64,000 bases of DNA from Ministeria vibrans ATCC 50519 (lineage: Eukaryota > Protista > Filasterea). The translations under genes and the position numbers were made by a program. The notes below the pieces were generated by a model that was not told the origin of the DNA, made no database searches, and worked only from the letters and a program-made list of their open reading frames with translations. Of this stretch, positions 1 to 64,000 are shown piece after piece; positions within the stretch are counted from its first letter, which is position 1, and every line of letters begins with the position of its first letter. The DNA is taken from assembly GCA_943704425.1 (NCBI GenBank), contig CALSCP010001656.1, positions 79,089 to 143,088 on the forward strand. Reading direction: 5' to 3'.

Positions 1-240
1 AGAGAGAGAGAAACGAAGCGATAGAGAGAGAAAGTAAGTGATAGAGAGAGAAAGTAAGTGATAGAGAGAGAAACAAAGTGATAGAGAGAAACAAAGTGAT
101 AGAGAGAGAGAGAGAGAAACGAAGCGATAGAGAGAGAAAGTAAGTGATAGAGAGAGAAAGTAAGTGATAGAGAGAGAAACAAAGTGATAGAGAGAAACAA
201 AGTGATAGAGAGAGAGAAACAAAGCGATAGAGAGAGAGAA
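1..240. repeat. Intronic GA-rich minisatellite (unit ~GAGAAACAAAGTGATAGAGAGA)
   Basis: Tandem near-identical units are visible directly, inside the last visible intron of the CEPT1-like gene (minus-strand donor gtaagt at 274-269). Confidence 0.9.
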
Positions 241-274
241 TGAAGAAAGGAAAAAGTATTAGAAAGAGACTTAC

Positions 275-2421
275 GACGCCAACACAATAGTATGAATGGT
301 AGGCCAAAGCAATGAAGAAGAAGGAGAGCATTGCAACGTGCGAGTCAATGGACGGGACAAGCGCAGACGGACTCAGTTTGAAGAGCTAAACATACAGAAC
401 TCAGTATAAAGATATAACAATTATATTATATTATATGCGTCTGATTAAATGTGGCTTACAATGGCAATGGCAATAGGAAGCAGGAGAACCATCGAGGGGA
501 AAGGGGAGAAGCGCTGTGCAGTCATCTGATCAACAATGAGACGGCAGGACATGTGTGCAAAGCAGACGGCCATGGCAAGAAAGAAGAGCCGACGGTCGGA
601 TGAGTAGACGGACGGGAAGTGGTGCAGAAGCAGCGCAAACAGACCAGTCTGAAGCAAACAATACAATCCGAGAGAAAGTGAGAGAAAAAAAAAAGAAAAA
701 ATGAACACACAGTGACAAAGGATAAAAAAGAACACAATAATTATTAGTGATAAATAGAGGGAGAAAAGGAACAAAAATAATTCACTTAATTTTCTACCAT
801 TGAGAGAAAGGGCACAAGCGGAGTGAGTCCGTGCACAAAGGAACACTTGGGCGACTCACACGTCACAATGTTTGCCAGACACTGAATGGGCTGTACAATG
901 ATAAACCCACTCGCAAGCAACACAAAACACCAGATTAGACTCAAAGACGACCCAAAGAAAGGAACAGGCACAGGAAGTTCAAACGAAACCTATTAAAAAT
1001 GATCATCATCAATCAATCTCACTCGTTAATAACATTGCTTCTTACTTGCCAAAAGGACAAATGTTTGAATGACGTCACAACAAAACAGATTGTAATCAAC
1101 ACTTGACTGATGTCGTAGGCCCAAGGAAGAAACAATTTTCCTACGTTTGGCAAATAGTTAAAAAGTGTGTTCTTTTCTTAACCCCTCTCGTTTTTTTTTC
1201 TTTTCTTCCAACCAGTATTATATTTCTCCCAATGCGACAAATAAAAGGAGCCCATAATGCCGATAGAGAGCACAAAGGTAAACCACATGTCGTGTGTGAT
1301 CCCAAACATTTGCACCATGGCAATGAAAATCAACATTGTGTTGGCACTGTCCAATCCGTGGTCCTATTTGTAACAGTGTTATATTGTAATTATGAATTCG
1401 TTGTTGTTGATTACCATGAGTTCGCCCAAGGGAGTGCTTGAGCCGGTGCGACGGGCCTGTTTGCCGTCCATGCCGTCGAGCCAGTGTGCCGCCCACTGGA
1501 AGACGGCGGCCGCGAGCCACACGCAGCTGGGGATGACGGCGTGTGTGTTGTTGCTCGACTGCAAATCTCGCATGAGTACAATGTACATACATAACTTGGA
1601 ATTGTGTTGTGCGTGTTTTTATTTTTGTGGTACCGAGACGGCAGCTTGCATGTCATAGTCGTAGTAGGCGAGCATGGCAACGTTGAGGGAGAGCAGCACA
1701 AACCCGGCCACTGTCATGACGTTGGGTGCGAGCCACTTGGGCATGTACTGCACAAAGTGGTTCCACAGTGGGTGCATCACATACACAGCCAAGGGCGACT
1801 ACATAACAATAATAATAAGAAAATAAACAGATTATTTATTTAAGAAGAGTAAAATATTAATGAATAATAACATAATAACATTATCATAATAAATCAATGA
1901 GTAAAGTGACGTACAATAAAATGAACACAAAAGCATACAACCAATACTAATAATAGGAGAATTGCGATACGTCTTACGGCTATGCGGCTGTTTGTGAGCG
2001 AAGATGCGATTCTGGCGAAGATATGACTGTTTGAAGAGAGATTTTGATCGCAAAGTCTCATTGGAGACCATCGACAGCAACGACAGCGCACGGCATTGCA
2101 ACGGCAGCAACAGCCATGCCTAGACGAGTCACAGGACACGCAGACGGCGTTGCTGGCGAGCGCAGACGCACAGACAGAACACACTTTTGGGGGTTTCAGT
2201 CGCACATTTCACTCGCTCTCTCCTCACACACACATCCACCAAGCGCCAGCGCTCTGCACCAACGCTATTTGCTACACACACCCATCCAACTCACCGTGTC
2301 CTCGGCATTGTAGCGGTACTTGCTCAGTCCCTACTCACAAAAAACAAAGAGCAAAAAAGATCAAAATAGCAAAGTCACAATCGTTTCGGACCTGCAACGC
2401 TTCAAACGACACTGCCGGCAT
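275..2421 (-). CDS. Choline/ethanolamine phosphotransferase (CEPT1/EPT1 family, CDP-alcohol phosphotransferase); multi-exon, 3' end outside the window
   Basis: Spliced translation MPAVSFEALQ|GLSKYRYNAEDT|SPLAVYVMHPLWNHFVQYMPKWLAPNVMT. Family motif LDGMDGKQARRTGSSTPLGELM|DHGLD reads across GT-AG introns. Confidence 0.93.
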
Positions 2422-2716
2422 TGCAAATAGAAAACGACTCAAAAAGAAAGGGAGAACTGCGCTGGGTCCGGTCGGTGTGAGAGCGGGAACAGACTACAGA
2501 TCGGGAGAAACAATCAAACTCGAATGATTGAATTTTGAATAAATATTTCCAATTTTGGATGGACGCGCCCGGTCTTGTTGCTCAACACTCAAGAGTCAAG
2601 AGTTAAGAACTAAGATTGGTTGAGTTTGGTACAATCGATAAAACGTTATCGTTTGAATTGGATTAGTTATATCAGTTTCACAGTTTCAGTTTGTTTCATA
2701 CGTATGCACACATAGT

Positions 2717-5700
2717 ATGCTGCGCACCCTTGTGTTAGTGCTTGCCATGGCCTTGCTGGCGCCTGCCTCGGCGCCATGGGGTCCTCCCAGCCATTTGCGC
2801 GTTGATGCGATGACGTCACCGGCCACAGCTGCCTCCTCGACGCCCTCCTTCTCCTGGCGCGTCTCTGGCCCGCCTGGAGCACTCATTGCATCCTGGAAGA
2901 TTGTTGTGCGCGAGGCCGTGTCGAATGCCGTTGTGTGGGCGTCGACGCAGAAGGTACAGTGTTTTTTCGACGATTCACCCACACACACAGACACAACAAA
3001 CAAACAAACAAACAAACACACTCTCTCTTCCTGTGCAGGTGAACGGCCGCGACGTGCAGCATTACCAGACGGTCTACGGAGGCGAGCCGCTGCGGCCCAT
3101 GTCGCGGTACAGCTGGACCGTGGCGTGCAGCAGCGAGGCGGAGGCGTCGACGGAGAGCGCCGAAGCGACGTTCTACACACAGCTGAGTGTGGACGACTGG
3201 AGCGATTCAGTGTGGCTCGCCGGAAACCACACGGACACGCCGGCCGAGCGGACGCCCAACAACCTCTTTCGTAGCACCTTTGCCGTTCGAGCGGGCACCA
3301 TTGTGCATGCGCGCGCCTACGTGGCCGGCCTCGGCCTGTACCATCTGTTTGTGAATGGTGCGCGCACCAGCGATGCCATGCTCGCTCCCGGCTGGACCAC
3401 CTACGCCAAGGTACTCTTTCAAATGAAATACGCTAGAATATCGAAATATACGTTTCAAAGATAGAATAAATTATTATATTATGTTGTTTCACTCAGCGCG
3501 TTGAGTATGTCATTGAGGATGTGACGTCGCTTGTGCAGTCAGACGCACGCAACGCACTCGGAGTCATGTTAGGGGTCGGCTGGCGCGACTCTCGCTACTA
3601 CGTCAATCGCAACGCAGGTGTGCTCAAGCCCCAAACTGAGGTGAGGCCAACAATGTGAAGGTTGGCTGTATGCACCCTTGACTGTCTCTGTTGTGCATAG
3701 CGTTGTCTTCGACTGGTGCTTGTCATTGACTTTGACGATGGCACACAACAGAAGATTGTGTCGAACAACGAAACTTTCTTCACGGCAGCCGGGCCCGTCA
3801 CAATGGACTCGCTGTACCTGGGCGAGACATACGATGCGCGTCTGGAGCAGGACAAGTGGGCGGAGGCGTCGTTTGACAAGGCAGACTGGGCGCACGCAGT
3901 GCGCGTCGATGGGCCCAGCCGAGCGACACTTTCTGCACTCTCGCAGCCACCCGTGCGCGTTTCGCAGGTTCTGCCCTGTGTGAAACTTACCAGCCCCAGT
4001 GCAGGAGTGTACGTGTTTGATTTTGGACAGAACTTTGCGGGCGTGGGTCGGCTGCGCGTGACCGGTCCAAAGGGGCAAACGGTGACACTACGCTATGCGG
4101 AAATCATGAACGACACACACAATGGGGAGATCTCACAGGGGAATTTGCGCGCGGCCATCTCCACCGATCACTATACGCTCAAGGGCGATCCCAAAGGCGA
4201 AGTGTACACTCCTTTTTTCGCCCAACACGGATTCCGCTTTGTCGAGGTACAACATTGATTGGTTGTGTCGCCTGAAGTGGTCATTTGCTCTTTTGTTTTT
4301 TGTTTTGTTTTGTTTTGTGATAATCAGGTGACAAACTATCCGGGAAACATCAGCGAGAGGTCACTGGAGGGACTGCACTTTCACACGCAGGTGGGTTTGC
4401 GCGGTGATGTGTCGTTCGAGGGCGGATCTGCGTCCGTTCTCAATGGAATCCACAAGTCCATCGTGTGGGGTCAGCGATCGAATCTTATGAGTCTCCCAAC
4501 GGATGTAAGCAAGCAGAGAGCAGACCTTCTCGTCAAGTCCGGGCGTCGTGGGCTCCGGCGACGACTTTTACCAGCTGTCGTCNNNNNNNNNNAAGAAAAA
4601 AAAAAAAAAAAAAAACAATGTTGTGTGCGTGTGTAGTATAGACGTATTTTAACAACGCTTTGCTTTGACTGATATCTATGTACACTTTGTTTTAGTGCGA
4701 TCAGAGAGACGAGCGCCTCGGCTGGATGGGCGACACATCTCTCTCTTCCGAGCTATTTGGGATCAACTTTGAAATGGGGGCCTTCTTTCGACGCTATGCG
4801 GAGCTTATTCGTGACGAACAGGTCGACCTTCATCTGAGAGAAAGGAGGGGAAAAAAAGAGGGAGAAAGGGGGGAGACCATGTAGTGATTGAGAAAGAGAG
4901 AGAGAGAGTGTGTGTGTGTGTGTGCGGGTGTGTGTGTGTGTGTGCGGGTGGGAGAGACATAAAAGAGGAGATAGAAAAAGATGGGAGAGAGAAACAAAGT
5001 GAGAGAGAGGGTAGAAACGTTGGAGAAATATCCAAACTTGGGAAGAAGGAAGGAATAAGAGATTCAAGGGATACTGACCGAGTAAATATTTTATATTCTT
5101 AGGATTCGGACGGGTCAGTTCCGGACATTGTTCCGTGGGTGAATGGAGGACGACCGGCCGACCCGGCGTGGGGAGCAGCGTATCCACAGGTAGTTCATTG
5201 TGTACACACATATTGGTCACACTAAGACACACACACGCACACACACCGTAGCTTGTTTACACTCTTATGGTGTACTATGGTGATACGTCTACCGCAGCAA
5301 GTCATTTGGACAACCTTGTGGCCTATTTGAATGGTCTTAAGGCGCTCGTCGCAAAGAGCGGTCTTAAGAATATGTTTTTCCATTACGGGTACCGATAAAC
5401 TGTGGTGTTTGCAGTCCGTCTTATCCGCCTCTCTGTTTCGTTTCCAAACCCAAAGGGATTGGGTTCCGCCTCCGCCTGCGCCTAAAATGCTGAGTGCGGA
5501 ACTGAGTGCCTTTAACTACCTTCTGAACATTGAGCAAGTGGCATACATTGCGTCGCGTGTGGGTCGTATCGATGTTCATTCGGAAATGAGTGCTCTGGCG
5601 CAGAGTGTGCGCTCTGACTTTACCAGTGCCTTTTATGCCAACGGAACATACGTGAGTGGTCTTCAAGGCGAAATTGCGCTGCCACTGTTCCTTCAAAACG

Positions 5701-6086
5701 TCAACAGTGCGTCGGAGTACCACACTCTGCTTGACTCGCTTGTTCACGATATATCAGTGACACACAAGGGCCACTTCACAACGGGCATCAGCAGCACCAA
5801 GTTTATGATGCAGGCACTGCCCATGTGGGGAAAAGCGAGTGTAGCGCTTGAGATTGCCGAGAAGAACGATTACCCTAGCTGTACGTCATGTTTGGTGGGA
5901 AAGTCATTGAGGTCATTGAGTGTTCGGTTGTGTTTGTTTGTTTTTTAGGGGGATATATGATGTCGAATACACTTGAGCCTGCCACGACCATCTGGGAGTT
6001 GATGGATGCGCCGTTTGAAGGAAACTCGATGAACAGTCGAAACCATCACGTAAAGACTCTAACCGTATCAGCGAATCTTATTCACT

Positions 6087-6120
<34 letters not shown>

Positions 6121-7280
6121 CGTTGNNNGTGGCTCGAGGGAAAAGTGTTACCTGTAGCGCCATTTGTTGTAGTACTCGTTGGTCAGATGTGGAGTTCTGT
6201 TGGGTTGACATTTTACGAGCACTTTTTAGGCCTTCAACCTGACAAGTCGCGACGATTGGGTTATGTGGATTCTGTGATGCGTCCAGGAATTGTCAATGGT
6301 CTCTCGTCAGGTACGCGAAATTCATCCCCCGTACACCGATTCCGTATCGGTCGCATCTTACTTTCACTTTGTCTTTCATAGCGAGCGGGTTTATTGACAC
6401 GGCGCATGGCAATGTGTCACTGTCATGGAGTCGCAGTGGAGGGCGGCAGTGTGGACGGGGTGCTGAAGGTCATGCGGTGCGTGTGATGTGCGGTGGACGT
6501 GGCGGGGTGATTGAGCGCGTGTTGTTTGCGAGCTTTGGACGAGCTCAGGGCACGTGTGGAAGCTATGTGGAGAGTGTGGACTCACATGCTCCTGCGTCGA
6601 TGGCAGTTGTGGAGGCAGCGTGTGTGGGCAAAGAGTCGTGTGTGTTGGATGCGAGTGCCGATGCGTTTGGTGCCTCTTTATTGGAGACAGATGAACGTCG
6701 ATGGCTGGCGGTGGAGGTGCAGTGCAGTGAATTTGAAGCGTCGCTTGAAGTGGACACACGAGTGCCGTTGGGCGGTGAGAGCACAGTGGTCTTTGAGATT
6801 GCGGGGTTAGCAGACGCTACCATTTCAGCTGGCGGCAAGAGTGTGTGGGCTCACGGGCAGTACACCCCTGGGGCAATGGGTGTGCTCTCGGCCGAGCAAG
6901 ATACTGCGATGCAAACCGTCTCTGTGCGCACCAGCTCGGGTACCTATGCGTTTGTGCTATCCTCGGGCTCACCCGGTGAGCATGTTTGTGCCATGAGTGA
7001 TACCGACACACTGACCGTCGCATGCATCGGCAAGACGCGTGCCATTTCGGCCATTACGTTTGCATCGTATGGTGCAGTCAATGGCACGTGCGACAACAGC
7101 ACAGGATACGCACGACGCCATCCCGTGTGCCACGCACCCTCACTGCGCACTCTTATTAACACACACTGTGTGGGTCGCACAGAGTGCCGTGTTCAGCTCA
7201 ACGCCATGGACAAATGGCTCAGTTCTGCTGTTGACTGTCCCTCTCATGCGAATGCTCTTGTGCATGTCATTTGCGTTTGA
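2717..7280 (+). CDS. Secreted alpha-L-rhamnosidase-like protein (GH78) with two C-terminal SUEL/galactose-rhamnose lectin domains; multi-exon
   Basis: Signal peptide; GH78 motifs LYLGETYDAR, DFGQNFAG, HGFRFVEV, PTD|CDQRDERLGWMGD, ATTIWE, MNSRNH. SUEL repeats FASFGRAQGTCG...ACVGKESC and FASYGAVNGTC...HCVGRTEC. Confidence 0.93.
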
Positions 7281-7454
7281 TTAACACACAAAAACCACAA
7301 TGAAAGTGAACTCAAACTCTATTCAACACGTAATTTTGTTTCGAATACCAATAATAATAATAATAATAATAATAATTATTATTATTATTATTATTATTAC
7401 TACTACTACTATTATTATTATAAGAATTAAAAAAAGACTAAGAAAAAGTGTGTA

Positions 7455-9168
7455 CTACTGGACTGAGTCTCTCTGTCTTTGCCGTAACTTGTCTCTCTGA
7501 ACAACCTCCAACTGCCGCTCCACGTCATTGAAAAAGTCCATCAGAGTCGACGAGATAGTCTTGTCAATGACAGTGCGCGGAATCCATCCGCCAATGTCAG
7601 AGTTGATCTAATTGATTGAGGGGTTAGTACATTTAAAATTAATATAACTTGACGTGTGTGATCTGTTCGCTCGTACAATCCAAACGAGTTTGCACAGCTC
7701 CGGATGACCGTCGACGCGCGTAAAGATGTACCCACACGGCCCATTCATTCCTTTCACATTTTCCTAACCAACGGCAGTCAGTACATCACAGTTAGAATGA
7801 GCCACTGGCTTTTGGTACCTTTTGCACAGGGTAGCGGGGACCAGAGAGACCAAAGCCGCCTGACACGAGCCCATCGTCAACGGCCTTCCATCCGCAGCAA
7901 TCATAATACTCGCGAGCAGAGATAATCCCTCCGGCAACGGGAGTGCTATAAGCAAGTGAGTGTGAATATATATATACATATATATGTGTGTGTGAAGTAT
8001 GTGTCCATGTGTGTGCGTGTAATGTGTCTGCCAGCCCCTTTGTCTGTATGTGAATATATGTGCAACGTACGTAATAGTGTGAACAATTGAGACCGAGTCG
8101 GTGATCCATCGGTCCACTGTGAACAAACTCTGTGCGCGATTCCATTCCGGTTGCGAGTCAATGTCGCGCAATAGCTGGGCAAGAAATAAGATTACAATCC
8201 GTGACTTCAAGTGTTTAGTATCCTCTAATAACATACGAGATCAAACACCGTCTGAATGTCTGCGTTTAAAATGCCAATGACACGGAACAAACTGACAGGT
8301 TTGGCTGATTTGCGCTCCACAGTGATACCCATATTTTCCCTAATCACAAATAAAAGAAAGGAAAGACAGAGGGAAATAGAGAGAGAAGAAAAAAAACAGT
8401 GACAAAGACACAGAAAAAGACAGAGAGAATTCTCAAAATGAGCAAGGTTGTGTGTGCATGTGTGTGTAAGTGAGTGTCTTACGCGTCGAGTGTGTGTGGG
8501 AGGGGAATAAGCCTGTTGCGCTCTGTGACGTGAACCCAGTCGGGCGCCCCCGGTCGCCCTGTCGTGTACACCTCGTCCAGTACACGTCCACTCTCGCTTA
8601 CCTGTTACGCGATGTAATATTAGTATACATTTGTGTGTGTGTGTGTGTGTGTGTGCGTGTGTGTAGACCCTGACTGACTAACCCACTGCTTACCAATCGC
8701 ATATCTTCCGATGTCAGTGCTCTCTCACGACCCTTAGGCTCACTTTCGTTCTGCGACTGTGTCGAGTGTGAATGGAAATAGTCAGCGGCACTTGCTAGAT
8801 CGTGAAACTCTTCGCTATCACTCATTGTCCCTAAACCAGTAAGAACAATATCCCATCACATATCTCTTCCTGAGTACGCTGTAATGTGCCATTCCAACAT
8901 ACCGTTGATGAGGTGATCGTCGTCGTCGTGTGCCGGTGGTGTACCGTAAGCGCTGCTCTGTGCCGTATTCGACCGTCTAAAGAGAGAAAGCAAGCAGCAG
9001 TAATTGATAGTAGGCACTAAGTTTGTATTGAATTACGGTCTTGAATCGGAGTCGATTGTGATCCGTTCAGAGGAAAACAGAGGCGTTCGTTCGTGTGCGG
9101 TTCGCGAAGTGCCATTCGCCACAAACAAATCATCTTCTGCGCAATCATATGAGTTTTTTGGGGGGAGG

Positions 9169-9254
<86 letters not shown>

Positions 9255-10047
9255 TTAAAGAGAGAGAGAGGAAGAGATAAACAGAGAGCGGTTTGAGCGT
9301 TTTGTTAGTACCTCTGACTGGCCCATCGACTGGCAGCTGATTTGAGGCACAGCGGTAGTGNNNNNNNNNNNNNNNNNNNNNNNNNNNNNNNNNNNNNNNN
9401 NNNNNNNNNNNNNNNNNNNNNNNNNNNNNNNNNNNNNNNNNNNNNNNNNNNNNNNNNNNNNNNNNNNNNNNNNNNNNNNNNNNNNNNNNNNNNNNNNNNN
9501 NNNNNNNNNNNNNNNNNNNNNNNNNNNNNNNNNNNNNNNNNNNNNNNNNNNNNNNNNNNNNNNNNNNNNNNNNNNNNNNNNNNNNNNNNNNNNNNNNNNN
9601 NNNNNNNNNNNNNNNNNNNNNNNNNNNNNNNNNNNNNNNNNNNNNNNNNNNNNNNNNNNNNNNNNNNNNNNNGTACAGTGGATGGTGTTAGTCGTTGAGG
9701 CGCGCAAGCACCTCGTCGGGATAGTCGGATGAGGGCAGACAATGATGCATGCGCGTCGAGGGAGTGAGAGAGAGAGAGAGAAGGAGAGAGCTGGACCAAA
9801 GGAATAAGATTCGATGTACCGTAATGTCGAAGAGTGAGTCGGCAAACGAATAGTGAACCACCGTTGCGTCCCAGTACGCCGGAAGCCCGCCCTTCCCGCT
9901 TGTCTGCAACACAACAGCGTCAGTAAACATCCCACGGCCGTCCCCGGGTGCAGGCCAAGGCGCTACCTTGCCAACGAGCAGAAAGAGAGTCAGCATGAGC
10001 AAACCATCAAAGAGACACAGGACGGTAAACACGCTCTTTCCTTTCAT
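7455..10047 (-). CDS. STARD3/MLN64-like sterol transfer protein (N-terminal MENTAL-like membrane domain + C-terminal START domain); spans the assembly gap 9361-9671
   Basis: N-terminus FTVLCLFDGLLMLTLFLL...HYSFADSLFDIT resembles MENTAL. START pieces PEWNRAQ, TPVAGGIISAREY, VKGMNGPCGYIF and INSDIGGWIPRTVID; stop TAG at 7457-7455. Confidence 0.82.
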
Positions 10048-10275
10048 GCTGAGACCGATCCAAATCCCTCTCAGTGAAGCCGACGGTAGTGCAGCGGTGT
10101 CTTGTAGTGTTACAAGAAAGAAGGAGAGGCAAATTAATGACTAATATTTTTATAAACAAGTTCTTATTTCACAATAATATTAATTTCACAGTTCACTCAT
10201 CACTTGTCAAGTGATTTTTCTCTGCTCCAGGACTATATTTGAGTATCTACACGTGTCGCACGGCCTTCTTCTGCG

Positions 10276-11513
10276 ATGGACTTTGATTCGGTGTTGCTTG
10301 TCAAGCCTGAAGTGCTCTTGTACAAAATCCCACCGAGAACAACCAACCGCGGCTACAAGGTGAGCTCGACGCGTCCCTGGGTGCTGTGTGTGGTGCCGCT
10401 AGGGATTGGTGACGGTAGATGGGGCTGTCGCGCGGGCTCTGTGACGAATGGGCCAAACGAAAAGCGATTTTCGTTTGAAAGTTCAATTTTTACTGACTTT
10501 TGTCGCTCTAGGCGAGCGATTGGAACCTTCAATGCCCCATGTGGAGCGGTAGAGTACGCGTCGTGACGCGTGGCGACGAATTGTTTGTGCGATTCGAAGA
10601 CAAATCGACAGGCGAACTTTTCGCTGAATCGCACATCAAGGCATATCCTGGAGTCGACTTAGAATCGGTATGGAGAGACCGTTGCAGGCGCGTTCTGACC
10701 CAGACTCATGTATGTATGTTTGTGTGTGTGTGTGTTTTTGTGGTGTGTGTGTCTTTGTGGTGTATGTGTGTGTGTGTCTTTGTGGTGTGTGTGTCTTTGT
10801 GGTGTATGTGTGTGTGTGTCTTTGTGGTCTGTGTGTCTTTGTGGTGTATGTGAATGTGTGTTTGTGGTGTGTATGTGAATGTGTGTTTGTGGTGTGTGTG
10901 TAATTAGGTTGTGGACAGCAGTCGGTACTTTGTGCTTCAGATTGCGTCTGGGGCGCAACATGCCTTTATCGGAATGGGATTTGCCGAACGTGGAGACTCT
11001 TTTGATCTCCAGGCAGCAGTACAGGACCACTTTCGATACATCAAGGTGAACACTCCAAGTATCATGGGAGAGACGATAACTGTGTTGGAATTTGGAGTAG
11101 ACGTCGCGTGAAATTGCCGCTGCACCCCCTGACATGGGATCGAACAAGGACTACAGTTTGGGTTCGGGACAGAAGATTACCCTGAAGCTGAAGAGCGGGC
11201 CCGACGGCAAGCCCGTGCAGCACCATGCGCCCGCCAAGTCGGCGGCAGGAGGTGTCGGAGGTATGCTGTTGTAAATGGTATCGATCATCTCATAATACGT
11301 ATGTGTATTGTTGTATGGGTTTGTTTAGGACTGCTATTACCACCGCCACCGTCGTCGAGCGGGAAGGTCGTGGGACAGGCCGCCATGTCTGCGCCCGCTG
11401 CTGCCACTGCCACTGCCACTGCAGCTGGTGATACCTTTGACGACTGGGGCGACTTTTCCAGTGGTTCGGGGGCTCCCGCAAGCTCAGGGACTGATGACTG
11501 GGTGCAGTTTTAG
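10276..11513 (+). CDS. NECAP: Adaptin ear-binding coat-associated protein (NECAP); multi-exon
   Basis: [20 protein letters not shown]|[27 protein letters not shown] and the diagnostic C-terminal WVQF* motif. Confidence 0.95.
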
Positions 11514-11644
11514 AGAGAAGAGAGTCCAGTGAAATGAAATAATTACGAAAATTAATAATTAATCGGAGCGTTTCAATGTCAATCATTAACCACACTGTAA
11601 TTTTCATTCTAATCTCTAATTGCTTGCTTTCTGATCAATTTCCA

Positions 11645-13316
11645 ATGGATGAAGATGCGGCAGTGATCTACGGCCTCGGCCAGAAGGCGCGGGCGATGTG
11701 TCCGGTGCGCAGCGAGCCGGATGAGACGCAGTTTCTGGTGGGCACTCTTGCGCCGCGCAGGGACGACATGGCGATGCTGCACCGCGTGGCCTTTGACGAG
11801 GAGAACAACAGCATTGCCCGGAGCGTCGTCTACCAGCACCCCATGGGCGAGGTGTGGCAGGTGGCGTCGTCGCCGGGCCACAGCGCCATTTGCGCGACAG
11901 TCCATCTTCAGGTTCGCTTTTGCGCTTCATCTCCTGTGCTTCTGCTGCTCGCGACCCGCCGGGAATGTCCCAGTGGGTTTTGTGTAGTTTGTCGTGCGCG
12001 CCCAACGGCTGTTTATCTGTTGCTTCTTCGACCTATTGTCTCTTTTTTCGCCTTGTTGATTTTCTCTCTCGCTCTGTTGTGATGTTTCGCGCAGGTTCGT
12101 GAGAACAAGGCAATATCACGCGCATCGGTGCTGCGCTTGCCTGACCCACCGACCAACCCCAACGAATCGGCGTCGGTCGTGGAGCTGTGCCAATTGCCGC
12201 TGGCGGAGAATGCGTCTGCGCGCACTGTACTATTTCACCCGAATGAGTCGTCCACACGCATTGCGGCAGTCGACGAGAACGCCCTGACTGTGTTTGATCT
12301 GGGTGCGGACTGGGCGAGCGACGCTAAAGAAACATCAGCTATCCGGCTGGACGACAGGAGTCGCATGAAATTCACAACGGGCGTTTGGTGTCCACACCAT
12401 CAGGTCAGCCTGAACACACACTCTCGATGTGTGTGTGTTGACTTTTTTTATCGATGTGTGTGTGTGTGTGTATGCTTGTGTTGTTTGTAGTGTTCTCAAA
12501 TAGCGACTGCGAACGAGACGAGTGTGCGTGGATGGGATTTACGGTCAGGGAAACAATCGTATCACATTGAAAATGCGCATTCGCTGGTAAGAGCAACCGA
12601 AAAAAAAAATTGAATGAGTCAATGACACGAGCTTATATATCTATATACATATATATATGTGTGTGTGTGATGTAGATGGTACGCGACATTGACTTTAATG
12701 CGAACAAACCGTATATGGTTGTAAGTGGTGGCGATGATTGTCGAGTGCGCTTTTGGGACGTGAGAAACACTAAATCGGGTAAGACAAAGAGAGAATGAGA
12801 GGCATAAAATAGACACAATGAGGGAGTTATGTTATGTGCGTGAAAGAGTACTGAACAAGAGGACAGGGCCACTGAAAACTCTGAGCGACCACTCTCACTG
12901 GGTGTGGTCGGTGCGGTACAACCGCTTCCACGACCAGCTGGTGTTGTGCGGCAGTTCCGACTCGGATGCCTTTCTACATGCCGTCGCCTCCCTCAGCAGC
13001 GACCCCTGCGGTACCATGGCCGCCCTTGACGTGGACGACGACGACGACGACGACGACGCCAGCCATGACCGCCCTTCGTATGTGTTTGCATTGCACTCAC
13101 ATTGAAGCTGACTAGTTTTCTCTTTTCTGCGCGTCTAGACGGACTCCTCTCGAAGATCGTGTCGTGTGCCATTACGACGAGCACGAAGACTCCGTATATG
13201 CCGTCGAGTGGAGCGAGGCCGATCCCTGGATCTTTGCCTCCCTTTCCTACGACGGTCGACTTGTCATTAACCATGTGCCTCGCGAGGAGAAGTTTAAGAT
13301 AATGATGTTGAAGTAA
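11645..13316 (+). CDS. EIPR1: EARP/GARP-interacting WD40 protein EIPR1 (TSSC1); multi-exon
   Basis: [83 protein letters not shown]. Confidence 0.93.
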
Positions 13317-13490
13317 AGATGAGATATTCATTATAATAGAAAAAAGATACAAGAAATAGGGAGATGATAGAATCGAGAGCTGTAACAGCTGTTCTCAATG
13401 TCAAAACAAAACATAAAGTGAATGCTATGAACAATAATTATTAATTAATAATCGATTTATGATGTTATTCATTTATATTATTATTCTTAC

Positions 13491-15055
13491 ATGGCGTGCA
13501 TGAAGGATGTCGCTCCGTACGGCAGCTCCATCCTTATTGCGTACATGATTGCCTTTGTGGACTTGTGCGGCTTCGGCTTGCTCCTTCCGCTTCTGCCATG
13601 TGAGAGACAAGACAACTTGTCATCTCTCTCTCTCTCTCTCTCTCCTCTTTCTCTCTCTCTCTCTGACCAGTTGTGTAGATTATTTCAACCTCTTACCTGG
13701 ATTCGGAGACGCCTCGCAGTCCGGCATCGTCTATGGGTGTCTTCAGGGTGCATTTTCCTTGGGGCAAGTCATCGGAGGGGTCATTTTAGGGTCGCTGTCG
13801 GACCGGTGGGGTCGAAAAGTTCTGCTGCTTGTGTCGCTGGCGGGTAGTGCCGTCTTCTTCTCTCTCACCGCCATAGCCACGACACTACCGCTTCTGATTG
13901 CATGCCGAGGGTTTGCCGGGCTGTTTGCCAGTGCCGGAGGGATTGTGAGTGCGTATGTGTCGGACGTGACGACCGAAGCGACGCGATCAAGGTGCGCACA
14001 CGCAGAGGCGGCGGACGTGGCGGGTCATTGTTCTCTTGTAGGTATATGGGGCTGCTCGGGGGTGTCTTTGCCGCAGGGTTTGTCAGTGGACCGGCCATTG
14101 GGGGCTTTCTGGGCTCGTCCTTTGGGGTTCTACTGGGATTCAAAGTGGCAAGCTATGTGGCGGGCGGCGTGTGTCTGCTCAACCTGGTCTTCTGCTTCTT
14201 CTTCTTTCGCAATGCGGATGCACCGTCACCACCAGAGGAGAAGCTGAGCAATGACGATAATGCTAATGATGGCGCTGGGGCGCGGGAAAAGAACGATACG
14301 AAGAGGGAGTCGTTGTGGAAGGGAGTGCGGACAGCTTTTCGCCAGCGCGTTCTCGTGGCGCTCTTTGTCTCGACCTTCTTTGTCTCGCTATGTGTGACCA
14401 TTATGGAAAGTGCGATTGCGCTGTTTCTCAAAGACGTGTACGATTATCCTGAAAAGTACGCGGGGGTGCTCTTTGCGGTGTTTGGAGTGATTATGGCGCT
14501 GACACTCATCGTGGCGTTTCAGCCGCTCATGCGACTGGTTGGGCCTGTGAACATTCTACGCCTGGCCGCACTGCTCTTGGCGGGTTTGAGTGCGTCTATT
14601 CCTATTGTGCCCTCGCTCAATGCCATCTATGTGTTGCTGTCGGGCTTTGCCGTTGCCAATGGTGTTGTGGGGTCGTCCTTCTCAGTGCTGACTTCCAATC
14701 TTGCAAAGGGGTCCTTTGGTTCAGTGCTGGGCATTCGGCGCAGTTTTGGCTCTCTTGCCCGTGCCCTTGGACCCTTTCTTGCGGGATCTCTCTATGATTT
14801 GACTGTGCTCAGCACTGATTTGCCCCATTCGATTCCTTTTTTCGTTGCGGGAAGTAAGCCAAGTTGAAACATGTACAATACGACTTTCTTATTGTTGTAT
14901 TGTTGTTTGGTTTTATAGTGAGTGGCTTCATTGCGATGTGTCTGTTACTGTCTGTGCCGCACTACAAGAGTGAAAATCCCATCGTGACCAATGCGGAGTT
15001 GGGACCCGACGAGACAACCCGACTCATTCAGTCCGATTCCGGTCCATCCGTCTAA
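13491..15055 (+). CDS. Major facilitator superfamily transporter (TetA/DHA1-like, MFSD10/14-like); multi-exon
   Basis: DLCGFGLLLPLLP, motif A GSLSDRWGRK, AYVSDVT, motif C GPAIGGFLG, ARALGPFLAG; about 12 hydrophobic segments. Confidence 0.9.
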
Positions 15056-15244
15056 ATTGATTTCATTGTGTGGTGCAACATATATTTGGGAGCCGCAACG
15101 CAATAATTAATTGTAACTTACATTCATTGAATTTTGTAATGTACCCAATTTCATGATTAAATTTGACTTTCCATTTTTTCGATTCAGAATCAATTTTCAG
15201 AGGAACCGATCAACATTGATGAATATTATTTTCCTCCGTAACGT

Positions 15245-15859
15245 ATGAAGATACTCTCATTCAATGTCAACGGCCTTCAGAAGAACGTCGCGACTGCCGG
15301 ATCACCCAAGAGCTTCTTAGATTCGCTTGATGCCGACATTATCTGTCTCCAAGGTGCGCCCCCTCGCCACGGCCGACGCTCACACTGCCCTCTGACCCTT
15401 GCCTGTGCTTTTCTTCTCTGCCGTGTGTGCGTGCGTCGGCAGAAGTCAAGGTTCGTTTGGAGCAGCGAAGCGAGACTCACAATAGAATGTATGTTGACGC
15501 AGCTCACTCGCGGCGAATACGACGTTGGACTGGAGGTGGTCGACGGCTACGACTCGTACATGTGCCTGACGACGCGCGGTGGCAAGTCGGAGGGGCCGTC
15601 GCGCAAGGCGGGGTGAGGAATGAGGGGAGTTTGGTGTGTGTTGACGGAGTTGGTCTGACAACGGGCGACGCGGCGTAGGGGCTACTCGGGCGTAGCAGTG
15701 TACTGCAGGCTGCGGATGGCTCCCGTTGCTGCTGAGCAAGGCATGACTGGCATGGTGTGGGGCGTGAATGAGGATATCGGCGGTTACGGCGACATGGCAC
15801 TGCGCTGGTCCAAGGAGGAGCTTGTCGACGTGGACAAGGAGGGCCGGTACGCGCGTCAA

Positions 15860-15890
<31 letters not shown>

Positions 15891-17396
15891 CTTTGTGATG
15901 TGTGTGTGTCTTTGTGATGTGTGTGTGTCATTGTGGTGTGGGTATGTCTTTGTGGTGTGTGTGTGTCATTGTGATGTGTATGCGTGTGTTTCTTGCTTTG
16001 TTGACTCTGAGCTTGTAGATGTGTGATTGTCGACTTTGGGTCCTTTGTTCTCTTTAATCTGTACTGCCCATCGGCACATCGTCCTGAGAAAGAGTCTGCC
16101 GACCATGCTCGTCGATTTCAGCTCAAGCAGCGCTTTCAAGTGAGTGAATAAAAATATTGCAACTATGTCGATGTGTGTCTTTGTGGTGTGCACTTTGGGA
16201 AAACGTTTTGATGGTTCTTGTGGTGTGTATCTTTGTTATGTGTCTTTGTGGTGCGTCCTTTAAGATAATGATAATAATTATTTTGATGGTCTTTGTGGGG
16301 TGTGTGTAGGACGTGTTAGAGGCGCGTTGCGTGGCTCTGCGAGCCAGTGGTCGTGAAGTTATTCTTGTAGGTGACTTTAACATAACTCACCGCAAAATTG
16401 ACTGCAAACGACCCGAAGAATACGTAAGCCAGAGAGTGAGTAGAGGGAGAGGAGTCATCAAGGGGTGTTTTATTAAATCAATAGTGTGTGTTGATATTGT
16501 GTTGCACACAGTGCACTCCCACAGAGCCCTTTGACGCACATCCAACGCGAGTGTGGCTCAGTGGCTTTCTTGAGCGTGCCAATGTGTGTGATTCGTTTCG
16601 TGTGTTTCATCCGGAGCGGAAGAATGCATTCACGTTTTGGAGTCAGTACACTCGGGAGCGCGAGCACAATGCAGGGCGACGACTGGACTATGCGCTGGTG
16701 AGTGACGCGTTAATGAAGGAGCGGGTGATCATGTGTGACATTCAGCCGGATGTGACTGGCAGCGATCACTGTCCCGTTGTGCTGACCCTGCGTGACGGGT
16801 TGGAAGGGTTGGAGAGCGAGCGGGAACGACCCGCTCTAAGTGGGCGAGTGCGAGTTCGGCGCGCTGAGCAACTGACGGTTAAAGACATGTTTATGAGTGT
16901 GCCACTGAAAGCAAAGAGGGCATGCGAAGGGAATGGAGAGGAAGAGCGTGTTGTGAAGAAGGCCAAGAGTGCACGGAAGGGCGGGGCGACCAAGATCACG
17001 TCGTTCTTTGCAATGGGTACATCGACCAAGACGGAGACAGTCTCAGCAACAGCAACACACTCGGACGCGAACACGACCAGTGATGGTGACGTTCAAGCCG
17101 TACCCCTGACGGACTTTGCACGGTCGTTTTTTGCGTCCTCAAGTAGCCGTGCGACGCAAGGGTACGGGGGTGGGCAGCGAGCGAGTGCGGCGTCGTGGTG
17201 GAAGACGAGTCTGGGGGGGCCTAGGTCGCTGCCGCAGTGCGCGCACAAGGAGGCGTCCGTAGAGCGGGTTGTTAAGAAGGAAGGGCCCAACCGCGGACGC
17301 AAGTTCTACACGTGTGCGCGTGCGGATGGCGACAAGGGTGATGCCAGCGCTAGCTGCGGGTTCTTCAAGTGGGCCACTGACCTGAAGAAGCAGTAG
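15245..17396 (+). CDS. APEX2: AP endonuclease 2 (EEP domain + C-terminal GRF zinc finger); multi-exon
   Basis: MKILSFNVNG, DIICLQ|EVK|LTR, GYSGV, GDFNITH, GRRLDY, GSDHCPV; PIP-like KITSFF; GRF finger C-AH...VKKEGPNRGRKFYTCAR...CGFFKW. Confidence 0.95.
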
Positions 17397-17403
17397 CATT
17401 CAC

Positions 17404-17439
<36 letters not shown>

Positions 17440-17581
17440 TGTGTGCGTGCGTGTGTGTGTGCGTGCGTGTGTGTGTGCGTGCGTGTGTGTGTGTGTGTGT
17501 GCTGTGTATATATGTGTGCATGAGGAATATACGGAGTAATGTCTATATTATAGTATAATGAAAAGTTGATTGAGTGTGTCT

Positions 17582-19190
17582 CTATGAATGAGTCTGGCAG
17601 AATGTGACAATGCGCGTGGCAATGTCTGCGCCTGCGTCGTCCTGCAGAAAATGCCCGGCGCCCTCTACACACGACCACTGCGCATTGGGAATCACCTTTG
17701 CAAACCTAACGACAGAAAATAAAAAATAAATTAATCAAAAAAGCCTATTTGCACAGCCTTACCAAGGCCCAATGTCGCGGGTGACAGGGCACTTGTTAGA
17801 GTAGAGAACGAGAGTGGGGCGCATCCATTCGGAGCCCTTGAGGAACTCCTTTGCACGCGCAAAGTTACGTGCCGTGTCGGAGTAGCGGTGGAGGGGCACG
17901 AGCAGTGGCCAGACAGCCGCACCCACGGCGTACTGGGGTGACGGGAAGGGGGCCGCGTAGGCACGCGTCTCGCCTGCACTGAGGTGCTTACATCCGGTGC
18001 TCATGATGGATCCGACGGGTATGTCGCTGTCAAGAAGCTCGACAGCACTGCGCCACACGAGAAAGTTCGCACTGGTTCGAAGCGACGTCTGCGTGGTGAA
18101 GGGCAAGAGAATGAGCAAGATTCGCGCCAATAGGAGAACCCATCATACTTTGTGAGGAGGAAGTCCCGTATTCATGATGACACAGCGGCGCACTGCGTCG
18201 CGTTTGAGGTCGGGCAAGGTTGAGAGGCCAATGAGACCGCCCCAGTCTTGCACAATGAGAGTGGCGCCCTTGATGTTGAGGCGAGTCATGACCTATACAA
18301 CGCAAGAGAAAGCAAGTGTGTGTGAGCGAGAGAAAGAGAAACAAGACGAAGCAAAGTGGTAAAGAAACAAAGTGAAGAAACAAAGTGACAGAGAGACAGA
18401 AGAAACAAAGTGAAGAAACAAAATGACAGAGAGACAGAAGAAACAAAGTGAAGAAACAAAATGACAGAGAGACAGAAGAAACAAAGTGAAGAAACAAAAT
18501 GACAGATAGAAAGAGATAAAGAGGAGGAAACAGACAGCTGGCAAGGGGCGGGGTGACCTGCAGAAAGGTGTTCTGATGCATCTCGACAGTGTACGCTGAG
18601 CGCGCAGTGAACTTGTCGCTCTTGCCAAAGCCAATGAAGTCAAACGCCACGACACGCATGCCGGCTGCCACAAAGACAGGGATCATCTTGCGGTAGAGGT
18701 ACGACCATGACGGCTCGCCGTGCAGGCACACCATCGTTTCCGCTGCATCTGCCGATCCCTGCGCAAAACGACAAGAAGGAAAAATATATCAAAAATCAAA
18801 AACACGTTGATCGCAGGCGGATTAGAGGCCCACGGAGAGCACAGAGGCTCCAATGACGCACAGCAGCACACTGTACGTGCCATGAGGGGGCGTGCGCGGC
18901 GACACGCGGGCCCGTTTGTGGGCTATGGCGCTCACCTCGTCAACATAGTGGACGGCGACTTTGCCCGACGGCGTTTCGACGTGGAGGAAGTGTGCCTGGA
19001 AGGGAAAGTGCGGGATGCCCTCGAAGCGAGCCTCGGGAGTGTGCACGATCGAGGCCGAGGGTGTTTCGGTGCGCAGACCGGGCAAGTGGTTCAGCAGAGG
19101 AATCAGTCGCAAAAATCGTCGCGTCACCGCCAGGGTCTTGAGCACGAGCGCCAGTAAGAATAAGACGGTGATGCGGAATGCCTTTTGCAT
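17582..19190 (-). CDS. Haloalkane dehalogenase-like alpha/beta hydrolase (HLD-I/DhmA type) with hydrophobic N-terminus; multi-exon
   Basis: TPEARFEGIPHFPF, HYVDE|G, CLHGEPSWSYLYRKMIP, FDFIGFGKSDK, VQDWGGLIGL, AYAAPFP, GAGHFLQDDAG. Confidence 0.9.
18338..18530. repeat. Intronic minisatellite (GAAGAAACAAAGTGA / AATGACAGAGAGACA units)
   Basis: Tandem units inside the dehalogenase intron, with the same core as 1-240. Confidence 0.85.
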
Positions 19191-19458
19191 GGTGATCCGA
19201 AAAAGGGAAAGCTTAATCAATAGTCATATTTTGAAAATTGAATTTTGACACATTTCTGACGTAAAAGTTGAGACTCAAGTTGATTCGAGGTCGAAAATTT
19301 TATACGTCGTTCCAGCTGAGCGTTCCGTACATAAAATTAACTATCAAGTATCAGGGTGCGCATTTTCAATAATATGCAATTAATGCTCGATGTATTTCAA
19401 AAACACAAAAAAATGTATTCCTCTGTCTCAAACATATTTAGTCTCTTTCTCTTCTCTC

Positions 19459-22400
19459 TTATGCAAGACCAGCCTGCTGCATGGCACTCATCAATGCATT
19501 CCGTTGGTCAGCAGACAGACTCTGCCAACATGAGTTCTTGAGCTCTTCTGGAACTGTCTGATTGATCTACGCACAAAACACAAATGAATACACATCTGCA
19601 CACACTCTCGTTCTGAGAGCCTCACCTGCGCAATGGCACGCACAATGCGCGAGTTGAGCTCGTGGTCAACCTGCACGACGCTCATGGTGATGGCAAAAAC
19701 CTCGACAATGCGCGGAAGTGCTTGGTTGATGTCGCCAAAGTAGCCAATCTGACCACTCTCGAGCAGCTCGCACAGATAGCCCAGTACAAATTGCATTTCG
19801 CCACGATCGCTGACCACAGGCAACCAGGAGAGAAGAGCAGGTAAAAGGGACGGCAGTGCATCGGGTGCGACGCTACACTTGCAAATCTTGGCAACGGCCG
19901 AAATAGCATTTTCCGTAGCCATAAGCGATTCGGGAGAGCGCGCATTGGGCGCCTGGATAATGGCGCGGAGCGTGTCAAGGGTACGCGAACAGGGCTCGGC
20001 GTAGGCAGGGCCACCAAAGAGAGCACAACAGCCAATGCCAAAGGCCGCCGCCTGTCGCACCTCGTCGTTCTCGTCCGTGAGGTAGCTGCTCATGGCCGGG
20101 AAGAAGCAGTCAGCGTACTGGGCTGACGCAGGGCCTGTGTACTCGACAAAGTCATCGAACATGCACAGTCCCCACTGATGGTCGGTGACGGGCCGGTCGG
20201 GCTCAAGCATGGCAGTCACGGTGGGCATGAGCGCCAGAAAAACGTTCATGAGTCCTTCTCCGTGTGTGCGGAACAGCTCGTGCAGCGTGTCCGTGAGCTC
20301 ACGCAATAGCTTGTCATCTTGAATGTCAAACTCGATCAGCTCCTCCTCCAACTCCTCGTCATAGTCCTCGTCCTGACGGTTGTGCAATCGCTCCGCATTG
20401 CGCTCAAACACCTTCTCCAGCTGCGACTTGATTGCCGCCACCAGCGGCTCCTGTGCCTCCTCCGGCAGACAGTTGTCTCCGCACACCTTGACGCACGTCT
20501 TGAACGACTGCACGAACTTTTGTAACACGGCCGAGTCAGGCTCAATCGACATAACCTATCAAAAAAGAACAGTGTAAGAAATACGCAAGAAAGGGGAAGA
20601 AAAAAAAAAAAAAGAAGAGGTATGAGGTATGTTGATGGGTACCTCCAAGAGACCGGTGCAGGAGTGGTTCCAGACATTCTTGGCAAGTGCAAGCCAGCCA
20701 TCGGCATCTGCTCCGCCTGCTCGGTGGTTCTGCATGGCAGCTAAACACACATGAAGAAGGATAGACGCTTGAGCGTTAAAAAGGATGCAAAACAAGTGGC
20801 AAGTCAAAAGACAGGAAAGACGTACAGTCAATGAGGAAGGGAAGAGCGTCGGCAGCTGCTGTGCGCACTTCGTCGTGAAAAAAGAATTTGAGAAGTGGGA
20901 CCATTATTTCAGCAACCTACACACATACAATTTCATCAAAACATAGTGACTCTGCGAAAGGGGCAATTGGACGTACGTCGGCAACGTGGTTGCCAAAGTG
21001 AATGCCCAAGTCGCGCGCATAGCAAACAAGCATTTCGCAAGCCATGCACTTCTCGTCAATCATGGTTGTTCGAATACCAACACGCTGGTCGTCCACCTAA
21101 CGTAAAAGGAAGGAGAAAAATTACACGCCGAGGCAGCTACCGTTCGTTTCCGTACTCGAACAAACTCCCAGCCATCCTCTTCGGGATACTGGTCCTGTTG
21201 GTCTCGCTCGTCGAGGTCAAGGAACGCCATATCGGGCGTGGTCTGCGCAAGCTGCAGAAGCGGGGGCATCACAGTCGACAGGTACGGCACAAACTCCGCC
21301 TTGAGCACCTTGCAGATGCGCGTAATGGCACCAAAGATGAAGGTCATTTCAGCGTCGTCCGTTTGTCCGCGCACTCCGCCATGCTACACACAAGTGACAT
21401 ACACAAATAAATAAAAATAAAGAGAAAGAAAGGACGAAAGTGATAGAGAGAGAGAGAGAGAGAGGAGGGAGAAAGAAACAAAGTGATAGAGAGAGAGGAG
21501 AAATAAAGTGATGGAATGTATCGATACCGACGCAATGAGATCCATGACGTGACGCGCGTCTGCGGCAAATTTTTCATGACCCACTGCAACACCAATGAGC
21601 GAAATGCACTCCATAGCCTTGTCGCGCAGCAAGCTGGCAGCTGGGTCGCTCACAGACTGCTCCAGAATCGATCGCAGGTCCGGCATAAACACGTCGTAGT
21701 AGTTGATAAACTTTTCTTGAGCGCTATCGATAAAAGCCGAAAAAAAGTAGAAAAAAACAATGAAGAAAAGAATCAGTGGCATTGAAAAAAAAAAAAGACG
21801 AAACGGACCTGTCAGCGACTGTAGCAATAGTGGTGAGAGCCTGCTGCATGAGCAAGCGCCTGTTGAGACGACCACCGTCAATGAGCATCTCGTGAAGTGC
21901 GCGCAGAATGTCGTCAATGTACGGCTCGAGACGGTCCTTGGAGGCATTTTCGCAGAAGTTGACCATGGCAGCGCCGGCGTGGATGCGCACTCGGATGCAG
22001 TCCGCATCACGCATGGCCAACAACAGTCCCCCAATAGACTCGGCGTGGAAGGTTTCTTGGAAGCCAGGTGCGAAGTCGTAGGCGAGCTGGCCAACTGCGT
22101 TACAGGCAGCATAGCGCACGCGAGGATGCGGGTCGTTGAGCAGAGGCAACACCTAAAAGTAACGCAGTTGGATAGAGGAATTAAAAAAAAAACGGAGTGT
22201 GACTGTAATTACCGTGTGCATAATGGCGGGGAGAACAGCCTCCATCTGAACGGCGGCTCCCTCAGCAATGGCCGAGACGCAGAAAAGTGCTGCGTGGCGC
22301 AACTGCCACTGTTCGCTTGTGAACAGACTGCCTAGGAATGCCTCACAGATGGGGTACACTTGCTTGCCGCCAATGGCACACGCAACGCGATCAATCGCCT

Positions 22401-23547
22401 GCTCGCCCTGCAACGACACTCTGCAAAAAAAAAAAACACACACACAAACATGAGTTGTTGAATAAAGATATTTTAGTCCGTTCGATGCTCTGCACCATTC
22501 ACACGTACGATTCTTCGTCCTTTTCGGAGGAGTCGATATTGTACCACTCAGGTTCGTCTTCCAACTCACACATAAGATTGACAAAGGCAGGGACAGAGCG
22601 CACGGCAAACTCGGGTTGCTTGCGCAGCATGGGCGATGCTTTCTCCGCGAGCGCCACCAGCACCTCACAAGCACTCTTGCGCACACTCTCCTCCACATCG
22701 GTGCTGTAACAAAACAAACCAAACCAAGGGAATTAATTACGCAAAGAGAGGTGAAAGAAGGCGAAGAGGAAGGAGAGGGAAAGAAACAAAAGTGAGAGGA
22801 CAAAAAACACGCAAAAAGACGTGAGATTAAAATAAAATAGCAATTATATAGGGGGTAGAAAGGCGCATTCGGTGGGTCATACCTGTTGCCCATGAGCTGG
22901 AGCATAGTATCGAGCATATTGGGGACGAGGTTGCGAAAGAGACGTGCGTGTTTGTCCACCAGCTCAATGAGCTCCTCAAGAGCATCGCGCGCAAGATCCT
23001 CATCGCCCGACGAAACACAGTCCAAAATCACCTAAGAATCAAAGATGATGCATAAGAGGAAAGGCATAATGTAAACACTGCATAGGACAAAACATTTATA
23101 AGTGTACGGAGAAGATGGCCGGCATGAGGTTGAAGAAGTGTGCGCGGTTGTGCGTGAGGGTCGAAATGAAGCCCATGGTGGCCTTGGCGCCGACATTGCG
23201 AACCTACGGAGACAAGGCAACAAGGGAGAATCAGTACACAAGGCGAAGAGACATAATAAGTTGAAATAGGTCGTACAGAGAGAGGTTGGGTGTTGGCGAG
23301 GGCACCAGCAAAGATTTGGTAGACACTTTCGAGGTGCGCCTCGACTTGTTTGAGGAGGACGGCAGGTGCGGAGGCAAAGAGCTGCAGAGCCACCTCAAAC
23401 ATGTTGGTTGCCTGCACATTGCCTGTAGTTGTCATTGCCTGCTGGCACGTCGTAAACATGAACTGAAGCAGATCGGGCCAGTTCAGTTCGGGCGTCTGCT
23501 GGCGGTCACGGTCGATCACTGTCATTTTTGAACAAACACACACACAC

Positions 23548-23591
<44 letters not shown>

Positions 23592-24223
23592 CATGATCAG
23601 TTAGTAGATTGTGGGAGAGGGAGTCGGGTTGCGCGTACTTGATTGAAGGCTCATCAGTTCGGAGATGACGTGCACAACCTTTCTTCGGACACTGTGCTCC
23701 ACTTCCTCCTGCAAATGGGCCAGCAACTCCGACTTGACAACGCTCTGCGATGAACCAGAGTTAAGAGTGCGTTGAAGTGTGTAAAATGACACAATAAGTG
23801 TGACCATACCACCATTCCGGGATCAAGTTGAGCGAGGAACATGCGTTGGATGGTGGACGGGGCGGCAACGCCTTCTTGAGCATCGAGAACATGCGCCAAC
23901 ATGCGACGGAACAACACGGCGGCCAGTTCGCGCACCTAGACAGGGAGAGAGCCAAAGAAAGCCCACAGGAAGGGGAGTGTGAATGAGTACAGACGCTCTC
24001 CCGAGGAGCACAGGGCGCGTACAGGAACGTGGGCGGAATGGCGCAGACAGCGGATCATGACGGGCGTTGCCAGGCTGGGTTGCTCGCGGATCCCCTTGAG
24101 CCGCTCTTCCGCTGCATTTCGAGTCTACATACGATCATTAAAGGCGTCGTCAGAGTCACAAATGTCGTTGCTGCGTTGCCCTGGATGGCTGCATAGGGCT
24201 CGCAGAGCGTAAAACAGGAGTGC

Positions 24224-24258
<35 letters not shown>

Positions 24259-24699
24259 GAATTGCTGTTGCGACATGTTTCGGTTGAAGAGTCGAGTGGA
24301 GTGAAACACTGCAGCACATCGCGTATTGTTGGTGTCAGGTGAAGTGCTGCGGGCCAAAAGACGGTGGGAAGGGGACGGGGAAGGGTGTTTTGGATGGGAT
24401 GGCGACCACGGCAAGGCATTTCGACTGTATTTGAAACGGACACATGGGCGCGACTTGCCGACGACGATGCGGGTTGGGCTTGGAGCATGGGCATGTGCAG
24501 TAGACACACAGGGCAGGGGCGGGGCGGCACACGCCGGTTCGGGCTGTGGGGCGCGTGAGGGGCGATGGGGACAGTGACGATGCCAAACGAGCACTGTCCA
24601 GCGCCAAATCATGCGCGTGCTTACGGCGTCGTCGCTCTGCTGCAATGCAATGAGAATTCCCTCCAGCTCTGCTTGGTCAACTTGGGTAGGAGCAGCCAT
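19459..24699 (-). CDS. IPO5: Importin-5 / karyopherin beta-3 (Kap121/Pse1); multi-exon
   Basis: HEAT repeats [81 protein letters not shown]. Confidence 0.95.
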
Positions 24700-24822
24700 A
24701 CTAAGGAACACTTTGAATTTTTGAATAAATTGAGTGAAAACGATGTCTTCGCATATTATTTTGTCACAGACTCACAGTCGATTGAGAATTTGGATATTAA
24801 TTTATTTGAGTACATTTCGACC

Positions 24823-27690
24823 ATGGATGAATCTGGGGACCTTGTTGAAACGCCACCAGCGGCAGGTGGCTTTGCGACGGGCGCATTGGTACTCAGCGCT
24901 TCTGCTCCTGTCACTCAGCCCATTCCTCTCCTGACTGTCCCCGCGCCCATCGACCGCCATCTTCTATATATACATCCTTGTCTCTTTGCCAACCCTCCCC
25001 GCGTGCTGCTTTGAGAAGCCTTTCTCACTCGGTTTTTCACCATTCCCTTTTTTTTTTTTTTTTTTTTGGTGAATCTGTCGCAGGCGTCCAATCCGCCTGC
25101 AGATCCCCCTACAACAGCACCCGTAGGCAGCAGCACTACAGATGAAATGGCGGAAGGCGCAACGAAGGCAGAAGAGGGCGAGGACGAGGCGGGAGCGTCG
25201 GTTGAGAGTGGTGAGGCAACATCGACAAAAGCCAATGTTGTCTCTGCGACGACTGCCAGCAGTGCAGTCGCCAGCGCTTCAGCACCAGAGGACGAGAATG
25301 CTTTACAGACCGACTGTGGAGCGGAGCGTGCGGCAGACGGGAGCGGCGAGGCTGTCAACACCAAGCCGAGTTCAGCGGGTCCAGCCGAGTCCTCCGCATC
25401 CGCTACGTCGTCGACTACGGGCGCCGCCGCGGGAGGAGGAGGCAATGGCGGCACAGCCGTGTCTATTGCTACGTCGACAGCGGCGGCACTCTCGGCAATG
25501 AATGGAGGGGTGGCGGGGGCGTCGTCGTTTCCGTCGCCTCCCCCGCGCGCTCCTTCACGTTCCGCAACGGTTCGCTCACCAGGCGACGTGCATGCCAACG
25601 CACGACCGGGTATTCTTCGACGGCAGTCGGCAGATGGGTCTGCGCCGGGCTCGCCTCGTCGCACACCGTCGTTGCCGGCCATTTACGGCAGTGACGATGA
25701 CAGTGGGGGCGGCGGGGGGCCTGTGGCCTTGTTCAATCCGTCGCAACACAGTGCACTTGCGACGGCCGCGGCCAACGCGTCGGGAGTGCCCACTTCGCCA
25801 CTTAATGGCGTAACGAGTCCACGCAAGAAGCCTCGCAAGCAGGCCATGGTAACGATGGAAGATGAGTATGCTGCAGTGCCAACTGCTGATGGCGGTGTGA
25901 GCGGGCAGACGCGCAACCTTTCCTCGTCGGCAAATTCCAGCGCTGCGGCCGGTGCGTTGTCGATGTTGTCTTCGTCAAAACGTAGCGGCGGAGGCGGAGC
26001 ATTGCGACGGAAACGTCGGACAGACGAGGAAGAGGAGGGTGAGGAGGAGGGGGATGATGCAGACGAGGATGGTGATGAGGACGAGGGTGACGGAAAGGGA
26101 CGGGAGAGCAAACGACGTCGTATGGGAACGGGAGCGAGTGGTGGTGGCGCAGATGAAGAGGGAGGGAATGGAGGGGGTGAAGAGGAGCGATCACGACGGT
26201 CGCGACGGAGAAGACGGCCGAGAGTGCGCACTGACGACGGGTATGGCGAAGAGGAAGGGGATGGAGGTGACGAAGACGGACGACCTTCGGTTGCAGTGTC
26301 TGCATCGGGACGTGGTGGAAGGGTTACGCGTGGACAACAGAGCACTCTAAAGGCGCCGCCTCAACAACAGAGTCAACTGCGCCAACAGCAATTTATTCCA
26401 GACCCACAACAACAACAACAACAACAGCAGCATACGCAACAGCAACAGCAACAACAACAACATCATCATCATCAGCAGCAGCAGCAGCTGCAGTCTTTAC
26501 AGCAGCCTACGCCGCCCATTTCTAGCGCGCGCTACTACGATGATGCGATGCAGGGTGTGTCCGACGTGTCGTCGTTCCCCGGGACATCGGCAGCAGCGCA
26601 TGCGCACATGGGCATGCAGATGCCACAGACGTCCCCACACCAGCAACCGCCGCCGCAGTCCATTACGCCTGTCACCGGTCCATCCGGGCATGTTGAAGGC
26701 TTCCTTCGCTCGCCCTTGCCCCAACGCCCGCCATCCATCTTTAATGGCCTCCCGCCCCACTTCTGGGCCGCCCACCCGCCCCTGCCGCCGCCTTCCTTGC
26801 GTCGCTATCCTGTCTTCCCCGACGACTATCCCGAACCCACTCTGACGGCCATGGCTCACTATGCCACTCCCGAACAGGCGCCCTCGCACGTGGAAAAGTC
26901 TCTCGACGAGGTCAGTGCTTTTCTCGTGTGTCATAAAAATTAATGGTGTTGATCTTATTTTTTTTTTGTATCGTTTTGTGTGGATTGCTTAGGTGATAGC
27001 TACACCACGAATTGAAGAGATTGTGACGGGCAATGGAGTGTTGCGCGCAATGGCACAGTTTCCGCTGGTGCGCGAGTCCGAAGAGGAAGTCCTTCGGGTA
27101 CAATTGTGTGTGAGAGCGTGAGTTGAGTTGATTGCTGAATGTTGTTATGGTTCTGTAGACACTAAAGGCAGCATGTGAGCGACTGGGTGACACTCTGGAC
27201 GCAACCAATGAAGAGGAAGCTGCGCTGTTGGCCAAGGCACAGGTAACGTCAGAAGGGGGAAGGAAACAAAGAAAGAAAGTGGTGAGGAACAAGCTGATAC
27301 CTCTTGTCGGTTTCTGCGTAGGAGAGTGTGCGCAAGTCGGAGGCGACGCTAGCCAAGATGAAGGAAGCAAACGACCGAATGTTCCAAATGCTCGTTGAGT
27401 ATCAGCCTCGGTAAGAGAGGAGGGAGAAACAAAGTGATAGAGCGAGAGGAAAGGAATCAAGTGATATATAGAGTGACGCGCTGTGGGAACGACTGCTTCT
27501 GACTTATGTATGTATGTATGTGTCTCTCTCTCTCTGTGTGTGTGTGTGTAGAGCGGATTTGATACTGCGACGGTACCAGAACAAGCACGGACGCGACCCA
27601 ACTGAGTACGGGATGGTTTCGCCTTGGGGCACGCGTAGGGCTCCCTTGTCGGGTCGCTCTGCCCCTCCGCCCTTCTACACCCCCAGATGA
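24823..27690 (+). CDS. Uncharacterised low-complexity (A/G/S, acidic, poly-Q, P-rich) probably nuclear protein with C-terminal coiled coil; multi-exon
   Basis: A 625-aa ORF plus phase-consistent GT-AG exons ending PPPFYTPR*. Basic NLS-like clusters (PRKKPRK, RRKRR). Shares a short divergent intergenic region with IPO5. Confidence 0.65.
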
Positions 27691-27812
27691 TCAATTCGCA
27701 AAGAAAATCAGCGTGTGTGAGAGAGTGAGTGTGCGTGTGTGCGAGAGTATTAAAATAATAGTACAGAAAAATATATAAATATTATTCATTATGATTACTA
27801 CTATTCTATGTG

Positions 27813-28576
27813 TCAAATCACAGTCTCGTTGAGCGAACTGTCTTCGCTCTCAACACTGTCGTTGTCGTCGTCCCGCTCAAAAAGTTCAACTCCCTCAGCA
27901 ACGCGTACAGGAGACCGTGCCTCACGACTAGACATGAGCTCGGCCTTTGAAGTTCCATCCGTTGCCGTCTGCTCTAACTCTTCTCGCTTGGCGTGTCCTT
28001 CTGCGTCTTCCACAGATAGTCCTCCTGCTACCGCCCGCTCAATGCGTGTAGCCTCGAGGGGCTCTTCCTCAACTCGTCGATCGTGAAATTCGTCCAGCTG
28101 CGTCACAATCACAGGGCTCTTGGCGCGTTCTGTGTGCCTATCTTTCTCCTCCTCAGACTCGGTCTCGTCGTCAAATGTGAAATGCCGTCGCACCGAGTCC
28201 ATCTGTTCGCCGTCGCTGACCGGCTCTTCGTCGCTGCTGTCCGAAAAGTAGACGTTCGCAGTGACCGGCGAGACAACAGCATGGGGAGTGCTAGTAGCTC
28301 GCGCTGCGCCCCGTTCCTGTTGATCCATCGAAAGTGCGACAGTTGTTGTTTTGAGCTGGGGGCTCTTGGCAAAGGGGGAGCCGCTGTGTGATCCTTTTAC
28401 GAGTGACTTCATACTACGGGCGCCTGAGCCCCGCCCCGACGACGACGCACGAGAATGTGAAGGTGCCTGCTGAATGGCAATTGACTCGAGGGTCGGTGTT
28501 GGTGGTGTGACGCTCACTGTCGACTCGGTATTGCCACCCGACCAAATGTGACGGGGTGACAAAGCAACATCAGAAT

Positions 28577-28607
<31 letters not shown>

Positions 28608-29069
28608 CCGTTGCTGCTTGACGGCCTGTCGTTCGCTCATGAGCTTCCAAGGGAGCTTACCAACTCCACGGCGCTTGCGCTGTTCTTCATCCAAGCGTCG
28701 CTGTGCCTCTTGTCGCTCAGCGAGTGCCTGATCGAACTGCCGCACCCGCTCACGAGCTATTTCAAGGCGCACAAGACGACGAACACGCATGATAGCCAAT
28801 GCAAAGCGATCGCGAGCAACCTGCTGACGACGACTCGCCTGGAGCGCACGACGGGCTGCGTCACGGAAGGCAATTCGCACGGCATTAGGAGGCGGTAATG
28901 ATGACGACGCAGGAGATGTGTCCGAAGCCGATGTGCCCGCTCCACTCCCCTCGCCCGTTCCCTTTAGTGTGTTTACCACACCAAAAATGTCCTGCACGCG
29001 CGTCGGCACAACCACTACACACAAAAAGTTAAAAAAAATAATAATAAACGTATTATTATTATTATTATA

Positions 29070-29120
<51 letters not shown>

Positions 29121-29258
29121 TAAAAATGAGTCGTGTAAAAGTACGTTCGGATGGTTCGCCAACGGATAGATCAAGGGACTTTTTGTCTTTGCGACGAAAT
29201 CGTTTAAAGGCTCGATTGAGAACGGAGCGTGTTCGTCGTTCACTGTGGAGTAGAAGCG

Positions 29259-29291
<33 letters not shown>

Positions 29292-30062
29292 AAAAAAAAA
29301 ATACGAGATGATAAGAAGAAGTGCGAGAGAAGTGAGTGATCATAAGGGTACTCTTGAATGTCGCATGATGCCTTCATGAGAGCGTCTTCGTAGCTGCACA
29401 GACAAAATAAGACAGCGTGAGTAAGGAGAGGCGAGAGCGTTGCAGCGGACGGTACCGAGTGTAGCGGATGACTGCGTCGAGGGTGAGCAGCCATGCTTCC
29501 GCATCGTCGGCATCCTGTGCCGCAAAGTACAAGTTGGACGAATGAAAAGCGATGTGGATGACATGCCGCGCACCAAGGAGCTAAAGTAACCAAAACGAGA
29601 GTAAGTGGAAAGGTGACCAAATGGAACAAATTTGAATATTGCAATGTGAACGTACCTCATCAAACCAGCTGAGTCGAACGCAGTTGCGCAGATCGTAAAT
29701 AGACTCTAAGTCTCGCTCGGTGGCTAAACGCAACAAAATAATCATAATCATGAGTTGACTTGAGACGTTGTGTTATTAACATGATAATATATGTAATGTG
29801 TGTGTGTTCGTATATAGTATGTATATGAGTCACGACTTACAGTCACGGTAGTTAAAAAGCAGTCCAACGGAGGTCATTCGCTGTCGGCCGGCGGGAAACG
29901 AAGCGACTGGCGTGCGGTAGAAGTCGTTGACGAGTGCACTGTGAAAAGGAGATGCGCAATTGGACTAACCTGCGCATCATACGGCGTGTGCTTACCGTGG
30001 GGTGAGGTCACTTTGAAGGACCACCCAGCGTTGACGCCACTGCGAGGAGCGAGGCGCGAGAG

Positions 30063-30106
<44 letters not shown>

Positions 30107-30197
30107 GTCTGTGAGTGTGTTTTCAACATGGGCAATTGGAGACCTTTCGGCCGTTTGACGATCTTCTTCGCAAGATCTGCCTCAGATCAATGTCCAT
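27813..30197 (-). CDS. PH-domain protein with coiled coil and disordered C-terminus; multi-exon, start uncertain
   Basis: Spliced RRRSSNGRK|WRQRWVVLQ...IYDLRNCVRL...HSSNLYFAAQDADDAEAWLLTLDAVI is a PH signature, followed by a long terminal exon (27813-~28993). Confidence 0.72.
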
Positions 30198-30540
30198 AGT
30201 GGTGCCTGCAAAGAAGTTGCGGCGTCTCTAAAGAGCGGAGACGCCAGGCACGGGCTGCTTAGGGCTGGCTTGGTGGCCACTCGAACGGAGACAGAGTGTT
30301 ACGACGATTGCTCGAGAAACAGACCAAGGCAACGAGACGATTGGCGAGGCCTGCAAGGAAGGGGCGAAGGCGATCGAGAGGAAAGAGTGATAGTTAGACA
30401 GTGAGGCGTGATCACTTCAAGATCGAGTGTGTGTTTACCTTCCCAACTCGTATTTGAAATTTTTGATCTTCCACTGAGTCACCAGTGTTTTTTTTTATCT
30501 ATAGACTGATAGAGAACCGGCACACACTCGCTCAGACACG

Positions 30541-30950
30541 ATGGTAGTGGCGCAGTGTCGGCGCAAAACCGCGTCAAACTAACCATTTTCCGCTTTTTGT
30601 GTCTGTCGTCTTTTCAGGGACAAACGGAGAGTATTTTACGGGACCCAGCCATGGTCCAGCAACTACAGACAGCGACAAACTGTACGTATTGTGCCAATAG
30701 CGTTTGAAAGGGGCTTTTCGTGTTCTATTTTTCGAATATTGTGAACTTTTTTCGTTGAATGCGCTCGTTTTTCATTTTGGCGCTGCTGCCGTGCCCAGCG
30801 TCGCCGCGGTGTGTTGTGCTTTAACTGCACACCCACACGACGTGGTGGCGCTCGCCCTGGACTCTTCACCTTTCCCTTTCCCTTTTCTTTCTTTTTTTAT
30901 AATAATATTATCCGTTCGTTTCGTCTCTCTTCGCGTTTCCTCTCTCTCTC

Positions 30951-30985
<35 letters not shown>

Positions 30986-31588
30986 CACTATGCGCCTTGC
31001 GTGCGTTGCAGTCTCCGAGGACGAAATCAAGCGACTTGCGCTGCGCTTCAAGAAGCTGGACAAGGACGGGAGCGGAGCACTGTCGCCCGACGAGTTTCTG
31101 TCGTTGCCGGAACTGCAGCAGAATCCGCTTGTGAGCAGAGTAATTGCCACGTTTGACAAGGACGGCGGAGGCGACGTGGACTTCCAGGAGTTCATCCAGG
31201 GTCTCAGTGTGTTTAGTTCCAAGGGCGACAAGCTAGCCAAGCTCAAGTGTAGGACTGGGCAAGGCGCTCCTGCCGCTGTGCAACTGATTGCTTTTGTGTA
31301 GTTGCCTTTGAGGTGTACGACATTGACCGGGACGGGTGCATTAGCAACGCGGAGCTGTTTCAGGTGCTGAAGATGATGGTAGGCACCAACCTGAAGGACT
31401 CGCAGCTGCAGCAGATTGTGGACAAGACCATTCTGTACAACGATCAGGATGGCGATGGCAAGATTACCTTTGAGGAGTTTTGCGCGGTACGCTGTACTAT
31501 TAGTGGCAGTATACTTGTAACTTACTTTTCCCATATGTAGGTTGTTGGCGAGTCGAGTGTTGCCGAGAAGATGGTTGTCAAAGTCTAA
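30541..31588 (+). CDS. CNB1: Calcineurin B regulatory subunit; multi-exon with ATG-only first coding exon
   Basis: ATG|gtag...cag|GGA gives MGQTES (myristoylation Gly). [64 protein letters not shown]; four EF hands. Confidence 0.97.
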
Positions 31589-31922
31589 AAAGAGTAAACT
31601 ACAATAATTTTTGAGCAGGGCGATGATTGAAATTGAAAATTGAAAGACAAAACTTTTGGGTTCACATGCGACGAAGCAAAGAGACACCAGTGTCAAGAGC
31701 GTTATATGCCACAGGCCGAACACACATGCCTGGAAGTGTTGGGAGGGGTAGGACAACACTTACGTCTCGACTACAGCGAAAGGCAACACATCTCTAAAAT
31801 ACTGAACAATCAAGTGAATAAACACCCACCAACACACTATATATCAATGAAGTGCAAACTAATTCAAGTAAAAAGAGCTAACTAAAAAAGAAAAATTAAT
31901 AGAAGAAGAAGACATTAATTAA

Positions 31923-32033
31923 TAAGAAACATTAATAGACGGTCATTTCAAGACAATAAACAAAACAAACACAATACTTCCGCCGTAGACTTGTACACAA
32001 AAATGTCCCAAAAGAAGCCCATAGACCCACTGA
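31923..32033 (+). repeat. Direct repeat copy 1 (~100 bp); copy 2 at 36501-36615
   Basis: ATAGACGGTCATTTCAAGACAATAAAC.AAACAAACACAATAC.TCC.CCGTAGACTT...CCATAGACCCA.TGA is shared by both copies. Confidence 0.9.
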
Positions 32034-32154
32034 TACCAGATACACCCATGAGAGGAATGTAGGGAGACACCGGCAGACCCTATATACACGGCAGGAAAAA
32101 TTAATAAAATAATAAGAAGAAGAATAAGAATACAACATATAATAAGAATAAGAA

Positions 32155-32531
32155 GAAGAAGAAGAATACAACCCATTTATTAATAATAATAACAATAAGA
32201 TTATTATTATTATTATAAGTGTAATAATTTGATAATGATAGTTAAATTGGATTAAAAGTACTCAAAGAGAAGAGAATATTTGATGTTTGTTTGGAAGACT
32301 TGGTGTTTTCTGCACTCACACTGTACATTTTTGCTTCCTTCTCGCTCTGTCTCTCACATGGATAGTAATGCCCTTTTCCATTTCTTTTTTTTCTTTTCTT
32401 TCTCTCTCTATCGCAGGTATCACAGATTACTTTGTTTCTTTCTCCTCTACCATTCATTTGTTTCTGGCGGTCTGGCTGTGTCTTCGCGTGGTGACTGTAT
32501 CATTAATAAATGGGTTGTATTCTTCTTCTTC
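32155..32531. repeat. Perfect 30-bp inverted repeat pair (32155-32184 / 32502-32531)
   Basis: GAAGAAGAAGAATACAACCCATTTATTAAT and its exact reverse complement ATTAATAAATGGGTTGTATTCTTCTTCTTC. Confidence 0.85.
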
Positions 32532-32955
32532 ATTTGTTTCTGAATTTTCTTTCTCCTCTATCACTTTCTTTTTCTCTCTCTCTCTATCACATTGTTTCTT
32601 TCTCCTCTCCCTCCCTTCTCTCTCTCTCTCTCTCTCCCTCTATCTGATATCTCTCTTCCTCTCTCAGTCTCTCTCTCTCTCTCTCTTAACCCTTTGCTCC
32701 TCCGACGGACCTCCGACAGCAACCCCACCAGTTCATCCCACCAAGCAAGGCGCCCTTGCCCCGATGTCCAGCCACCTTCTCCCGTCGAGTGCGCACCAGT
32801 ACCACATTCGTACCACAAGCAAAGTGACTAGAAGCAATGGCACGGCTTGTCATCATCATTGAGTGCATGTCTGAGCTTCGTCTGAGCCTGCCTGGCCAAC
32901 CGCACTGGTGCTCGCATGGTTCTCGCCTACCAATTGCACCCGCACCTGCAATGTA

Positions 32956-33555
32956 TCACTCACGGTTGAAAGCCACTCGTATCCTAGACTCGAGAGATCG
33001 GCAGTGCCATTTGCCGGCCTCTGCCGCAACAGCGTATTGAGTCGACCCAGAAGCTCGGCCGTAGCGACTATGGACACCGCGTGACATGGAAATGACAATG
33101 CTGATGGTGGGCGTGCGATCCGCCGCAACAGTCTCGATCAGTACCTCCACCCACACCGACTGGACCCCAAGGAGTCGCTCAAGCTCACCGGTTACTGCCA
33201 GCACACATTGGTCTTGCCGCTTGCGCACTTGCATGCTGCTCGAGACGACGGGCCAGCTTGACGTGCTTCACAGCAGCACTGTTGGTGCTCGTGTCAATCT
33301 TTGAGCACAAACTGCCATTGCGACGCCGTTGCCTTCACATTGCCCGCTCGGTCCCGCACATTGACAACGCTCGTGGTTACAGTTGCACCCTCGAAAGTGT
33401 CTCAGGCAACCGCCGCCCCAAATTCAACGTGCAGCGAGTGTCCCGCTGACACCGCGTGAGGTGAGGGTCGTTTTTGAGCGGCCCACCGGCGCCACTGTTG
33501 CACGCACCTCGTACGACGAAGGCATACCGCAGTCAATGAGTTCGCATTTGTGTCT
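32956..33555 (-). pseudogene. Possible decayed coding sequence of unknown family
   Basis: GC-rich, coding-like stretch with protein-like fragments in alternating frames, interrupted by stops. No recognisable motif. Confidence 0.3.
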
Positions 33556-33702
33556 ATGCAAACAGATAATAGAGCTGTTGGGAGTCTGTGCGTGTGGGTG
33601 CGGATCTGGCAACGAGACTCCTCCACATAATCCAATTCAGTCCATTGTTCATTCAATATTATTGGGTCTACAGACACTCTAGACAGGCGCCTCAAGTTGC
33701 TT

Positions 33703-34798
33703 CTAGTTGTGCTTACGGTAGTAGCCGACGGCGTATAGAGGACATGCTTGCTGCGCATTGTACACGACGAATTCGCGGAAGCGAGCACCCAATCGAAGCG
33801 CTGGGCCGACGACAGAATGCCTCTGCGTGTGCGAACAGCTCGCCACTTGCTAGAAAGAAAGCCAACGAGTCAATGTACGGGGCCGTAAGGAGCATGTTGA
33901 GCGGTACCGTTGGATCACACTTCGTGTCTTCGCATTGTGGGCGAAGCAGTCCACTTCGATACCTGGCTTCAAATGCCGGTACGCCAACTGTCACCCGCAC
34001 AAGCAGAACCCACTTGAGCTTTTCTTCGCTCCAGCGCGGTGCCACATACTGGTTTGACTTACTCGGACTCTCTGCGAAGTAAGCTGCTGCACCAAAAGCG
34101 CTTTTGGGATTTGCGAAGTCTGGATCAAACCCGTGTGCGCAGATACTTCGCATCGCCTGTCGCGATCCACAGCCGTGGAACAGCAGCAGCTCACCAGGCA
34201 TGAATTCTGCGAATCCATCGGCAAACGGCATTGTATGCACAGCGCTGGCACCGACAGGTCGATTGTGTGAGTCGTTGAGAATCTCCGTACGCTGTTCAGC
34301 GTACGCCGCTCTCGCTGGCGCGTTCTCCACGCGGAACACGTTAACGATATCAAAGTGCTCAAACACCTCGTCGTCGCCGTCCCAGTGCTGAACGCCGTGG
34401 TGTTGTGATTGCTTCGTCTTGTGAAAGAGGCGGCGTATGCGTTCAACTTCACTCGAGTCCAGCGCCAGCGGAATAAGGCACTTTCTGCAAAGGTACGCAG
34501 TCCATAGCCTCGTTGACACAGAATGAAAGACAACAAGTCCTAGGAGTGCCCAGTACCAGTACTTGAGAGCGGCAGAGACCAGGGCAGGATAGTACACGTC
34601 GGCGATCACCTGCGCGAATTCATACAACTTCACAAACGGGAAGAGAATAATTGGATCGATGCCGCGAAATTGGAGCCATTGAGAGGCGCCATATAGAAAT
34701 ATCCCAGAGTTCAGGAGTAGTACAACCAAAATGATGCCAACGACAAGTATTGTGAAAAGCACGTCGCAATACATCGGAACACGGTTCATGTACACCAT
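33703..34798 (-). CDS. Membrane-anchored PARP-family ADP-ribosyltransferase (H-Y-E); one intron 33850-33907
   Basis: N-terminal hydrophobic helices, then LLFHG, FGAAAYFAESPSKSNQY, LLVRVTVG. Removing a 58-nt phase-0 GT-AG intron restores HSVVG...RFREFVVYNAQQACPLYAVGY*. Confidence 0.9.
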
Positions 34799-35100
34799 GG
34801 TGTTCAATGATGACGACGGTGAGGTTGGAAACCACAAGTCGACAACGAACGCAGCGAAAACAAGATATGAGTAAGAGTGATCAGTGATTCTCGTCCCTGA
34901 GTCGCCCCTGAATCCTTGTTGGTCGAGTGACGAGTGAAAAAAATAAATTGAAATAACATAATTGAAACGAGTAGTGTTAAAACCCGTCAGACATAAAAAA
35001 CGGATTTAACGGTCACTTTTATTCTTACTTCAGCTTTTTTTCGGAGCCGCCAACGTTAGTGACGCTGCTGAGGACACCTAAGTCACCTAACTTATCACGG

Positions 35101-35442
35101 ATGACGGTCTACACTCAGTTGGTGGAGTTGGCAAAGAGAATCCTCATCGTCTATGGAGTCTTTGTCCTCGTAATATCGTTGCCGTGGACTCTCTACAGCT
35201 CTCTCGGCATGTTCGCCACATATATACAATCCACGGGTCCAACTCCAGGCCGTGAGGCGTTTCGAGTTTTTCGTAACGCGATGGAAGACGGCCCTGGCGC
35301 TCTTCTGCCAGGCATCCACGTAATATTCGACCTTCTCGAGCCAGTATTCTTCGCGGTCTTTGGCTCGCTATATCCAGTCCATGGCATGCTACTCATTGTA
35401 TTTGTTACATGGCTGTTTTATGTTGTGTATTTTGCGCTATAA
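35101..35442 (+). CDS. Small intronless orphan membrane protein (113 aa)
   Basis: Clean ATG-to-stop ORF with 2-3 hydrophobic helices, followed by an AT-rich 3' region. Confidence 0.6.
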   Translation: MTVYTQLVELAKRILIVYGVFVLVISLPWTLYSSLGMFATYIQSTGPTPGREAFRVFRNAMEDGPGALLPGIHVIFDLLEPVFFAVFGSLYPVHGMLLIVFVTWLFYVVYFAL

Positions 35443-35864
35443 AGACGTATTTCTTCGTAAGAAATAAGAATAAGTATTATTATTATTAATTATCCGCGTT
35501 TTTCTGAAATTGGAATCAGCCAATCTACTGCTGCCCTTGGGGACTTGGGAGACTGCCAGACTGGGCTGTCTCATGTCTAGGAGTAGGCGTTGGAAGACCA
35601 AATTGATATTTTGATCTGAAACGGGTCTGGGTCTTCAACACTTTTTTCGTCGCTAATTCCCGAGTTTTTTTTTGTTCTTTTCACCAATTTCTTCATTTTC
35701 TTGTGTTTGCTTGATTGATTGCCGATTGGGGGCTAGTGCGTTTTCCAGAGGCGGTTTTCTAAGGAAGCTTTTTATCCCTTCTTCGGCACGACAAATCACA
35801 AATGCCACCGCAGCAAAGCCCGCCATTGTTCGGCCCAGGGAGCGCACTTGGGCGCCTTACTGCC

Positions 35865-36215
35865 ATGTTTTGGACAACAACCGTTGGACGGGTCTGCGCG
35901 TGGATGTATTCAACGCGAATTGGCTGGCTCTTCACACGACTCGTGCTGGCTCAAGTCAAGATTTACATTGCGTGCATGCTCATGCTGCCCTATCTCTTTA
36001 TGCTATTGATCATGAGCACTAGAGACCCTGATCTCGTTGTGCAAGGGGCCCAAGCAGTGGCTGGAAGTGTGAGGGGGAAAGTGGAAGCAGTGCTGGAATG
36101 GTGCATACGCGACGTGCTCATCGCCGTTGGAATCTACGTCTTGGTTGCTATCGTGTACGTAAATTATCACGTCTTCAACCTTGCCAACGAACAAGGGGTT
36201 GAACCAGAGTTGTAA
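35865..36215 (+). CDS. Small intronless orphan membrane protein (~116 aa; upstream ATG at 35802 possible)
   Basis: ORF with two hydrophobic helices (IYIACMLMLPYLFMLLIM; VLIAVGIYVLVAIVYV). Confidence 0.6.
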   Translation: MFWTTTVGRVCAWMYSTRIGWLFTRLVLAQVKIYIACMLMLPYLFMLLIMSTRDPDLVVQGAQAVAGSVRGKVEAVLEWCIRDVLIAVGIYVLVAIVYVNYHVFNLANEQGVEPEL

Positions 36216-36500
36216 TTAAACAGAAATTAAAAAAGCGACAACACAAGTAGCTTTCTAAGCTACGGAAGAGCGGAGACATGTTGGTTCCATGTTAGTGATG
36301 TTGGCTGATGGCCAAACAAGTGCCAGCAATGGGTGGCACAGACTGGCACTAGGTAGTAGGTGGGAGGAGCAAGCTCCAGCACCTTTGTGGGAGCCTGGGA
36401 GGGTGGAGGGGGGAGGGGGGGGGGNNNNNNNNNNGGGGGGGGTGGGGGGGCACGTAGTGGTGCACACCCGATATTCTGATTGTTCCGAGGGCGTCGTATA

Positions 36501-36615
36501 TAAGAAACGTAATTATATAGACGGTCATTTCAAGACAATAAACGAAACAAACACAATACCTCCACCGTAGACTTCTTGACGAACATGTTCCAAAAGCATC
36601 CCATAGACCCAGTGA
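36501..36615 (+). repeat. Direct repeat copy 2 (~100 bp); copy 1 at 31923-32033
   Basis: Alignable by eye to copy 1, with scattered substitutions. Confidence 0.9.
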
Positions 36616-36956
36616 GATTTAAAACACAATTCAGAGAGTCTGTTAAGTGTTAGAATCACGGTTAGAATCAGAATCTAAGTAGTCTGACTTGGGATAATAG
36701 TCTTCGTTCACTTCACATAGTCGTCACTCGACACTCAACTCTCGACACTTGTAATTCGTAAAAAGACTCGTTAGAACTTGGAAGGGTGAAGGGACAAGGG
36801 TTGTGACTCGTGGGGAAGAGGAGAGTGGTACTGAAGAGAAAATTGAAGAGGACAGAAATGCGATTTTTTGAATTGTCAGTAATCAGTTGATTTGCACTCT
36901 GCACCGCTGCTCCCTCTAGGGACGTAACTGTCAACCTCCGCGTAGCCGGTGCAACC

Positions 36957-38980
36957 ATGTCCTTCAGCAGCGAATCCCCCGAAAAACTGCCGACCGTCGA
37001 AGATATTCTGGCGAGTATTCGAGACTCAACGGCACTGTGGCCGGAGCTGATGAGGCTAGGGAACCAGTATTGTGATGCCATTCAAGGTGTGTATGTGTGT
37101 GTGTGAGAGAGAGTGGGTGTGTGTGACTTGACAATTGAGTTGAGTTGGTCTTTTTTTTTTTTTTTTTTTTGCGCTCTTGTGTGGGTTGTCGCTCTTCTCC
37201 GAAGTTGCGGAGCATCTTCAGTGGGGACTGGGGCGTCTTGTGACGCCGTCCGCAGCCGTGGACAAGTGTCCCTGAGCGGTCTTTGGTGTTTTTGTGCGGT
37301 TGGTCGACTCTCAAGCAATCGGCTTGACACCAACCCCTTGGCGTTGCGTATGGGGAGTTTGCTGTGGTTTGGGTTTGGAAGGAATTGAAGGGGAAGGTCC
37401 CTGCGAAAAGGGAATTTCGTGCCAGACAAGTTTATCGTCTTGGTTTTTTTTTTTTTATCTCTGTGACTGAGTGGCAATGTTTTGCATTGCAGTGACCAAC
37501 GATGCGTCGACGGCATTTGCCAAGGGACTGCGTGCAGCCGCACGAAGAGCGTCTCCCCTTGCCTGTGGCGACATTGTGAAGGAAATCGACAGTATTGCGA
37601 CCGTCTTTGAGCGGTTCGCCGGCAACATGGCCAAGTTCCAAAGTGTACGGACGGACGCAAAGGACCGTCTCGAGTCACCATCTGACGCGTGTTCTTTTGT
37701 AGGTGTTCTTGACGCAACTGATTGCGCCATTGCAAGCGACCATGGACGAGGAGCCACAGGTGCTGGGCAAGTGGGAGAAGGAGTATCAGAAGGACATGGA
37801 GAAGATGACGACGTCGCTGAAGAAGGCGGAGGAGAAGAGCAAGTCGACGGGAAAGCGCGAAGGGGACGGTTCGACGGAAGCCCTGAAAGAGAGCATTGCG
37901 AAGTTGGCACGAAAGGTGAAGGAGATGGAGCAGGAGAAGCAAGTGAAGCTGCAGGAGATTCTGGTGATTGAGCGATGCAAGTACTGCTTCTTGCTTGGCC
38001 AAGTGTGTGAGGTGTTACGCATCAAGCAGAAGGTACACGAGGTAGCGGGCAGCTGGTTCAAGAAGGGTCTGCAACGGTGGGACAAGGTGGCAGAGATTCG
38101 TCGGCAACTACCGCCAGCAACCATGACGCGCTTCGTTGTCAAAGAGCGCACGTTGCGCGAGATCCGACACGAAGACGCCCGAGGCGAATCGCACGCCGAA
38201 TCGCTGTACAGCACGCGCAAGGGCACAGCATTGATTGAGGAGACCAATCCAATTGGCGGCGGCCATCATCCTCATCACCAGCAGCAGCAACAACAACATC
38301 GTGCGGGCGGTGAGATTGCGGGGCGTTTTGATATGCCAGACAGTATGCGTCCGCCCGCGCACTCTCAGGCGCCCACAATGCATCAAAAACACACTCACGA
38401 GGCGTACCGCCAAGAACAGCAGCAACCCGTAGTGGCACAGAAACCCTACCGTGGTCCGCCAGGCAGCAACGCCGTGCCCATGCCAGGCCGTGCCGAACTG
38501 CAGCAGGCGCCCCAGCCGCCCATGTCGACCCGCAGTGTCGTCATGTCTCCTTCCTCTGGCATGCCACCGCCTGCACTCCCACCTGCTCGCCATACGCACG
38601 TTACTCACGCTGGTGGTCAACAGGTGCGACCCACGCCTTCTCCGCACACACCTGGCAACCGTCGCACCGGTGTGGGTGCACCCCCCGTTGCACAGCCGCC
38701 CTCCGATCGTCATTATGTCATTGCTCTTTATAACAACTCTGCCGAGGACCCCCAGGAACTTTCATTTCGCAAGGTAAGCCCAGCAACGAAGCGCAGACAC
38801 CCGCCGAAATATCTGCTTTGTTTATTAATGTGTGTGTGTGTGTTTTTTTTCATTTTTTTTTCATGTCAGGGTGACATGATTGAAGTGACAAAAGTAATCA
38901 ACGACGAATGGTGGGTCGGCTTTTGCGATGGTCGTGCTGGGTTGTTTCCGTCGAACTATGTTACCGAAAGAAACCATTGA
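36957..38980 (+). CDS. I-BAR (IMD) + proline-rich + SH3 protein (IRSp53/IBARa-like); multi-exon
   Basis: Helical N-terminus with QLIAPL, WEKEYQK and IERCKYCFLL (IMD-like). C-terminal SH3 IALYNNSAEDPQELSFRK|GDMIEV...EWWVG...GLFPSNYV. Confidence 0.85.
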
Positions 38981-39188
38981 TTTTTGTTGATTGTGACATG
39001 ACAGGTTCTCTTTACTTATCATTTTAAACTAGAATTATGGAATCTGTAAATGATTGTTTAGTGTTACCTCTAGTCGTTGCATCGTTTCGCTTCATTTATC
39101 TCCTTCACGTTTGCCAACTTCTAGTCAACCTTTTCGTTTCACTCATCTTATATTTATTGAGTTTCATTCATTTTTGTTTTTTTTTGAC

Positions 39189-39646
39189 ATGTCATCTAAT
39201 TTAATATCAATCCTTGGATCATTTGAGGAGAAGTGGAGTCCGCGTGTGGTCACGACGATCAACGATTATGACGTAAAGGTTGCGAAAATTGACGGAGATT
39301 TCTGTTGGCATTCGCATGAGACGACCGACGAGCTATTCATGGTCTTGTCGGGCTCATTGACGATCAACGAACGGGAAAGGAAGGATGGACCCGTGACACG
39401 TGTTGTTCTTGGACCCATGGACGTATACGTGGTTAAAAAAGGTTAAAACTTCATTAATGTTTCAGTTTTCTCACCCCACTCATTCATTTCCTGGAAGGGA
39501 TCGAGCATTTCCCGCAAGCGAGCGACGCACAGATTATGTTGTTTGAGCCACGAGGAACAGTTAATGTGGGAGATACGCAGGCGTCGGACGCTTCCCATCT
39601 TGTAGCGACCGTCGGAAAATCACTTGTGACTGATGAACTCAAATGA
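39189..39646 (+). CDS. Small cupin-domain protein of bacterial type; one intron 39442-39497
   Basis: WSPRVV..INDYDVKVAKIDGDFCWHSHETTDELF...VVKKG|IEHFP...LFEPRGTVNVGD (H-x-H-x4-E...H metal motif). Confidence 0.88.
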
Positions 39647-39718
39647 GATTTTGTTACCAAATAAAAATAATAATTATTATTTATAATAATATAATATAAT
39701 AACTCGATTTCCTTACCG

Positions 39719-41006
39719 ATGTTGACCGCATGGTACATTAGACGTGCTGCACGACCGATCGTGTCGCTCTGCAGATGTTTTGTGGGGAGACCAGGGCCTG
39801 CGCCGCGTCGGGTTCTCTCGACCAACCCCTCATTTGAAGGACCGCCGCCACCGCCACGAGCGCTGCCCGACGTGTCTAAAGGTGGCGCATCGACGCCTCT
39901 TACTGGGCCACCAACCTCTCCTCTGATGGGCGAGCTCGGGCGTGTCTCGATGGTGCGCCTGGAGGAGTTGGACAAGGCGTTGCGAGCGCGCGGCTTCAAC
40001 ACACTCCAGGTGCTCGGCGGAGTTGTCTTTGTCGTTGCAGCCGTTATCTACGGTTTGCGAGAGTCGTTGCGAGACAATTTGTCGGGTACGCACGTGTGCG
40101 CGCACTCAAATGGTCGCGTTACAGTCAGAAGTAAGATAATGTTGTTATGATTCCTCGTTAGGGGAAGTTGCTCAAGTTGCGGGTCGAGCGATTACCGACG
40201 AAACTGTTGTGTCTAAGGCAGAGGAATTCTCCCGGTCGATTCTCCATCAGATTTTGAACGATCCGTCACTCATCGAGAAGGCGTCGGGCTTTGTTGTACA
40301 AGTGATCAAGCGTCCCGAGACACTTGAGGCGATTGTGACACTTTTGCACGACTTGACGCGAGATGAACAGACCCGCGAGTCACTGGGACAGTTACTCTCG
40401 CAGCTTTTGATGCGTGATGAGACTCGCACGGCGCTCTTGGAGATGTTGCGCGTGCTGGGCGACCAAGAAGGATTCCGACAGTTTACGTCGCAGCTGACGG
40501 CGGACATTGTTGCGTCGCAGATTGTGCGTGCTCGAGCCACCGAGCTCGGCCTCTCGGTGGTGCACAATGTGATGGAGGACGAAAAGGTACGACAACACCT
40601 GAAAGACTTGTTTGCAACGGTGTTGCAAGACAAGGCGTTGCACGTGCGCGGCGGGGAAGCGCTGCGCGGCGCTATTCGACACAGTCTGTGGCCGTTTGGC
40701 CGCAAGTCAGAAGAGGCGGAGTCCGAAGAAGAGGTTGACATAAAGAGCGGCGAAGAAGTTGGAGAAGTCGAGGAGGAGGAGAAGAAGGAGAAGAAGAGAG
40801 GGGACCTGGAGGATGTGGTGTTGTTGGAGGAAGACGACGATGGGACTGTGGTGTTGGTCGTAGTAGAAGGGGAGAAGGCAGACGTGGAAGATATGTTAAG
40901 GACAAAGGTTGCGAAGGACGAGGCGGGGGTTGACGACGAGTATGAGTATGAGGAAGTTGACGAAGATGAGGAGGAGGACGATGACTATGAATATGAGTAT
41001 GTATGA
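39719..41006 (+). CDS. Uncharacterised putative mitochondrial membrane protein with acidic tail; one intron
   Basis: Arg-rich presequence-like N-terminus, a single TM (VLGGVVFVVAAVIY), helical repeats and an E/D-rich C-terminus. Confidence 0.65.
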
Positions 41007-41310
41007 AAATGATGAAATTAAACAAGAGTAGAAAGAAACTCATGACTATTACAAACAAACAGAGTATTAAATATTAATTAATGACTGTTTACTGACTGAC
41101 ACTCTGTGGCAGTGCGAGCGAGTGTGCAGTGTAGTCTGTCTGACTCGTGAGAGCTCACTCGCGACTCAAATCAGTGTGAATCAGATGTTTGAAAGTGAAA
41201 GTTTGCAAATTATTTATATATTTTTATTATTTATTCGCTTGACACTCTTTCAGTCTTTCTTGCTCTTAACTTTCACAGCGTATACATCACGTGGAAGCCC
41301 TGTTACCACG

Positions 41311-44043
41311 ATGGGTCATCTCTACCGCTCCGTATGGCTCCCACATCAGTCATCCTTTGCTCACTTTTGTCTCCCGTTCGCCCTGTAGGAGGAGATGTCC
41401 CGCGTCGAGCTGTACCTGCAGACAGACGAAGCATATCAGTGTGCCCGAGAGATTGGGCATCTGGGGATGGTCGCTTTTGACGATGTACGATGTTTCTTTC
41501 TTTTTTTTTTTTCGCTTTCTTTTTTCGCTCCTCTCTCTCTTCTCTCTATCTCCTTCGCCAGACTCCTTTTTCTGCCGAATTGGAGCGCATCTTGTTCACT
41601 TCTGTATTCCAAGGCGCCTCCCCCACCCCTTTGAATGGCTCTTTTACGATTTTTTGAAACCCCAAATCCTCTCACATTTGTCTCTCTCCTCTCCCTCCCT
41701 CCCTCTCTTTTGTTCCCAGATGAACCCAGACGTGTCGGCGTTCCAACGGCGCTTTGTAGGCGAAGTGAGGAGATGCGATGAAATGGACCGCAAGCTTCGA
41801 TTCTTCAATTCTCAGCTTGAGGCGGTAAAACGCAATGGATGACAACACAGATCAACAGATGCACTGATAAAATGTAACACAATATGCCAGGAGAACATCG
41901 GGGTCAGCGGCACAATTGCGACTTCGAACTCGGTAAGTGCGGACGCGCGCGACATGGACGACCTCGAGACGCAGTTTGACATGATGGACTCGGAATTGCG
42001 GGAGATGAACCGAAACGAAGATTCGCTGCGACGCGACCTGCTTCGACTGGTCGAGATGAACTACATCTTGCAGCTTACGGCAACGTTTTTTGCGGAGGCC
42101 GAGGCGCGCGTGACCGAGGAGCCCAGCGAGGACGTCGAGAGTGGCAACGTGCATTTGTCATTTGTGACGGGTGTCATCAACCGGTCGTTGTGGCAAGCAT
42201 TTGAGCGTATCATGTGGCGTGTGAGTCGCGGCAATGTATTCCTGCGCATGGCGGACATTGATGAGCCTCTGCGTGATCTCAAGACGCAAAAGAACGTCTC
42301 CAAGGCGGTTTTCATTGCCTTCTTTCATGGTGCGCAGCTGCAGCACCGCGTCCATCGCATCTGCGAGGCCTTCGACGCGTCTCTCTACCCGTGCCCGGCC
42401 ACGGCGGATAAGCGCTCGGACGCTACCGCCAAGGTTGCGGACAACATCCAGGAGCACCAGAGTGTGCTCACCAAAACAGCGTTTCATCGGCTGCGAGTCC
42501 TCCGCACCGTTGCCGAGCACATTGACACTTGGCAGATCAAGGTCCTTCAGCTCAAGCGTGTCTACTCCATCCTCAACAATTTCCGCTCTGACTCGGGCCA
42601 GAAGTTTTTTGTCGGTGAAGGCTGGGTGCCTACCTTTGCCCTTGACAAGGTGAAAAAGAAAAAAGAATTTTTTTAATTTTTTTTGTCATGAATCTTATTA
42701 AATTTTACTTTTAACTGAATCTTCGACTGTTGTTTTAGGTACGAGCTGCATTGCGTCGGGCGCAGGCACTCGACAGCGCTGGAGGAGATGCCGGAAGTGG
42801 CAGTGGCGAAGGGGGACACTCGATGTTGCGCACTATTTCCGCCAGCACCAAACCGCCCACGTATCACCAAGTGAACAAGTTTACGCGAGGCTTTCAGCAG
42901 ATTGTCGATGCGTACGGTGTTGCATCGTACCGCGAAGTCAACCCAGGCCTCTTCACCATCATCACATTCCCTTTCCTCTTTGGCGTCATGTTCGGCGACA
43001 TTGGTCACGGTATTATCATGGCTCTCTTTGCCTTTTACCTTTGCTACAAAGAAAAACAGGTAGTGCGTTTTGTGATGTGCACTCGTGTAAAAATCGCGAC
43101 CTTGCTGACACTCCCTCGCTTTTTTTTTTTCTAGTTCCAAGGATGGAAGGGCGGCGGAGAGATCTTCAATACGATTTTCGGCGGGCGCTACATCATTTTA
43201 CTGATGGGTATCTTCTCCATCTACACCGGCTTTGTCTACAACGACCTTTTCAGCAAGTCTATTAATCTGTTTGGCTCGTCGTGGGACCTCAAGCTGCCCA
43301 TTGAGGGCTCGTCCGAATCCCTCGACCCCGACCCCATCTCCAAGGGCGGCGACTTTTCTGGCAGTCCCTATGTCTTTGGCATCGATCCCATGTGGAGTCT
43401 TGCTTCGAACAAACTCACCTTCATCAACTCGTAAGGCGAGAGAACGCTGCTTGAAAACGAAGCGCGTTCCTCATCTCATTTCGTTCCCATCTCTCTTTCA
43501 GCTACAAAATGAAAATGTCCGTTGTGATTGGAGTCATCCACATGACGTTTGGCGTGGTCCTGTCCTGTTTCAACCACATCTACTTCAAAAACTACATTTC
43601 CATTGTGGCTGAGTTTATCCCGGGCGTACGTTTTAATTTTTTTGTGTTTTGTCTTTCTATTTTTTTCCGTTTTGTTCTTTGTTTGTTTGTTGTTTGTTGT
43701 TTTTTTCTTTTCTTTTTTGTGTTTTACTCATGTCTCCATCTGTAGCTTCTTTTCCTCGAGTGCATCTTTGGTTACCTTGTTTTTCTCATCATTTTCAAAT
43801 GGGTCAACTACTATGCCCATGGCAACGCTCCTTCGCTGCTCATCACCCTCATCAACATGTTTCTCAAGCCAGGTATCGAACCACGAATCAGCTGACCACA
43901 CTTCATTTCTTAGGCATATTATTATGTTATTTATTATTATGTTGTCATTATAAATTAGTTTCAATTGTAGTATTAATTTGTTTGTTGTCGTTGTTATTGT
44001 AATAAGTTTTATAATAATAACAATTATTATTATTAATTTAATA

Positions 44044-44129
<86 letters not shown>

Positions 44130-44907
44130 ACCTTTTATTTTTAGGCAAAATTGCAAAAGAAGACGAGCTGTTTAGCGGACAGTCATCGATCCAAACGGCG
44201 CTCGTGTTGATCGCCGTTGCGTGCGTTCCCGTTATGCTACTGCTCAAGCCCTTTTGGTTGCGTCGTAAGCACCGCCTTGAAGTGGAGCGCAAGTTGGGGC
44301 CCAAGGCACAGTCGCGTGCCGGCGGCTATGTGTCGCTGCCCACGCATGAACCCATCAACAGCGACGCCGGTGACTTTGACGTGGAGTCGCGACTCATTGA
44401 CGACGATGCCGTTGCCGTCACGCCTGGTGCTAATGTCACCGACTCACACGGTCATGGTAGTGGTCATTTTGACTTTGGTGAAATCTTTGTTCATCAGGTA
44501 CGACGCTTTTTATTATTATCTTATTTTTATAATACGTCTTATTATTGCTGTTGTATCTTTTTTTCTCGTTCAAAAAGTGCATCCATACGATTGAGTTCTG
44601 CCTCGGTTGCATTTCCAACACTGCATCGTACTTGCGACTGTGGGCCCTATCGCTGGCGCACGCTGAGCTTAGCGAAGTGCTGTGGAACATGGTCCTCAAA
44701 ATGGGTCTCAAGGGCAACGTTGCTGTTCTGTTTTTTGCTTGGGGCTTCTGGGCGGTGCTCACGGTCGCTGTGCTTCTCATCATGGAGGGCCTCAGTGCGT
44801 TTTTGCACGCACTGCGTCTTCATTGGGTTGAGTTTCAAAACAAATTTTACGAGGGTGACGGCAGGCGCTTTGTTCCCTTCTCCTTTGTTGACGATGACGA
44901 CGAGTAA
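41311..44907 (+). CDS. ATP6V0A: V-type H+-ATPase V0 subunit a; multi-exon
   Basis: MGHLYRS|[92 protein letters not shown]. Confidence 0.98.
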
Positions 44908-45366
44908 ACAAAAATTAATTCTTTTTTTCAACACATTCTATCTATCGCTTTCATTGATTCGAAGGTGGGTAAGACGAAAGTGACCCTGACGAAGTCCTTC
45001 AGGTTTAACTTGAAGAGCCCGATAATAAATATAAAAAATTGATAAGAAAATGAATAAAATCTAATATTAAAAGAACAAAGTGAAGTAATACAATACGTCC
45101 GCCATAGAGATCATAAGTTTTTTTTGTTTGTTCAGTTTTGAACGATCGATTCTCTAATACTTTTGGACAGCTTATCAGAGCTCTAAGCTCCCACTGCCCA
45201 CTGGGAGTATGGCATACCATTGCGGTGAGAACCTCACTGGATAGCGATTGCACTCGTGCTTTTGTTGTGATTGTATGGAGAATATAATAAGAATAATTAT
45301 TAGTATTCATTTTGGATACTTTTTTCAGACTTGAGTTAGTTGCTCGTGCACAATAAGCACATTGTC

Positions 45367-48300
45367 ATGTGGGTGGTTGCATTTCTGTGCGCCCTTATGG
45401 TGGCAACGCCCGGGACGGTTGTTGCATCGTCTCGATCGCAAATGTCCACCAACTCCCTCGGCTCAATTGTCATCGAGCCGCAGAGCGGAAGCGTGGTTGT
45501 GTCAGGCAATCTTACTGTCAACGGAACCCTCTTCACTGCGCATCTTTCTGATGCGTACATCCAACAAACTGTGTTTTCGATTCTGCGGTTAGTACCACGA
45601 AAATATAATAATAACACGAAGAAAGAACATCGGTCGCTTATGGTCGCCCCCTGTCACTGTAGGACCAAGTATCCATGCTACTCGTCCCCTTGCCAGAACG
45701 GCGCTCTCTGCCACGAGGCGAATGAGTCATTTCAGTGCCAATGTCTTGATGGATTCAGCGGCACCACTTGCGACGTTGCTCTCGATCGATGCGCATCGTC
45801 TCCCTGCCTCAACGGCGCTGCGTGCCATTCCTACGTGCTGGCTGCAGGCTGCAGTGCGTCAGTGATGGCAAATTGTAGCTGTGCAGCGGGCTTCACGGGT
45901 GCGCTGTGCGAGTCGCCGCTGGACGCATGTCTCTCGTCGCCTTGCCGACAGGGCGCTCAATGCATTGTCATCGAGAGCATTGCCTCCTACCACTGTATCT
46001 GTCCCACCGGCTATACCGGTGCGCAGTGTGACGTGATTGTCGATCCGTGCGAGTCGTCGCCATGTCGAAACGGCGGTGCATGTAGCAGCGTCACCACAGG
46101 CGCTGTGCCAGGCTGGACCTACAGCTGCGTGTGCACCGCCACCGGCTACCATGGCGACACATGTGCTCTTCCCCTTGGATGCACTGTCAGCGAATGGACG
46201 AGCTGGTCGTGTAACGCCACGTGTGGCACGGGTACACAGGTGCGCTCGCGACAGTACGTTGAGGAGCCTTGCTTCGCCATTGGTGACCTGCCCGACAACG
46301 AGCCGGGCCAAGAGACAGCACTCTGCACAAGATACGAGGCGTGTTCTATCGGCCAAACATGTGCCCTCTCGCAGTGGTCCTCTTGGTCGTCTTGCGACGC
46401 CTCCATTTGTGAGAAGTTGCGCACTCGCGTCGTCGATTCGCCAGGCGTGGATTGCCAGGGCGCGCCTCTTCGCCAGCGCACTCTCTGTTCCGGTTCGTGT
46501 CTACAGTGCCCTACCAGTGGCACGATTGTCGTCAGTGAGAACAGCGCCTACACCTTTCCCAACATTTCTTGTCCCCACTTGGTCGGTGATCTGGTGGTCG
46601 AAGGAACTTTCACAAGCGACATTAAGAGTGCCTTTCCGTCCGCCCTCGTTGCCTTTCTTCGTGCACTCCGTAAGATCACAGGCAGCCTTACAATCCGCCA
46701 AACAAACTTTCCAAGACTCTCCCTCTTGTCAAACCTGCTCTTTGTTAACGGCTCGCTCACCATCACGTCGAACCCGTTGCTCGCGTCGCTGGCCGGACTC
46801 GACGAGCTTTCATTGCTCGCCGGCTCACTCACTCTCGCCGACAATCCGTTGTTAGTCTCAGTCGACTCCCTCGCCTCCCTACGACACACCACGGACATGC
46901 ATGTGGGCAGCCGTTCTGTTCGAATCCACCTTGTCAACCTGCCCAGCCTTTGGCCGCTGCGCTCTCTCACATGGTCATCTCTCGACGCGGTTTCCGTCGA
47001 ATGTGATACTCTCGGCTCCTTTGACTTTCTCAATGCTACCTCATCGTTTGCTGGTAGTCTGTCTCTCTCGCGTGGCCTTGTCGACACACTCGAGGACCTC
47101 TCCGGCATCGCGACAGTTGCCGGCAACTTCACGATCGCCCACTTGGCCTATCTAAAGCGCATTGACCACCTTGCGGTCACTCAAGTGATGGGCGTGTGTG
47201 TGTTCCAAAACAACACCATAGAGCAATTCAGCGTACCGTTCGAGTCGGTTACCACTGCTGCTGGCTATCTTGTCGAGGAAAACACCTTTGGCGGTGCCGG
47301 GATGCCTTTTCAAGTGCCCTTCATAGACATGTCGAATCTGCCTGCGCAAGGAATGTCTATCCGAAACAACAGCTTTTTGGCTGGGCAGCTGTGGCACCTT
47401 TTGTTCACGCCAGGACCTCCTCCCAATAACGCTCAGTTGCCCTCGGCTCCCATCAGCATCGTGGGCAACAATGGCCTCCACCATCTTACGTATTCCCCGC
47501 CATTTGCTTTTCACGCCGTTTCCACCCTCGACATCTCAAGCAACCCTTCCCTTGTCGAGGTGGAACTGACCAACCCAACGCCTGGCCAGGCATCCGTCCA
47601 GTCGCTCACTATTCGCGACAACGACATGCTCAACTCTCTTGCCCCCGACAGCTCCTTCTCCGTCCCTGACACGGCTACCTTTGAGTCATGCCCCCAACTC
47701 AGCGTCGCCCAAGTCAACCGCCTTACAGACGTGGGAACTCTTCACATCGTTGAGATGGTGCTTTTCCAGGGCTCCACAACCTCGCTGACGACTACAGTCA
47801 CCCATCTTGTGGTAAGAAAACAATATTAATTTATTATTAATTGTCTTATTATTATTATTATTATTATCATTATTTTATTACTATTATTACGATTGCCTCT
47901 CTGGATAGCGATTGCTCTCGTGCTTTTGTTGCTGATTTATTATTATTATTATTTGTTATTATTATTATTGTTATTTTATTATTATTATTATTTAGATTGG
48001 AGACAGCATTAGTGCAGCCGTTCTGCAAAATGTGCCAACAGTTTCTTTGCAATCGGTAACCTACAGCGGGCCCATGGTGACGACAATCCAACAATCGCCG
48101 TTGCTGACAAACAATAATAACATTGAGCTCACCATTGCTAACACAAACATTGCCGGCTCGCTGAACATGGACTGGCTAACGACAATCAAGTCGCTCGACG
48201 TGTCTCATAACCCAACACTGACTCACCTGAGTCTGGCCGGTCTTGTCAGCGCCGATACGAATTTTAATATAACCTTTTCTTGGAACGCTAACCTCATTGA

Positions 48301-48889
48301 CGTGCGCATGAATGCCTTCAAGCATGCCAATGCTGTCGTCTACGCACACAACCCAAGCCTGCACGACCTTGCTCATGTTGATCCCACCTGCTACGTGAAT
48401 TTGCTTTACGTCGAAGACTGTGCCTTTACCAACCTCAACGAATGGGACGAATGCTACATCCAGTCACTCATCCTTGTCGACCTACCTCAGTTTGAACAGT
48501 TCAATGCATTCATTGATCTTCCACCGGACATGACCAATCTCGTGCTGCACAACCTCCCTAAGGCGTCGTTTGACCTCGATGGACACTCGACCAATTCGCT
48601 GCTTGCGGGCATCAAGACCCTGGTGAACCTGTCTATACGCAACTGCACGTCGACCACGACGTTCTTCAAGTGCTTTTATGAGCTCACCACTATCACGGGA
48701 ACCTTCACATTTGTAGACAACGGTTTTCATGGAGTTGACCCGAAGTCATTTGAAAAGCTCACGTACGCAAATGATTTGTACTGGGACTCGCCAAATACTC
48801 CCATATGCATCTCGATGTCTGACAAGCTCTACAACATTCGAAACAATCAAGGAGATATAGTCACCAGCACGACGCTATGGAGTTGTTGA
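45367..48889 (+). CDS. Secreted multidomain protein: EGF-like x4, thrombospondin type-1 x2, receptor-L/LRR-like beta-solenoid; about 2 introns
   Basis: Signal peptide; C-x-SSPC-x-NG EGF repeats; VSEWTSWSCNATCGTGTQVRSR and LSQWSSWSSC TSP1 motifs; LxxIxGSLxIxxN repeats; no C-terminal TM. Confidence 0.85.
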
Positions 48890-49233
48890 TGATTGACGAC
48901 TTTTAATTGTATACATTGATAAGAATAGTAATAATAATTATTATTATTATTATTATTATTATAATTTTTAATTATTTTATTATTATTATTATTACAATCC
49001 CATTAATCTTATTAAAATATAATTATTATTAATAATTATTTTAATAATAATAATAATAATCCAATTTCTCAGGGCCGGTCGGAGCGTAGTGCCCGAACTT
49101 GTTACACTCGCTACAACGACCGCGGCGCTTTAGAGGGCGGTTAGTGTCGGTTTCCTCTTCCTCTTCCTCCTCCCCTTACTCATCATTATCATCATCACCA
49201 TCAATAATAATAATATTATTAATAATAATAATA

Positions 49234-49280
<47 letters not shown>

Positions 49281-49790
49281 CAAAGTTATGGTCGTTTGAA
49301 AAACACCGCGTTCTAATCAGGCAGGAGACTGATCAAAAAAAACTATGGAAATATTTTTATTGTTATTCTGCTATTGTTCGATAGGAGTTTGATATCGAGT
49401 ATTTGTCCTGGGCCTGATCTTCCATAGCGTTTTTTTCACTTTCTTTTGCATCACCCATTTTGGTGCAGAATTTCCACTTTTCTCTTGCGTTCCAAAATAC
49501 CCTCTTAATAACAAGCAATAACAAATCACAAGTTTCAAAAAAAAATTACTATAATTATCGAGTTTTTTTTTGATAAATCTTTTTTAATCAGTCTCAGGCT
49601 AGTAATAAGAGGTCACCGACTTTTTTTTCGTCGCTGTGGTGAGTGTAGTATCAATTTTCATTTTGGATATATCGCCAACAAATTCTGACAGGAAAGAGCG
49701 AATCGTTATCGCGTGCGTCCCCCTCCCGCACCCCCCCCTCCCCCNNNNNNNNNNAAAAAAAAAAAACGTAATAATTAAAAAATTAAAAAG

Positions 49791-49861
49791 TGTCTGGACC
49801 GGGAATCGGACCCGGGTCGACCGCGTGGCAGGCGATCATCATACCACTAGACCACCCAGAC
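49791..49861 (-). tRNA. tRNA-Gly(GCC), atypical (U2:A71 pair, C at position 55)
   Basis: Minus strand GTCTGGG TGGTCTAGTGGTATGATG ATCGC CTGCCAC GCGGT CGAC CCGGG TCCGATT CCCGG TCCAGAC A folds as a cloverleaf and is followed by an oligo-T Pol III terminator. Confidence 0.85.
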
Positions 49862-49925
49862 AGTCATACATGCAGACCTTCGCGCTCAAATGTGGTACAT
49901 AACCCTATCGTCAAATTGACCTAGC

Positions 49926-49947
49926 TTAGGGTTAGGGTTAGGGTTAG
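49926..49947 (+). repeat. Interstitial telomeric repeat (TTAGGG)3+
   Basis: TTAGGGTTAGGGTTAGGGTTAG, same polarity as the terminal telomere. Confidence 0.9.
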
Positions 49948-50224
49948 ACGTTGTGTTTGTTTGTTTGGTCTTGTCTTTGTTATTGTAGCGTTTTGTGTTA
50001 CTTTTGTGTGTGTGACTGTGTTGTTTTGTTAATGTTCGTGATTGTTTGTTTTTGATATTATGTGTGTTGTCTTGGATTTTGTTCTTTGGTGTTGCTTGTA
50101 GAATCCTCTTGTGTGTGTTTGTTTTTGATGTGTGTGTTGAGGATCGCGATGTATTCCGAGTGGGCCCCATAAGCTGCTTGAGTACGTGTTAAACGTCTGA
50201 ATACAATCGTAAAGTTCATGTTTC

Positions 50225-50248
50225 GGTTAGGGTTAGGGTTAGGGTTAG
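50225..50248 (+). repeat. Interstitial telomeric repeat (TTAGGG)3+
   Basis: GGTTAGGGTTAGGGTTAGGGTTAG, same polarity as the terminal telomere. Confidence 0.9.
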
Positions 50249-50303
50249 TAGAGCCAAAATATTATAATGTTACCCAGAAGTATAATTATAAATAATTATT
50301 ATT

Positions 50304-51345
50304 ATGGCTGATTCAACAACATCTCGGCATCCCCCCAGCAACGGATCCAGCTACTCTCAGAATGAGGTGATTCGTTTTGAAATTCCAAGTCATTTAGACT
50401 ATTTTTGTCCCTCAGAGTCAGATCTCGAACTAACCTGCAGTCTTTCAGACTCCGGAGCCACCTAGTTTTGACGAAGAAGCGGGACCATTCGGATTGATTA
50501 AATCTATATTAGAGCTACCTGGAAATACAGTGACTGAGGAGCTACCGGATTGTTACCTCCTTGCTCAAAAATTCGTGCGAGTGGCGGTACATTAAGTTTC
50601 AGAGCGCTACCCAGTGGAATGAGAGAGGAAGGACAAACTGCTCAAAAATTCACTCTCGATTTATCCATGATTAGTGGGTTCTGGTCCAAAAAATCATGTT
50701 TACCTATCAAGGAAGCACAAAACGGCGGATTAACGATGGAGATTGAGCTTAATCCAGTAAATACAGCTGTGACCAAAGTTGGTTCAGGAACGCTCAGTAA
50801 TATCTTCGTAATATCACTTATTCACTAACAAATGTCAATCTTGTTACTGTCAGTCAGCGTCTACCTTCGAATTGGAAGGAGATTTTTACTGAAGAAACTG
50901 TTGATAAGATGTCTGCCGATGAAGGTGCTACAGTCAATTTCATCACAGCTCAACGAACACTCCATTCTGTTGGTTCCAGTATTATCACTCCGATTTTTGA
51001 TTTGAGTTCAGCTTGTGCCCATCACAATTGTATTGGTCTCCTAACAATCCCAAAGCCTTCAGCAGCTCCCGTTGCAGATAGGACAAACAAATTATCAATT
51101 ATTAGTGTCAAGGACGGAGCCACCAATGTTCATTGGAATATTAACAATGTGACGAGCGAGACCCTCACAGCGCATTAACAGAAGTAAAAATACCCTCAAC
51201 TCCTAAACAGCGAAATATCTCACTTCATGAACACTGTGAAGTGACTTCTAACAGAGTATAAACAGCTTAACGCTGCTGAGAAGAAGTTTATTTATGGCCT
51301 TGCAGGGAAGGAAAACTCAAAAAATCTCATTGGAGAGCAGGTTCA
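50304..51345 (+). pseudogene. Decayed major capsid protein (double jelly-roll) of a Polinton-like virus; endogenous viral element
   Basis: Frameshifted intronless fragments SNGSSYSQNEVIRFEIPSHLDYFCPSES, AGPFGLIKSI..GNTVTEEL, KFTLDLSMISGFWSKKSCLP..GGLTMEIEL, GATVNF and KFIYGL fall in the order expected for PLV capsids. Visibly AT-richer than host exons. Confidence 0.72.
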
Positions 51346-51369
51346 GTGTTCGTTCAGTGTCAAATCTAA

Positions 51370-52222
51370 CTTTTTATGCGGCGCCTCATCTCCTTGCTCT
51401 TGATACCAGACACTTCCCAACCAGCCTTCTTCAAGAACCACGTTCGTGCGACCATCACTAGCGTTGTTGTGGTGTAGACGAGTGTTTTCTTCTTGTTGAC
51501 GATTGATAGGACGTTGCAAACGTAGAAGGGATGGGAAGCTTGAAATCGGGTAGAAAGACCTCGTACTTAAGACTTCCTTTCTTGTATGTAGCGCGGAGAG
51601 TGTTGCACATGAAGTCGATGACTCCAATGTCTGAGACGAGCTTGAATTTGACTCCGTTGACTGTCATAATAGGCCCAGAAGCGTAAAGATCTAGGTCGAT
51701 ATGACCTTCTGGTTCCCCGCTCACAAATCCGCGACACAGATGACTCGATAGAATTCTGATGCACCCGCGGCGACACACAGACTGTTCGCATTCTGACGCG
51801 ATGCACACTTCAAACACTACGTCTGCTGTTGGATCGCGAATGCGGTCTCGCACACACGCCCTGAGTAGAGTAACGTCCAATTCGATCTCATCGGGAGTCT
51901 TGATGATACCTCGCATGGAATGGACAAGCAACTCGAAGGCATATCGCTCTTCCTTGTTGACTGTAACGTAGACAGGCTGTTGTTCCTTTTCTTGTTCTTC
52001 CTCTGGTTCTTGTTCTTGTTCTTGTTCTTGTTCTTCCTCTGGTTCTTGTTCTTGTTCTTGTTCTTGTTCTTCCTCTGGTTCTTCTTCTTGTTCTTCCTCT
52101 GCTTCTTCTTCTCGTCCCTCCTCTGCTTTTTCTTGTCTCTCCTCTGCTTCTTGTTCTGGTTCACGCACAGGCACATGCCTTTTGCCTGTCGACGGAGGGA
52201 CTTCTACGACTGGTGTAGACAT
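51370..52222 (-). CDS. Orphan protein with E/Q tandem repeats and a possible degenerate nucleotidyltransferase-like domain; probable frameshift near 51540
   Basis: 254-aa ORF 52222-51458 with (EEEQEQEQEQEP)n, GEPEGHIDLDLY and IDFMCNTL. A shifted frame continues NVLSIVNKKK...ARTWFLKKAGWEV. Confidence 0.5.
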
Positions 52223-52282
52223 TTCTTATACTTCGAACAACACAAAGAGAAAAAAGAGTGATTTATTGAATCATTTGAAAAA

Positions 52283-55200
52283 TCAGAAAAACTTGACTGC
52301 AGGATCAGCATTGGACAGATCGTAGACAAACTGGCGCACTCGATCGTGCATGAACCTCTCGCTGCACTTTCCGAGCACACGCTCGATAGCACTCGACAGA
52401 TCGGGCACATTAACTCCCTGCCAAGGAGTCCGGAACTCGCCGAGGGCACGGTTCGCGTGGCGCGATCGATAAAAGACGCGGAGCGTCGAGTCACGAAGTT
52501 CGCTGTCGTACCGCATATGCACAAAGAACTCGTACTCTCCACCGTCGCGACAAACAAGAATGGACATGTCGGGGTACGAAGTAGATTCTTTCAGGAGGCG
52601 CTGCGACAAAGGGGTCGTGCGAGAGTGATCGCAAGAGTGTTGGTGAAGCAGCATAGCGCCAATGTCGTTGGTGGCAGCAACAGAGTAAGATTTAGCATTC
52701 TTTTCTGTGACCTCCTTGTTGTCGACGGGCATCTTTAGAATTATGGCGCAACAGCAAGCGACAGTGTTTGCGTTGTAGCGTCCCAGGCACGCAGGTATTG
52801 TGTACCGGACCTTTCCATGGTTCTATTTGTTTTTGATTGTGTTAGAGTATATACAGAGACAGTGAAGGAGAGACTTTCTTACCATAATATGCACTTCGTA
52901 TATAACATCGACAAGAATGGACCACTCGTGATTTCTCCTGTAGTCCAAATCGCCGTCATCTCTGTCCTCGTCGCCGTAGGAAAGAGCAAGACAGGAATCT
53001 TTGTCTGCTCCAGCGTACAAACGGCGCGACCCAACACAAACACCATCGCGATACATCTGGCGAAACGTGTCGAAAAATAGCCGCACCGCCTCCGCACGCG
53101 GAATATTTGTTGTAGGGATTCGATCTTTGGAGACGCGAGACGGATCGGAACCGACAGAATTGACAGAGGCGCAAACAGGTTGTTTCTCCAAGCCTGTCAA
53201 AGTGTCAGTCGTGACTGTCTTTTTGTGGCGTGCAATGTTGGTGCGAGTAAGCGGGTGGTGTGCACTCAGTCCGTGCATTTCACCGGTTCCGCTGAAGCTC
53301 GCGTCGTCGTCGTCACTTGCACTGTCTACGACCACGATATCGGGGAGCTCGAGCCCGCGGTATTCGCCAGCAACATGCATCTTCGTCGTGTAGTTCGTTT
53401 TGCCGCTGACAAGAGAGCGAGGCTCTGCACTCTCGCTCTCGGGGTCGTAACGTGGGTGGTCGCTAATACCGTGGCCAAGCAAGCGTTCCATAACAACCTC
53501 TTCTGCCGCACTCTTAGGCACACGAAGTGCGTCTGCATCCACGGTCTTGCGCTTCTTCTTCTCTTGCTGCGCCTCCTCCTCATTCGCCTCCTCTTGTCGT
53601 TCTCGCTCACGTCGTGCACGCTTCTTCTTCTTCCTCTCCCGCCGTTCCTTCTTTCGATTCGTTTCTTGTTGTCGGGCTTCCTGCCAAGCCAGCTCCTTCT
53701 CTTCTTCTTGTTGACGGACTGCTTCTTGCTGACGGGCGGCTTCTTGTTGTCGGGCTGCCTCTTCTCGCTGTCGACGGGCTGCTTCTTGTTGACGGGCTTC
53801 TTCTTGTCGGCGGGCTGCTTCTTGTTGGTCGACCGCTTCTTCTCGCTGTCGTACTGTCTCTTGTTGACGGGCTTCTTCTTGTTGACAGGCTGCCTCTTCT
53901 CGCTGTCGACGAGCTGCTTCTTGTTGACGAGCTGCTTCTTGCTGACGGGCGGCTTCTTGTTGTCGGGCTGCCTCTTCTCGCTGTCGACGGGCTGCTTCTC
54001 GTTGACGGGCTTCTTCTTGTCGGCGGGCTGCTTCATGTTGGTCGACCGCTTCTTCTCGCTGTCGTACTGTCTCTTGTTGACGGGCTTCGTCTTGTTGACG
54101 GGCTGCTTCTTCTCGCTGTCGACGAGCTGCTTCTTGTTGACGAGCTGCTTCTTGCTGACGGGCGGCTTCTTGTTGTCGGGCTGCCTCTTCTCGCTGTCGA
54201 CGGGCTGCTTCTTGTTGACGGGCTTCTTCTTGTTGGCGGGCTGCTTCTTGTTGGTCGACCGCTTCTTCTCGCTGTCGTACTGTCTCTTGTTGACGGGCTT
54301 CGTCTTGTTGACGGGCTGCTTCTTCTCGACGCTGCGCCGTTACCTTCTGCATCACCGCCAGCGACTTCATATGTCTCTCACGAAGTGCTGCTTTCGCCGC
54401 CTTTGACTCCTGATTGCGAATACGACACCTAGACTTCCTCTGGTTGGCACGTCTCTCCTTGTCCGCGAGGTCCTCTGCTTCCTGCGCCTCCTTCGCTTTA
54501 TCGTCACCCGTCGCTCCCTCCGCTTTCTCGAGACCCGTCGCTTTCTGTTTCTGTATCTTTTCGCGAGACTCTTGGTTCGCCGATCTCGCAGCCTGCTCCG
54601 CCTCCCCTCGTCTGCGTTCGCGCATCTTGCTGTCCATCGCTAACATCTGCTGTCGGTTGAAAGCTTCTCTCGACACCTTCATCTCGTTGACCAATGCGTT
54701 GAACTGAATTAATACCAGCCGCTGTTGTTCCTTCTCACGAGCGACCGCCTCGTCGTCCTCTTCATCTGCCCGTTTGCGTTTACGGCAGACAGGCTTCTTC
54801 AAATAGTCCGTTGCCAACCACATGGAGTCGCCGTTGAGATTAGACGCGCCCCCTCCTTCTTCTTCGCTCTCACTCTCACTCTCGCTCTCACTCTCGCTTT
54901 CCTGTCCTCCTCCGTCCTGCTCTCGTGTGGAACCGTCTTCCTGTCCTTTCCCTCCTTTTCCTCCTTCTCCTCCGTCTTGCTCTCGTGTGGAACCGTCTTC
55001 CTGTCCTTTCCCTCCTTTTCCTCCTTCTCCTCCGTCTTGCTCTCGTGTGAAACCACCTCCTACTCCTCCTCCTTTTCCGTCCTGCTCCCGTGTCGAACTG
55101 CGTATGAAACCGCGTTCCTCGTTGCCGTGACCAGCTTTGTTGATATTATCAGGCCGGGTGGGGTAATCGTTAAGCACGGGTGTAGACGATATCGCCCCAG

Positions 55201-55796
55201 ACCGGCGTTTCGCCAATAGTGTCTTCTACAACAAGAAAGTTTAATCATCTTCTATTGTCTCATGTGTTTACCGTCGGCGATGCCGCTGTCCTTTTCCTGT
55301 CAGGAGTGTCTTTGTACATGCCCTCGTACACAACAGAAACAGTACGAGTGGGTCGACGTCGAGGAGCACTGACAGCAATTACATGCTTTCGAGCTGCGGG
55401 CGGTGCGGGTGGTGCAGGCGGGTACACGATGAGCTTGACTGATTTTAAGGTCTTGCGGTTTGGCGATGCTTCGATAGATTCTTCAGAGATACACGATTCG
55501 TCCGATTCGCTGGATTCTTCGGGTTGTTCGACCGTCACACTGTGACCTGATTTCGAAACGCTCGCGTCACTGCATCTTTTCGCCCCGCCCGTCGTGCCTG
55601 CATCAACACCCTCGCCTGTGCTTGATGTGAGGTGGGTAGACTGGGCTTGTTTTGTCGCCAACGCCGGCGCAAAGCTAGCAGACGTTTCCTGAAACCTTTT
55701 ATTTTTAAAAAATGCCCTACAGCAAAAAATGAACATCCCAAGCGCCGCGCTTACCTCGTGTGCATCTGGTAACTGCATCTCAACAGGTGTGGTCAT
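52283..55796 (-). CDS. Large orphan protein: disordered N-terminus, (QEAARQ/RQREEA)n coiled-coil array, novel globular C-terminal domain; about 3 introns, start uncertain
   Basis: ORFs 55260-55871, 52823-55216 and 52283-52732 join through phase-consistent GT-AG introns (e.g. VHIM|NHGKVRYTIP...ILKMPVDNK). Confidence 0.7.
53660..54330. repeat. Coding tandem array (18-21-nt units in higher-order blocks)
   Basis: Near-identical TTGACGGGCTGCTTCTTG / CTCGCTGTCGACGGGC units, leaving several frames open. Confidence 0.9.
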
Positions 55797-56065
55797 GAGC
55801 GGATCGTTATCTGACACGGAATTGCCCTGTGGACGATGTGATTTTTTTTTGTGTTTCGCTTGGTAGGCCAAACGTCGTCAATTCGCAAAAGTGGGCTGTA
55901 CACACGCACAGCGACGCAACGATGTAAGTGATGCAGATAGAGGGTAGGTGCAAAAAAAAAGGGAGAGGTTAAGATTCGAATAAGGCCCGGTTAAGGTTCG
56001 GTGAAGGTTAGTTCGAAGGAAGTTCGAAGTTAGTTCTCCTGAAAAAAAAATGCTCAGTTCGCAAA

Positions 56066-56330
56066 GAGACAGAGAACGCGGCCTACCACGACTAAGGCGT
56101 CCGCACTGTCACCAACGAACACCAATCGATGAATGAGACTGAGGACCCAACGCACCACGACGAGGGCGTCAACATCACTGCCAGTGAGTCCCAGTCAGTG
56201 AATGAGACAGAGACGCGGCCTACCACGACGAAGGCGTCCACACTGTCACCAACGAACACCAATCGGTGAATGAGACTGAGGACCCAACGCACCACGACGA
56301 GAGCGTCAACATCACTGCCAGTGAGTCCCA
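56066..56330. repeat. Higher-order tandem repeat A-B-A-B (~69-bp monomers)
   Basis: Alternating GAATGAGACAGAG..CCTACCACGAC and GAATGAGACTGAGGACCCAACGCACCACGAC units. Confidence 0.88.
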
Positions 56331-56377
56331 AGAATGATGGTGGAAGAATAAATATGAGTTTTATTCATTTTTTTTTC

Positions 56378-59300
56378 ATGTCCTCGCCGAAACGCGTCGA
56401 AGTTGTTCGCGACAATTGTCTGCCGAGAACCGTGACAGCAGATTCTCACGACAATTTTGTTGGACGGCTGGAGAAGCTTGGATATGTACCCGCTGGAACA
56501 CCCAAAAACGACGTTGAAATTTGGCTGGTCAACGGTAGCATTGTTGACTGGGACGACCTTGTTGATGGCAAGGCTGAAGACGACAGGGACAGCGTGCGCG
56601 TTGTCGTGACGAGTGCTACTACTGCTACTGGTGCTGCTTCTACTGCAAGCGGGACCGGACAATCAGTTTCATCACCTTCGATTGCTCATAACAAAAAATG
56701 TGGCTACAACCGGCCCGGCCGCGTGGCAACATGCTGCCACATGCTCGAGTCCAAAGGATTGAGCGAGATTGACCGCGTGTACCATGCAGCAAAGCAGGAT
56801 GGGGCGGATTTTTACCAGGTATGAGGGAAAAAAAAAAAAAGAATTACAAGAAAACTGAACGCGTTCGCGTCCCAGACATACAGCGACATCATCAGACTCG
56901 CCATGCGCGCCTACCTCACCGACACCATCTTCAACCTCAGTGACGACGAGAAACTTGGCATCGCAACGTCGCTCAAGAAGACTATGTTGACCTCAGGCGA
57001 CTGTCGCGAACGTCTCTTTGACGCGTTTCGAACAGCAGCCGCCAAACTTGAGGAATGTGGCGTAGTGTTCAACGTTCAGCTCGACAACAAAGACAAGGTT
57101 GTGAAATCGCTGCTGCAGTCGCCCCGCAAGGCCAAGCTACTCGCGCTCCTTCTCTACCGCAGCATTGACTCGGACGTGATTCACAAGCACGTCGCTCCGC
57201 TCGGCGAGCTACTCGCCCGAGACTTCTTCGGCTACCCACGCGACCTCCTCAAGGCCTTTCGCGCGCTTTACCGACACGCTTCTCCCGGCGCCCCGTTGCG
57301 CAGTGTCGACGAGATCATCCACGACGCTGGCTTGGAACCCGCCGAGCGAAGCACACAGATCACTGTCACAGTCAGCCCTCACTCTGAGGCGGCCCTTCGC
57401 CTTCGCCTTGCTCTCCAACAGGTAAGCGTGTTAAAAAGTACACACAACAGCTCGTTGCCCCGTAATTATTATGTTTACTTTTTGTAGCTTGGAAAGGCCA
57501 CCGACGTGGTACGCGCCATTCTTAGCTTCAATACAACCGCAATGGCCGCCGCGCTCGCCGCCACCGGCATTGACGAGAACACACGGCCGATTGAGGACCA
57601 TCCGGGCAACTGGGATTCGTACAGCTTGTGCCAGTGCATCATCAAACTCAGAGCAACGTCGTTTCAAGAGTTCTTTGCTGCCAAGTCGCTTGACATGAAC
57701 AACCTCGACGAACTCGTGCGCGTCGCCGAGGTGGTGTTCTCGCTGCGCAACGACTCGGTCCACTCCTTTGTCTCGAGCAAACGCATTGACCGCGACTGGC
57801 CCAGCATCGTTGCTCTCTGCGATGTCCTCCGTCGTGTTGCTTCCCACGCTCATCCGGCGTCGGTTGTCCCGCTCGGCAAAGCTTTTGACAAGATTAGGGA
57901 GTGTGCATTCGCAACTCTTCGTCATGACGAACTGGATCTCATCAACAGCAACATCAGCGTTCGTGCGGAAGCGAAAGGAGAGACTGTAGTCCACAAGCTT
58001 GAAGATCGCGATCTCGCTTTCGTCCGCCTGCACATGGGCATGCTGCGCTTCATTGCGAGCGTTTTCCCAATCGTCAAAGCGGACCTTGAGCGCGTCGCTA
58101 CGGATGCTCTGTCCGCTGGCGCCATTCTACCAGACGCCGTTACGACTCTCACAACGGCAACAACAGAGACGCGTGCTTTGCCACTGTGGGCAGCAATTGC
58201 GGCGGCTGCTCGCTGCGATGCGGTTAAAGGGACTGCTGGGTGGACCCAACTCCACGACAACAATCGATTGTATTTTGTCGACGCGTGGTGGACGCTCGAT
58301 AATCTGTTTCACTACCTCCCGCTTATGCTGAACCGTCGCCAGCTCGACGGCGTTCAGTTTGGCGCAACAATGAACTGCGTTGCAGCGCAGCAATTGCAGA
58401 TCGATACGCAGAATTTCCGTTCAGTTTTGCGTGTTGTGAACGAGAGTCGCCATGAGCGCGACGTACCTGTCGACGACGTTGACGAGTGTCTCGCTACAAT
58501 GCAGGACATTGTGAGGCAGGCAGTCGAGATGAGTGGCGCCAGACAGAGCACAGCGAGCGATGCTGCTAGTGAACTCGCACGACTCGTCAATGTAAGCCTG
58601 GCGCTTCCTGAACACCAGTTGCGGTCGTTCGAGGTGCGGCATCCTGCGTGGTCTGACGGCGAGAAGCGTAAGTTTCGTGGGCGAGGCGTCTTCTGCGACG
58701 CGATCTTTCAGGCGTTGTACATGCCAAACAAGCGCGGCGTCCTCGTCATGGCGCCCATGGGCTTTGGCAAGAGTGCACTGGCGGCGCGCATCGCTTCTGG
58801 GTCAAGCAAGGTGTGCGTTGTATCGACAAGCGTGTGCTACTACCGGGACCCCGAAAGCCTGAGCCCGCTTCGTTTTGTGCGCAACCTGCTATCGGATCTG
58901 CGGCGTAACCTGTCACCCGAGTTTACATTCCGTTGCACCGCGCTCGACGTGCCCACGTGCATCTCCGAGACGGACGTCGACACCACCGTCGAGCGCGTTG
59001 TCAAGGTGCTTCGATCCATGAGTGCTCCGCCCGATTTCACCGCCAACGGCACCGTGTCGGTTGTGCTTGTTGATGGAATCGATGAGGCCGTCGCCATGGG
59101 AAATCGTGAACTTGTGTTGGCGCTGCACAACCTTGCACGCATGGTTCCTCCATGGCTGCGTGTGCTGGTGACGAGCTGTGACGATCCTGAGGTGCTGAGT
59201 ATCATCTCGGCAGACGCACGTGATTACGAGATGGTCTCGTTTGGTGCACCCAAGTTGCGCGAGGCAGCCACCGACGACGTGATCGCGGTGCTGCGTGAGT

Positions 59301-62049
59301 TCCTGAAGGAGAACCCGGCTGCTGCCTTACATGTGCCGGACGAGAACGAATTTGCCGAGGTGTCCACCGGCCTCATGCTGTGGACGACGACAGTGTTGAG
59401 TGAGATGAGGCTTCGCGGCGACTTTGACTGGCGCTCTTGCCGAGGAATGGCACGGCTCTACGATCACCAATTTCGACTTCGATTTCGTGATTCGTTCAAC
59501 GAGCAAGTTCGACCTGTGTTTGAGGTGCTGTTGGCTGCGTTCGAGCCGATGACGCTGGAGCAGCTTGCTCGCGTTGCGTTTCCTGCCAGCCATGCGCCGG
59601 GGGATGAGACCCTTGCATTGGTGCGTCCCATGCTGGTGGAGCAGGCAGTGTCTTCTAACGGGAGTACAAGCAAGACGAGGTTTGGTGTGCAGCTAGCACT
59701 GGACAAGTGGCTGCGCGGCGACAATGACATCAAACACGATTTTCGCATTGACGTTGCCCTTGGTCATGGGCGTTTGGCGGACGCTGGGTTCCAGCTTGAT
59801 GGTGGAGGCATGATTCCAGAGCCGTTGGGCTTGGACTTTTGCCCGCCTGTGCTAGTGCGACATGTGGCAGAGAGCGGACGAGTTGTGACGGAGCAGAAGG
59901 CGAGGACGGGCGGCCAGCTTGGCGAAGATGAGCGGTGTCGTGAAGAGAGGTGGCGGTGTGTGTGTGAGGCGGTTGCGGACTGCCACTCGTGGAGTGACGA
60001 GCGGGCCTTTGCACTCATGGCTGTCGGGTCTGCTGTGGAGTTATATCTGGCTGCCAACGGGGATGCAAAGCTGATTGTTGGCGACTCGCTGCTCGCGAAG
60101 GTGGTGGCGAACGGCGACGATGGATTGGCGTGCGACCTGTTGATCCAGGCGGGTGCTGACCCACTGGCGTCATCGACCAACGGTTGGACGGCGTTGTTCT
60201 CTGCGGCATACAATGGGCGCACAGAGTGTATGCAACTGGTATTGGCGTACGTTTGTCAACATTCCGCGGAAGCGTCGAATTCGGTGAATGCGGGTTTGGA
60301 AGAGAACACCGGCTTGTCGCCATTGACGGCGGCGTGTCGCAGGGGTCCGATTGAGATTGTGGAGTTGTTGCTGGACGTGAAGTGCGAGCGGGATGCGGCA
60401 ACGCGGGCAGACGTGAACCAAGTTGCCGGGGAGTATTCGGCGCTGACGTCTGCTGTGCGCGAGGGACACGTTGAGATTGTGGGGTTGTTGCTGAGAGAGG
60501 GAGCGGTCGTGGACAAGGTCGCCGGCGAGTACTCGGCGTTGACATCTGCTGTGCGCAACGGACACGTTGAGATTGTGGAGTTGTTGCTGAGACAGGGAGC
60601 GGCCGTGAACCAAGTCGCCGGCGAGTACTCGGCACTGACGACTGCTGTGCGAAATGGACACATTAAGATTGTGGAGTTGTTGCTGAGACAGGGAGCGGCC
60701 GTGAATCAAGTCGCCGGCGAGTACTCGGCGCTGACATCTGCTGTGCGACATGGACGCATTGAGGTTGTGGAGTTGTTGCTGGACGTGAAGCGCAAGCGGG
60801 GTGCGGCAACACGGGCAGACGTGAACCTAGTCGCCGGCGAGTACTCGGCGTTGACATCTGCTGTGCGCGAGGGACACGTTGAGATTGTGGAGTTGTTGCT
60901 GAAAGAGGGAGCGGTCGTGGACAAGGTCGCCGGCGAGTACACCGCACTGTTGAATGCCGTGCGACATGGGCACATTGAAACCGTAAAGTTGCTTCTGGAC
61001 GTGAGCCGTGAGCGGGATGCAGCACCCTTAACGCAGGCTGACGTGAACAAAGTAGCTGGCGGATTTTCTCCACTGATGTCTGCCGTCTGCAATGGACACG
61101 TTGAGATTGTGGAGTTGTTGCTGGACGTGAAGCGCAAGCGGGATGCGGCAACGCGGGCAGACGTGAACCTAGTCGCCGGCGAGTACTCGGCGTTGACGAC
61201 TGCTGTGCGACATGGACACGTTGAGATTGTGGAGTTGTTGCTGAGACAAGGAGCGGCCGTGAACCTAGTCGCCGGCGAGTACTCGGCGTTGACGACTGCT
61301 GTGCGACATGGACACGNNNNNNNGTGCGACATGGACACGTTGAGATTGTGGAGTTGTTGCTGAGACAAGGAGCGGCCGTGAACCTAGTCGCCGGCGAGTA
61401 CTCGGCGTTGACGACTGCTGTGCGACATGGACACATTAAGATTGTGGAGTTGTTGCTGGACGTGAAGTGCGAGCGGGATGCGGCAACACGGGCAGATGTG
61501 AACCAATTCGCTGGCCTGTATACGCCACTAACGTCGGCCGCCCGTACTAATCGGCCTGACCTTGTCAAATTGCTGCTGGAACATGGTGCCAATCCCTTCG
61601 TGGAGGTGCGCAGTGGCAGCAAAACGTTCACTGCATGGGGTTCTGCACCCCGTGGAAGCCCAGCCCAGCGTCTCATTGGTCCGACCACACGATTGTTTTA
61701 GTTTTGTCTGTTCTCACCCGTTCTTGTGTTGTTTTTCACTCTCTTCTTTTCTTCTTGGACTTCTACAGGGAAGGCACAACGCTCGTCTCAGCGGCCCAAC
61801 ACCACCCAGTCACCAAGGCAGACAAGGCCCTTTCGCAATGACGCAAGTGCAGCACCTGACGCGCACGGTCGATCGCGCTGGTTTGGATCGCATGCATCTC
61901 GAACCACACAACACCGCCATGGCAATGAGACAGCGACAAGTGCCCACGCCGACAACTGGCGAAGGCCCGTCGACGACCCTGGCCCCTCCAGTTCGACTGC
62001 TGATGCCGATGGGTGGCAGATTGTCTCCCGAAGACGTGGTCGACGCTAA
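56378..62049 (+). CDS. NLR-like STAND protein: Ubl-like header, helical domain, HEPN, degenerate HEPN, NACHT-type NTPase, ankyrin repeats, disordered tail (exons 56378-56818, 56876-57421, 57488-61678, 61769-62049; gap at 61317-61323)
   Basis: Phase-consistent GT-AG introns. WDSYSLCQCII...F...FF...LRNDSVH is an R-N-x3-H HEPN motif. Walker A APMGFGKS, Walker B VVLVDGIDE, LRVLVTS, GLMLW; 13 or more ankyrin repeats. The last exon is less certain (unspliced stop at 61701). Confidence 0.85.
60340..61510 (+). repeat. Near-identical coding ankyrin repeat array (96-nt and ~120-nt units)
   Basis: Repeated GTCGCCGGCGAGTACTCGGCG..ACTGCTGTGCG..GGACAC.TTGAGATTGTGGAGTTGTTGCTG. Confidence 0.95.
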
Positions 62050-62339
62050 GATCAACCCGATGCCAACCACAATCGCAGTGATGACACTCGGCAGCGACGG
62101 TGATTAAAATGTAGACAATATGAAATTAATATAAGTATACTGTCTTTGTTATTGGTACCTTCATCCTCTTCACCATTTGGGATCTTTACTCGTCGTACGT
62201 CATTTCGTCTCGGTCAATATGCGCTCGTGTGGCATTCCAGCTCAGAGCCTCAGACTCAGTTTCTTCGTTTCGTTTCAATTTTGATATTTGAGTCGAGATT
62301 CAATTCACTCGGAATAATTTATTTTGTTATCATACAATC

Positions 62340-64000: not shown

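Follow-up and report, generated by a model that had tools for sequence, protein, structure and literature searches.

The window, by which we mean the whole 64,000-nucleotide stretch of the Ministeria vibrans genome that was analyzed, carries on its plus strand what reads as a single NLR-like gene, 56378-62049, in three exons and a probable fourth (Table 1). The locus is a true chromosome end, with a telomere of (TTAGGG)n repeats at 63896-64000 and the end of the gene 2 kb away. In order, the predicted protein would comprise a short N-terminal module, about 570 amino acids of helical domains, a NACHT-type NTPase followed by a winged helix, an array of about 13 ankyrin repeats, and a low-complexity tail. 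An earlier note on this DNA had read it as one gene combining a STAND ATPase and ankyrin repeats near a chromosome end, and in this it is borne out by Pfam matches, by the introns of the paralogues, and by the telomere.

Table 1. Features of the NLR-like gene and of its predicted product.
Feature	Position	Strand	Description
Exon 1	56378..56818	+	147 aa; start ATG at 56378 aligns with the ATG of paralogue L005
Intron 1	56819..56875	+	57 nt, GT..AG; in-frame stop inside; same position in paralogue L005
Exon 2	56876..57421	+	182 aa; helical, family unknown, common to all three paralogues
Intron 2	57422..57487	+	66 nt, GTAAGC...TTTTTGTAG; also in L005, absent from the C524 ORF
Exon 3	57488-~61678	+	Block 1, block 2, NTPase, winged helix, ankyrin array
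Block 1	57488..57922	+	Exon 3 aa 1-145; all-helical; candidate catalytic HEPN-like module
Block 2	58160..58660	+	Exon 3 aa 225-391; helical, immediately before the ATPase
NACHT-type STAND P-loop NTPase (Pfam NPHP3_N)	58727..59176	+	32.3 bits, cut-off 24.8
TANC1-like winged helix-turn-helix	59486..59779	+	HTH_TANC1 24.3 bits, below cut-off 27
Ankyrin array	60101..61605	+	~13 repeats, several nearly identical; Ank_2 E=2e-62, Ank E=7e-58
Probable intron 3	61679..61768	+	Weak donor G|GT at 61679; pyrimidine tract, then AG at 61767-61768
Probable terminal exon	61769..62049	+	~94 aa, low complexity; TAA at 62047-62049

That the gene is real and spliced, and encodes one NLR-like STAND ATPase with ankyrin repeats, is supported by comparison with two paralogues in the same genome, at 76% and about 24-28% identity, which make up with it a family of three copies in a eukaryotic genome of 29.7 Mb. 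Both in-frame stops of the unspliced span fall within short GT-AG introns (introns 1 and 2), and these introns are supported because the two paralogues back them: the closer one (L005, on contig C656) has both, and the distant one, on contig C524, is an uninterrupted ORF of 1501 amino acids that reads through the junction of intron 2, its equivalent of exon 2 passing directly into its equivalent of block 1. Divergence from L005 follows a coding pattern. Exon 1, at 64% identity, has mismatch rates of 0.24, 0.21, and 0.38 at the three codon positions, exon 2 (79% identity) has an excess of third-position mismatches, and across all exons third-position substitutions are in excess, with about half of the codon differences synonymous. 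Judged by these patterns, the gene is intact and maintained by selection, and it belongs to a small lineage-specific family. No relatives were found outside the M. vibrans genome, among 1.84 billion representative proteins and in JGI metagenome contigs, and for that reason neither covariation analysis nor deep alignments are possible.

A terminal exon running to 62049, as earlier proposed, is plausible. The frame of exon 3 meets a TAG at 61699 in the window and eight codons earlier in L005, that is, the stop is not conserved. The acceptor of intron 3 is conserved with L005, and all six indels between the two terminal exons are multiples of 3; the donor at 61679 is a prediction and a weak one, and an alternative donor at 61606 would lead into another frame, ending at 62107. 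The choice of frame is made on positions 62050-62104 only, where the frame of the earlier note makes 6 of 11 codon differences synonymous, as against 1 of 10 for the alternative frame. A pseudogene or assembly artefact, yielding no full-length protein, would account for the two stops of the unspliced span, for a 7-N gap in the ankyrin array (61318-61324) that shifts the frame, and for a terminal exon that ends 18 codons ahead of its counterpart in L005. We consider this highly improbable, since the two stops are inside canonical introns that the paralogue has as well, the coding-type divergence extends to all exons, and a 112-nt duplicate at 100% identity flanks the gap, as is typical where overlapping contigs were left unmerged, probably the case here. 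Because of the gap, the number of ankyrin copies is uncertain.

The P-loop placed upstream of the ankyrins by the earlier note was found where it had been quoted, in one frame and within an NPHP3_N match above cut-off, with Walker A, (M)GFGKS, at 58760-58774 and Walker B, VVLVDGIDE, at 59060-59086. The same model scores 52.6 and 29.7 bits in the two paralogues, and HTH_TANC1 scores 53.7 bits in the distant one; in the ankyrin array, Tandem Repeats Finder reports periods of 96 and 216 nt. Apart from the repeats, the only significant Pfam matches are NPHP3_N and the TANC1-like winged helix, and with the ankyrins next in line they reproduce the order of the TANC core, as would be expected of a TANC/NPHP3-like scaffold ATPase that serves housekeeping signaling or trafficking and has no role in conflict or immunity. 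Such a function appears unlikely for a family confined to one lineage, whose three copies are divergent and for which orthologues could be detected nowhere else, and for a gene so close to a telomere. Moreover, its ankyrin repeats are nearly identical, like the variable repeats of fungal NLRs, and the same genome has many sibling NTPases with nuclease-type heads.

Upstream of the ATPase the picture is less familiar. Exon 1 contains a possible small beta-rich module, the putative Ubl of the earlier note, a linker rich in Ala, Thr, and Ser, and a conserved Cys/His patch (KKCGY..RPGR.ATCCHML), with no match in Pfam or PDB sequence searches; exon 2 has no Pfam match, and hhalign compares it with HEPN profiles at P=0.4-0.6. 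In block 1, the RNxxxH motif to which the earlier note had drawn attention is present as R87-N88-D89-S-V-H92 of exon 3 (57746-57763), and it is more than a chance string. R87-N88-D89-x-x-H92-S93 (57746-57766) and D43 (57614-57616) are invariant in an alignment of the three paralogues, at 24-28% identity to the distant one, and the 15-mer around RNDSVH is identical to that paralogue (24% overall) at 9 of 15 positions, as many as in the Walker A stretch and more than in the Walker B stretch. Strong constraint on the motif is supported by these alignments. Other traits of block 1 fit the HEPN definition of PMC3710099: the residue after the Arg is polar, the preceding helix contains an acidic residue, and the motif lies where a helix ends and a loop begins, as assigned by DSSP in the AlphaFold models, both of low confidence. 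The nearest ESM clusters, at 0.83-0.87, are HEPN_Swt1, HEPN_DZIP3, and DUF4559, all of them HEPN families, and have the standing of leads. Compared with a Swt1 HEPN profile made from an alignment of 60 sequences, block 1 gives P=0.055 in hhalign, a score reached by 11 of 150 permuted templates, with no global alignment; comparison with the HEPN family of this genome gives P=0.23. The D-to-R spacing is 44, as against 36 in the Swt1 profile, and motif positions +2 to +4 (D-S/N-V/G) are unlike the RNxWAH seen in that HEPN family.

The second motif, with Val in place of Arg, is likewise present in the same reading frame (V317-N318-E-S-R-H322, 58436-58453), Val317 occupying the position of the HEPN Arg. 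Here E319-x-R321-H322-x-x-D325 is invariant among the paralogues, and no Rx4-6H is conserved in block 2. The 69-column Swt1 HEPN core can be aligned with block 2 from end to end (65 columns; P=0.008 global and 0.017 local), at scores that 2 to 3 of 150 permuted templates reach, and against the whole core block 2 outscores every control segment and reversed template. It was unexpected that the Swt1 similarity should be better for the supposedly degenerate block 2 than for block 1. Both blocks outscore most shuffles against the genome's own HEPN profile. That the two are similarly built, as had been suggested, could not be demonstrated: hhalign gives P=0.23 between them, and MAFFT leaves their motifs out of register.

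For neither block was a HEPN fold recovered. Searches of Pfam (at E<=1 or 10), PADLOC, NCBIfam, and PDB sequences matched no HEPN model significantly, and the AlphaFold models, with pLDDT of 39 and 45, are both unusable; fold searches returned generic helical bundles and no HEPN. The profile-profile similarity to Swt1-type HEPN (hhalign P=0.008-0.055) is only suggestive, and a P of about 0.01 fails correction because many comparisons were run. In the same test, against bacterial Swt1 HEPN, the genuine HEPN heads of this genome give P values of 1e-6 to 1e-10, and three-sequence subsets 1e-6 to 1e-8. A serious possibility, though short of even odds, is that the protein is a STAND-ankyrin NLR-like receptor with a helical head that is a lineage-specific, non-HEPN adaptor or effector, in which RNDxxHS would have a different function in catalysis or binding, with block 2 as an NNH-like pre-NACHT domain, a category that exists in bacterial NACHT proteins (bioRxiv 10.1101/2022.07.19.500537). 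Every library and profile HEPN test fell short of significance, with a test that readily finds true HEPN heads in the same genome, and the spacing and the deviant motif positions point the same way. On the other hand, the motif agrees with the HEPN definition in composition and position, as does the acidic residue upstream of it, the ESM neighbors are exclusively HEPN families, and block 2 fits the whole Swt1 core better than the controls do.

The reading that we favor, with a probability of about 0.5, is an NLR-like receptor with a very divergent HEPN-type RNase head, activated by oligomerization. HEPN sites gain activity on the pairing of two domains. The ankyrin array would keep the protein off and sense a ligand, the binding of which would lead to nucleotide-dependent oligomerization of the NACHT module and bring the N-terminal regions together. 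The effector would most probably be a very divergent, metal-independent HEPN-type RNase in block 1, using R87, N88, and H92, and block 2, with its likeness to the Swt1-type HEPN core and without the Arg, may be a noncatalytic partner or linker; to make of it an autoinhibitory pseudo-partner, as the earlier note did, would be pure inference. As with RNase L, the end result would be cleavage of RNA, followed by growth arrest or death. We infer this mechanism as a whole, candidate immune role included.

The combination of HEPN, NACHT, and ankyrin is already known, in animals and bacteria, and the novelty first claimed for the architecture was overstated. HEPN fusions to NACHT, ankyrin, CARD, and DEATH, HEPN-NACHT-ankyrin fusions among them, were catalogued in 2013, with an expansion in Capsaspora (PMC3710099, Table 1), the pearl oyster has more than 50 HEPN-NACHT genes (PMC9646362), and bacterial NACHT effectors include HEPN (bioRxiv 10.1101/2022.07.19.500537). 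The animal HEPN-NACHT proteins, with DZIP3/hRUL138-like and CXorf38/DUF4559-like heads (PMC3710099, PMC9646362), share the N-terminal helical domain with Rx4H (RNxxxH), followed by NACHT and C-terminal repeats that include ankyrin, and they likewise have lineage-specific expansions and a predicted RNase-effector logic; neither PMC3710099 nor PMC9646362 reports biochemical characterization. The head here, by contrast, matches neither Pfam model, may hold two HEPN-like modules in tandem, and follows about 330 extra residues (exons 1-2), and its host, M. vibrans, is a protist.

Within the same genome, at least 9 long ORFs start with a Pfam-significant HEPN of the DUF4559/CXorf38 or Swt1 type bearing RNxWAH, and several also have an NPHP3_N-type NTPase. 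These HEPN-STAND genes (e.g., on contigs C2290, C312, C1907, C716, and C1329) share with the window gene the P-loop, in several cases, the N-terminal effector slot, and an RN...H motif, with no pairwise similarity to it outside the Walker motifs, and their heads score far better against Swt1 HEPN than its own. With TANC1/TANC2 and NPHP3 it shares the NPHP3_N-type NTPase, the TANC1-like winged helix, and ankyrin repeats, and it differs in its N-terminal region, in having no detected TPR region, and in belonging to a subtelomeric, lineage-specific paralogue family. Fungal NACHT-ankyrin NLRs (PMC4986451) also combine NACHT with ankyrins of high internal identity and variable N-terminal effectors, a likeness of described architecture. 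RNase L (ankyrin, pseudokinase, and KEN/HEPN RNase; PMC3710099), to which there is no sequence relationship, offers the working analogy of an ankyrin sensor governing dimerization of a HEPN RNase, except that here a NACHT ATPase in place of a kinase-like domain would drive oligomerization, and the candidate RNase is N-terminal rather than C-terminal.

Read without splicing, a single frame stays open from 56270 to 61363 save for two stops, both of which fall within short canonical GT-AG introns of 57-66 nt. The borders of exons 1 and 2 and the start of exon 3 can be accepted on comparison with two paralogues in the same genome, since the copy on contig C656 (L005) has the same ATG context, two introns at positions identical to those of the window gene and a coding-like divergence, and the copy on C524 (L004), a single 1501-aa ORF, passes without a break through the point that corresponds to the exon 2/exon 3 junction. 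The C656 copy is close (76% identity over the N-terminal region) and the C524 copy distant (24-28%). Between the window gene and the C656 copy, mismatch is 0.22-0.38 at third positions versus 0.08-0.24 at positions 1 and 2, with about half of the differing codons synonymous, a divergence that reads as coding-like in each exon. This is a gene, and it is under selection. Each of the four motifs that the earlier note quoted (RNDSVH, VNESRH, GFGKS and VVLVDGIDE) was recovered in its place. All searches were done exon by exon, the unit of searching or folding being a single exon or part of one.

Features of the gene and its surroundings (window positions)
Feature	Position	Strand	Detail
Interstitial telomeric blocks	49926-49943; 50227-50244		(TTAGGG)3
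797-aa ORF	52823-55216	-	repeats
Direct repeats	56092-56331		5' of start codon
Open frame, unspliced	56270-61363	+	two in-frame stops
Exon 1	56378-56818	+
Cys/His-rich patch	56690-56760	+	L005 4960-5030
Intron 1	56819-56875	+	57 nt, GTATGA..CAG
Exon 2	56876-57421	+
Intron 2	57422-57487	+	66 nt, GTAAGC..TTTTTGTAG
Exon 3	from 57488	+
Block 1	57488-57922	+	exon 3 aa 1-145
RNDSVH	57746-57763	+	block 1
Block 2	58160-58660	+	exon 3 aa 225-391
VNESRH	58436-58453	+	block 2
Walker A	58757-58774	+	MGFGKS (GFGKS 58760-58774)
Walker B	59060-59086	+	VVLVDGIDE
Duplicate around gap	61205-61434		112 nt, 100%
Gap	61318-61324		7 N
Alternative donor	61606	+	junction 61605/61769
Favoured donor	61679	+	G/GT
Acceptor AG	61767-61768	+	after pyrimidine tract
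Stop, favoured frame	62047-62049	+	TAA
Dehydrogenase-like ORF	62340-63320		intronless
Telomere	63896-64000		(TTAGGG)n, contig end

An additional terminal exon downstream of exon 3 is likely. The stop that closes the exon 3 frame is not conserved between the window copy and its paralogue; a pyrimidine tract and its AG are kept between the two, and 6 of 6 indels downstream, relative to L005, are multiples of three. For this last exon the frame given in the earlier note is favoured, a choice that turns only on the paralogue's last 18 codons, in which synonymous changes make up 6 of 11 codon differences, compared with 1 of 10 when the other frame is read. The alternative donor, which would place the last exon in that other frame, is the less favoured of the two. 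The TAA of the window copy is CAA in L005 (~9860), the window copy ending 18 codons earlier, and those 18 codons beyond the TAA still show synonymous-biased divergence.

The assembly (29.7 Mb in 2860 contigs) and the position of the gene deserve comment. The gap inside the ankyrin array has an exact duplicate on its flanks, and gap and duplicate are probably an unmerged contig overlap rather than real sequence, so that both the number of ankyrin repeats and what looks like a frame jump at the gap are matters of assembly. The gene itself lies beside a telomere, but its two paralogues are not near contig ends: each keeps a distance of 32 kb or more from both ends of its contig (C524 or C656), and the label "subtelomeric" therefore does not extend to the family. 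Two interstitial telomeric blocks lie some 14 kb inward of the terminal telomere. Between gene and telomere is an ORF resembling D-2-hydroxyacid dehydrogenases, whose best matches among bacterial genomes, the only group compared, show 42-48% identity (Abditibacteriaceae, Geodermatophilus, Ottowia and Rubrobacteraceae). Directly upstream, on the opposite strand, an ORF consists mostly of near-perfect EEARQQEAARRQRE-type coiled-coil repeats together with acidic/Gly-rich repeats. Just 5' of the start codon are direct repeats (…CACGACGA[AG]GGCGTC…CACCAA…GAATGAGAC…) and then a T-rich stretch before the ATG, and a similar T-rich stretch precedes the ATG of the C656 paralogue.

The core of the protein is certainly an NPHP3/TANC1-type STAND NTPase of the NACHT clade, followed by its winged helix and by some 13 ankyrin repeats, of which several are almost identical as DNA. 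This assignment is based on the Pfam matches, including those of the distant paralogue: NPHP3_N scores 32.3 bits in the window gene (cut-off 24.8) and 52.6 and 29.7 bits in the distant and close copies; HTH_TANC1, which follows the NTPase, scores 24.3 bits in the window gene, under its cut-off of 27, and 53.7 bits in L004; and the ankyrin array matches at E=2e-62. Walker A and Walker B are both kept in the paralogues. The generic NACHT model PF05729 stays under its cut-off (13.3-23.6 bits), and no NTPase relatives came from the word-indexed protein search with the NACHT region or from PDB sequences. "NLR-like" is to be taken as an architectural analogy and no more; in the strict animal sense of NACHT-LRR the label fails, since the window gene has no Pfam match to LRR, CARD, PYD or BIR, the repeats being ankyrin. 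A TANC-like scaffold role would suit this NPHP3/TANC1 kinship, and a dead gene would have to be squared with the selection seen above; we leave to these two readings together only a small remainder of the probability.

What precedes the NTPase is less easily named. The "Ubl" header claimed for exon 1 found no Pfam or PDB sequence match. The tail of this exon holds, after a low-complexity linker, a conserved Cys/His-rich patch, H-N-K-K-C-G-Y-x-R-P-G-R-x-A-T-C-C-H-M-L, that matches no Pfam family and may bind metal. Neither exons 1 and 2 nor blocks 1 and 2 match HEPN or any other model in Pfam (including PF18738, genome-wide), PADLOC, NCBIfam or PDB sequences, and a PDB profile search of the blocks yielded noise. 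Relatives outside the genome were equally elusive: phmmer with the 391-aa N-terminal region gave 0 matches against 1.84 billion representatives, the word-indexed protein search returned nothing for a block 1 profile or for a DUF4559 head used as a deep-profile seed, and metagenome scans found no relatives. The alignment is therefore limited to three rows. An orphan head of another, non-HEPN kind, seated on this STAND-ankyrin chassis, is a serious competitor that we rate somewhat below a HEPN-type head.

The N-terminal region is all-helical and holds a constrained RNxxxH motif. In R87-N88-D89-S-V-H92 (residues counted from the start of exon 3), which follows the Rx4-6H form with a polar residue (N/D/H) after the Arg, the Arg, Asn, Asp and His are invariant in all three paralogues, and the 15-mer around it is identical to the distant paralogue at 9 of 15 positions, equalling the Walker A stretch and exceeding Walker B. 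Positions in block 1 that stay invariant at about 24-28% identity include W42-D43-x-Y-S-x-C and L86-R87-N88-D89-x-x-H92-S93. Upstream acidic residues are likewise invariant, D43 lying 44 residues before R87 in block 1 and D271 in block 2, and hhalign sets the W-D of W-D-x-Y-S-x-C on the W-D of a bacterial Swt1 profile. On sequence, then, block 1 has two features expected of a HEPN domain, Rx4-6H with its polar residue and the conserved acidic residue that in HEPN domains lies in helix 2, upstream of the motif. Block 2 departs from Rx4-6H as had been proposed, with Val in the place of the Arg: none of the positions from -5 to -7 keeps an Arg throughout, the paralogues having V/I at -5 and R, C or no residue at -7. 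In ESM Atlas features, the named neighbours are all HEPN families (HEPN_Swt1 0.87/0.86/0.85, HEPN_DZIP3 0.83, DUF4559 0.82-0.83), whether the query was the whole region or just block 1; at values under 0.9 such neighbours count as leads only. AlphaFold2 on the three-sequence alignments gave pLDDT 38.6 (391 aa) and 45.0 (155 aa); by DSSP, in both of these low-confidence models the helix stops at 88-89, H92 is in a loop and a long helix begins at 97, and Foldseek (PDB) and VIA-align wide on the 45.0 model returned generic helical bundles and no HEPN, which at such confidence speaks neither for nor against the fold condition set in the earlier note.

Two independent HEPN profiles were used for comparison, one of 9 heads from the same genome and one of 60 Swt1-type domains of bacteria (Planctomycetota and Chloroflexota). 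As positive controls, the genome's own heads matched the Swt1 profile at P=4.6e-10 (hhalign), three-sequence subsets of the genome heads gave P=1e-6 to 1e-8, and single heads ranged from 4.6e-7 to 0.11. Against the Swt1 profile, block 1 gave P=0.055 in local hhalign (11 of 150 permuted templates reaching its score) and P=0.74 in global alignment to the 69-column core (90/150); for block 2 the values were 0.017 (3/150) locally and 0.0083 (2/150) globally, the latter spanning 65 columns end to end. With reversed templates, and with four control segments from the same proteins, P was 0.12-0.97. Neither block was significant in hhalign when set against the HEPN profile built from the genome itself (P about 0.23 each); in no-filter hmmsearch with that profile, the fraction of 1000 shuffles that scored at least as high as the real sequence was about 0.02, 0.02 and 0.15 (block 1) and 0.07, 0.011 and 0.008 (block 2). 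Block 1 and block 2 are not significantly alike (P=0.23, hhalign), and merging them into a single profile brought no gain. Hence neither block has a significant match to a recognised HEPN family on the scale of the controls (1e-6 to 1e-10). The shuffle, permutation and profile values all lean one way, weakly, and are not proof of HEPN because many comparisons were run. Unexpectedly, likeness to the Swt1 core extends over the full length of the "degenerate" block 2 and is weaker in block 1, the one that keeps the catalytic motif; the features matched in block 2 are W..D..L, N-E-S-R-H on R-N-x-W-A-H, V-D-D..C-L on s-D-D..a-L, and the last helix.

With these results in hand, we put the probability of the complete reading, a HEPN-type RNase head on a STAND-ankyrin chassis, at roughly 0.5. 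The ankyrin repeats would sense a ligand, the NACHT module would oligomerise in a nucleotide-dependent way, the N-terminal domains would be paired by proximity, and RNA would be cleaved by the HEPN-type head, predicted to be a metal-independent, Arg/His-dependent RNase; we infer these steps from what is established for STAND proteins and HEPN RNases (RNase L/Ire1 KEN, Cas13, Csm6; PMC3710099). A more elaborate version, which we consider improbable, takes the two blocks as a tandem HEPN pair, the catalytic RNDSVH domain and its Arg-less neighbor forming an intramolecular pseudo-dimer that would keep the RNase site incomplete until ankyrin-triggered NACHT oligomerisation swaps partners to give active catalytic-catalytic sites. 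If true, a unicellular eukaryote would possess an NLR that unites an RNase effector and its own autoinhibition in a single chain.

STAND proteins with HEPN heads are frequent in this genome, a context that favours the HEPN reading. At least 9 Pfam-detectable DUF4559/CXorf38-type and 3 Swt1-type matches were found (loci L009-L023, on contigs C1907, C312, C716, C2170, C879, C1329, C1982, C2424, C2404, C2290 and C1090), most of them N-terminal in open frames of 800-1550 aa and almost all with RNxWAH; the Swt1-type domain on C1090 scores 58.9 bits. At least 9 long ORFs start with a DUF4559/CXorf38-type domain, and several also carry an NPHP3_N NTPase. There are at least 21 NPHP3_N-type loci, and five contigs appear on both the HEPN and NPHP3_N lists. 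Between the distant paralogue and a HEPN-NACHT sibling, BLASTP aligns the Walker motifs only. In bacteria, Swt1-type HEPN occurs in 33 of 301 sampled genomes from the phylum of a Planctomycetota MAG (G001) and in 57 of 301 from that of an Ardenticatenaceae MAG (G002), the domains (L072-L131, in G002-G603) lying mostly within open frames of about 1100-1200 aa. Since 2013 the prediction for HEPN-NACHT proteins has been that they act as immune receptors with an RNase effector, and we found no biochemical test in the literature surveyed; a small-genome unicellular eukaryote with a set of such genes could let the step from NLR-type oligomerisation to RNase activation be tested. The siblings, with HEPN domains that are confidently recognised, make the better starting point, the window gene being harder and less certain.

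The HEPN-NACHT-ankyrin architecture is already known as a kind. In animals, DZIP3-like and CXorf38-like HEPN domains are fused to NACHT, ankyrin, CARD and DEATH (PMC3710099, Table 1), HEPN-fusion expansions are described in Nematostella, oyster and Capsaspora, and bacterial HEPN-STAND fusions have been catalogued (PMC3710099); the pearl oyster has more than 50 NACHT proteins with an N-terminal DZIP3-like HEPN (PMC9646362), and a survey of bacterial NACHT proteins counts HEPN among the effectors (bioRxiv 10.1101/2022.07.19.500537). The novelty implied in the earlier note was thus too strong a claim, although no biochemical characterisation turned up in the literature surveyed. To that known kind the locus adds a head so divergent that no model recognises it, perhaps a catalytic and non-catalytic HEPN pair in tandem, on a TANC1-like ATPase-ankyrin chassis, in a protist and beside a telomere.
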